DNA from: Octopus vulgaris
Taxonomy: Eukaryota
Direction: 5' to 3'
Length of the DNA: 64,000 nt
Assembly: GCA_951406725.2 (NCBI GenBank)
Contig: OX597819.1
Location: 38,378,001 to 38,442,000 of the forward strand
Positions 1-64,000 of the stretch are shown in pieces; the stretch's first letter is position 1; every line of letters starts with the position of its first letter. The translations under genes were made by a program, and so were the position numbers. The notes below the pieces were generated by a model, which was given only the letters and a program-made list of their open reading frames with translations, did not search any database and had not been told where the DNA came from.

Positions 1-173
1 CACTCTGACAAGTATTTCATTCTTCTTTTGATAAAATATATTTTTTAAAATTTTCTTAATAAATTTTATTTCATTCTTCTTTTGGTAAAATATATTTAAA
101 AAAAAATTTTTTTAATAAATTTATCTTCTTTTGCTGAATATTTTATCTTTTCAACTATTTAATCTAATTTCAG

Positions 174-308
174 TGTGTTTTAATCCTGCTGAGGCATAAT
201 TGCAATCCAAATATCAAAGACAGCACTGGCCAAACAGCTGCTGATGTGGCTGACCGCTGCTGCCAACCAAGTTGTTCCAAAGCCATCAAAGAGTATCCAT
301 ATAAACCA
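174..308 (+). CDS. espn: espin/forked-like gene, internal exon encoding the last ankyrin repeat (earlier exons lie upstream of the window)
   Basis: tttcag acceptor (AG ends 173) and gtatgt donor at 309. 135 nt, phase 0-0. Reads CVLILLRHNCNPNIKDSTGQTAADVADRCCQPSCSKAIKEYPYKP, an ankyrin-type (N-x-K-D-x-x-G-x-T-A-A-D) segment resembling the final espin ANK repeat. Not in the ORF track. Confidence 0.85.
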
Positions 309-1439
309 GTATGTAGTTTGTTTTTTATTTACTTCTCTCATTTGTAACCCAAGATTAACTATGATTATACATGTTATTTCAATACACTTGAATCATAATT
401 GTTTTGAATTTAATTTGAAGTTACATGAACTCCACTGGCTTGAATTACTATAACTGTAAAATAAGTACAATTTCTATCGCTGTAAGAGTTAAGTGGTTAC
501 TTTTGAAAGAGAATCCATTCTTAAACGCAGAAAATGCTTGTGTAAATATCCATATTGTTTTAAAATTTGCGAATTCAAAATTTAAATCCCCTTCTTCCTC
601 ATTGTCTTTCTCTTCCTCATTGTCTTTCTCTTCCTCCCTCTTTCTCCCTATTTCTCTCCCCTCTCTCTCTCTTTCACACGCATCAATATGTACAAATGTC
701 TAAATATTGATTCATTTGTCTGAAATAACCTATTACATTCAAACGGTTGACTATTAGAAAAGCTGATAAGGCACATGAGCAAAGTCCTTCAGATGTAAAT
801 CTGTAGGAAACCAGGAATTTTTATGTGTTTTTATTATTCTCCCTTCCAACCTCTTACCAAATTCACTATTTAGGTTTTTGATATCAACAGATGCAAATGT
901 GTTCCATGATTCAGAAGACATGGATGGCTGAATTAATAGCATTATGTACAACCAGTCTATAGGCCAGTGGTTCCCATCTTGCCACCGGTTCTTTATTATC
1001 CATGTGAAAAAGATGGCCAATAGTTTTCTCATAAAATTTATAGCCATATTGTGTTTAACTGAGTAATATTGGTAGAGGCATCAGAACTAGACAAAAGAGG
1101 AGGAATGACAGAGAATAATGCTGAAAAATACATGAGATTTCAATATCATCTACGTTCAGAGATTTCTTCTCATTGTTCAATATCAATGTTGTTTTCCATG
1201 ATTTCATACTAAAAGACAGAAACTTTCTTAAAATGAGTGATGTTTTATAAGTTTTATAAGCTGGAGATGTACTACAGTGTCAGCTTTTCACTACCAGTGA
1301 ACTAAAGTAACAAGGGGTGGGAGCGTGTAAGGGAGTAGTAGAAGTAGTGGGATAAGTAGTGTGTGTATATATATATATATATATAATTAAATACACAATC
1401 AAAAGTGCTACTATTATGCTATTATGATACTTGAATGGG

Positions 1440-1670
1440 CATATTTATTTCCCATTGCTCCAATCCACTCAGCTGGGAAAAGTGAATAGTGCCTGTATTT
1501 CAAAGGGTCAGCCTTGAAACATTCTGTGTCATGCTGAATTTCCCTGTGAACTACATTAAGGGTATATGTTTCTGTGGAGTGCTTAGCCATTTGCATGTTA
1601 ATTTCATGAGCAGGCTGTTTCTTGATCTGATCAACTGGAACCCTCATCATCATAACTGATGGAGTGCCAG
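1440..1670 (+). mobile_element. SINE body/3' part, followed by an inverted partial copy at 1714-1858
   Basis: Same family as the TSD-flanked element at 45419-45732. Confidence 0.75.
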
Positions 1671-2869
1671 TTTTATTCACACGCAATTATTTTTAAATCC
1701 ATTTCTTCATGCCATCAAGACAACAGCCTGCTCATGAAATTAACATGCAAATGGCTAAGCACTCCACAGAAACATATACCCTTAATGTAGTTCACAGGAA
1801 AATTCAGCATGACACAGAATGTGACAAAGCTGACCCTTTGAAATACAGGCACTATTCATGGCATGCACTTTTAGAGTTTGGATTTCTAAATAGATACTCT
1901 TTCTATTACTACTCTTTCATCTGTAAGTTAAAATTAGAACTTGTTGTCAGTCAAACTTACTGAGATGCAATGGATTATGTACCTTTTGTATCAGTCACTC
2001 ATCATCATGGGCCCGGGAACAGGGGGTGCAGGTGGCGCAAGCGCACCCCCTAGAGTTTTTGCGGAGTGCAGAACCAAAATTTGCAGCCCTACTTATTTTT
2101 CTCAGGTTTTAGAAAATGGTAAATAAAAAGTGATGTGTAAAAAGTAGCTTGAAGTTAGGTTCCTTCTCAAAGAACAAAACACAAAAAAAAAAAAAAATAA
2201 TAATAAGACCTTGTTTGTAAATATTTTTGGACCTGGGTTTGCACCCCCAAGGAAATTTCCTTCCCAAGCCAGTGCTCATCATAATCCTTTGTCACCTTAC
2301 TTGCAATGTCCAACATGCTGAGATCTACATACATAATTTTTTTGCTCTGCTTCATCTGTTTTGGGTACTTTATTGCTAATGTGTGAGTCTTTTCCTCTCT
2401 ACACTTGTCATCCATATACATAATGTGTCCTAATCAGCTAGCAGCAGACAATGCCTATAGTACTCAGATCCTGTCTCATCACTCTTGTGACCTGCTATTC
2501 AAGTTAGTCACCATATTAATAGATTTCAAAATGTCTACGTCATGTTTGATCAATCTGATCAATTGTTGTCATTTATTTGTTCAACATTAACAGCTTTTTA
2601 ATCAAATAAGTCAAACATTTGAACTAAGACTATTGATCAGAAACATTATTTCTAATCAATAACCTTTGGTCAAATAATATTTGACCTAGTTAATTATGCA
2701 GATGATAAAGTTGAGGAGACACCTTTAACCTAATAATAATATATTATATATGCTTTATGAAGTCTATAATTTCTTGGTATAATAGAAAATTATTTTATAT
2801 ATATATATATAATTATATATATTTATATATATAATTATATATATATTTATATATATATATATATATATT

Positions 2870-4800
2870 GAATTTCTAAATGTCTCAAAGAGACATGAGC
2901 GGTGGTGGAGCAATAGAGTGGTTGTATAAAGTCAACATAACGTGACAGTCCCATAGAGGGAATTACACCACCGCTATATAGCCCTAGGAAGCATCGACAC
3001 ATCCTTGCTCCTGCACTGGACAATGACTATAAAGCTAAGTTAGAGACAGATATGGTGAGGTGGATCAGCTCAAAAGAATCATCACATTGATCATATCAGA
3101 CTAAGGATGGGTAGGAAATAAAAACAAGCCCTATCAAAGTATAGAGGCAAGCATTGTATAATATAGCAGTTGCATAAGATATGAGGGAGGAGGAAGGTGA
3201 GTTGGGAGAATAACAGTGAACTGCTAACTTGAGGGAAGAGAAGGGGAAATAAATAGGAGTGTGCAATGGACAAGATTTCCTTCAGGGCACAACATATGTA
3301 AGCGTAACATAAAGGAATATAGAGTTTGAGAGATGAGATGAGATGATGGTCATTGGAATGACATAATCAGCAGACAAGTGTTATGGAGGAAGTGGAAGAA
3401 TGGCCAAAGGGTGGAAAGTTGAGTACAAAGACTTAACTTGTTCAATCAGAGCATAACAATTTATGGTAATATGAAAAAGTTTTGTCAAAGCAGTGACAGT
3501 TAGGATGATAGAGAATCTTCATTTAGTGTTTAAGATTTAGCTAATATGTGTATGGTATTGACATTTAAAATTAGTCATTGAGCCAATGTAAATTCTGAAG
3601 GAATTAAAGTGTGCTGTGGTAACTATACACTTATACACAATATCACAGCATAGACAGTAGCTCTCCAAGGGACAATTAATAGATATTCTGGCGTTGCATG
3701 TCTTCCTATCTCACATACACGGGCTGCTCTGTTTGTCTTGTCAAGATCATTATATGTGCCCATATTATCAATCCTATTATTAATAATATCCTTATCGCTA
3801 ATATCATTGTTAGTATTATAATTATTATTAGAATCATTACGTTAACAATAAATATTATTATTATGATTATAATCATTATAATGATTATAACTACTGCTAT
3901 GTGAGCCACTGCTCATATTATTATTATTCTTATCATAACCATTAACACTGTTTATGATACTGTCCTAATTTTGAGTGAGTGCAGGAGTATCTTTATTAGC
4001 TAGGGTTGGTTGACTATGTTTGTTATTGCAAGATTGATATATAATATTACTATAGGAGTTATTAATAGTATTTAAGATTACATTTATTATAATTATTATT
4101 CTTATGGATACCTATATCATTATTGTTGCCATTAATGCTATTATCATTATTGCTCCAATCAGTGTTACCAATACTAGGATCAGTATTGTTTTATTTTTAG
4201 CTCTATCATGGTTGTTATTCCATGATTTTTGGAGATATTTGTCCATATTGTCTCTACAATTGTTATCGTTACTGAGGGTTGTCATTTTTATGCTTTTCTT
4301 ACAAGTGATATTATCTCTGTCATTATTGCTTTTATGGGAACAGTTATGAAAATAATCATTACTATTATTATAATCACAACAGTTGTTATTGGTATTATTA
4401 GGGTTCTTTTCTACAAGCCCTTACTTTCATCATTCAATGTTATGAGTATAGGGCTGAACTTAAGTGTAGTGGAAAAGGAGAGTTTGATAGTGGGCTTGTT
4501 GGGATGGGAAATTTGATTTAAAGATTTAAAAGAGTTTATGTTGGGCTGTAACTCATTAAAGAGAATGATGTGTGAACCACAGGACTTCATGCTTCCTATT
4601 TTTCTTATTATTTCCACTGTATTTTAAGTGGGAAGTGTTTACCAGGGATGACCATATCAAGTACCTTCCATTTGTAGCCCAAGTTACGTAATTAATAGAG
4701 ACATAATTGTTATCAGAAGTAATGAGCCCTTTACTTTGAATTTCACTAGTGGCATAGTTTGATTTAGGTGTGGTAATATTGTTGGGTGAAGGTTATCATT
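2870..4800 (-). mobile_element. decayed Penelope-like retroelement (GIY-YIG endonuclease relic)
   Basis: Minus strand from 3701 reads TCNARISINCPLESYCLCCDIVYKCIVTTAHFNSFRIYIGSMTNFKCQYHTHIS* (Cys linker plus IVY...YIG). Upstream TIKLSFSTT-like linker motif in ORF 4411..4617. Abuts a (TA)n tract; boundaries approximate. Confidence 0.7.
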
Positions 4801-7631
4801 TTTAACTTGTTTTTTAGCCTAGTGTAGTAAATATTAGTCATATTTTTCTGTGTAGTGATTGTATGCATATTTTCACCCCAGGAACCTCAAATGGAGAATC
4901 CCTGAAATGTTTTCCAAATTTTCTGTTTCTCTAATCGATTGTATTTCAAGGATACAAATCAGTCTGCTCTTTTGTTTTTTTGTAGAACCCAAGCTTTTCC
5001 AGTTTTCTATGCATCTCTGTTGTTATGTAGCCCACTGCACCTATGATAATAGGAACAAATGAAAATCTATAGCCTGGTTATGAGAGATGTATATGTGTGC
5101 ATGTATACCTCTGTGTGTGTGTGTGCATGTATGCATGTGTGTGTGTGCATGTATGCATGTGTGTGTGTGCATGTATGCATGTGTGTGTGTATGTGTCTGT
5201 GTGTATAAAAAGTATTTCGTATCTTATTGAAACTGTAACACTATATGTATTATATTTGTGTAGTTAGTTTTGTGACTGTCTGCCATTTCTATGTCAGCAT
5301 GGAAACAGGATGCCAAGCGACTCGAGATATTCAGAAAGAGATCAATGGATCCAAAATACAATATTGCTTTATATTCAGCTGGATTAATGATTTATTTATC
5401 AAGATTAAAATATTGATAGAAATGTACCTTGTACCTAATACTCCTTTCTATAGATATTACGAAGGACAGTGAACTATGTGCATGTTTCTGTTTACAAACA
5501 CACAGTTTAGCTAAAACAATATTTTGTAAAACTTTAAAAAATCTATCTATAATGTAACATGTAGCAGCTTTTTAAATTTATGCATTTAGTGGTGGTGGTT
5601 GTTGTTGTTGTTGTTGTTGGGAATATGATTTAACGCATTCCTGCTATGACTATCTCATCTTTTGGGATGCATGTAAACTTCAAAAGCCAGTATGTTCTCT
5701 CCTTTTCAAAGATAAGATGTTAGTTGAAGAAAATCTGGCTGCTATTTATAGCATGTCAAGAAAACATGTAAAGGTTCCTGCTTGCAGTTCATATGTTTTT
5801 GGTTGCGTTCATTATAAAGTGGCTGTCAGAGCAAGGAAAGAAATCGATAAAGTCTAGTATGTCAGCCATAGGTTTATTGTGTTCCGTGTTGAAACCAAAC
5901 TTTATTCCTCTGCAATATTTTGGAGAGGTGATTATTGCTCTTCCTCCTCCAAGATAAAAATAAATCAAATAAATGCATAAGTAAAATTCAATCAATATTT
6001 CATATCACTTTAATACAATATTGGAGAAAAGGAGAAAATGTTTCATTGTATTTTTCTAAGATTTAAAACATTTTTTTCATGCTATTTCTGGAAAGCTGGC
6101 TTTTGTTAAAATATATGTTTTTACAGTTAGATACCCTTCCTGTTTTACTTACCTCTTCAATCTTACTTACGCAGACTAATGTTTGTCTCAAGACAACAGG
6201 CTTATTAGATCTGAGCTTAATTTGGTTTTCTAGATATTTAAGTGACTGAGAATATAAAAGTCCCTCTCTCAGCCTTGATTGGCACACCAGTTCATCATGT
6301 TTAACTCTCATCTACCACTATTTGTATTTATTTTTACGTGAGTAGACTGGAAACATAAAATGCCTTGCTAAAAAAAACAAAAAATTGTAGCACCTGATCT
6401 AGGAATTGATCTCATGAGTTAATGATTGTGAGTCCAAATTTATTACCATTAGGCCATGCACCTTCACACAGAAACTAAAGCAATCATAATTTTGCACCTT
6501 TAGCAACACGTTGGTTGTTGAGTATTAATCTTATAATTTTTAGATATTGTAATTGGTGTTTTTACTTAAATGTGTGTTTACATTTGTGTGTGTTCATGTG
6601 TGTGTAAGTTTGTGTGTGTTTTCTTTATGTGTATGAAAGAAATTTACAATCAATTACATCATCACATCAAGAAATAATTGAAGAATGAATATAATAGATT
6701 TTTGTGTTGTTAAATGGTTAATTTGACTCTTCCATGATATAACTGCTTCATTGAATAGAATACTCCACATTATTTGTTCCAACTCTCTACTCTCTAAATT
6801 CATATCACACTGAGGTCATCCTTTGCCTTTTAACTCTTTCAGGGATCAATAATTCAGGTACAAATTCAGGACAGTAGATTGGCAGAATGATATAAAAAGT
6901 CAGATCTGGCAATTTCTGGTATTTGTTTGAATTCTTTGCATTCTGAGTTCAAATTCCCCTCTGGTAGTAATCTTGAATGGTAAACTTAATTTCTCACCTT
7001 GTTTACCATCACTACCTGGCACCTTGGATGTCCCAGTGTGTTGTAAATTCTCAATGAATTGTGTTGTAAATATTCAAGCCAGGCTTCTAGTTTGAGAATG
7101 TCTTACCCCATTCCTTCTTCCCACCAGTCTCAGAGACCTTCAGAGGGGTTGTGGACCCTGCTTTTCCTCTTGACAAAAAGATTTAAAAAATGAAATTAGT
7201 TGCCAAACAAGTAAAACTCCATATATCATCATCATCATCTTCATCAACATTATTTAATGTCCATGTTCCATGCTGGCATGTGTTGGACAGTTTCACAGAA
7301 TCCAATAGGCCTGAAGACTGCATCATACTCCATTATCTGCTTTGGCGTTGTTTCTGTGGCGTCCTTTCTAATGTTAACTTCTTTGCAGCATGTACTGAGT
7401 GCTTTTTCTGGTGCTATCAACACGAGTGAGGTCATCATGCAGGCTGCAAGACTACAAATTCATGATGAAGTGGGGGGACAACTTCATGTTAGTAGATTAC
7501 AGGCAAAAGATGGGAAATAGTATGAGAGAAGGGGCCAGAGCTGAGCAGGTTTCTTGCTGTAAGGAATTACTTGACTATTCTCATTAAAAAGAAAATATTA
7601 CAGGAAAAGAAACTGTCCATTATTCACAATT

Positions 7632-8055
7632 ACTTACTTACTTGTACTTGTACTTGTGGCAACATTCACCCTGGACGGGTTGAGTCGGCTTCTTCTACCA
7701 CCCTCAAGGCATCTCGAACATTCGCCATTGAGAATTCATGGAAGAAGTTTTATGGGAATATGTGGATTTCACAAGCAGTCCCCAACAATCCTGCATGTAG
7801 AGACATCCTGTTTGCCGCAGATTGTCCACAGACGCAGGGACAGAACGACCAAGGAGTCGCCGGTTGCCAAAACAGACACTCCGAGGATTTTCACCAGAGC
7901 CCCATCTGCTGGGTTGTGGCCCTAATACCACTCGGTGTCAGACCAATCTGCCTTGGGTGGCCCTACCAGGAACCGAAGTTCCTGACAGCATAGCTCTGAC
8001 ACTACCCGTTGCCAGCATCCCCACCACGGTGAGGAGGGGATGGACTTTGGAGACA
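7632..8055 (-). mobile_element. short non-autonomous RTE-derived retroposon with 14-bp TSD
   Basis: Direct repeat CATTATTCACAATT at 7618-7631 and 8056-8069. Minus-strand head has GAGCTATGCTG...GTAGGGCCACCCAAG (RTE/BovB-type 5' UTR motif) and a (CAAGTA)n-like tail. Confidence 0.75.
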
Positions 8056-9798
8056 CATTATTCACAATTGAAAGATATCAAAAAATAAAAATTAAAAAAA
8101 TAATTCACAATTGAACTGTTGCAGTTTTTCACATAACTGTCATGCTCTTGGGTGCCATTAGAGGAATCTATTCTGTTATAATCATTTAGATCAGAGTTCC
8201 AGTTTGAGTATATCTTGATATCTTCAGGTTCTACTTCTTACATCTGTAACTCATGGGTTCTTCCTATTTGCAAGATCTCCAAGACTGGTTTGGAGAAAAT
8301 GCTCCTGACTTACAGGCTGTTTGTAGTATGACACATTGCATCAAGATTTAAACATACCATCAAGCCTTTTCCCTAAACAATATTGTGAGTCCCACAAAAA
8401 AAAAAAGGTCTTGAACACTGCCTTTCTTTTACTAAAACCTTTTTTTAATCCCTCATCTTTATTAGCAGCAGCTTCTATATCAACAGCAGTGTTTCATCAT
8501 TTATGTTCTATGGGTTGGCATTATGATATGCCATTAGTAATTTTGGATGGTTATCATCTGCGAGCCTATGAAGTTTGCTTTGTAACTATATGGTTTCAGG
8601 TTCAGTCCTACTCTGAAGCACCTAGGGTACTATACCCCGCCAGTCCAACGAATGCCATGTGGGTGAATTTGGTGTGTATGCACATGTATGTATGTCTAAA
8701 GGTAGACATCCCACAGCTTCTCTTGTTACCATCTAAGCAAAACAGTGATATGATTTTGACACTCTGTATTGACATTACAGCTAGTTTTTCTGCATCTTTG
8801 ACTGCTGATAAAATTTTTTTTAAAAACCCTTTATTGCAAAACAGTTAAGGGTTGACAACAGGGAAAACATCTAGCTGTAAAATGTTGCCTTAAAATAAGT
8901 CCTTTTCCAACCCATGCTAAAACAGATATTAAACAAATGAACAAGTGAATGAACTGCTTTGAAAATCCAAAATCCTAAGATCTGAACTCATCACTACTTT
9001 TCACAGACTTCCCCTTCTGTCTTTACTTCTTATCAGTATTAGCCAACACTCATCATTTATTTATATCACATACCAAACCAATATAGTTGTCTTTCTTGCT
9101 CTTTTGGTTATTTGTGCATTTCAATTATCCATATCTCCATTCAATGTTTATGTTTCACTAAAATGTACGTCAATCATATTTATTACACATAATACATGCA
9201 GTCTACTACTGTTCTTTATTTTTTTTAAGCATAAAGAGGTTCTCTTTATGTTATGCTTTGACAACAGTACAACTTATATTAGAAAGCAATCATTAACTTA
9301 GGGATTGCTCAATACATTTAAATGAAGTACCACCTGGCAGCAGCACTTGGACACCAAGCATTACAAATGCTGTTTGAGTTTCCTTCATGAAAAGCAATTG
9401 GCATGATGCTACAATGAACTGCAATGCTGCACAATAATGAGATGTAAAAATAGTATGCAGAGGATGTGTGAAGGCTGGAAATAAATGGTGCAAGCATAAT
9501 CTGCTTGATATGTAATGTTAGTTAGTGAGTATGAATGATAAAGCACAAATAAGGTGAGGAAAAAACGGGGTAGAAAAGGAACCATATGTAATGAACAAGA
9601 GAGATGACTATGTTGGTACAGGCATACAATACATCTAAATGATGACAGATAAGTATAGAAATGCCAGGAGATCCAGAGACTCATGTAGAAGGAAAGATCA
9701 AGGAAGACATGGGTAGAAATAGTGAAGACTAATCTCAGGAAGCTGAACCTCACAAAGAAGATGACAATGGAATACAACAAGTGATAGGATGCTGTGTT

Positions 9799-10103
9799 GG
9801 TGGAGGCACATGGCCTAGTGGTTAGAGCAGCGGACTCATGGTCGAGGGATTGCGGGTTCAAATCTCAGACCGGGCGATGTGTGTGTTTATTAGCGAAACA
9901 CCTAATCTCTACGCAGCTCCGGCAGAAGGTAATGGCGAAACTTCTGCTGATTCTTTCACCACAACTTTCTCTCACTCTTTCCTCCTGCATCTTGCAGCTC
10001 ACCTGTGACGGACCGGTGTTCCGCTCAGGTGGGGAACCTATGCACCAAGAAACCGGAAAACCGGCCCTTATGAGCCAGGCATGGCTCGAGAAGGAACAAC
10101 AAC
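9799..10103 (+). mobile_element. tRNA-derived SINE, full length
   Basis: A box TGGCCTAGTGG, B box GGTTCAAATC and an (AAC)n tail. TSD ATGCTGTGTT at 9789-9798 and 10104-10113. Confidence 0.88.
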
Positions 10104-10364
10104 ATGCTGTGTTAGATGTGGGGGAGTACTCATCTGGCTCTTGCAAACATGGAAAAACATGTAAAATGATGATGATGCAGATTAATTGGGCTGACAACAC
10201 CATCTACATTATGTAACAGGTGTTTGACATTATTCAACATACAGGCTATTGACATTAAGGTACTAGCTACAGCTGAGATATAGTCTTTGATGTTTCAGGA
10301 CTACCTCTCTGATTAAGAGAGAAATATTTTCTGTTATATTTCCTGTTTGTTTTCTTTCTCTCAG

Positions 10365-10430
10365 ACAAAAGAATGGCTTCCTCTTTTATCCATGACATAC
10401 AAACTTGTTCAAACTCAACAATTTCACTGG
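10365..10430 (+). CDS. candidate 66-nt cassette exon (TKEWLPLLSMTYKLVQTQQFHW)
   Basis: Strong pyrimidine tract ttcctgtttgttttctttctctcag and donor TGG|gtaatt. Open and phase 0-0, compatible with the flanking exons. No homology support. Confidence 0.3.
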
Positions 10431-10585
10431 GTAATTTTTGTTGACAACTGACCACTACCAGTTTCTTTGAACTCTGTTTCTTTTTTTTCTTCCTTTTTTT
10501 TTTTCCACCTGTATAATGTTTATATATATCAATCTTTACTGAAACTGTTTTCTTTTCTTTTTTGGAGAACTCTATTTTAAGAAAT

Positions 10586-10621
10586 ACATACATACATACA
10601 CACACACACATATATATATAT

Positions 10622-10687
<66 letters not shown>

Positions 10688-10862
10688 GTATGTGTGTATA
10701 CATCTACATATATATTGATTTTTACAATCATATATATTCATTCACTATTCATCTGTGTGCATATTGATTTTTATTAACATATATTCATTTACTATTCATG
10801 TATGTGTTAATCTCTCTCTCTCTCTTCTGTCTTTTGTGATTGTGTGTGTATCAATATATATT

Positions 10863-10903
<41 letters not shown>
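10586..10903. repeat. microsatellite cluster (TACA)n/(TA)n/(CT)n/(GATA)n
   Basis: Directly visible simple repeats. Confidence 0.9.
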
Positions 10904-10904
<1 letters not shown>

Positions 10905-11579
10905 TGGACACATATATAAAGATGTGTGCGTGTTATATCATAATCTGTTTTTGTGACTGGTTATATTGAATTGTAATGTTGTTGTGGTTTTTCTTTTTTT
11001 TGCTTTTCTTCATGCTTTAGTAGCAAAGAAATAATAAAGCAACTTTGAAGGGAAATACAACTCAGAAACCAAATGATATATTACTATACACAGACACAGA
11101 AATAAAAGAATTAAACCATGGTGTAACTTAAGGATCAATGAACTAGATTAAAAATATATTAATCTGAGGAGGTGATTCACCTTTACTGGTGATGTTGACA
11201 TTATTGATATCTGATGCAGAAATGAATAAAATGGTTAGGAAAGAATATTATAGATGCTTCAGGTTAATATTTAAAAATAAACTCTATGTTAAATAAATGC
11301 TAGCAGATCTCAAGACCGTAGCTGTTCCAGTAATCAGGTATTGTTACAGTGATGGAGGAAGCTCTTTCAGTTGGAGTTGTCTATGTAGTTTTCACCTTAC
11401 TATGTGCAGGCCTGGACAAAGTCTTTTTTGTTGAATTCTGGTGGTTGCCTATGTATGCAAGTCTCCTCTCTCATGTGGAAAATTGGTGGAATCATCTGTG
11501 CATTGTACAGAATTATGGTCTTTGTTCCAGTTCTCTGCATTCTAAGTTCAAATGTCACTGAGTTCAATTTTGTTTAGGC

Positions 11580-11915
11580 CTCATGGAGGCAAAGTGGCTG
11601 AGTTCCTTTCGAGTGTTGGGCCTGAAGGAGGCAATGGCCAAGACCTTTGATATTATGTCATGCTTGAGAAGAAAACCCATCAAGCCAAGCAAAATCGCAG
11701 TCATGGCAGATACCGCTGTCATACAAATGGTACCCGTGCCAATGGCATGTAAAAACGCCCATTACACTCTCGGAATGGTTGGCATTAGTAAGGACATCCA
11801 GCCATAGAAAACCATGCTAAATCAGATTGGATCCTGGCACAGCCTTCCAGCATGCCAGCCCAGTCAAACTGTCCAACCCATGCCAGCATGGACAACAGAC
11901 GTTAAATGATGATGA
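11580..11915 (+). mobile_element. RTE-type LINE 3' UTR fragment with (GAT)n tail
   Basis: Shares the terminal GGCATTAG..CATCCAGC..CCATGCCAGCATGG..GATGATGAT with the element at 59677-60608. Confidence 0.65.
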
Positions 11916-11941
11916 TCCTTTTGGAGTTGATAAAAATAAGG

Positions 11942-12125
11942 TGCAGATGTGGTGTGGCTGTGTGATATGAAGCTTGCTTCTCAACCACATGGTTCCACAT
12001 TCAGTCACACTGTGTGACACCTTAGACAAATATCTTCCACTATATCCTCAGGCCAACCAAAGCCTTGTGAGTGGATTTGGTAGACGGAAACTGAAAGAAA
12101 CCCAGTGTATACATATCTATCTATC

Positions 12126-12164
<39 letters not shown>

Positions 12165-12380
12165 ATATTTGTGTATGTGTCTCTGTGTCTGTATTTGTCC
12201 CCCAATCACTGCTTGACAACCAGTGTTGGTGTGTTTACATCCCCATAACTTATCAGTTTGGCAAAAGAGGCCTTTAGAATAAGTACCAGGTTTAAAAACT
12301 AAGATTTGTTCAACAAAAAATCCTTCAAGGTGGTGCTCCAGCATGGACACCGTCATATGACTGAAACACAGGTAAAAAGT
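11942..12380 (+). mobile_element. tRNA-derived SINE with internal (TA)/(TG) microsatellite, diverged copy
   Basis: Reverse complement of the family at 13711-14093. Confidence 0.75.
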
Positions 12381-13710
12381 TAGGTCAGTATTTAGTTGTT
12401 ATATAGGGTAGATCAAGTAGCCAAGACAGTAGGTCACTTGACTGAATTCATCACATAATTTAATATCAACTTTCTGTATTCAACTTCTGTCAAACTCTAT
12501 GATGAATGTGCCTCAAATCCCATTAATTATACGATTTGTGTGGCATTGTTCCTAGGGATTTCTGTTCCTCACAGGATTATATGGTCTTTAAGGTTTACAC
12601 TGTTATCCATCCTTAAAATCTAAACAGCTCCAAAGAGATTTATTTGAGATAAGTCTTACCAGACGTTAAGGGCTTGTGTAAGCCATGGCACTGGTTCTTC
12701 CTCCAAAGCCAGTAAGTTAAAAAAAATTGTGTTGGTATGGCTGTATGGTTGGAAGTTCACTTGGCAACTGAATGGCTTTGGGTTCAGTCCTAATGCACAG
12801 CATCTTGGATGAGTCTCTTCTACTATACCTCCAGGCTAATACATGTGTGTCTGTATGTAATAGTTGTGTTTGTCCCAAATTGATTGACAGCTGGTGTTAG
12901 TTTGTTTACATTCTTGTAACTGAGTGGCTTAGCACAAAGACCCCAATATAAGCATTAGGCTTAAAATAAGCACTAAGGTCAGATTAATCAACTAAACCCT
13001 TCAAGGCAGAGCCTCAGCATAGCTACAGTTGAGTAAATGAAGCATGTAAAAGAATCAAAGAAACAGAATTGCAAAACTAGTTATAAACAGAAATGTCTGG
13101 AATATTGTATTTAAAAAGTTGGGGTTTTTTTTAAAACTAAATTTGACACTTTAAGCTGAATGTTAAAAGTGTAGAGGATTTTAGCAAATGAGCTATAACA
13201 TCATTTTGAAATATTTATATAGGAAAAAATACAAAAAAAACATGAAAACCTTTTAATTTTGGTTTCACTAAAATAACAAATTCACCAATATAGTTGAACA
13301 AGAAAGAACAAAATATTTGTGCACATGTTTAAAATATTTAAACTGTCAGTTAAAATCAAATATAATGAGATTATATAAAAAAAAAACCTTACTGTCATAA
13401 CAAGTCTGTTTGTTGATAGCATGCTGCTTATATTTGCCATTAGTTATTAAATTCATGATAATTGATAAAATCATTAAATATTTCAAAATAAAATTGGGTT
13501 TTTTACTGTTTATAATGAAAATATGTGTAAAGATGCAGGTATAGCTGTGTGTTTAAGAAGTTTGCTTAGAAACCATCTAGTTTTGAATTTGATTCTACTG
13601 CACAGCACATCATCTTTGACTAGTGTCTTTACTTGTAGCCTTGGGTTGATCAATACTTTCTAATTGGAACTTGAGAAATGGAAACTATGTAGAGGTTCTT
13701 TGTATGTAAA

Positions 13711-14093
13711 TCTCTTGACTCTTTTACTTGTTTCAGTTATTTGACTGCGGCCATGCTGGAGCACCGCCTTTAGTCGAGCAAATCGACCCCGGGACTTATT
13801 CTTTGTAATCCTAGTACTTATTCTATCGGTCTCTTTTGCCGAACCGCTAAGTGACGGGGATGTAAACACACCAGCATCGGTTGTCAAACACAGACACACA
13901 AACATATACACACATACATATATATATACATATATATGACAGGCTTCTTTCAGTTTCCGTCTACCAAATCCAGTCACAAGGCATTGGTCGGCCCGAGGCT
14001 ATAGCAGAAGACACTTGCCCAAGATGCCACGCAGTGGGACTGAACCCGGAACCATGTGGTTGGTAAGCAAGCTACTTACCACACAGCCACTCC
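13711..14093 (-). mobile_element. tRNA-derived SINE (most abundant family here; other copies at 21038-21357, 32168-32533, 37036-37400, partial at 26030-26190 and 39660-39820)
   Basis: Near-identical dispersed copies. Minus-strand head GGAGTGGCTGTGTGGTAAG...GGTTCAGTCCC (A/B boxes), internal CA/TA microsatellite, and a (GAGTAAAA)-like tail. Confidence 0.9.
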
Positions 14094-14539
14094 TATGTTG
14101 CATTCCTTTAAGTCCCATAACTAACTCAGTACCATCTTGTTTGTTTTTGTCTTTGTCCTTTGTCCATCCACTGATGATCTTCTCTTGAATCACATTTATT
14201 TCATGTTTGTATGTTCACTTTCTGTATTGCATATTCGTTTATCTTTTTGTTTGTTCACTTTCTTTTATGTTAAATTCCATTTGTTGGCTTACCATTTCCC
14301 AGCTGTTTCTTGCTGCCAGTGGCACCAGAGGGGATCTATATTATTTTTGAAGGTGCAAGATTGCGTTTGACCCACTGGCCAATAACTTATTAGGATTTGG
14401 CAGCCTTCTGTGTCTGTTTTCCTTTTGGTTTGTGCATTTATCATATGCTTTTGAGATTGAACTAAATAATGAGATATTGAACTAAATATCTAAATTTCTA
14501 TAGGATTTCTTTCCAAATAAATTTTTAGTCTAATTATGC

Positions 14540-14935
14540 TCAATCCCTTCATTCCTTATTGAACATAGGACTTCAATGACTTTTCTCCACTGTTCTCAAT
14601 TCTGGGCTGTCTTTTCTGCTCCTCTCCAGTTGGACCCTTGCTTTTTCATCACTGCCTCAGTATCGTACCTTCCCTGAGAAAAATCTTTCATCTTCCAGAT
14701 TTTCATTTTCAATTATCATCTATGCTTCTGTAATTTTGCTTTTTCACTAGATAGTTGTGTTGACCTTATGCATACCTACTTTTACAGTTAGGAAGAGGTA
14801 AACCATATTAGTCCATATTAGCCTCTATCCTTTAACTTGACTAGCATAGGAGGCCCTAACAGGAGCTTGCACTTCATTAGCATAACTCTCAGGGTCATTG
14901 AAGTGTATGAGTTACCTCGCTGCAACAAAGACTGG
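14540..14935 (-). mobile_element. old internally deleted RTE derivative (5' head joined to ORF C-terminus)
   Basis: Minus strand has ATGACCCTGAGAGTTATGCT...TAGGGCCTCC head. About 250 nt later it reads GSNWRGAEKTAQN*EQWRKVIEVLCSIRNEGD*, typical of RTE C-termini. Confidence 0.55.
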
Positions 14936-16058
14936 ACTTTGAAGTGGAATTATACTCATTGCATGTTGTTGTTTAGCTTTGAAAATTTTGAAGGTTTATG
15001 CATACTCACTTAAAAATGTCAAAATCTGTCTAAATTTCCAGGGCAACAGGGCTGTCAGACATTATTCAAACCTGAGGAAATGCAGACTCTCTATACATTG
15101 TTTCCTTGAGCAAAATACTTTATTTCACACTGTTCCAGTCCACTGAGCTGAAAATGAGTACCTGCAACAGCAGGAAGTTAACCATATAATGGACTGGTAT
15201 CTCATTCAATAGGGTGTATTGTATTCTTGGTCACTTATATAACTTGGAAACCAGAATAAGCTGTAACCTTATGATTTCAAAGGCTCATGACTGACCCATG
15301 ACTGCTTACACAGCCTGGATTGTCTTCCCATTGCTCTCTCACTCCTGCTCTCCCCCTCTCTCTCTCTCTCACACACACACATACACACACACACATGCAC
15401 ACACACACACATACACACAAACAACTTGATGCACTGACATTCATTCACAAATATTTCATAGCTGGCAGAACCATTAGCGCACTGGGCAAAATGCTTACTG
15501 GTATTTCATCCATCTTTACATTCTAAGTTCAAATCCCAACAAGGCCGACTTAGCCTTTCATCCATTTTGGGATTGATGAAATAGGTACCAGTTGAGACTG
15601 GTTTTGCTGTAATCAACTTATCCCCATCCCAAAATTGATGGCCTTGGGCCAAAATTTCAAACCAATAGTTTACAGCTGATCTATAATTGGCCTGGAAATT
15701 CTCTTTATCATCTCTACTACTTGTACAGTTGTAATTATTTCCTTCGGTTTTCTGTAAATGATTCCCAATTCAGCTCACTTGTAACTACTTTGTCAACTCT
15801 TGTCACATTGTCACTTAGATCCACAACTCATTACATTATTTCCCAATTCTATGTACATAACTCAGTTTTTCTCATTGTACTTGACTGACAACAGGGTCAC
15901 TGCTTATTATATTTTAAAGGATTAGTTTTGGGAACGCCATCATGGGGTAAGAGCATTTAAATTTGCTAGCATGATGGCAAAATGAATGTAAATTATGTAT
16001 GGAAAATACATGATATAATAAGATCAAATCATTTAACTCTGCCCTTCTATTACAAAGC

Positions 16059-16570
16059 AAAAATTTGGACTGGTATTTGAAGAAGATATAGATAATCTCA
16101 CTATTTCTAAATCTCACAATGTGAGATATTGAGCAACAGTGCTGTGTAGTAAAGATTGTTTGCCAACATGACATGGCAGTCTTGTTTTAGGATGAATGTT
16201 TCTGTAATTTAGCCCCAGGAGACATCGTCTCCAGCTGGCTATACAACACGATCTGTGTTCTTATATTTTCAAACAAGGGAATATAGCATGACTGCCATGT
16301 CATGTTGGCAAACAATCTTTACTACACAGCACTGTTGCTCAATATCTCATGTTGTGAGATTTAGAAATAGTGAGATTATCTATATCTTCTTCAAATACCA
16401 GTCCAAATTTTTCCCCAGAGTGGGGATGCTAGATTCCCTTGTTTGAAAATATAAGGACACAGATCGTGTTGTATAGCCAGCTGGAGACGATGTCTCCTGG
16501 GGCTAAATTACAGAAACATTCATCTTAAACCAGGACTGCAATGTCATGTTGGCAAACAATCTTTACTACA
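16059..16570. repeat. complex local inverted duplication (A-B-A'-spacer-B'-partial A')
   Basis: 16059-16181 is the reverse complement of 16290-16412; 16145-16289 is the reverse complement of 16426-16570; few mismatches. Confidence 0.92.
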
Positions 16571-16578
16571 ATAGATAA

Positions 16579-16795
16579 TCTTTTTTACTCTAGGCACAAT
16601 GCCTGAAATTTTGGGGGAGGGGGCCAGTCGCTTAGATCAACTCCAGTATGCAACTGGTACTTAATTTATCGACTCCAAAGGGATTAAAGGTAAAGTCGAC
16701 CTTGGTAGAATTTTAACTCAGAACATAAAGACAGACGAAATACTGCTAAGCATTTCGCCCGGCGTGCTAAAGTTTCTGCCAGCTCACTACCTTAA
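16579..16795 (-). mobile_element. SINE of the GAGCTGGCAGAA-head family
   Basis: Reverse complement of the family at 57067-57296. Confidence 0.8.
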
Positions 16796-17203
16796 GATAT
16801 AGATAATCAAATAAATGAATATTTTTATATTGTTCAGTTGAAAAGATAGCTAATCAATTGACGATTCTTATCTATTAATTTAAGGTTACTTCCTTCTTTC
16901 ATTGTCATGATAACCAATATAATTTTAATCTTCATTGTTATAGATTGACTTACATATTTCATTTGACCACATTTATTATTATTTCATTTGTTAATGACAA
17001 AAAAGTGGTCTTCATTATGTGATGGGTGCGGTCTTGTTGTATGTATCAGTTTAATTACTTTGGAAATATATGTTGTTTTCTCATTAAATCCATATTGTAT
17101 TAGTCCATATGAGTCCATCTTTTGGATTATAATGTTGTTAGTACTGAATTAAGATGAGCAGATATTTCGATCAGGACTATTTAAATCACAAATCTATTGC
17201 AAA

Positions 17204-17595
17204 TCTATATATATATAAAGCTGAAGTTGTCTGTGTGTGGCAGGTTTGGTAGCCTTTAACTAACACTATCTTCTTCGAGACCCTGTGGTGCAAGTTGACC
17301 AAAATTGAGAGTATGATAGAAGAAGGCTTGCTCTTCATTCTGTAGGAGATAAAATTCAAATCGGACCATGTTAAGACCAAAAATTATTTACATCATAAAG
17401 GTACTTCTTTTCTATGAAAATCCCTATTTTTAACGATTTTTTTGCTGCTGTATCGCCATTTTTTGGTGTATTTCAACCAGAAAAATATTCACTTAAAGAG
17501 AATAACAAGCTACATAATGCAAAATTTTTACTTTTCAAAAATTCCAATTCTAAAGGGTTGAAACAAACCCAAGCAACACCGGGCGATACTGCTAG
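17204..17595 (+). mobile_element. non-autonomous Helitron
   Basis: 5' TC followed by TATATATATAAAG, 3' CTAG, inserted between A and T with no TSD. Decayed subterminal hairpin CCC..GGG at 17568-17583. Confidence 0.8.
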
Positions 17596-18234
17596 TTATA
17601 CATATATTTGTCAATATTGACGTTTACATCATATTAGAAAATTCACTTAACTCATTAAAATCAGTTTGTTAGTACAATAACATTCTTAAATATATATAAA
17701 AATTGATCCAAATGATCAGACTCATTTTCCCCTGTATACAGTATCATCCATACCCCTATACAATCTTTAATTAATTTAGATTTCAGAGTTGTTTCCCTTG
17801 CCTTTTTTGTCAAGGATTATAATTAACACCTATGATATTTCTTTTCATTGCCAGCATAATTTTAGTTGGTTAAAAAATGTATGGGCTTACTACATAAAGT
17901 GTATTAAACCTCCCCCATTTAACTAAATGATTGAAGTAATGACTAAAACTCTTTTCTCTTTCATGATGAAAATTGATTATAGAATTTTCTACTTGCTTCC
18001 AAGAGTTAATACTCCACACTAATATTGATTGCATATTGTTTATTTTTTTTTTTTCTTTAATTTCATCTTAAGTTATGCTACTGATAATTAGCTAACATAT
18101 AACATTAATGATATTAATGATGAGAAACTTCTGTCTTTTAGCCTGTTTCATTCCATTTACTAATGTGACCTTTAAAGTCATAAAACTATTTACTCCAGTT
18201 GAGAAGAAAATTTATTTTTGATTTTAATCTTTAG

Positions 18235-18343
18235 GTACATTCTGAAAACAGCAACAACAACAATAACGTGCACTCAACAACTAATATAAATAGAAGTCTG
18301 CATCATCGCCAAAATTCTCCATTTAAACGACATTCCTACCCTG
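18235..18343 (+). CDS. espn: espin/forked-like gene, internal exon (N/H/S-rich linker)
   Basis: ctttag acceptor and strong CTG|gtaagt donor. 109 nt, phase 0 to 1. Reads VHSENSNNNNNVHSTTNINRSLHHRQNSPFKRHSYP; phases match both neighbouring exons. Confidence 0.75.
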
Positions 18344-18561
18344 GTAAGTATATGTATTTATTCAGTGGCTTATCTGTTTTGTTTTTGTTTTTTTAGCTAC
18401 ACAAGTTAGATATGTGTTGACACCAATATAGAAACTAAGTGTTTATTGTTGATAATTTCTGTAATGAAGCTAGAATGGCAGAATTGGTTGGGCAACAAAC
18501 AATATGCGGCATGGTCATTAGTTAAATCCTTTTATGTTTTGAGTTCAAATCCTGCTGTTAG

Positions 18562-19660
18562 GCATGATCAGATGATGAATATTCTCTTGTGGAATTTCTT
18601 GCCAAGTTTCATGCAGTAATCTCAAAAGATCTAGCTTTGAAGATGCTTTCTTGTTCTTTTTATGAAGTGTCTTGTCCATTATGTCCCAGAAGAGTTCAAT
18701 AGGGTCCATATCTGGTGACTGGTTTGGCCATGGAAGCTTTTTAATGCCATTCTCATCCAACAAATCTTGGGTCTTTTACCCGTGTGACAAGAAGCCCCAT
18801 CTTCCATAAATAAAGAGTCTTCTTTAATCATTTCACCACAGGAGAAGGTTCGAAGGAGTCCTTTCTGCAATATGGATATGTATTTATCTGAGTTTATGTT
18901 CCTCTCACACTCCATCAGCTCTGATCAACTATTGCTTCAAATTGCTCCTCAGACCATGTTTCATTATTGGCTGCAATCTTTGCACATCGAATTCTTGATC
19001 ACAGAGTCTCCAGACCTACACTCGACTACTGTCAAGAAATACAGCAAATCTGGACTCAACAGAGAATATAACAGTGTCCCAAAATGCTAGTGGCCTCTCC
19101 ACCATCTTACAGGCTCAATTTATTCTCCATTTGATGTTGGCTAGTCAAAGAAATGGCTTCTTTCTTGCTGCTCTGCCATAGTAACCAAGTTTGTGGAGAT
19201 ACCTAACAGCTGTTCTGGGACTGACATCAACTTGTTCTGCTATGTCAGAGGCCTTGCAACAAAGATTATCCTCCACACTTCTCTTAACAAAGAGAAGGGT
19301 CCTGTCAGAGGGCCCTAGTTGATCTGCATGAAGCGATGTGGACTCCTTCCCCTCTCTAGTGAATTGCACAATCACTCTATTAACTGTAGCAAGTGGGATC
19401 CCAAGGTTTTCTGCAATTTTACATTGATTGTGTCCACCTGCAGAAAACCCACAATGTAGCCTGTTTGAAATTCAAATAGTTCCAAGGTTTCTTTTGTACA
19501 TGACATGATTAAAGTCACATATAGAAGCTGAAGCATAAAAATGACAATTAATACAAACTGTAAACCTTTACAAGTTAGAATAAGCATAAAACAACGTTTT
19601 ATGGTGTGTCTATTTACTTCTGTCATGCCTGTTGTATAACTATCTTTTATTTTCACCAAA
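18562..19660 (-). mobile_element. Tc1/mariner-superfamily (Tc1-like) transposase pseudogene
   Basis: Frameshifted ORFs 19372..19659, 19145..19375 ([16 protein letters not shown]), 18679..18915 (INSDKYISIL, FMEDGASCH) and 18545..18763 (WPNQSPDMDPIELFW). TIRs not identified. Confidence 0.9.
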
Positions 19661-19774
19661 TCTCTTCAACATCCTTCTCCCTGACATAGATGACAATATG
19701 TTCCATTCCCAAGAAGGACAACCTCTCTGATCCACCCTAGCTACTGATTTACTGCTCTGTTTTCCAATATCTTG

Positions 19775-20108
19775 AAGGCACATGGCTCAGTGGTTAGAGT
19801 GTCGAGCTTACGATTGTGAGGTTGTGAGCTCAAATCCCGGACCGGGCTGCGTGTTGTGTTCTTGAGCAAGACACTTTATTTCACGTTGCTCCAGTTAGCT
19901 CAGCTGTAGAAATGAGTTGCGACGTCATGGGTGCCAAGCTGTATCGGCTGCTGCCTTTCCCTTGGATAACACTGGTGGCATGGAGAGGAGAGGCCGGTAT
20001 GCATGGGCAACTGCTGGTCTTCCATAAACCACCATGCCCAGACTTGTGACTAGGACGATAACTTTCTAGGTGCAATCCCATGGTCAGTGTCATGACCGAA
20101 GGGGGTCC
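19775..20108 (+). mobile_element. tRNA-derived SINE
   Basis: TGGCTCAGTGG A box and B-box-like GCTCAAATCCC. Core TTGTGTTCTTGAGCAAGACACTTTATTTCACGTTGCTCCAG is shared with other copies (39357, 51195, and 45600 on the minus strand). Confidence 0.8.
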
Positions 20109-21206
20109 CGAAAGGTGCTGGAAAATAATCATCTCTTTTATCACTTACAATTTCTCCTCCTTACTGTCTGTTAGGACAGTTTCTATAGAATCAGGTCTAT
20201 CAGAGACCTCTCATATCACACATTAGTAGTCTCTCATTTTGAGAACATTGATGAAATTAAAATTGATGCAAAGCCTTTGACTATTATTAGCATAAATTTA
20301 TTGCTAAGCTGCAAGTCCATGAAATCCATCTGTTATCTCCTGGATTGGAGGCGTCTGTCAGACTTCATTGCTGTGTTCATAGACAAAGCTCTCTCTAATC
20401 AACATGTTATCAACTCTGGTGTACACGTAGAGTTCATTCGGTCTCTTACACTCTTCTTTCTATAGATTAATTATCTATATACTATTATTGCTAACTACAT
20501 ACACTTCTATGCAGATAACCCCATTATTTATGCATCATTAAATTTACCACTTACAGGAGTCATCCACATTCAATCTAGGCACCTTTTATCAAATGTACAC
20601 TGTTTCTATGAACAGAAACATAGTAAATCACACTATAGTGGAATCACAACACTAAGATACAATCACTATACCTATCTATGAACCAATTAGAGAGCCTCAA
20701 TGTGGACACTGACTTGCTAGAAACAGTTGCTAAGTTTGGCCTGAATTATGTCCTACCATCTTAGAAATGGAAGTTCCTTGGATAATGTAGTTATGGGCGG
20801 CTCTTACTCAGCACCACAATGCTTACAAGCCCATCATCCAAACCACAAAAGATCGATTCATTCATTGCACATCACACAAGTTTTTTCTACCTTCCAAACT
20901 GCAGTCAATCTACAAAACCTAAATGAAGCCCTCAATGGTGTATTGCTTTCACATCTGGTACAGCTGCTGTTGCACAGAGAGACATCTTAGGTTCCATCCA
21001 GAAAAGGACTACTCAACTTATATATATACATACATATTCTTTTATTCTTTTACTTGTTTCAGTCATCTGACTGTGGCCATGCTGGAGCATCACCTTTTTT
21101 GTCGAACAAATCGACCCCAGGACTTATTCTTTGTAAGCCTAGTACTTATTCTATTGGTCTTTTTACTGAAACACTAAGTTACAGAGACAAACACACCAAC
21201 ATACAA

Positions 21207-21239
<33 letters not shown>

Positions 21240-21394
21240 CATATACAACGGGCTTTTTTCAGTTTCCGTCTACCAAATCCAATCACAAGGCTTTAATTGG
21301 CCCAAGGCTATAGTAGAAGACACTTGCCCAAGGTTCCACGCAGTGGGACTGAACCCACATATATACATATATACAAACATGTATATACATACAT

Positions 21395-21716
21395 AGTGAA
21401 ATAGAAATGAAAGTATTAAAAGTGAAACCATTGAAAGTGAAACAAAATAAAAGTGAAACTATTAGATCACATTACAACAGAGATGTTATTTTTTCACTTT
21501 TGGCACGTAATACTGAAACAGTGTAAGAGATCGCTCTGGGCTTGCATTAGGTAAGAAGTTTAAAAGTTTTCTTGCCCATGACACTCAATGGACCCTAAGT
21601 AATGCATGTATAAAATTTGAATGAAATCGGTTGAGTAATTCTTGAGTTTTAGTGATGCACACATACACACAGATAGACAGACACATACATTCTCAGTTTT
21701 ATATATATATATAAGA
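21395..21716 (-). mobile_element. Helitron-like element (5' end clear, 3' end not identified)
   Basis: Minus strand starts TCTTATATATATATATAAAACTGAGAATG, then (GTCT/GT)n and ACTCAACCGATTTCATTCAAATTT, like short non-autonomous Helitrons. Confidence 0.6.
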
Positions 21717-21727
21717 TATGTATAAAC

Positions 21728-22147
21728 CAGCGTCGCCTTACTGGCACTTGTACCTGTGCTAGTAGGGTGCCAAGAACACGATCCGAGTGTGATCGTTGCC
21801 AGAGCAGCCAACTGGCTTCCGTGCCAGTGGCATGTAAAAGGGCACCATTCGAGCGTGATCGTTACCAAAGTCGCCTTACTGGCACCTGTGCTGGTGGCAT
21901 GTGTAAAAGGATTCAAGCGAGGTCGTTGCCAGTACCGCCTGACTGGCCCCGTGCCAGTGGCACGTAAAAAGCACCCACTACACTCTCAGAGTGGTTGGCG
22001 TTAGGAAGGGCATCCAGCTGTAGAAACTCTGCCAAATCAAGACTGGAGCCTGGTTCAACCATCTGGTTCGCCAGCCCTTAGTCAAAATCGTCCAACCCAT
22101 GCTAGCATGGAAAGCGGATGTTAAACAATGATGATGATGATGATGAT
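21728..22147 (+). mobile_element. 5'-truncated RTE LINE 3' UTR copy with internal tandem repeats and (GAT)n tail
   Basis: Matches the 3' UTR of 59677-60608; CCATGCTAGCATGG palindrome precedes the tail. Confidence 0.8.
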
Positions 22148-23471
22148 AAACATGTATGACTGCATGACTTAGAAACAGTTTACATGAATGACTTACATTA
22201 CTATATGCTTTTACGCATATCTATTTAGAATTTCTTTCTTGAGTCTCCTGTATATTATAATACACTTTTATATTCTTCATTAAATTTATTCTTTAAAAAA
22301 ATAAATTTATTTAGTTATATAAATCAAGACTTATTTTCCAATTCTGTAATAACTTTCAATCATTTTACAGTAATGCATTAAAAACCCTCATGTAGTGAAA
22401 GTGAATTAACAAGTGCCAATAATTTTTGTTGCTGTGAAGAGTGAAAATTCTTGATATTTCAGGCACAGATCCCTAAACCTCATGGGAACTAAACTTATTG
22501 ACATGTACATTCTGGCATTTTATTAAGATTGTTGTCAACACAGATTTTCTGCAGTTTCCTCAGATTTCAAATTTTACTCTTAATCAATATAAAGCACTTA
22601 CATTTTTCATTACTTGAAAACCATATTTGTTTCTTCTGCCTTGTGGTAAGAGCAACATTTTATTTTTAGCACTGCTTGTTGCCATAATTTGATTATCAAA
22701 TGACAGTTTGCAGATTTGTAATTTTAATACAAACTTTCTGAAAGATTATATTATCTCATTCTCTCCCTAATGGAAATTTTCAACCAGTCAAGAGTGGCTA
22801 ACTGCAACCTAAATGCAGAATAATTGGTTTTAAATATAGTTTGTTTTGTTTTGTTTTTGCTTTTGTTCTTGTTCTGTTTTTCTTCACTGGAGTGAAAAAA
22901 TAATGAGATGAAAGTGCCAAACCAAGCAACAGCAAGATTTGTTTGAACTGATAACAGCCATTCAGGGAATGTATAGAGTTTTGTTCTGTAATTAAACTTT
23001 GCTGCAATAATAAAGAAACTAGTACCAGTTTGAGTTTGCAAACTAGCTAATAATGTGTGTGTGTGTGTGTGTGTCTTTATTTGAAGGTATGTGGCCTGGT
23101 GATTAGGTTGTTGTATTCATTATCACAAGATCGTGATTTCAATCCTGACTGAGTGGTGCATTGTATTCTTGCTTCTTCATTTCACAATGTTTCAGTCCAC
23201 TCAGCTGTAAATGAATAACCTTGTGATGGACTGGTGTCCCATTCTTGGAATAATGCTGGGATCTTGGTTACTTATATGCCATGAAAACTGGATTTTCAGA
23301 ACTATGAGTTCTAGGACTTAAGACAGCAATGCCCAAGGATTTGCTTTCTATCTAGGCACAGGTGTGGCTGTGTGGTAAGAAGTTTGCTTCCCAACCACAT
23401 GGTCTTGTGAGTGTATTTGGCAGACAGAAACTGAAAGTAGCCTGTTGTATTTATATGCATGTGTATGTATA

Positions 23472-23517
<46 letters not shown>

Positions 23518-23522
<5 letters not shown>

Positions 23523-23642
23523 TAAATTAGAGATAAAACCACTATTAGGCAACTCAATTTAATTTATATTTATACTGTGAAATTTGATTTAATCCTAAAT
23601 CTAATTTTTCCCTGTAAGTTTGGATATACTCCCTAATATTAT

Positions 23643-23645
<3 letters not shown>
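23518..23645. mobile_element. unclassified short repeat embedded in (TA)n; second copy at 33988-34155
   Basis: Both copies share AAATTAGAGAT.AAACCACTATTA.GCAACTCAA and TGTGAAATTTGATTTAAT...CCCTGTAAGTTTG...TACTCCCTAATATTA, with (TA)n on both sides. Confidence 0.7.
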
Positions 23646-23684
<39 letters not shown>

Positions 23685-24061
23685 CATATATATATACACA
23701 CTCATGTTTCCCAATGGGGCTGTTTAAACTTTTGGCATTTAAACAGCTATATTTGCCAAAATATTCTACCTGTTTTATGTACCAACTGGCCAGATCTGAC
23801 CTATTACTCCTATCCTACAATTTCATCCTAAAAATAAACAATCATATCATTGAAATCCTATAGTTACAAGAGAATTCTTAGTTTATTCAAAACAATTTGA
23901 ATAATTAAGCATTACATTCAACAGAGTAATCTGAATACTGAAGTGTTAGAATGTCACCTTCATTATATTAAAACCATCAATTCTTAAACTAACCTGCTTG
24001 ACGGGCTCATAGAACTGACCCCTTTGCTTATCTGTTAATTGAAATTTCTTAGGAAAAGTAG

Positions 24062-24490
24062 ATGTCATGGATACTGAACCATCTGGAAACCGCAGTTGTG
24101 ATCCCTGTGCCGGTGGCACGTAAAAAGCACCATCCGAATGTGGCCGATACCAGCGCCACCTAGACTGGCTTCCGTGCCGGGGGCACGTAAAAAGCACCAT
24201 CCAAACGTGGCCAATGCCAGCTTCGCCTTGACTGGCTTCCATGCCCGTGGCACGTAAAAAGCACAAATCCGATCGTGGCCGTTGCCAGCCTCGCCTGGTA
24301 CGTAAAAAGCACCCACTACACTCATGGAGTGGTTGGCGTTAGGAAGGGCATCCAGCTGTAGAAACACTGCCAGATCAGACTGGAGCCTGGTGCAGCCTTC
24401 TGGCTTCCCAGATCCCCAGTCGAACCGTTCAACCCATGCTAGCATGGAGAATGGACGTTAAATGATGATGATGATGATGATGATGATGAT
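24062..24490 (+). mobile_element. 5'-truncated RTE LINE 3' UTR copy
   Basis: Four GG(C/T)ACGTAAAAAGCAC units, a conserved terminal segment and a (GAT)n tail. Confidence 0.8.
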
Positions 24491-24620
24491 AAGAGAATGG
24501 AGGGAACATCACCTTTCGAGTAACTCAGGATAGGTAAAGGTAAGCTTGCCAAAGTTTAATGCAGTTTAAATATGTAGATTTAGATAGTTTGGTATTGGAT
24601 ATTCATCATGTACAGTGTTC

Positions 24621-24891
24621 CTAGTCAATTGAATCACCTTTGTAGGTGGACAGTGGAAATAAATAGACAAAATCCTTTCACTTTTATGAAAAGATTAAAA
24701 ACATATGGAAATCCTACATACAAAAAACTATTTCCACTTACATGGGAGCTCTGGGCAAAATGTTATAATGCATGATCATCCTTGGGATATAAGTAATGTG
24801 TACATAAAGATTGGTGAAAATCGGTTGAGAATTGTGGAAATGTATGCGTTAGTCATTATACATGCACATACTGCTATTTATATATACTAGA
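24621..24891 (-). mobile_element. old non-autonomous Helitron
   Basis: Minus-strand 5' TCTAGTATATATAAATAG and CTCAACCGATTTTCACC motif. Hairpin CACCT-ttgt-AGGTG lies 10 nt from CTAG at 24621-24624; the flanking base is not the canonical one. Confidence 0.5.
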
Positions 24892-27443
24892 TTACTTGTA
24901 GCACTAAAACCTGATTTTGCAGAAAAGAACTTATGTAGAGATTGATGTCAATATTGCATAGAGTAGTTACAAACAATAGATGAGTAGAAAGACGTCGACC
25001 GATCAATTAATTGGTTGCTCTGGGAACGTAGTATTCACTCATCGACTGTTAGAGCTTCTGTAGTTCATCTTCGGTTTAACATCCATTTTACCATACTTGC
25101 ATGGGTCATGTGGAATTCTGTTGAAGTGGATTTTCTAAGACTAGATGCCATTCATATCACCAGCCCATGCCTGTTTCAAAGCACAGTAATACTTCTCCAT
25201 TACCAGACATCATGCGATATCAAGGCAAGAAGACAGTAGCGTCCATATGCACGCACACACATACATGTATATATATATGTATGCATGTAAGCATGTATAT
25301 ATTTGTGTGTGTGTGTGTGTGTGTGAATGTATGTGTGTGTGTGTGTGTGTGTGTATGTATATTTATATATATATATATATATGCATCTATGTCAGGTTGC
25401 TCTTGAGTGCTACTGGTACCATATAGTCCAGTACAACCTGTTCCTTGGTCAGATCATCAGCGACTAAACTGGCAACCCCATCAGGCCTGCTTGGTGAGAT
25501 GGGTGCTTGTTGAACACCCTGCAAGACAAAAAATATGAACCATCAAAGAGCAAAGGAACTACAATGTAGTCAATGGCCATTCAACTATGTGTGTTTGTGG
25601 AGTGCTTGTGTGCGTAGTGTATATATTGCATTTTAAATTCTGTGTGTGTGCATATTATATATATTGTATTTCAGCATATGTGTATACATATTGTTTATTG
25701 TGTTATTAAAGTGTATATATATACACTTTAAGCCCAGAGGGTGTGCTACCACTGACAAGAGAAGGGGCAAAGGTGGGTATCTGACACCTCAAAACCAGTT
25801 GCTTTGGGCAGGTGGGGCTCATCAACCCAGGAGGGCAGCTCACCTGGGGGAAGGGAAACACTGATTTCAAACCTCTGCTGTCTTGTGGGATACCTGATCA
25901 CAGAGAGGGGGGACAAGTTGCATGGGCAACAACGTGATACCCATGGTCAGCCATGACCAAAGGTGGCCTATGAGGATATATGCATATATGTGTGTGCATG
26001 TGTATATTTATGTATATGTTTGTTTGATATACACAACAGACATCTTTCCGTTTCCATCTACCAAATCCACTCGTAAGACATTGGTCAGCCTGGGGCTGTA
26101 GTAGAAGACACTTACCCAACATACCACACAGTGTGACTGGACTTAAAAGCCAGGTAGTTGGGATGCAAGCTTCTTACCACACAACCATGCCACATTTATA
26201 AAGTGAAAGTAGATTAAAGGAATTGATTATACTTTTGAGGAATGGTAATATTTTAATCAAGATCATCTAATTTCAACAAAAGAAGAAAACTGTAAGGATC
26301 TTTTTTCTTCTTCGGTCTTAGGCTGACCAATGCTTTGTGAGTGGAACTGGTACACAGAAAGTGTAAGAGGTCTATTGTTTATATATGTGGGTGTATGTGT
26401 TTGTTTTTTTGCTTAGGTGTTGTGTACATACATATGTAAAAACAAAGTCACTGAACTAGTCATAAAAACAGTTTGTTTGTTTTTTTTTTGTCACAATTTG
26501 CTATAGAAACATGTCCAGCCAATAAGCTGTCTGTTGTTTGAAAGGCTAGAGGAAATATTACCTTACATAGAAATAAGTGAGAGTTGACAAGAGGAAGAGT
26601 GTCTAGCTGTAAAAAAAAGCTGCCTGTTTAAGTTTTGTCTCACTCTATGCCTGTATGGAAAAATAGATGTTAAAATGATGATGATGGTAATGATAATAAT
26701 GGATGGGTGAATGAATATTTGGGCATCAAAAAGGGCTTGAAAGTTGAATCTTGATTAGAAATCCACATAGGGAGGTATTTAAAAATTGAATTTTCTTACT
26801 TGAAAATCCAGTTATTGAAGAATAAATGTGCGATGTGAGATTTATTATTAATATGGATGTTTGTGGGTTTTTTTTTACTATTGAAGCAAAATATTTTCCT
26901 CTTTAACTGATTTCCATTTTTGTTCAAAAGAAAAAAGAAAAGATAGAAATGATTATGTTAAGCTATCAGCATTTTCAGTACTTTTACTACTTTTGTACTA
27001 AGTATGATATTTAGAAAACATAAAATGACCAAAAATAAACAATCAAAAAATATGTCAACCACTTGTCAATATATAATAATTTTATCTTTGAAGAAACTAA
27101 TAGTTTAGGTGTTCCTGTGTGTGCTGACTACATAATATGGACAGAAGTAAAAAGCACTTAGATAGAATAAATCTACCAAGCAAGTAAAAATGATGAAAGC
27201 TCTTATACATTACCTTTCAGTAATGGAAAATGACACTAGAGAAGATTTGCTAAAACATATATAACTGGAATGATTATTGACTTCTTTGCATTGTATGTTA
27301 AATAAACTAAAATGGTTCCGATTAAGTAAGACACAAAAATGTTTGTTTTGCTCTTGTGTAAAAAATTTCTGAGTGCACTGTAAATTCATTTAAAAAAAAT
27401 ACTTATATTTCTGTACTCATTTATTTATATTCCTTCTCTCTGC

Positions 27444-27474
<31 letters not shown>

Positions 27475-27874
27475 CTCCTATATATGTACCTATGCATACA
27501 GATGTACATGCATATACATGTAACATCCAACTGTTCATTCTAGGAATAGAGGATCTGTACCTATAATTTCTACATTTCGAAATTATTTTTTATATTATTA
27601 TTTAATGGTTTTATATGTAAAATTTAAATCCGTTTCAAATTATATAAATCCCATTTAATACAAATGTTAAAATAAATAGCAAAAAAAATCAATATTCCAA
27701 ATGTAAAAAAAAATTATTTATGTTACGTTATTAATTATCAATGCATAATATTGAAACAGTATTCCTCAAGCTGTTCATCATTATGTAATATTATCATTGC
27801 TATTATTTCCCAATTAACTTGCAGATGAATTATCAAATTTTCAGTATCTAACACGCAGTTGTATTTTATCTCAG

Positions 27875-28928
27875 TTGCAGAACACATAAAACAGTCGTCG
27901 TCAATACCACCCCCTCCACCTCCACCAGCAGCCAGTTCTTATTGGAAGACTTCTTCATCTCGCTCTAACCGTCACTCAACGTGTGTAAGTTTCAACTCCT
28001 CCTCGTCTCCTTCTGCATCACCCCACAATTCTGCTTCTCTGAGCATTGGAGCCAGCTTGCCAGCACATACGATTTCATTACCAGCTTCTGCAGTGAGAAT
28101 TTTGCCCCCACTAACAACAAACATTATTCCACCAACACCTCCTCCTCCACCAACACCACCTGCCCCATTCAGCTTCCCATATTTAGCAGAGAAATCTGCG
28201 ATAATTCCAGGAGCTTCCAATAGTAATCAGCCATCGACTTCGAGTTCATTGAATGCTGCTGAAGATGACAAGCAAGATGCAGAACATTCTTCCACTTCTC
28301 CAGGTCAAAAAATGAATCCTTCACAGGTCCTTCCATCTTCTGACTATCGTAGCCGTCCAATAGAAGGTTCTGAAGACTTCTATTCCTGGTCTAGCAAAGG
28401 AGATTGTAGTGGGCGTTCATCTATTGAGAAAATCCAGATAAATAAAAAGTTTGCTCGAAAAATGGATCCTGTGCAAATTAGTAAAATTAATAATAACTAT
28501 ACAACCTCCATCCAAGTGGGTTCCAAGAAACTCTCAGAAGCCAATGCTGAGAAGCTGCCAAGTCACTTTGATAAAGAAGAGGAGGAGATTGCTCGAATGA
28601 CTTCAGACATGCCCAAATACTTACACTTAAGTAACCCAAGTAGAGAAATGGGCTGTTCTCCTTCGCCGCCACCTCCTCCACCACCACCACCACAGTCTCT
28701 TATTGAAGAGCTGGAGAAAAGCTTTTCATCATCACAGGACACTGACAGCCTCTCTATGCAAAGTGATACTGATGACCTACCGCCGCCACCACCTCCACCA
28801 CCTCCTCCTCCGCCGCCGCCTCCGCTGCCTCCACCTCCTCTCTTTCAACATTCTTTACCATCATCATCCTCTCCCATGTCTGCTGCTTGCGAAGTAAACA
28901 GAACTGCACCGTCATTGTCCAAATCAAG
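27875..28928 (+). CDS. espn: espin/forked-like gene, large proline/serine-rich exon
   Basis: Lies within ORF 27859..28932. Acceptors tcag (27874) and gcag (27880) are both phase 1; donor AG|gtagat at 28929 is phase 2. Several poly-Pro tracts, as in espin proline-rich regions. Confidence 0.85.
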
Positions 28929-29329
28929 GTAGATATATACCTTTTAAATTTCTTTTCTTTTAAAATTTTCTGTTTTGTTTTCAACTAACAATTATCATAA
29001 AATTTCAACAAAAACATCATTATTAAGCATATCTTCATTAAATGCATATACATTCATATATTTTCAACTCCCCATTATTTAGTGATGATATTTACAATGT
29101 GATTATAAAAGTCACAGTATAGTCTTGAAGTAAGTTTTTGGAGAGCTAAATTTATAATTTAGCTTTGAATTCAAGCTCCAGCTGTAACCATTTCACTTAC
29201 ATCTCTAATTCACATCAGGAAGGTAAACATGATTATTTTCCTTTATCTATAAACATGAGACATTTGAGTGTGCCATACATAGTCATACACATGCACACAT
29301 ATATTTAATTTGTTCTAATACATATCATA

Positions 29330-30350
29330 GTCATCATTTTTACATCCACTTTTCTATGCTTGTGTGGGTTGATTAGATTCATCAACACAGCATTTTGTCA
29401 CTAGTTGTGATTCTATGATATCACCTTTGTGAGGTTCAGTATCTGTCTTCTTTGGTCTTCATTTTCCACAGACTCCTTCCGTGGGATCTCTTGGCACTCC
29501 TCTATTTAGCTATATTCCTCCATATGTATCGCATATCCATACCAAAACAGCTGCTTTCTTGCACACATCTGATTTTCTTTATATCCACCTTTTCTCTCAA
29601 CACATTTGGGGTTTACCATTCATGCACACTAACATTACACACAAAGCAGAGCTTGCTTGATTCAATTCTTTGCAGCTCTTTCACCTCCTCCACATTCACT
29701 GCCTATGTATTATTGCCATACAACATTACACTCCATACACAAGCATTGTATAATCTGCTCTTCACTCAGTGAGATAATTCACTAGCTCCCTGAATGTTCC
29801 CATTCTGTTCTTACTCTGGATTTTATGCTTTTGGAATACTCACCTCCACTGCTATATAGGTAACCTAGATCAGTGCTTTTCAAACTTTTTGCTGGAGCGG
29901 AACCCCAAGGAAACATTCCACTGGCTCGAGGAACCCCTGTGCAATAATTTAATAGTCTTATGCACACATATCTGCACAAGAGAATTAAAAATTACTGCCA
30001 ATTTTAGCAGTTTTGTAACTTCTTGCAGAACCCCTAGACTGTACTGGCGGAACCCTAAGGTTCCGCAGAACCCTGGTTGAAAACCACTGACCTAGATAAT
30101 AGAAGCTATCAACTCTTAATCATTTGAAAAAAATTTTGCAGATGCTCTTATTACTAACCACTCCTACCCACTTGCTACCTACAAAGTTTCTCTTTTCTAC
30201 CAGTTCAGTTATAATACCACTGTAACTCTAATGCTCCCATGGATTATGTTGGATACACCACATGAAGTTCTCAACTTACTCTTTTCCTGTATACCAAGTG
30301 TGACCACTTTCCCATTTGGCTATATTGTCCTATCTTCTTTCCTACTAACA
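29330..30350 (-). mobile_element. degenerate RTE LINE fragment (RT C-terminal region), interrupted by a hAT MITE
   Basis: Minus strand reads RLYNACVWSVMLYG-like motif and segments similar to 60254-60608; many stops. Confidence 0.6.
29871..30089. mobile_element. hAT (Charlie-type) MITE
   Basis: TIRs CAGTGCTTTTCAAAC and GGTTGAAAACCACTG. Perfect 8-bp TSD ACCTAGAT at 29863-29870 and 30090-30097. Confidence 0.92.
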
Positions 30351-31436
30351 CAAATTTTTGTTGCTCTGGGTTTACTTTAAGGCCTTAGATTCTAGGTTTT
30401 GCTTCTGTCTTTGGAATTTCTGTTATTCTCTTCCAGAAATTGTTAGTAAAAAAACAGTGCAATTGGCTGTAGGTTTTCAACAGGCCAACCACCAATGTAA
30501 CATATTTCTGAAGTTGAAGGTGACATATACACGTGCGTGTGTGTGCATGAGTGCATGTGTCTGTGTGTGTGTAGTTAACACATTCCTTTACACTAGAACG
30601 AATATAGTGTTTGCTGCAAAATTTTTCATTATTTTTCATTATTGCCTTTGCAAAAACTCATCAAACTAGACTCCAAATTACATCAGTGAACTACCTGACA
30701 CAGTGTTTCAGTGTAGTTTTGCCTCCTCAGTATCATTTAGAGCTAAGCTGGAACAACTGTTCCTGTGCAGAAAATAGATAACTATAGATTTGTTTTGTTT
30801 TGGGATTTGGTTTGCAAAGACATAAAAACAATGAAATTAATTTCTTAGAATTTTGTCTCTGGGAATAATTGCTCCTAACAGGCTTTATGTTTGAAAAGAC
30901 ACCAAGCCAAGCCAAGCTCCTAATATTGGAGCTCAGCTAGATGCATTTTTCATGCAAAATCTATGGGGAGATATTTTTCTCTGAGAAAATCTTACTGCAG
31001 ATGCTTTTCTCATTCTAGTGTGCAAAAATGTACACATCTTTACTTTGGTTCATGCTACTATATGAAAAATTGTTTATATGATATTTAGTTACACCATCTC
31101 ACATACATTTCATTAACATAGGTGATTATAGGTTGCATAATGCAGATTAAATAATCAACACTTACTGTCAAATTGTCAGAGACATTTAACTATCATATGT
31201 AATACTATCAGATTGAAAAAATGATAGCATTCACCTTTGTGGAGAGGACTAGTGACACTTGTGAGCCATCTCCATGATGGTAAATACTGTCACCTTTCCC
31301 CAGGTCCTCACTCACCTGGAGTAAAAATCAGGAGGTTTCACGAAAAGAGATGGTGAAAGACTGATAGTTGTAATGGAGTGGTAAGCTCTGCCTTTTTGTC
31401 TCTTTCTTACCCTAATTTCTCTCTCCCTTATGTGTG

Positions 31437-31474
<38 letters not shown>

Positions 31475-32545
31475 CTCTTTCTCACCCATCTTTCTTTGAT
31501 GACATTGTATACATAACATCATTTGAACACTATAAACATTATTGAAAAGATAGCATACCATATCAACTTTCATCTCAGAACATAATTTGCTTCACAATTA
31601 AATTTGTTTATAAAATAGTCAGGTATTATGCTCTATGAATCAGACTGATCCACATGTATGTGCATGCTTGCACACACACACACACACAGAGTTGTAATGA
31701 GGAAGTCAAACCAAATAGTGGTATTTTGATTTGGTTTGGCTTTGTTATTACAAAGTATACAACTTGATACCAGTACAAACTAGCCAGCAGAGATTCCACT
31801 CATGCAGGTCCTCTAACAATGATTTGGAATAGTTTGTGAAATTCAACATGAGTCAAAAGTCCTGGTACCATACACAGCTTCTTAGCATATACATATGCAT
31901 ATATATATTGGTTCGGTACTTCAAACAGGAGAGATAGAACTCCAAATATGAGTATCAACATCATCATTATCATCATTATTTCATGCTCATATTCCATGCT
32001 GGCATGGAGTGGATGGTTTGACTGGATCTGATGGGTCCAAAGATCAATACCTTCTTTGGCATGGTGTTTATGACTAGATGCCCTTCCTAATACCAACTAT
32101 GTTGCAGTGTGTACTGGATGTATTTTGGGATCATCAGCACTATTGAGGTGCCGAAAAGCTCACATATCTCTTTCTCTCTTTTACTTGTTTCAGTCATTTG
32201 ACTGTGGCCATGCTGAAGCACCGCCTTTAGTCGAGCAAATCGACCCCGGGACTTATTCTTTGTAAGCCCAGTACTTATTCTATCAGTCTCTTTTGCTGAA
32301 CTGCTAAGTGATGGGGACGTAAACACACCAGCATCGGTTGTCAAGCAATGCTAGGGGGACAAACACACACACATATATATATACATATATACGACAGGCT
32401 TCTTTCAGTTTCCGTCTACCAAATCGACTCACAGGGCATTGGTCGGCCCGGGGCTATAGATGCCACGCAGTGGGACTGAACCCGGAGCCATGTGGTTGGT
32501 TAGCAAGCTACTTACCACACAGTCACTCCTGCACCTATATAAAGG

Positions 32546-32576
<31 letters not shown>

Positions 32577-33915
32577 AATATTGTACAACCCCAGCTTTCA
32601 ATGACTTCATTTGGTACTACAGGCCATGTGTAAGAAGGACTTGTGCCAACTTTTAATGTATGGAGGAAAATTTACTATATGGCTAGTCCCTTTTGTTCTC
32701 ACCTAATGATGAGCCAACTTTACCCACAAGGCAAGGACAGCAGCCTTGAGAATGTTTTATATATATGTAGAGAGATAATTATTTTCTGATATTTTCCGTT
32801 TATATGAAAAATATAATATATTGTTTCCATATGTTATATTCATATTTGAATGAAAATTCATAATATTCATGAATTTTAAGTTGGTTATATTTAATTTACT
32901 GTAATTAATTTGCTTCATTAAGCTTTGTTACGCAATGGTTATAACATTAGGTTCAACTAGTTGTCCATGTTAAGTGTTCTTCAATCCAGAAATACAATCC
33001 TTTCTGAGAAACCATTTTTTTGCCATCTGCCAATGCTGATTGCACACTCTTCTAACCTATTCACAAATGAATTATGGCTTTTGTGTACCCATATTGTTAG
33101 CCAAGTAACTTGTAAATCACTTTGAGATCTTTACACAACATCCATTCATATTATTTCTTTCTTCTTTTTTATGCCGTCTTACAATTTCATTACTTCCTTT
33201 TAAATGAACAAAACGAACTTCTGGCATAAATGTCTATATCACTCTTCAACATTCAGTACCTAGCTTCCACACCAATTCCAAAATGTCTTTGGAAAAACAG
33301 AAGGAGACTCTCTCATCTTGAAAATTAAACAAAATCTTTCTCATACTTTCTGTATCAAGCAAAGACACTGAATGCCTGTAGATTGTTTTCAAGCAGGTTG
33401 AACTTCAAATGTTCTGTTGAATTTTGGGAGCAGATTCTGTCACCTGTTAAGTTGTTCAGCTAGGCTTATGTTAATGATTTATGCCCTCTTCAAAACTATT
33501 ATCATTGTCTAAATTTAGATCTTAACCGGGATTATAATGATCCAGGCTGTTGAGTGGATGAGTAACTAGAATAAATAGATCAAAGAGTACAGATTTGATT
33601 ATTGATGAAAGATCTGGGTACTAAAAGCTTTCTGTATTCTTAGAACTGTAACCTTGAACGTTGCATGCACAGAAGTTGTAGTCAGTGATAGGATTTCATG
33701 GTTCATATACCATCACGATTCTAAAAGTCAAGTGTTTTCTTTTTACCATGACTTCAGTTTCTCAATGCAGCAACTCTTATGTGACAAATTTGGTGTACAA
33801 CAACTTTTGTCATGGTCTCTTACTTTTATTCTGAAGTAAGCATGATAAAAAAAAAGGTTGATTAAAAAAGTTTGTTACATTTTGTCTTTGCTTTTAGCAG
33901 CAGATATACCACACA

Positions 33916-33981
<66 letters not shown>

Positions 33982-36869
33982 AATATATAATATAAATTAG
34001 AGATCAAACCACTATTATGCAACTCAAACAGTGATAGACAAAAACCAAAACATAAATAACAATAATTTATATTTCATATATTTATATTGTGAAATTTGAT
34101 TTAATACTAAATTTAATTTTGCCCTGTAAGTTTGAAGTTATACTCCCTAATATTATATATATTTATATATATATATATATATATATAGCAAAATATATCT
34201 AGACTAGACACTATTAATAAAACTGAAAAGTGATTTTATGATTTATCTCTAAAAATTCCTGAAATATAAAAACAAATGTAAATTATATTATTTAAAGCTA
34301 ATATGGTATTTAAGTTCACAAAATATACATCAAAAAGCTTTATTGTACATTTTGTCAGTTAATGGGATAAGTGTTCAAAGAATGTATAAAAACATAGGAA
34401 AATACAAAAAGGTTTCAGTAATAGCTATTAAACTGTGGATGGGGGCAGGGAATGCATATAGTTTTTTCTTTTATATGGCATACCAAATAGCTTTAAAATC
34501 ACTTCTCAAAATGAAAATGAAATTTAATGCAATCTGGTGTAATTTGTTTAAAGTTACATGATCCAATGTTCACAAAAAATAATTTGTCCCGAATTAGAAT
34601 TAATTAACATTTTAATTTTTCTATCTTATTTAGATTTGAAATAAATACTTAACAACAGAAGCAAATATTTTGTGGAATATAAAATATAAACCATGCAATT
34701 TTTTAATGAGAAAATAAATGGATTGAAAAAATTGTATTCATCTATATTATGTTAGCAATATAGAAATAAAATGTATAATACAATTTTTACATATTATGAA
34801 TGTCTGCAAAGAGCAGAACAAATAAATTATTGGTTGGTCAAAATATGACACAGTTTTTATGTTGTTATTTTGTAGTTCAGATTAGCTTCTATAGTATTTA
34901 TTAATTAGAATCTAGATGAGTGTTTGTTTTTTACTTTATTGATATCAATCTAAATTTCCTTTTGGCTTAATATCTAAATTTTGCTATTTGAAATAGTGAC
35001 AACAAAAATATTAGCTACAGAGATAATAATTTATTTTAATAGAATAATCATAAACCTAAACAATGGAGATTGAATAAACTGTTATTTTATATGCCTGCAT
35101 TTATAAATGGTTTGCTTTTATTTTGATGTTTAAACTGACTTGCATGTCTTGTAAAATTTATATCTGACAATGTTAAAACATAAACTTGTGATTTCCTATC
35201 CCATGCATTTGTTTTCTTATTTTCAAATTTATGTCATGTTTTCATCAGAGGCTATATTTTGTGATTAAAATTTAAATGATTACAATGATGAAGATGGTGA
35301 TGATAATAAAGTTATTGCTTACAAAAGATCAATAGGAAGAAATATATCCTCTTTAATGTTAACATGTCATTTGATGGCTGTATTAGCTAACTGTGAACCC
35401 ATTGATACTAGAATAACTAGAATTATAGAAATAGATTGTTTTGGTGGTTGGAGCAACAAACTAGTCCTCGTATTTTGTATTTTGTTTCCTTCCAAAGCCT
35501 GTCTTTCAGACAGTTCAATACTTTGATTGTTTTCATTATATTATTACTCCATCCATTACTTTTAGAAGCCAGTTGCAGCTTTTTTTTATTTTCTAAATAA
35601 GTTGGTGATTGTACTGTTTAGTTTTTCTGGTTGCTTTCAACAACATAGTGATGTTGACAACCATTTTGACATAGATATAAGGACTAGACTATCACACACA
35701 TTTCTGCAGATGCCTCAAAAGAACTACTGGAATGAATAAATCCATTTTCTGCATTTTTAATTACAGTAGCCTTGTATCTCATGAATTGTCTAGATTGAAA
35801 AGGGAATCACAGAACTTTTACTATAACTAATTTAGTCAGAAGAAAAAAAGGAAGTGCTACCAAACTGGTACAAGAAAATTATCCTCTAACTGGAGACCTG
35901 ATCCAAATGCTTGTGATGGAATGGATTCTATTCAATATATCCAATGACTTCATTGTGATATTAACCCAGGAAACTGGGTCTATTACTAAAGTGCAGATCT
36001 GAGATCATCTGTACTCTTTTGGATGGTTTTTTTTGGGAATAGAAAATAAAAAAGCTTGTAATGCACCCTACATGCTTGGATTGTTTTGCTGTCTGTAAAT
36101 ATGGATAAGGGGAACTCAGTTATCAACAAGCAACAGCTTTAGGATAAGTTCTGTCTCTAGACTTTGTATGAACAAAGAAATAGTGGCGGTCAAAGATGCA
36201 TTCCTCTACATGGATCCTGAACATAGAAACTCTCTATTATATCATTTCTTGATACTAATAACATCATACTGGAATTTAGGAAAAGATAGAGACATATAGG
36301 AAATACAAATATTCCTATTGTAGTTAACCCAACTTTTCAGGCTTCAACTAATTGTGGGAAAAAGACATCAACCAACCATTTTTTCCTGTTGACTACTGGA
36401 GCAGTACTCACTTCCACATCTTCTCTGAGTTAGGTCCTGTTTCAAGATGTCACAGATATTTAATCTTGCAGCTAATGCTTTCATCCACCCTTATCCCTGA
36501 CACATTTTCTCTCTCTCTCTCTCTCTCTCTCTTTCTGTCACACACACACACTCATACTTTTGATTTCTTCTGCACTAAACTACCTCTGTCTGTACATCAA
36601 TGAAGTTTCCAACCACACCAAATCAAGGTTTTCCACCTCACATCTAAATAACTCACCTGACCCTGCCACAAACAGTTGTATCTCATCAAGTCAGCTAATT
36701 GATCGAAACTAGACCAGTTCTAAGCTTCCTATGATTGCAAGCATCAATCATACCTTGCCTGTAACTTATCCTGTACAGAATAAATGATGGCAGACCATCA
36801 TGCTAGAAGTAGTAGCCAAATCTTGCTCAAATCACATTTTCCTGACCCAGGAAAAAAGGATATGCTTAA

Positions 36870-37482
36870 CCCTTTTGATATCAACCTGCCTGAAACTGCC
36901 CCTGGCTCTGTAGTACAAATGTTTTGTTTGCAAAAGTTCTGAATTAAAATCTTCCACCAAACCATAGTCACAATTTATGTTCCTAGCACTAGCTTAATGA
37001 TAACTAAGTTATTTTCACGAAATTCTTTGTTATACTCTTTTACTCTTTTACTTGTTTCAGTCATTTGACTGTGGCCATGCTGGAGCACCGCCTTTAGTCA
37101 AGCAAATCGACCCCAGGACTTATTCTTTGGAAGCCTAGTACTTATTCTTTCAATCTCTTTTGCTGAACCGCTAAGTTACGGGGACGCAAGCACACCAGCA
37201 TCGGTTGTCAAGCGATGTTGGGAGGACAAACGCAGACACACAAACACACACATACATATATACGACAGGCTTCTTTCAGTTTCCGTCTACCAAATCCACT
37301 CACAAGGCTTTGGTCGGCCCGAGGCTATAATAGAAGACACTTGCCCAAGGTGCCATGCAGTGGGACTGAACCCGGGACCATGTGGTTGGTAAGCAAGCTA
37401 CTTACCACACAGCCACTCCTACATCTTAAAATTAATTGAAAGAAACACAGAATATCTCAACAGAAATATGGTAACAAAAGAG
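36870..37482. mobile_element. TTAA-flanked piggyBac-type MITE with a nested SINE (37036-37400)
   Basis: TTAA|CCCTTTTGATATCA ... TGGTAACAAAAGAG|TTAA. A related decayed copy ends at about 41606. Confidence 0.75.
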
Positions 37483-37652
37483 TTAATATGGTTTTGGATT
37501 TCTTGCCCAAAGGAAGCTAAGAGAATTGTTGCTGATGGAATACCTTTGATTTTAATCTGCAGAGTCAGAGCTGGAACAACTGGAACTATCTTCATTTAAA
37601 TGTCTTTGCTCATTCCAGATACAACCAAAGTCTGTAACCTAAAATTCGCCAA

Positions 37653-37963
37653 GTAGTCCACATGTAGCTGTGTTACCTAAGTAGTTCACATGTCGCAGAA
37701 TTGCTGCCATAGTTTGTATGTAGCAGTGATACTACCGTAGGTTACATGTAGCTATTGCCATCATTCACATGTAAGTGTGTTGCAACCATAGTTCACATGC
37801 AACTGTATTACTGCAGTGGTTCATATGTAGCTATATTGCTACATTAGTTCACATGCAGCTGTTGTTGCTATGGTAGCTCACATGTAGTTGTGTTGCTGCA
37901 GTATTTCACATGCAGCCACACACTGCTGCAGCAATTCACATGTAGCTATGTTGTAGTAGTTCA
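37653..37963. repeat. degenerate minisatellite, about 28-bp unit, about 11 copies
   Basis: Consensus approximately GTAGTTCACATGTAGCTGTGTTGCTGCA, repeated head to tail. Confidence 0.85.
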
Positions 37964-39312
37964 GGCACCAAACAAGGCCAACAACAAATGAAAGAAAATT
38001 TCTTCCCCTCCCCATCCCCCACCAATTCTTATAATACTACCCTCTGAAAAGGTAAAAATCAATGCCTCCATGCTAGGCCATCTTAGCAGCATTATAACCC
38101 CTTGGCCAAATTATGCACTAGGCCCTATAGTATTTATTTATTGACAACAAGCCACAGCATGTGTAGGTCAGTATTGGGCTCCTAAACCCATGGCATCCCC
38201 GTATGACAGTCCAGTGTGTCCATACCTTAAGATAACACTGCTTTCATGCATGACTCAGCCTACAATCTTTCCCACCTCCAATTGCATCCCTTCTGAAAAT
38301 TTTCTCTAAATTTACAGACTTACATAACCCCTTGACCTATATGACTCTATAAGCAGTTTGCCCATGGACGGACCTTTCATGTATGCTACCCACTTTGCAT
38401 CCAAGGCAAACACTTGATAAAATCCCTTCCAAATTTTTCTTATCCACTCCATCAATCTCACCACTACATACCAAGTATAGAAACACTTCTTGCTGCTCCA
38501 AAACCAACAAAGCCACCAATTTTAGCTATCAGCTTCCTCATTCCTCAAATAGGGACTAACTCTGGAGTGTGCTGGTTTAGCAAAAATGGTGCTAGGTCTG
38601 TTTTTGCCAAATCCTCTATTACTTCAAGTGTTATTCCTGTATTCACTTATATTTATAAATTACTAAATTACATAATGCTTATAAACCAAATGATTTGTAA
38701 ATATATTTTCTCTTATAGAATTTCTTTTAGATTTCAAATATTTTTAAACTGTTGACATATGCCACTATAACTCTTTACCTCTGCCTATTTGTGTTCTTTT
38801 TGATACTCATCCTGTATTTTAGTGCTTTATTTAGTACCAAAAAAGCTCTCTTATAATATGAATATTTGACTAGTGCAGAAATTTTTTTTATTTTTTATAT
38901 TTGGAAACATGTCTATCATTTTTATTATTTAAATATTTAGTTAGGAAATAATCTTATGGGTATGAAATTTCAAAAACTAAATTTGTAAAATATCAAGTTT
39001 GTTGATTTGTAAGAGTTCCTAACGAAAGCATATTAACATGTTAACTAAGTTTATTCATTTTATATCTTTTTATCCATGCTGGTATGAGTTAGATGAATAC
39101 ATGTTATTGAAGCTTTATTTTATAGCCAGATAACTTTTCTCATGTTAGCTCACTTGTTTCTCAACTAAGAGATTATTCATTCCACTTTTACTTTAAAAGT
39201 GCATAGCTAGGTGGGGTTCACTGACAGGGAATATCATTTACAACTCACTGCTTTCTATTGCAAAGCATAGACTCTGAACATTCATGCATACACACACACA
39301 TATCTATATATT

Positions 39313-39344
<32 letters not shown>

Positions 39345-39356
39345 AGTGTGTGTGTA

Positions 39357-39600
39357 GGCACGTGGCTTAGTGGTTAGGGTGTCAGCATCATGATCGTAAG
39401 ATTGCGGTTTCGATTCCTGGACCTGGCGACGCGTTGTGTTCTTGAGCAAAACACTTCATTTCACGTTGCTCTAGTTGACTCAGCTGGCAAAAATGAGTAA
39501 CGCTGCGATGGATTGGTGTCCCGTCCAGCTGGGGAACACATACGCCATAGAAACCAGGAAACTGGGCCCATGAGCCTGGCTAGGCTTTAAATGGGCGCAT
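39357..39600 (+). mobile_element. tRNA-derived SINE
   Basis: TGGCTTAGTGG A box, GTTTCGATTCC B box and the shared core. Confidence 0.82.
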
Positions 39601-40021
39601 TTATTATTATCTATATATATATTCAGCTATATATATGTATCTTTTGTATATTTACATATACGACAGGTTTCATTCAGTTTCTGTCTACCAAATCCACTCA
39701 CAAGGATTTGGTTGGTCCAAGGCTATAATAGAAGACACTTGCCCAAGGTGCCATACAGTGAAACTGAATCAGGAACCATGTGGTTGAGAAACAAGCTTCT
39801 TACCACACAGCCATGCCTGCAACTCTAGCCACAGATGAGTGACAGAAAGAAGCGCTCAGCATATTTAGTAGAAGTTACATATATTATTTAAAACAGTTTG
39901 ATTTGGCTCCATGCAACTTACAAGTTTTGTAGTTCACTGGGTTCAAGTGCCTAAACAAACTAGTTCCTGTTATGAACTTAAAAAAAAAATTTAACCTGCA
40001 CAGAACTGAATCAAATTGTTT

Positions 40022-40067
<46 letters not shown>

Positions 40068-40513
40068 GTATGAGCATCCCCTGTGATCATAATATCTTGG
40101 CGAAAGAGTTTGACAAGCTCAGAAAATATAAAGACCTGCTCATTGAAATTGAGAAAATGTGGCATCTCAAGGCGGTTACAATACCAGTGATCGTAGGAGC
40201 ACTAGGAATGATCAAGAAGGGAACCGAAAATTATATGAGAATGATCCCTGGCTTACCATCCCTGCAAGAAGTGCAAAAGATTGTCTTAACTGGTACATCA
40301 CACGTATTGAGAAGAGCATTGTCGATGTGAGAACTATTACTACCCATGTATTTTAATTTAACTTTATTTCTATCAAAACAAAAAAATGAACGAACTAGTG
40401 AGTTTAGTTTAATGGCCTACCAATGTATACTATGAGTTTCTTTGCCCTAGGAGTCGGGAAGACATTCGGCAAGAAATGGAAGCAAATTTGAAAGAAGAAG
40501 AAAAACCCATAAA
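40068..40513 (+). mobile_element. 5'-truncated R4/Dong-clade non-LTR retrotransposon (restriction-like endonuclease C-terminus plus 3' UTR) in a (TAA)n tract
   Basis: SIPCDHNILAKEFDKLRKYKDLLIEIEKMWHLKAVTIPVIVGALG...QKIVLTGTSHVLRRALSM* is the REL tail (K..KY..L, P-V-I-V-G-A-L-G). (TAA)15 at 40023-40067 and (TAA)5 at 40514-40528. Confidence 0.85.
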
Positions 40514-42203
40514 TAATAATAATAATAATGTGTGTGTGTGTGTGTGTGTGTATAAGGCGAATTGGCAGAATTGTTAATGCATTGGACAAAATGCTTAGCA
40601 GCATTTCCTCTGTCTTTACATTCTGAGTTCAAATTTCATCAAGGTAATGTTTGCCTTCCATCCTTTCATGGTCAATGAAGTACCAGTTGCATACCATTGA
40701 CAATGTAATCACCCCACCCCCCGTATGCAACTGGTATTTCATTGACCCTGCAAAATTACAGGCTTTGGACCTATAGTAGAAAGGATTATTGTGTGTATAC
40801 ACACATATGTATGTATATATGTATGCATATATTGTATGAAAAGCTTCTAAATAGTATTTCTGACTACTAAATTCACTCGTAAGGCATTGGACAGCTTGGG
40901 GCTACAATAGAAGGGGCTTGCCCAAGTTGTCACACTGTGGGACTGAACCCAACACTATATGGTTGAGAAGTGAAATTCTTAACTTCATAGCCATAGCTGT
41001 ACTTATAGAGTGTGATATTTACATTTCTGGATACAAATACATATACCTTTTGCTAAGATGACATGAGAACTTAGTTATCCTAGGAAGTTCATTGTTGAAA
41101 GACTTGTTCTCAAACTAAAAGTTTGCCTTTTTAAACTTATAATTATTTCATCATAAAAAAAAATTTATAAAAAAAAACGTTTACATGGTTTAATCTATCA
41201 CATGGGAGAAAATATAATTTGCAATAGTTTCATTTGAATTAAACACTTACTCCATTATTTCATTTAAGTCTACAAGAACCAAAAACCTGAATTGTATAAG
41301 AATTTTTATCCAGACAAATAAAATACATGTACATATTATGACATAAGCTTATAACTTTAATGTTATCATTTGCAGTTACTATATCTTAACAAGACTACCC
41401 TTCGTTCTAAAATACAAAACCATGTTTTTAAAGTGTTCTAGATGAAATCCTTCCATTAAAATTTTATGTTAATTTATGTTCTAAATTCCAACTTAATAAT
41501 AATAAAATTATTTTAATAAACTTATTTATTAAATTCTTTATTATTTTCAAAATTAATTGAAAAATAAAAGTAGTATATTTCAACAGAAACATGATAACAA
41601 AAGGGTTAATTTAATTTCCCTCATAAGTCTCATTTGGCTGATATATTACATTTAAAAGTTAGTTGATATTTTAAACTTTTTTTTAATATTGTATTTTGAT
41701 TAGTAAATAGAATAAATTAAATTTTTCTTTTAATTAGAATATATGTATATCATATTAGAATATATATGCTTTGATACTTCTAATTAATATTATGATATAT
41801 ATATATATATCATAATATTAATTAGGAATATGCATCAAAGCATTATCCTGTTAGTTTTCCTTGTTTTCTATAGAGCCTGTGTATATAAGCCACTGGCAAT
41901 TAAACTTTAATGTTTTAAAACTGTGAAATGTGAAATCAATAGATGTAATTAATAAATATATAGATAATTTGCTTGCAATATTTTCTCTCTTGATTTTCAT
42001 TTGATTGTTCATTTACTATAAAAACTCTTTAAAATAATCTAATGTTCTTTTATAGTAGTTATATTTATCGTTCATGTGAAAAATGAAGCTTTTGTTAATG
42101 TGTTGAAGTTTAATTGTGTGTGTGTGTGTGTGTGTTAAATGTTTATCACAAATTAACAAATAGTGAAACAAGATGGCAAAATAATGCCTTGTGATATTTA
42201 TAT

Positions 42204-42670
42204 ATCATCATCATCATCATCATCATCATCATTTAGCGTCCGTTTTCCATGCTAGCATGGGTTGGACGGTTCAACTGGGGTCTGGGGAGCCCGAAGGCTG
42301 CACCAGACCAGTCAGATCTGGCAGTGTTTCTACAGCTGGATGCCCTTCCTAACGCCAACCACTCCGAGAGTGTAGTGGGTGATTTTATGTGCCACCGACA
42401 CAGGTGCCAGACGAGGCTGGCAGACGGCCACGCTCGGATGGTGTTTTTATGTGCCACCGACACAGGTGCCAGATGAGGCTGGCGGACGGCCACGATCGGA
42501 TGGTGTTTGTTACGTCCCCAAAGCACGGAGGCCAGTCTATGCGGTACTGGCTACGGCCACGTTCGGATGATTTTCTTGTGTGCCACCGGCACTGGTACCA
42601 CAAAGATACAAATTCCATTGATGTTCATCTATTTTGATTTGTTTTGATTTGATTTTTGATTTAATTTTCA
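42204..42670 (-). mobile_element. 5'-truncated RTE LINE 3' UTR copy
   Basis: (CAT)n tail on the + strand, near-identical terminal segment and internal tandem units. Confidence 0.82.
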
Positions 42671-43711
42671 CAGAATTAAATTAATATATAGTTCTCTTCC
42701 CTCCAAAATAAAAACACAACACTATAGAATTGCTCCAGTAGTATTATGTTGTTTATTTTTCTTTTATTATTACCTTTGATTTTCTTTTTTTATTTCCTGT
42801 CAGATTTTCTTAACAAGACTATTATTATAAGAATTTAAAACTTTTACTGCAATTAGCAGTGATGTAAAATGTAATCAGAATTCTAATTTGTTGATTAAAA
42901 AAAAATTAAAAAAAAGAATCACATTTCCTTTTGCAGTGATATTAATTTTTAGTGTTTGAATTGCTTTCAATTCCTTTTTTAGGTCTTTGCTGGCATTCCT
43001 CACACCACCTTCTAGGTCAGCTATATTCTCGTGATATTTGTTTGCTTGGAATGGAAAATACATTTGTTTTGCTTTATTTTGCAATAATTTTATATTGTGG
43101 CAATAAATTTTTTATTTTTTGCTGTTGACATTTAGCTTTTATTTGGCTCCTTTTACCTTATTGTTCCTTTTTTCCCCAATGATTACCTACCCTTCTTTTA
43201 TTTCTTCAATGATTACATCCCTTCCTTTTTTTCTTTTCTTTTTGCTTTCAGCGTCTTCATTTGCTTTTCATTTATTATTAGTTTAACACACACACACACA
43301 TATAATATATATTAAATACACATAACTCTTGAACTAAACTGTACTTATATGGTTTGAAAATTATGATGATTGTTGTAGTTTTAGAATAGTTCAGAAGTTC
43401 TAGTGAAATGTAACTAACACCTAATTTCTAATTCCTTCACCCTAGTGAAGAGTAGGATCCTTACTTAAGTAACTAAACAAATTAGACTCAAGCCAAGAAT
43501 ATTGTTCTAATATAGTTTAATTTAAAATTATAATAATAAATTTCTATCTGAACTAGTCTTATTCAGTTTGTATTTGAACTGGTCTCATCAAGTTCTTTGA
43601 ATAAATTTATTAGTTTTGGTGTATCTTTCTTATAGTCAGGTTTTTATTTCCACAGTTTCAATATCATTGATTATGTAAAACACTAAAGTTGTATTATTTT
43701 TATTGTACACT

Positions 43712-43944
43712 GACATATTCAGGCTAGTGTTCTAATATCAGTTGTTATAGTCACTATATTTTGGCTGTAGTACCTTCCAGTCATCCTCAGGTGCCTGTTA
43801 TATTTGCTACTGTTCTTGTGATTTCATTTTAAAATTCTAAGAACATTATTGAAAACAGCAGGTATCTAAGGAAGGTCGTTGGGTTTTATGGCTGAAATGT
43901 AGTGTCCATAACAAGCAAGTTGAGGACACTAGGTAGAATATGTC
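43712..43944. mobile_element. fold-back element with two inverted, decayed hammerhead-like motifs
   Basis: Arms at about 43712-43797 and 43859-43944. Arm consensus CAGG.A(C/T)-CT(G/A)AGGA-..G..-GC(C/T)(G/A)AAA-T.TAGTG..ATAACAA. Confidence 0.55.
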
Positions 43945-45418
43945 CTCAGAAATTCAAAGGAAATTAGTTTTATTTTATTTTATCCCCAAAATTACATTTC
44001 CAATGACTTACTCAGAACTCTGTAACTGGTGGAAGGAAGAGTGGAAAATTTTTTTGAACCAAAGACCTAGCCAGAGTTCTTGTAACAGTGTACTCTACTA
44101 AAGGCAACTAGGTGTCAAGCCCTGGTGTTAAAGTAGAAATTAAGTTTATTTCACACTTCTAAACAGGAATTGTCTCTTTTGCTGGGTGCTACATACTTTC
44201 TCTTACCCAATTTCACTCACAAGACTTTGGTTAACCTTTGGCTATGATAGAAGGTACTTATCCATGTTGTTGCTGCCCAGTGGAATCTAATTTAAAATAA
44301 CTCTTTATCACATAACTTCTCTTCCACACATCCATAACTTGATATAGAAAATATTTTCCCTTAGGTAGTTTCTTTTATTTTCAAAAATGCTAAATGTTTT
44401 TGTTTGTTTTTTATGCTTTGGGAAAAATTCTTGCAGAAACATAAGACTGTTGACAAAAATATCCTTAAATTGAATCAAATTAAGGAAGTGGTAAAAGCAG
44501 AAACAGACATATTGTAGTGTTTGGGGCTCCAAGAGTTTTCTGGCATTTTTCTGTCATTTCGTTAAATTAGATAAAAATATCTTAAAATAACTGATACCAA
44601 ATCAAACATATCTTGTTTAATATGTTGCATTTATGAAACCAAATGTTAGCAAATGTCACTGCTGTACACTTAGACATCAACAAGACATTTCTCTATCAGC
44701 AACACAATATAGTTAGAAACATATCAAATAGTAGCAAATTATTATGCTGGATAAATTACATGCAGTGTATCATAATTGGTGGAGTATGCCTAGCTGAGCA
44801 AAGTCATGAGTGATGTTCTCTAAGGTACAATACTGAGTATTTTCTGATCTGACAAATGAGTTTGTGTTTAGTAAAACTAGAATCTTACCATAGGATTCAA
44901 AATTTTAAAAATAAAAATTTAATAGTAATCACAATAAACAGTATCACCCATTCCTTATTCAAATTTGATCCCAATGCTACCATGAAATGGTTTAAGCAGC
45001 AAGAGGATTAATAAATGAGTGGAATTTTTAAACAATCCTACTTTCTTTCTTCCAACCAAATCTCTCAGGGTAATTAAAAGCTAAAAGCAAAGTTAGTATT
45101 ACTAAGAAAATCTACTTCTGAATACTTAAAATAGTCCAATTAGCAAACTATGATGTTTTAATTCTTTTCTACCTTGTCGTTGTTCAAACATCTTTCTATT
45201 ATTTGTTGCCAATTATGGTCAGTCTTTACCAAAAGAGATTTTGTGGGCAATTAGGATAACTTAAAGTCAGTATACCTTTACTCCTTTCAATGGGTTTGGC
45301 AACATTGTATGATTTATAAAATGTGGAAAAATTGTCTTCTAAAGATATCCTTATGATATATAAATACAGCTTAAAATTACCCAAGGTTGGAACCTGCGGC
45401 ACCAAGATTTTAGTGTAA

Positions 45419-45732
45419 CTAACTAACGCTCCATCGCTTATGAGAATGAAGGTTTCAGTTGACCTGTTCAACAGGACAGCCTGCTCATGAAATTAACATG
45501 CAAGTGGCTGAGCATTCCACAGTTACACATATCCTTAGCGTTCTCATGGAGATTCAGCATGACACAGTGTGACAAGGCTGGCCCTTTGAAATACAAGTAC
45601 TACTCATCTTTGCCAGCTGAGTGAACTGAAGTAACATGAAATAAAGTGTCTTGCTCAAGGACACGATGTGCCACCAGGAATCGAACTTATGACCTCACGA
45701 TCATGAGCTAAATACCCTAACCACTAAGCCAA
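45419..45732 (-). mobile_element. tRNA-derived SINE
   Basis: Minus-strand head TGGCTTAGTGGTTAGG...GTTCGATTCC. TSD ATTTTAGTGTAA at 45407-45418 and 45733-45744. Confidence 0.85.
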
Positions 45733-45785
45733 ATTTTAGTGTAATAAACACATATCTATTGAAAACAGAGATTTAGTGACACTAA

Positions 45786-45983
45786 CCCTTTGAATCCACA
45801 AGTAAACTTTACCAGGCACAATTCAATTTGACTATACACCTGGAAGATGTAAAAGCAGCTGGCTACATGGTTTTATGTTTACAGTTTACAGACTAACAGA
45901 AACAGTGTTGTTTTCAGCCATAAACTCAAAACCGTGTGATCACCCACTTTTACCTACTAAAGTGTACTCACGGGTTCAAAGGG
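45786..45983. mobile_element. piggyBac-type MITE
   Basis: About 26-bp imperfect TIRs CCCTTTGAA(T/C)CC...AGTA(A/C)ACTTTA, flanked by CTAA and TTAA. Confidence 0.7.
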
Positions 45984-48900
45984 TTAAGTAATCCTGCTAA
46001 CCTACTACAGCTATGTCACCCACTTTTGCTGTAATCAATTTATCAGATCCTCAGTTTCCATTAATATATCTGAACATCCCAAGGGATGTTCAGATATACT
46101 AATAACATACAGAGTCAATGAACTACACTTTCTAATTCTTAAAAATAACATGAGCCTTATCTTTTTCTGTAGTAAATAAAATAAATTGTCCATGAAGTAC
46201 TTCAGTTGATATATATAATCAACTATATACCATCCTTCAAACTTGCACCCAAGTTAAAAATCAATATTTGGTATATCTATGGTTTGACAGAGCGGCAGAA
46301 ATGGTAAAGTGCCATATTAAATTGCAATGTTTAATTATTGACATCTTCTTAATATTCTCAAATTAAATCATGCTACTTCAACAAGAACAGTAAAGGCTAA
46401 TCTTCTGGAGGAAGTCAGAATAAGGCCAAAATATGTCTTGAGTTGTCTTCCATACTTACCAAAGAAATGAAAATAATATTGGTCATTGGCTAATATTGAT
46501 ATTATTTCACCCCTTCATTAGTAAATGTTAATTTGTCACCTATCATTTTTCATACATTTCTTTCTTTTTTTAATACATATTTAAGAACTATGAATTATAG
46601 TTAGATAACTTATACCAGGGTGAAGGGTGACAAGTTCTAATAAGCACTATGTGGGAAAACCATGTGCGAAATTCTTTAAAAAATATATTTCTTACAATTT
46701 AGTGGTATTACTTTGTATAGTAAGAAAATGTGGGGAAAATGGAAAAATTGTCATGTGAGGAAAATGGAAAAATTTGATGGTGATGGATAATTTGCAAACA
46801 ATATTACACATTTTTCTGAAAATATTAGATAGAAATTGGTTTAACAAATGTTATGAGGAAACTCTTAATCAAAAAAAATATGCTTAATCCTGTAATTTTC
46901 AGTATATTTTGTTTTTTTTTTCATGGGTATTTTATCTTTTCATATTATATACCCATAGAAATGTGTTTATAATTTTGATATGTCTTGGTAAATATCTTTA
47001 GTATGTTTCAAAATTATTCAAATATTGTTTCTTTATTCATAAATATACATTAATCTTGTAAGAATGATTGTATTGATGTATTCTATTTAGGTTTTTCTGA
47101 ACTGAAAGTGTAGAAGATGATTATTATTATTATTCTTTAGGCAGTGAGCTGGCAGAATTGTTATCATGCCGAGCAAAACGCTCACCAGTATTTCGCCTGT
47201 CACTGTTCTCAGTTCAAATTCCGCCAAGGTTGACTTTGCCTTTCATCCTTTCGGGGTTAGTAAAATAAGTACCAGTTGAAGACTGGGGTTGATGTAATCA
47301 ACTCATCCTTTCCCCCCAGATTGCTGCCCTTGTGGAAAAATTGAAAGCATTATTATCATTATTATTAGTTTAATGATTATGGTTTTTAAGTGTTTTATCA
47401 ATAATTAGGTTTTAGAAAAGAAAACATTTTTTTAAATATTTAGTTTCTTCTATTTTATATTGTATTAATTGTAATTCTTATTAGTTATTGGACACCAATT
47501 TTGTTAGTGTTATTATTGTTAATATCCATAGAATAGTCTCACTAGTCTCTGCTGGGGACACTTGGGAATCTAGCTGGAAAGACTGTTGCTACTGATAGGA
47601 CCCTATAGAGGAGGTACCTGAGAATTCCACTCCAACAACCCTACTAGGAACAGTGGACAGAAAAGATGGACGGTTGAGAATATAAGAATAGTGGCAGAAT
47701 CAGTTGAATGGCACAAAATATTTTGTGGTATTTAAATTACATATCTCAATGCTCTGAGTTCAAATCCTGCTGTGGTCAACTTTGCTATTCATCCTTTTGG
47801 GGTTGATAAAATGTGTACCAGTTGAGTACTGAGATTGACTTAACTGGCTATATCCACCTTCCACATTTGAATCCCTATGTTAGAAACAAATATTATGTAA
47901 CCCGAAGTTAGTACTAAACTAAAAGCAAAATATGTCATATTTTGCACCATTCAAATTTTCTAATCTGAGTATAATCTGAACATCTATGGTTAAGAACCTT
48001 CAGCCTTCTTCAGAGCCACATACATTTTCTAGTTTATTCAAATTGGACCTTGATATTCCAATAATAGAAAATATCAAATAATTAAGATTAAATTAGGTAA
48101 TTAGGCAAAAAATATTACAGTTAACTAACATTATTCTCTGGTCAAGCAATTCCAGATTCTTAACCATTGTCAGTGGAAGTATAGCTTTTACCATTCCTTG
48201 CTGGCTCTCTTACTGTATATATATATTCATAAAGTTGGAATATGAAATTAGAAAAAGTATATTTGTTTATAATTTATTTATTCTTCAGTTTCATTTAAAT
48301 TTAGTTGTTCTAGGATAAAATTATTGTATTTTTATTGTGTTTATTTTTTTTTTAAAACTCTTGAACTTTTAAATGTGGTTGATTCCTTTGCTGGTACCAG
48401 GAAAGAAATGTTTATTCTCTATTATTTCTGTAATCTTAGGTAATAAATAATATTAAAATTTCTCAAAGAAAATGAAAAAGCAAAGGCTTGTAATTGTGTC
48501 TACTGTTTTATTTATTTATTTATTTATTTTACATCTTTTTTTTTCCTGTCATTTCAATGTCTTTGACATACTAATTTGTGGCCAAAGATGAAGTTTGAGA
48601 TTTATAGTTGGTAAAGTTCAGTTTGAAGACTTCAAATAGATTTTAAAAAATTTTCCACCTGACAGCAAGTGTCTTTTCATCAATTTTCTTCTGTTTGATT
48701 TATATAATCAGAGTTATTCACTTACTCAAAACATTTTTATTTACCCTTTGAACTCTCTCACAGTTATCAAGATGCCTTCTATTCCATAAGAAGAAACAAA
48801 TTCCTGCAAAAGTTGCATTTTAGAGCATTAATATTTATCTTTTTTAAAGTTAACTACTTCATTATAGCTTCCTTTAGAGTTATTTACCTCATGTTCTTTC

Positions 48901-49058
48901 ATTTATTCATGTTTATTTCTATTACAACATTAATACAACAATTTCTTTAGATATTTTCAAGGTTTTTTTTGGAATTGCTTTTCTTTTTTGTCATTGTTTT
49001 TTTTGTGTATGTTTTCATGTGCTTTTGCTTTACTGTTAATTATTTTTATTTTTTAAAG

Positions 49059-49608
49059 TTCCAGAAATTCACTGGGTTTCACTGTCAACGAAGCTAAAAT
49101 GAACAGTCCGAGCAGAGCATCAATTCCAAATGCTTCCACTGGAAGCTCTAGTGCTGATTTAATTGCAGAGATCACTGCAAAAGGAAAGTCTACTTTGAAG
49201 AGAACTCCACGACCAGAACCTACTGTGATGATGTACACTGAAAAAGGCATGGTCCCTGTAACAACTACCTCACCATTGTCAACTGCAGTTTCTCCTACAT
49301 ATTCAGCTGCAACACCAACAACAACAACCACTACCACAACAACAACAACAGATATTAGCACTTCTTCGAACAACAATAACAGTACTGTAACCAGTATTAC
49401 TACTACCACTACTACTACTCGTAGTAGTAGTAATATCAAGTTGAATGACATAAAGACAAATCCTACAACAAATTTCTCACCAAATGTATCAGCAAACACA
49501 AGCCATGTCATTACTGCCAGCACGCCTATTGCCACTATCACCAACAACACCAGTGAGGCACCAACCCCAATGCCAGCAGCTGCTCCACAGCCACTGCCTA
49601 AAGCAAAG
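49059..49608 (+). CDS. espn: espin/forked-like gene, WH2-containing exon (spliced form)
   Basis: Long polypyrimidine tract; acceptors at 49058 or 49064 are both phase 2. SADLIAEITAKGKSTLKRTP (about 49150-49209) matches the espin WH2 pattern (helix then LK-x-T). Followed by a Thr-rich tract; donor AAG|gtagga at 49609 is phase 0. Confidence 0.88.
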
Positions 49609-50997
49609 GTAGGAAATGGACACTATGAAGATACTGTTACTAGTACTTCATTGCGTCGACAGAAGTTACTGGAAAGTCATAAAAATAATTCTCTTATTGA
49701 AATAGAAGAGGAGGTGTCTGTTAATGAGAAAACAATTTCCCCAACACATTCAGGGGACAGTAATCAGGATGACAGGGAGACAGATAAAAAACAAACAGAG
49801 GATACTTCAAAAGAAATAAAGTCAGCAGTAGATTGTAAAACTTTTCATTCAGGAAATAGTTGGGAAAGTAAGCTTCTTCCTTCTGGAAGGAAATTACCAA
49901 TGTTGAATGGAAAAATATCTACATTTTGGCAAATGGGAGGGAAGAGAAGCTTTGAACTTCCTAAAAAGAAGCATAATATTTTGTCTAGAATAAGTCAAGA
50001 AATCATAGAAATACCATCAGATGTTTATGATAAAAGTAATGAAACGAAACAAAAGAAAATTGATGATAGTGATCTAAAAACCTTATTGAAAAAGCCTAGT
50101 GTAGGTTTAAATGGGAAAGTAAAAGAAGCTACATTAGTTTCTCCACAAACCAATAATGGCATAAAAAGGAATGTAAAAGAGTCTAGGTTAGGCAGACCAG
50201 AGACATTTAAAAGTCTAAGAGGAAGACTCAAAGAATCTAGTCTGTCATCAGAAACATCCACAGAATCCAGATATACAAAGTCTTTGGGGATTTCCGAAAA
50301 CAGATTCTCTTTACAATCTAGTTTTTCTTCAGAAACATCTACTGAATCCAAGAATTTTAGATCAATGGATTCGTATGAGAGAAGATTAATAAAACAGTCC
50401 AGTATGTCTTCAGAAGCATCAACAGATTCTAGAAGTATAAGATTTGCTGATGTCTCTGATGATGTAATGGTTAAAGATTATAGTATATCATCAGAAATGT
50501 CTCTAGATTCCAAGCATTACAAATATGACGACAGTGAGACATCTGCGGGTAATGAGACTGATGAGTCTGAATCAGATTATGCTTACAATGGGGGAGTTTA
50601 TGATAGATGTAGTGGCCGAAGGATTGGACCAGTCGTTAATGAGATCAAATACAAAGCAGAATCATTAAAAAAGGAAACCTATAATTTTACAAAGAGCTTA
50701 GTTAACTTCAATCAAGGATTATATGTGGAAGATGTCGATGATGATTATGATGATTGTTATTATTATTCCGATTACGATAACAGAAATTATATTGAGGAAA
50801 GGAATAAAGCAATGAGCAACCACATGCTTGAATTTAATATATGTAAACAGCCAATAGAGCATCCATTGAAAACTAGGCAATTTAGAAGTCTTGTTGATAG
50901 GAGACATATTCAGATTGGCACTAACTTTAGAGATTACGGTCAAACAAGATATAAAAATTTGCCTAGAAAATCACATTATGAAACCTTCATTAATTGA
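49609..50997 (+). CDS. espn: putative alternative terminal extension of the WH2 exon (donor read-through, about 462 aa, K/S/E/D-rich)
   Basis: ORF 49099..50997 continues without stops through the donor in AT-rich DNA, ends in TGA, and has AATAAA at 51104-51109. Confidence 0.7.
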   Translation, partial: VGNGHYEDTVTSTSLRRQKLLESHKNNSLIEIEEEVSVNEKTISPTHSGDSNQDDRETDKKQTEDTSKEIKSAVDCKTFHSGNSWESKLLPSGRKLPMLNGKISTFWQMGGKRSFELPKKKHNILSRISQEIIEIPSDVYDKSNETKQKKIDDSDLKTLLKKPSVGLNGKVKEATLVSPQTNNGIKRNVKESRLGRPETFKSLRGRLKESSLSSETSTESRYTKSLGISENRFSLQSSFSSETSTESKNFRSMDSYERRLIKQSSMSSEASTDSRSIRFADVSDDVMVKDYSISSEMSLDSKHYKYDDSETSAGNETDESESDYAYNGGVYDRCSGRRIGPVVNEIKYKAESLKKETYNFTKSLVNFNQGLYVEDVDDDYDDCYYYSDYDNRNYIEERNKAMSNHMLEFNICKQPIEHPLKTRQFRSLVDRRHIQIGTNFRDYGQTRYKNLPRKSHYETFIN

Positions 50998-51103
50998 ATA
51001 GGCTTCTCATTTAAACTTAGGAAATGATTGTTTATCCTTGTTAAGAACAATTCTTGTAGCTTAATCTAAAGAAAATTTCATTAAAATGTCTAGAAATCTA
51101 TAT

Positions 51104-51109
51104 AATAAA
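51104..51109 (+). promoter_or_regulatory. candidate polyadenylation signal for the alternative terminal exon
   Basis: AATAAA about 107 nt after the stop at 50997, followed by T/GT-rich sequence. The hexamer is common in AT-rich DNA. Confidence 0.4.
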
Positions 51110-54100
51110 TTTATTGTATTTTTGCTGCCCGGTCCAGGAATCAAACCCACAATCATAAGGTTGTGAATTTGATTCCTGGACCAGAAAGTGCATTGTGTCC
51201 TTGAGCAAGGCACTTCATTTCACATTGCTCCAGTGTACTCAGCTGAAAATGAGTACCAACTGTTGCTTCAGCTCTTTCTCCTCCATCACCACCCACCCTC
51301 TAGCTGTCACATCCTGGATGTTTCACTGGGTCAAAGGTGAAAGGGTTCAGAGAGTGTCTGTCTATGCTTGTCCGCAACTACATAGATGTGTAAAAAAAAA
51401 AAAATGAGCAGAAGCACAACATGCGCTACTGTCAAGTTATGCTTTCTTGCATACAGCAATCATGGGATGGGGTTTAATATATATTTTCATTTTTTATTTT
51501 ATTTCATTTTAGAAAGACTTTGATGGGGACTATTTTCTCTCCCGATAACATTATCCAGAATATATTTCAAAAGAGAAGAGAATTCATGATTCGGGAAAAA
51601 TTTAACTTTAATTTCATTATTTACATTTACTCATTCTATCAAGTGTCAGTTTACAAAAGTTTTTTTTTTATATTTAACATGTCAAGACCCTCTTCTATGT
51701 TTTACTCTATTCTGGCTTCTTAAAAGAAATTTCAGATCCTTAACTTTTATCATATATATCATAACATTGATATGTTAATAGATAAAAATCAATGTATTGT
51801 GAAATCACATGTTACAAAAGGATTTGTAATTTATAATTTCACTATATTGATATTTTTTTTGTTATTTCTTTTATTTAGAAAGCTTTAAAAATTAGATAGT
51901 ATCATATTTTCAAAATTTGTTATAATTTATCTTAGAGAAATATAATAATGGATTCTTAAATTTACAATCATAGCAATATTCCATATGGAAGTAAAATTTT
52001 ATACTAATCATATTTACACTTCGAATTCACTGAGATTTAGTGATTAGTGAATATTTTCATAATTAAATACAGTAAACAAATATTTTTTTCTTGAAATCTG
52101 GGCCCAATCTAAAAGAGAAATTTAGAATTAAAGGAAATATATTTTAGTCTTATATAGCTTGAACTTGAAACATTAAAAAGAAACTTTCCAGATGTTATGT
52201 ATATAATTTTGTTAATGCCAATTGTCTGAATGAAATGATACTTACATAAAAAAAAAAAAAATTTATTTGGGGGAAAATGCATAGAAATAATAACAAAATT
52301 GGTGTTTATTTTTGTTGAAATCCATTTCTTTGCTTGCTAATCTGAATATTAAAAAAAACAACTTTTTCCTATATCATGAAACTATTCTATGAGACAGAAG
52401 AAAAAAAAAGTAATATTGTGTGATTTGTGATACTGGTGAATGCATAAATATATTTGCAAGAATATATGTTGCAAAACTCTGAATTCTAAATAGTTTTCTA
52501 TGAAATGGGATCTCTACTTATATGTAAATATTGGATATACCAGAAAGTTTCTTGATCTATGAAGCTATCGGTGTTGGTGCCCATTTCTGCATATAAAGGT
52601 AACACCTTTCTGGTTGTTTTTATCAGAGCACTACAAAGATTGTAATTCACTAAGTAGTCACACAAGCAGTTGTGGTGATGTCACATCTTGATCCCTGATA
52701 AAGGAGCAGTAAAAACTCCATAAAAATCAGGAACTCACAAAACATGCTCTGTAACTTGTAATATGTAATTGCTGTACAATGAAATGTTCTTTTATAATTT
52801 TCTTTTTTTTTTTCTATTAATGATAATCACACACCTTTTTTTGAAATCCTATTTTTAAGTTTAAAATTTTGTGTTCTTGTAGGAAAATTAACTTTATAAA
52901 ACAACAATATATATATATATTTTATTAATATAATGGGTATGCTTTTCAGAGTGCTGGACTACACAAGGTCAATGATTCAAACTTTGTCACAGTCGTTATG
53001 CAGTGCTTTAAAGGAAGACAATATTCTGTTGCCACAGTCTGTTAGGTTTTCATTGGGTCTACTTCCACCTTATAGTTGTTTGATTAGCACTAAGAAAACC
53101 ACAGATCTGTATTGGCCATTACTCCAGAAATATACAAATGTTGAAATTGCCATCTCAAATATGATTGCATGGAAAATGTATATAAAACTGTAAAAAAAAT
53201 GTTTTGTAAAAATGTTTTAAATTACCATTAGTTAGCATATATTCATTAAGATTTTTATAAAATTAAATTTACTGAGAAATGTTTAGTTCATCTTTATTAG
53301 TAATTAATAGCTTTTTGAAACCTGCTTATTTTATAAGATCTTGGTGCATAATGTTCAAGATTAATTAGAAATGTATGCTTCATTAAAGTCTATTATCTGA
53401 TACTAATTATTTTCAAGTTAAAAACTTCAGACTGGATTAGTTAATTGATATTCAGTAAATTTAATTACTTTGTTGTTAAATTTATCTCTCAAAAACAAGT
53501 AATATTTTGAGTATATTATATTAAATTAAATATTTAAATTTGCATCTTGTTTGAGAACTAAGATTGATTAAAGAAACAACAAGAGAAGCTTATATGCAGT
53601 TGCTCAACCTGCTAGAAATGGCTATCAAATCTCCTTAAATTTCCCTCTGAAGAAAACCTTACCTTCTTAAAACAAGAAGGGATAAATTGGATAACATAAG
53701 TCTGGATATATGAAAATTGTGATGGTCACAACTGGTACATCTATGATCATAGGTCTGCTCTGTCAGAATTGACTTATGGTTAAACAACAACTAGGATTGA
53801 GAGAATACATATTTTAAACAATGGTTAGAGACTGGTTACCTAAAATAAAGAATCCTAAAAATGTGTTCTCTTTTTTGGGGAATTCTCTATTGTATAGCTA
53901 TTGAATTCCAACTTTTCATAATTCATAAAATAAAATCAAGAACTTGGATTGGTTTAATCAACAGATACTAGTCTCTCATGAGATTTTCTTAAAGAGACCA
54001 CAGCTGAGAATCCCATGTTTACAGCATTATTTGCGTGTGCTTTAAAAGCAGACAAGGCTGTGATGCTATGCACACACACACACATACCATGCCACCACAT

Positions 54101-54254
54101 ATTTCTGTGAGAAGTGGCCCCAGTCATTATAACTTAGAAAGACATAATGATAGAACATTCCATAAATAACCTTATAAGTGACAAGGTTTGCAGTACATAC
54201 ATAACTGTGTCCAATGGAAGTCAATATAAGAAGATTGTATTCATATAAATATAA

Positions 54255-54516
54255 GTGGAGGCACATGGCCTAGTGGTTAGAGCAGCAGACTCGCGGACTG
54301 AGCAAAACACCTAAGCTCCACACGGCTCCAGCAGAAGGTAATAGCGAAACTTCTGCTGACTCTTTCGCCACAACTTTCTCTCACTCTTTCCTCCTGCATC
54401 TTGCAGCTCACCTGCAACAGACTGGCATCCCGTCCATGTGGGGAACCTATATGTCAAGAAACCGGGAAACCGGCCCATATGATCCAGGCATGGCTTGAGA
54501 AGGAACAAACAACAAA
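54255..54516 (+). mobile_element. tRNA-derived SINE, same family as 9799-10103, with the B-box region deleted
   Basis: TSD CATATAAATATAA at 54242-54254 and 54517-54529. Confidence 0.88.
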
Positions 54517-56079
54517 CATATAAATATAATGTTTGAAATTTATTTAAAAATATATTATGGAATTCAATTAAAACTGTAAACTTATTTTCTAAATTATTTC
54601 TAATTCACAAAAATATATTTTCATACATCCTAAAATCCAGATTTATTTTTGTACATGTTTAAAATCAGGACTCTTAATTAAAGAGCTGCTAAACATTTTC
54701 GTTAACATATTTCTAATGAAATGCGCTGTCTATTTATTTCGATTAAATTTGAAAATGATCAAGTATTTGGAAGGATTAAGTAAATTGACTAAAAACTACA
54801 TTATTGAGATGATGTTTGGAATATTACAAAAGGTTCTTTCATATAATTATGAAAGAACGATTAAATTTATAGATTTTTTTTTAGTTTAATATATGAATGT
54901 TATAAAACAAATTGCTTGTTATCATAAAACCAGTAATAACTTCAGGTGGTTGGTATCTCATGGGTTTACCTTTTCTAAACTATTGTTGGGTTAAAATTGA
55001 AATTCTTCAAAAATGAAAACACAGTTTAATATTGAAGTGTTTCATTGTAACAGCATTATATATTTAAAGAATATTTTCAGAAGCAATGTTTTCATAGCGA
55101 GTATATATGTTGTGTATTCTGAGTGGTCACTTGACAGAATTCATTATAAAGCAATAACTTTCACTTTCTCTGTTAAATATAACTTAGAAATTTTAACAGC
55201 ATGTAACCACAATTCATTAATCTCATGAACATTCAGGGTAAAAAAACACTGTTTGAATGCTTTGCCATTTGGAGAAAAAACACAGTTAATAGCTTCACCT
55301 TCCTAAAAGCATGTCACTTCGAGAAATGTTAGATAATATAATAGTTGCAAGCTTCTTATACTCAGTTCACTTAAATTCCAACATTTTACATTTCACAGTT
55401 TTTTTAGGGTGTGGGGTTGTCACAAAACCATGTTGTCCATTTATTTTTGCTTAGTTTCCTAATTCATAATTTTTGAGTATAATTGTATATTATTTAATTT
55501 TAATTAGCCATTAGTTTTGTGGCTTTTTTTTCCTCTCATTTAGCATTTTGATTCAATACACGGAACACACTTATATATGTCAATGCTTTTTGAGATCAAA
55601 TTTTAAAATCTGTAATTAGTGTGTGTTTGTCTAGATGCAAACATTACACCAGATATTTTTTTTTTAACTTATAAGATTTTGGCCCTAGGCAACATCTGAA
55701 GACTTAGAGTGTCTGAAATCCTAATTATAGATTTAAAAATTGATAACAAAATGTCAACCTATACATTAGTAAATAGAGAATTTTCACTTTAAAATTTAGG
55801 TCCTAAGTCTTATAATAACTCCTGTCACAACCTGGGACCTTGAAGACTGCTTAAATGCAATAAAGTATACTTGTCCCTTAATATTTGATATTCAATATTT
55901 CATCTGTTCAATAAGACAATCAATAATTCATTTCATTTTACTATATATACTATTTATACTATATATTCTATATTCTACATTAATATTATAAAGAATACAA
56001 ATAAAACATAAAAAACGGACAGAGTTGGAATTCCTTTGAATAATATATATCCCTCTATTCACAATCATACAACCACCTT

Positions 56080-56110
<31 letters not shown>

Positions 56111-56792
56111 GCATGAGAGAGAGAGAGAGAACATCTGGAGCTAATCTGCTATGAAATGTTCTGAAGTATAATTTGTTCATTATGTTGTGGCATAATTATA
56201 TTTGTATACATAGTAGTATGTATATCCATTTATATGTGTGACAGATGATGTAACATTATTTGTGTAACTAACATAGATTACGAAACAATTGTCAACATAA
56301 TAAACATTTATGCCTTTGCTTCACTTCTTTCATCTGATCAATGTTTATATATATATACATATACTACATACATGTATAGCCTCACACACACACAGAAACA
56401 CACATTCACATATAGGTATAAAAATATGATTGCACAATACATCTTTACATTAGTTACTATATACTGCTAATATATATATATATATATATATATATAAGGA
56501 CCTCGAACCCACAAGAGTAAACAAGAGAGACAGAGACAGGCAGAAACAAGGAAAATGCCACTTGTATTTGAACACTATACAAATATTCTTTTAAAAACCT
56601 TTTCTTTTAATTTTTCTAAATTTAATTATTTAATTGTTACAGTTGAAAAAGTCTCAATGACTGAAACCGGTACTGAAATGTTTTTTATAAAATTATTTTA
56701 GCATTTTCTATCTTGACTTTTTTTTTCCATATATACATGTTGTAATGTAATGGTTTCATGGATAACCACTTTCTAATTATGTTTCTTATTAG

Positions 56793-56960
56793 GAACGGTC
56801 AGAGCGAACAATACTGGAAGGTAACTTTGATCCTAAGAATTTCTTAGATCAAGTTCCTGATAAAGATCCTGCTGGGCGAATCATTCCTCCATGGAAACGG
56901 CATGTATTAGCACGGCAGATGGCAGAGAAGGCAAAATCTGAAGAAGAAGAAAAGAAGAGA
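56793..56960 (+). CDS. espn: espin/forked-like gene, actin-bundling module exon 1
   Basis: ttag acceptor and gtaaaa donor. 168 nt, phase 0-0. Reads ERSERTILEGNFDPKNFLDQVPDKDPAGRIIPPWKRHVLARQMAEKAKSEEEEKKR, resembling the espin forked-homology segment (P-x-x-D-x-x-G-R-x-I-P-x-W-K-R) plus a coiled coil. Confidence 0.92.
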
Positions 56961-57066
56961 GTAAAATAAGCTTTCAATACTCTGCATGCTTTTTTAATTC
57001 TTTCATGTATCATTTTTGGTTAAATATCTTAATGTCTGAGATGAGATATCAATATGATCTCTTTAT

Positions 57067-57296
57067 GGTGACGAACTGGCAGAAATGTTAGCACGCTGGG
57101 TGAAATGCGTAGCCGTATTTCGTCTGCCATTACGTTCTGAGTTCAAATTCCGCCAAGGTCGACTTTGCCTTTCATCCTTTCGGGGTCGATAAATAAAGTA
57201 CCAGTTTCGCACTGGGGTCGATGTAATCGACTTAATCCTTTTGTCTGTCCTTGTTTGTCCCCTCTATGTTTAGCCCCTTGTGGGTAATAAAGAAAC
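57067..57296 (+). mobile_element. SINE with GGTCGACTTTGCCTTTCATCCTTTCGGGGTCGATAAA core; further copies at about 15460, 40555, 47139, 47690 and 57317
   Basis: Multiple dispersed copies and B box GAGTTCAAATTCC. The core resembles a conserved metazoan SINE central domain. Confidence 0.85.
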
Positions 57297-57720
57297 AATT
57301 AATATGATCTTAAAGACAGTAAGTTGGCAGAATTGTTAGCATGCCAGGCAGTGTTTCGTGGCATATCATCCCTCTTTACATTCTGATTTCAAGTTCCACC
57401 CACCGAGGTCAACTTTGCTTTTCATCCTTTCAGAGACATTACATTAAGTACCAGTTGAACACTGGAGTCAGTGTAAACAACTAGCCACCTCCCTTAAAAT
57501 TCCGGGCCTTGTGCCTATAGTAGGAAGGATTATTAATATGATAATGATTTTTGCAGAGTATTATGCTCATCTGCAGAAACAACAAAAGGTTTGATGTTTA
57601 CATCTTCATAGCTGTATCATTATGAAGTTCTTAGAGCCATAGTAGAAAACACTAGCCCAAAGTGCCACTGTGAGTCACCTTTGAAAAGTGTCCTCAACTG
57701 TAGCCTCAGATTGACCAATA

Positions 57721-57938
57721 CCTATTTCTTTACTACCCACAAGGGGCCAAACACAGAGAGGACAAACAAAGACAGATACACAGATTAAGTCAATTATATC
57801 GACCCCAGTGTGTAACTGGTACTTATTTAATCAATGAAAGGCAAAGTTGACCTCGGCGGAATTTGAACTCAGAACGTAGCCGCAGACGAAATACCGCTAA
57901 GCATTTCGCCCGGCGTGCTAACGGTTCTCCCAGCTTGC
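57721..57938 (-). mobile_element. SINE, inverted copy of the 57067 subfamily
   Basis: Reverse complement similarity along its length, including the CCCCTTGTGGGTA.TAAAGAAA tail. Confidence 0.85.
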
Positions 57939-58855
57939 TGCATTCTGACTGACCAATACCTTGCAAGTAAAACTGAGTGGCAGAAACTGTGTGGAAGCCC
58001 ATCATATATTTTTATTTAAATATGTCAAGAAAATCCATCCTCCACAGCAGAAGTGTTAATGCTGCTCCTCTTGATAAAGAGGATTGGTTTGCAAGAAACC
58101 TGCACCAGAACCATGTAAAAAACATTTGTGCTAGTGCCATATAAATGTACACATGTCAATGCCATATTAAAAGTACCCAGCACACACTGTAAAGTGGCTG
58201 GTATTAGGGAGGGTATCCAGCCATAGAAACCAAGCCAAACCAGACTGGAACCTGGTACAGCACTCCAGCTTACCAGCTCTAGCCGAACCGTCCAACTCAT
58301 GCCAGCATGGAAAGCAGATGTTAAGTGATGATGATGTATGAATGTACATGTCTGTGTGTGTTTACATATCTGTGTATATATGTACATTTCTATATGTGTG
58401 TATTTGCATGTATATTAATATTACACAGCTTTGCTTTTCACTGCTGCCTAAGTGAAAATGTTATATGGTGTTTACATTCTTTGTTGATATTATGACCAGC
58501 CATTCTGTGCTTTCAAAGTCTAGTGGAATAAAAGATCCCTTACTAGAAAATCAGGCACAAAAGAACCACAAAAGGTGTAATCTACATGTAAAAATGCTGT
58601 CCCAAATAAATCCCTGTCCATGAAAACAGTGGGCATTAAACAAACACAGCTCATCAATCATTTTGACCTCCAATAGTCATTAGGTGTCTCATTCCTTTGT
58701 TTTTGTATCAGTGGCCAAGTGGGCAAGAGTGTTACTTCTCTTAATTTTAAATATATATCCTTAGTTCAAATCCAATCTGGTTCTATGAACATATCCAGGA
58801 ATAAGACATCTGATGACGATCAGAGCTGAAACTGATCAAAGTGTTGTGTACATGT

Positions 58856-59159
58856 GATCACGTGACCGACCAGGCTATCAGATGTTGTTACACATCGCCG
58901 GTCACAATGCACTTCGCATTGTTTTAGCCTTCAAATGACGCCACCCTGCTGTCTAAGCGAGCAGGCCAACAGAAGAAAGAGTGAGAGAAAGTTGCAGCGA
59001 AAGAGTACTGCAGGGATTGCCACCACCCCCTACTGGAGCGTCGTGGAGCTTTTTAGGTATTTTCGCTCAATAAGCACTCACAACGCCCAGTCTGGGAATC
59101 GAAACTGCAATCCTACGACTGCAAGTCTGCTGCCCTAATCACTGGGCCATTGCAACTCC
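58856..59159 (-). mobile_element. tRNA-derived SINE sharing head and core with the 9799 family but with a different 3' tail
   Basis: TSD TGTGTACATGT at 58845-58855 and 59160-59170; shared CAACTTTCTCTCACTCTTTC core. Confidence 0.85.
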
Positions 59160-59559
59160 TGTGTACATGTAAATATTGAAATATTTTTTATCTTTAAAGA
59201 TTTACATTAAATATTAATTGATATTTAGTTTAATTCATTTTTTGTTTCTTTTTTTCTTTACTGGTCTTAGTCATTGGGCTGCAACTATGATGGGGTAGTA
59301 CCTTGAAGGGTTTAGTGAATTGTATCAGGCCCTATACTTATTTCAGTCTATTTTTTAAAATTTATCAATCTGTAAAAGCATAGTTGTGGTTGTGTAGTTA
59401 AGTAGTCTGTTTCTTAAGAAGGCTGCTTCATCTATATTTCAATTTTTCTTTGCGACCACCAGATTAGAGTATGATATCCTGTTAAAGATATTCTCCAGGA
59501 GTCTCCACTTCACACCTCTCATGCCTCACTGTGACGAATTTGGGACCTGCACTGATGTT

Positions 59560-59617
<58 letters not shown>

Positions 59618-59676
59618 GTATATACATATATATATAAATACATATATATATGTGTATACATACATATATATATATA

Positions 59677-60608
59677 TCGTCATCCTCATCATCATCGTTT
59701 AATGTCCGCTTTCCATGCTAGCATGGGTTGGACGATTTGACAGGTCTGGCAAAACAGATGGCTGCACCAGACTCCAATCTGATCTGGCAGAGTTTCTACA
59801 GCTGGATGCCCTTCCTAACGCCAACCACTCCGAGAGTGTAATTGGTGCTTTTATGTGCCACCAGCACGAGAGCCGGTCATGCGGTACTGGCAACGGCCAC
59901 ACTCAAATGGTGCTTTTTATGTGCCACCTGCACAGGAGCCAGTCCAGCGGCACTGGCAACAACCTCACTCGAATGTTTTTCATGTGCTACCAGCACAAGT
60001 GCCAGTAATGCGACGCAGGTAATGATCACAAATGGTGCTTTTTACGTGCCATTGGCACAGAGGCCAGCTTTTTTCCCCCGGGCAATGATCCCACTCGTAT
60101 GGTACACTTAACGCTCCACTAGCACGGATGCCAGTCATTGAATTTGATTTCAATTTCACTTGCCTCAACAGGTCTTCGCAAGCAGAGTTTGGTGTCCAAT
60201 GAAGGTAAGGTACACATAAGTGGGCTGGTTACACCCCTGGCATAGGTCAAAAGATTATGGTCTCACTTGAGCTTGCCAAGTCTTCTCAAGCACAGCATAT
60301 TTCCAAAGGTCCCAGTCACTAGTCATTGCTTCGGTGAGGCCCAATGTTCGAAGGTCATGCTTCACCACCTCATCCCAGGTCTTCCTGGGTCTACCTCTTC
60401 CACGGGTTCCCTCAACCGCTAGGGTGTGGCACTTTTTCAGCTATCCACATTCATTCTTGCCACATGGTCATACCAGCGCAGTCGTCTATTTTGCACACCA
60501 CATCTGATGCTTCTTAGGTCCAACTTTTCTCTCACGGTATTAATACTCCGTCGAGTATGCACACTGATATTTCACATCCATCGGAGCATGCTGGCTTCAT
60601 TCCTTGCA
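59677..60608 (-). mobile_element. 5'-truncated RTE-clade LINE (ORF C-terminus about 60254-60608 plus 3' UTR and (GAT)n tail)
   Basis: Minus strand reads NEASMLRWM...RRLRWYDHVARM and, after a frameshift, GTRGRGRPRKTWDEVVKHDL...DLWKYAV. These are RTE C-terminal motifs. Confidence 0.88.
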
Positions 60609-60654
60609 GTAGTTCATATTATTCTTTTTATATAATTATAACAATTATACACAA

Positions 60655-60768
60655 ACATATATATATTTTTATATTTATATTTACATATATATATATGTAT
60701 ACATATATATATATATGTATACATATTCATATAGATACACATATATATGTATATATATGTATACATCA

Positions 60769-60806
<38 letters not shown>

Positions 60807-61611
60807 TGTATACATATTTATATGTATATATATGTATACATATATATACATATATATATATATGTATATATGTATACATATATATACATATATATGTATA
60901 TATACATATATATATATGTATATATATGTATACATATATATATGTCCCTGTCATTTTTCTCACCCTTCCTTAATTCTTCTGTCCCTCTGCCTCTCCCTCT
61001 CCCTCTTCTCTTCCCACGTGACCGGCATTCGGCCAAACCTGATCTTTCTTTCTTGGTCTGGCTGTTGTCTGTGCAACATCGATATTCCTCCCTGTGCCTA
61101 TGAAATCTTGCATCCCTACTGTAAGGCTTTATTTCCACACTTGCCAGCTTAATTTAATTCGTCCTTACTCATAAGACACCTACTATTATGTCTTGTTATT
61201 ATTTTTATTGTATTTGTGTAACATTGTCCGTTTTTTTCCGACCTTGTTTTTGTATACATTCACTACCTTCTTCCAAGGAATCTAATGCTCTTAGCTTAGT
61301 TTTCCTTTGGGGCTGGCCAGATTGGAGCAATCTGCCAAAAATTGTGAAGATAATCTGGAACTCAGCTGAGGAAAGGAAACATCGAATGACCCATCCTTGT
61401 ATTCTTTGTATCGTCTATCTGGATGTTTTGTTGTCTCATTTTTGTATCACCTAACTGTCCATATGTTTTGCATTCTTGTCCCATTTTGTATTTTATATAT
61501 ATATATATGTGTGTGTGTATACATATATATTTATATGTATATATATATATGTGTGTGTGTATACATATGTCTATATATATGTATACATATATATACATAT
61601 CTATCTATATA

Positions 61612-61662
<51 letters not shown>

Positions 61663-61815
61663 ATATACATAAATATATATATATAAGTATATATATATAT
61701 ATATATGTATATACATGTATATATATATATATATAAAAATATATATATATGTATGTATATTCATATATATATGTGTATATATGCATATATATATATATAT
61801 ATGTATATATATACA
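60655..61815. repeat. long compound (TA)/(TACA) microsatellites flanking an unclassified 550-bp insert (60943-61493)
   Basis: Directly visible; produces the spurious YI-rich ORFs. Confidence 0.9.
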
Positions 61816-61822
61816 AATATCG

Positions 61823-61867
61823 TTGGAAATGAGCTCTTATGCAGAAGAAATCAGCTGTAAACAAGTA
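61823..61867 (+). pseudogene. 45-bp decayed duplicate of the 3' half of exon 61968-62047
   Basis: Matches 62006-62050 with 2 mismatches, one turning CGA into TGA. Confidence 0.9.
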
Positions 61868-61967
61868 TATGTCATACATTTAATATTCAAGAACTTTGGT
61901 GTGTGATTGCTTAACCATTCTTTTGAGTCATTGTTACAGACTACTCACACCAAATTAGTTTTTTCAG

Positions 61968-62047
61968 CAGGCAGAAGAAGAAGCCCGTTTTAAAAATGTT
62001 CCTGCTTGGAAACGAGCTCTTATGCAGAAGAAATCAGCTGAAAACAA
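61968..62047 (+). CDS. espn: espin/forked-like gene, actin-bundling module exon 2
   Basis: ttttcag|cag acceptor and AA|gtaagc donor (phase 2). Reads [26 protein letters not shown], resembling espin EEEARL..MPAWRR. Confidence 0.9.
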
Positions 62048-62339
62048 GTAAGCATATACCATGGAAATAAAAAATCCCATGTCTGTTTCTTTAAAAGTTA
62101 ATAATTTTCTGTAAAGTAAAACGTGTGTAACAGAGTTCAGGAAATAAAATTCAACATAGACCTGCATTTTTCATCATATTCTATGTATATCATTGAGATC
62201 CTTGCTTTTATTTTCCTAGACAACAATGTTGGTTTCTTCTAGAGGATAAAAGCATTTTTTGTTGATTTAGTATAGTGTAACTAAATCAGATTAATCTAGT
62301 GTTTTATAGCATAATCTTTACCTTTGCTTCTAACCTTAA

Positions 62340-62547
62340 CCCCTCAGCTTTTAAACTGGCTATATCAGGCCTAAATATTTTCCCTGTTTTTATGTTCATA
62401 CCAGCCTCACACACCTAGCCTGTATTGACAAGCTCAAAATATACAATCACATCATCAAAATCTTGAAGCTACAAATTCATGCATGATTAATTCAAAACAA
62501 TGTGAATAAAGAAGCATTACATTTGACAATAATCTGAAGCTAAAGGG
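62340..62547. mobile_element. TTAA-flanked piggyBac-type MITE; older copy at about 23725-23948
   Basis: TTAA|CCCCTCAGC ... GCTAAAGGG|TTAA; internal similarity to the 23.7-kb copy. Confidence 0.7.
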
Positions 62548-63628
62548 TTAAATATTTACAGGAAGATGAAGCACATTTATTTACATATAACACATAGTTG
62601 TTTATTTAGTTTGGCATAGCAGTCTTATGATCAGTCATGTTCTGGTGATGACCACCTTATCTTTTTTTCAGGCATACTGTATCTAGAACTTCATTATCAA
62701 ATGTCCTTCTTTCCTTTCTGAATATAGTAGGGTGTGATACGAGGGAGATTTAGTTGCTATTGTTAGCAGCTCACAAAATCAATTTGAGGCAATCTTGTTG
62801 ATTTGTAGTAAAATACCTTGTGCTGAAATGAATTTATACTACTGATCCCCTCTGTAACTGTTATTAATCTCCATATAAAATTTACTGAAATTAAAGGAGC
62901 AATATGATTTTCAAGCACAATAAACAGCATTTCATTGTAAAAATTTGCTAGCTGGGTCTAGCAAAAGACCATCTCAGTTGTTAAAACTATTTTGAATGCA
63001 TCAGTTATGTAAAAGCAATATAATCTATAATAAGTACAGGTGTGAATAGACAGTCATTCATTTGGTTTCAAGTTCAGCCACATAGCACAGTACTTTATGC
63101 AAGTGTCTTCTACTACAGCCTCGGGCCAACCATTGCTTTGTGAGTGAATTTGGTTGATGGAATCTGTACAAAACCCGTTGTGTGTATGTGTGGGTGTCTC
63201 AAATAGCAGCCTTGTTGTATTTTGAGTCTGAATGATTGCCTAAAAATACACAGCACACTATACAAGCTTGTTCAACCATTGTATTTTCTGAAGCATGAAA
63301 TTTATTAGTAGCTCACATTTAAATCTTTTGGATATATTAAATGATATATGTATGTAAACATTTATATTCTGCACATTGTTTGAGATATCATTCAGCTATG
63401 GTGGGTAATGTTTGTAACATTTTCTTCTCAACAACTCATCCAATAGCTCAGTGCTTTTGAATGAAAACTCCCTTACTTAAAAGAGTTAGTGACCGGTAGA
63501 TCATTCATCTGTAAAACAACGTCTAAGCTATATGTATTTGTCTAACTCATAGTAGCTTGGAAAACACATGTAAAATTTCTCGAAACTAATATTAATTTTT
63601 TTTTTTTTTTTTGTGGTTGTCTTTTCAG

Positions 63629-63755
63629 AGCTTCTCAAATTCAAAAGGAGACCAAATCACAACTCTTTGCAGCACCCAAAGTAGCCTCTCGTGGTGTAGT
63701 TAATGGAGAAGGCAACATGATACCTCCTTGGCAAAATGATTTGAAAGGAAAATAA
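63629..63755 (+). CDS. espn: espin/forked-like gene, terminal coding exon
   Basis: Long poly-T tract plus cttttcag; phase 2 matches the previous donor. Reads (K)ASQIQKETKSQLFAAPKVASRGVVNGEGNMIPPWQNDLKGK*, stop TAA 63753-63755. Confidence 0.8.
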
Positions 63756-64000
63756 GCTAGTTGGTTTGTTTGTTAAATAATATTCAATAGTACCACAGAT
63801 GCTTTGGTACACCCCACCCCCCAATTGTGTTCTTGTATTGATACAGTGTACCATAGAAGCTCAGGGACAGCTTAATTAACTATTCACACCTGGCTATGCT
63901 ACATAGGCTTAACAACCATAGATATTAACTAAAAATGAACAGGTATATGATTTAAATGCACAAATTAATGCATTTAATACATTTATTTGACGTTATATAT

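Follow-up and report, generated by a model that had tools for sequence, protein, structure and literature searches.

An open reading frame past a splice donor in an octopus espin-like gene: a probable alternative C-terminus without the bundling module

Introduction

Espin isoforms have been described as always retaining the C-terminal bundling module. The four mammalian isoforms covered in PMC10046292 have this domain in common and vary at the N-terminus, in agreement with what the initial annotation of the DNA studied here had stated for vertebrate espins. That DNA is a stretch of 64,000 nucleotides from Octopus vulgaris (hereafter the window; G000:C6:38378001-38442000 on assembly coordinates), and the alternative end that it suggests is C-terminal, unlike the N-terminal alternatives of mammals. 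The reading frame of an espin-like gene continues far beyond a splice donor in the window, which raises the question of whether this gene has a second end to its protein or whether the open stretch is to be explained in some other way. Our preferred reading, to which we assign a probability of about two in three, is that the 462-codon tail would serve an espin/forked-like gene as its composite last exon, where intronic polyadenylation would compete with splicing and yield an espin lacking the bundling module.

If true, bundling and non-bundling espins would come from one gene, to be compared with the vertebrate paralogs ESPN and ESPNL, and the new end would be almost four times the length of the module that it replaces. 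It would also provide a clear case of a long coding extension that is restricted to a lineage and still shows its history of in-frame duplication.

Results and Discussion

The host gene

Assignment of the gene to the espin/forked family is well supported by its architecture, with a WH2-like motif and a C-terminal module that are without a profile match. Three exons on its strand encode ankyrin repeats, in which Pfam Ank was matched. Two of them lie 82 and 68 kb upstream of the window (G000:C6:38295479-38295664 and G000:C6:38310072-38310257), and the last is at 174-308 of the window (features are on the + strand and in window positions unless another contig or strand is given). The upstream pair matches residues 166-226 and 233-287 of the solved espin 5ET1, adjacent and in order, with espin ranking 4th and 28th behind higher-scoring, longer ankyrin arrays. 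Ankyrin repeats 1-4 of espin were not found in the 170 kb upstream. Drosophila forked, a protostome ortholog that also has several isoforms, carries five ankyrin repeats equivalent to espin repeats 5-9 (PMC4758956); the octopus ankyrin exons found begin at espin residue 166.

Further along are a Pro/Ser-rich exon with several poly-Pro runs (27875-28928, in an ORF at 27829-28932; predicted acceptor at 27875 or 27881 and predicted phase 2 donor AAG/GTAGAT) and an exon encoding the WH2-like motif and a Thr-rich linker (49059-49608, with acceptors at 49059 or 49065 that both preserve the frame). The motif (49150-49206) has 11 of 17 residues in common with the WH2 motif of rat espin given in PMC2173610 when aligned by eye with two one-residue insertions, and found no match in Pfam or PDB. 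The spliced form would end with a putative forked-homology/bundling module, whose first exon (56793-56960) is single copy and has "Espin (Fragment)" as its Atlas lead (0.76, rank 6). A second exon at 61968-62047, placed by splice sites and frame, and the last coding exon at 63629-63755 (stop at 63753-63755) would join it in frame to make an end of 124 aa, compared to 116 aa for the rat bundling peptide of PMC2132824. Pfam returned nothing for the shared exon, the WH2-like motif or the module exons. Ankyrin repeats, poly-Pro, WH2-like motif and short C-terminal module thus occur in the same order as in vertebrate espins 1-4 (ESPN), all exon joins being read from sequence.

Some minor features of the gene deserve mention. 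Two candidate exons, predicted at 2957-3054 and 18235-18343, would connect the last ankyrin exon with the poly-Pro exon in a matching phase. In the former, a cluster of basic residues precedes a Tyr-x3-Leu by 14 residues, an arrangement that loosely resembles the ankyrin-binding motif given in PMC4758956 but includes a single Tyr. Paired acceptors 3 or 6 nt apart, each keeping the frame, occur at 49059/49065, 61968/61971 and 27875/27881. At 61823-61867, beside an (AT)n tract and 183 nt upstream of exon 61968-62047, lies a 45-nt copy, 96% identical, of the 3' end of that exon including its donor GT; it resembles part of a duplicated exon that lacks an acceptor. If the donor after 61968-62047 is read through, a stop follows at once (62045-62051), so that a short C-terminus could be made there as a second alternative. 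The intron before the shared exon contains short palindromes at 46060-46103 and, by eye, at 41760-41840.

The frame past the donor

From 49057 to 50997 the plus-strand frame is open through all of its 646 codons (ORF listing). At 49608/49609 it crosses a phase 0 5' splice site, AAG/GTAGGA (49606-49614), which joins 56793 in frame. Left unspliced, it reads on for 1389 nt (49609-50997), 462 codons and a TGA (50995-50997) without a single internal stop, while the two remaining forward frames of the same stretch contain 27 and 74. The frame is kept in both outcomes, spliced or read through, and the locus has the donor of a composite terminal exon, usable and within a continuous frame that enters the intron. 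An opening of this length was supposed in the initial annotation to be very unlikely by chance, and this was confirmed. The probability of no stop over the tail is about 1e-17 from base composition, and none of 2000 order-2 Markov simulations came near its openness, the longest reaching 152 codons. In-frame read-through at the five other donors of the gene gives 12, 6, 0, 2 and 0 codons. Within 264 kb around the locus there are five longer stop-free frames, every one an (AT)n microsatellite.

The TGA lies 5.8 kb ahead of the first exon of the module (56793), and the product predicted from the frame is without the C-terminal bundling module common to the classical espin isoforms. The exchange of this module for a 462-aa tail, as first proposed, is partly supported.

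The tail behaves like coding sequence. Its base bias by codon position (chi2 73.9) was reached by none of 1500 stop-free matched nulls (mean 16.4, maximum 43.2), is still 64.5 without the repeats described below, and is present at both ends, where 0 of 1500 nulls equalled the first 180 codons and 1 of 1500 the last 161. With a codon model trained on 8 other exons, the tail scored -30 in its own frame; its other two frames scored -185 and -313, and the best of 71 intron windows -73. The tail score is still below zero, and in the last third the frame (-31) is barely separated from the next best one (-40). Four diverged tandem units of 81 nt (27 aa) occupy 50188-50511. They are 52% identical, exactly spaced, in register and stop-free, and every unit ends in SSE(T/A/M)S(T/L)(E/D)S. 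Neutral runs matched this intact register in 0.3-0.4% of 3000 cases, and between units pN (0.46) is only slightly under pS (0.53).

A search of the 2.8-Gb genome (227 contigs) found the tail to be single copy at both the protein and the DNA level. No dispersed repeat was present within it, Pfam gave no domain, and neither a transposon domain nor multiple genomic copies were found. The initial annotation was right that the stretch is free of SINEs, but this is a weak clue because 9.5% of 2777 intron windows of its size across the gene lack repeats too, as do 34% of 222 windows nearby. Ser-rich, low-complexity sequence with no domain and no confident fold is what one might expect of a chance frame, or of what is left of a transposon or a gene copy. 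Against the simulations, the codon structure in the espin frame and the lack of a second genomic copy, however, that reading is close to refuted and retains practically no probability. The tail appears to be a real, selected-looking coding extension.

Conservation in one relative

A protein search of the tail among 1.84 billion representatives (E<=0.001) gave one match, P0001, a protein of 634 aa from one 3458-nt contig. P0001 spans the tail in full as well as the shared exon, and its last residue is identical in position to the end of the tail in the window. All 462 positions can be aligned, and the differences amount to 25 substitutions and two indels of one codon each. In the shared part, 6 of 170 residues are changed. 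Stops or frameshifts in an orthologous region had been named at the outset as grounds for abandoning the proposal, and the tail of P0001 has no stop, only whole-codon indels, and the same end. The neutral chance of a stop-free tail at 25 substitutions is 20%, and that of no stop together with two triplet indels about 2%, figures to be read with an ascertainment biased toward intact frames, P0001 having been found as an intact ORF.

The substitutions are unevenly spread, 20 in aa 1-180 and 5 in aa 181-462 (KS p 1.4e-4; 8 of 20000 permutations), and they remain so when adjacent changes are merged into 21 events (p 0.0026). At the rate of the first 180 residues, 31 changes would be expected in the last 282 aa, where 5 are seen. 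The substitutions also lean conservative (p 0.05). This pattern suggests selection on the far end of the tail, although patchy gene-tree ancestry between close species could also produce uneven divergence. The comparison involves one relative and proteins only.

P0001 is probably genomic in origin, because it starts at the first Met of the shared exon and because the 3458 nt of its contig come near the spacing of flanking repeats in the window (3276-3565 nt). As such it bears on conservation rather than on expression. No annotated protein with the tail was found: the tail had no homolog among proteins of 810-2310 aa, and only P0001 among those of 254-809 aa, 254 aa being the smallest size covered at the 90% level. 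A query with the WH2 region, intended to pick up annotated octopus espins as a positive control, likewise returned only P0001, and the blank is uninformative since no annotated octopus espin surfaced either. Metagenome pattern scans confirmed 0 of 516 and 0 of 253 matches.

Where the tail ends, and alternative readings

A later donor that spliced the long exon on to 56793 had been recognized early as a threat to the proposal. The tail has 20 phase 0 GT sites if the first donor is included. Among the inner ones, four (49714, 50101, 50119 and 50173) score 4/7 consensus positions, and the one at 50119 (AAA/GTAAAA) resembles the AGA/GTAAAA donor at 56960. Use of such a site would make the tail part of a longer internal exon, and the protein would keep its bundling module and gain a spacer. 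All four sites, however, fall inside the first 190 codons, and the following 274 codons are open, best conserved, and end as in P0001. No phase 0 donor after 50173 scores above 3/7. A third isoform could arise in this manner, but the whole frame would be left unexplained, and we regard the internal exon as distinctly improbable. Since its end is conserved, its last 282 aa are best conserved and no good phase 0 donor lies past 50173, the tail most likely ends the protein as a terminal exon instead of splicing onward. A candidate polyadenylation signal, AATAAA, follows at 51104-51109, with ATTAAA also at 51080. The initial annotation placed the end of the tail near an AATAAA, which is true, but the clue is weak because one would occur within 130 nt of the stop by chance in 13-25% of cases (its frequency here is one per 444-933 nt). 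About 22 nt past it, at the expected cleavage site, starts a 5'-truncated SINE-like repeat (51131-51257) in which an inverted copy of internal sequence has taken the place of the 5' end. The two arms (51131-51152 and 51161-51182) form a 22-bp hairpin at 51131-51182, in a region that folds at -40.5 kcal/mol (z -7.2), and the downstream element of the AATAAA would fall inside it. The weakness of the near signal and the presence of further ATTAAA sites at 52062-52348 would suit an RNA that encodes the same protein but keeps a far larger part of the intron and has its 3' end at a distant site, not near 51130. A stop codon upstream of exon junctions marks an RNA as a decay target, and the stop at 50997 would have this effect if the downstream introns were spliced. 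We consider the distant end very improbable.

Two other readings accept that the frame is or was coding. An internal promoter could give rise to a separate short protein from Met 49099 (632 aa: WH2-like motif, Thr-rich linker and tail) that lacks the ankyrin and poly-Pro parts, and there would then be no true competition with splicing in the same cells. P0001 begins at the same Met, and PMC3953818 traces the size classes of vertebrate espins to different transcription starts. Given the TAA at 49054-49056, however, any gene caller working on a genomic contig would choose this Met, and we consider a separate short protein unlikely, as we do the lack of splicing competition that it entails. The tail might instead be a last exon that once was coding and is now unexpressed and slowly decaying. 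The 20% neutral survival of the frame and the SINE at the expected cleavage site are compatible with decay, but each indel spans exactly one codon, the tail stops at the same residue, the deficit of changes noted above is seen in the last 282 aa and the conservative lean (p 0.05) points in the same direction. A decaying exon accordingly has a small share of our confidence.

Proposed mechanism and product

The composite last exon remains the preferred reading. The frame, codon structure, conservation, single copy and splice-phase fit described above are observed, and from them we infer transcription, the cleavage site, actin binding and function as follows. When the donor at 49608 is used, the product would be the usual form, which has the 124-aa bundling end. 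Where this donor is skipped and the RNA is cleaved in the intron, probably near 51130, the tail form would result. This product would still carry the ankyrin repeats, poly-Pro and WH2-like motif, with a length of at least 993 aa counted from the poly-Pro exon onward, and would likely lose microvillus-type bundling.

According to PMC2173610, the WH2 of rat espin binds G-actin and its Pro-rich parts bind profilin, and the putative WH2-like motif of the tail form may likewise bind actin monomer. The same paper reports that rat espin without the module is diffuse, with microvilli near control length. In the jerker mutant, as described in PMC3953818, espin with a frameshifted tail moves to the nucleus and bundles are still built through an upstream actin site. 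In view of these precedents, the initial suggestion that the tail form cannot bundle and may act as an antagonist reaches further than the evidence; antagonism is possible without being supported. Because loss of the module makes rat espin diffuse, and a foreign tail relocates jerker espin, the most likely role by analogy is that the tail retargets an actin-monomer scaffold. The tail form would then serve as an actin-monomer/profilin scaffold, with its location and its partners determined by the tail, probably by way of phosphorylation of the Ser-rich repeats.

The tail is predicted to be disordered. It is rich in Ser, Lys, Glu and Asp (14% Ser, highly charged), and AlphaFold2 gave a mean pLDDT of 39.1 from a single sequence, with weak helices at 342-369 and 392-402, and of 34.7 from two sequences, values that fit disorder but also shallow alignments. 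An RVxF-like motif, RSIRF, was picked out in repeat 4 (50431-50445) as a candidate PP1 docking site. It is identical in P0001, but such a motif appears in 36% of 2000 shuffled tails. RVxF motifs are described as docking PP1 in PMC12999354. Two other candidates were discarded. The top Atlas match for the tail, "GLC7-interacting protein 1" (0.79), is within reach of shuffled proteins, and an ankyrin-binding "YY" motif did not match its pattern, the Tyr run being preceded by acidic instead of basic residues.

One may take these elements further and suppose that a single espin gene produces its own ESPNL-like counterpart through a regulated splice-versus-polyadenylation switch, the 462-aa exon having grown from intron by in-frame tandem duplication to provide, in place of the bundling module, a phosphorylation-controlled, PP1-docking (RVxF) scaffold that tunes actin bundles in sensory microvilli. 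We offer this extended version tentatively and think it rather unlikely as a whole. If true, it would be a convergent single-gene answer to what vertebrates reached by gene duplication.

Comparison with known systems

Intronic polyadenylation itself is common and not new. Composite terminal exons were the commonest kind among human events in PMC5928244 (1648 of 2675 resolved isoforms). As in the IgM secreted/membrane type, a donor is left unrecognised, the exon extends into the intron, polyadenylation follows and a C-terminal domain is lost. The products covered in PMC5928244 are mostly truncated proteins, whereas the octopus locus would provide a conserved replacement of 462 aa, with cleavage at a predicted site. 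What is apparently new is one gene making both bundling and non-bundling forms, the latter with an unrelated, lineage-restricted tail. No report of the tail isoform was met among freely accessible papers on octopus, mollusc or alternative-end espins.

ESPNL, the vertebrate non-bundling espin paralog, is similar to the octopus read-through product in architecture only. It is a separate paralogous gene, whereas the octopus tail lies in frame inside the espin gene itself, and an origin from a paralogous gene is not what was found, the tail and the module exon each being single copy. The search that returned only P0001 among 1.84 billion representatives (E<=0.001) likewise gave no homology of the tail to the ESPNL C-terminal domain. 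In Drosophila forked, a C-terminal peptide is common to 5 of 6 isoforms and absent in one (PMC2132824), and nine splice forms are now listed (10.1101/449090). The octopus tail differs in having no sequence likeness to any forked protein among those representatives. Jerker espin keeps upstream espin parts and has its C-terminus replaced by a foreign, relocating tail, but it is no conserved, naturally occurring isoform. As presented in PMC3953818, it results from a disease frameshift by which half of the module is lost and a short tail gained.

Actin genes elsewhere in the genome

Two observations concern the actin family itself. On another contig (G000:C8), L028:1498-2628 on the minus strand is an intronless, full-length, divergent actin ORF of 376 aa; in the other best actin matches, unlike this one, the first 42 profile positions are missing from the main exon. 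At G000:C27:12.58-12.88 Mb, roughly twelve divergent genes of the actin family, some of them containing stops, lie in tandem.
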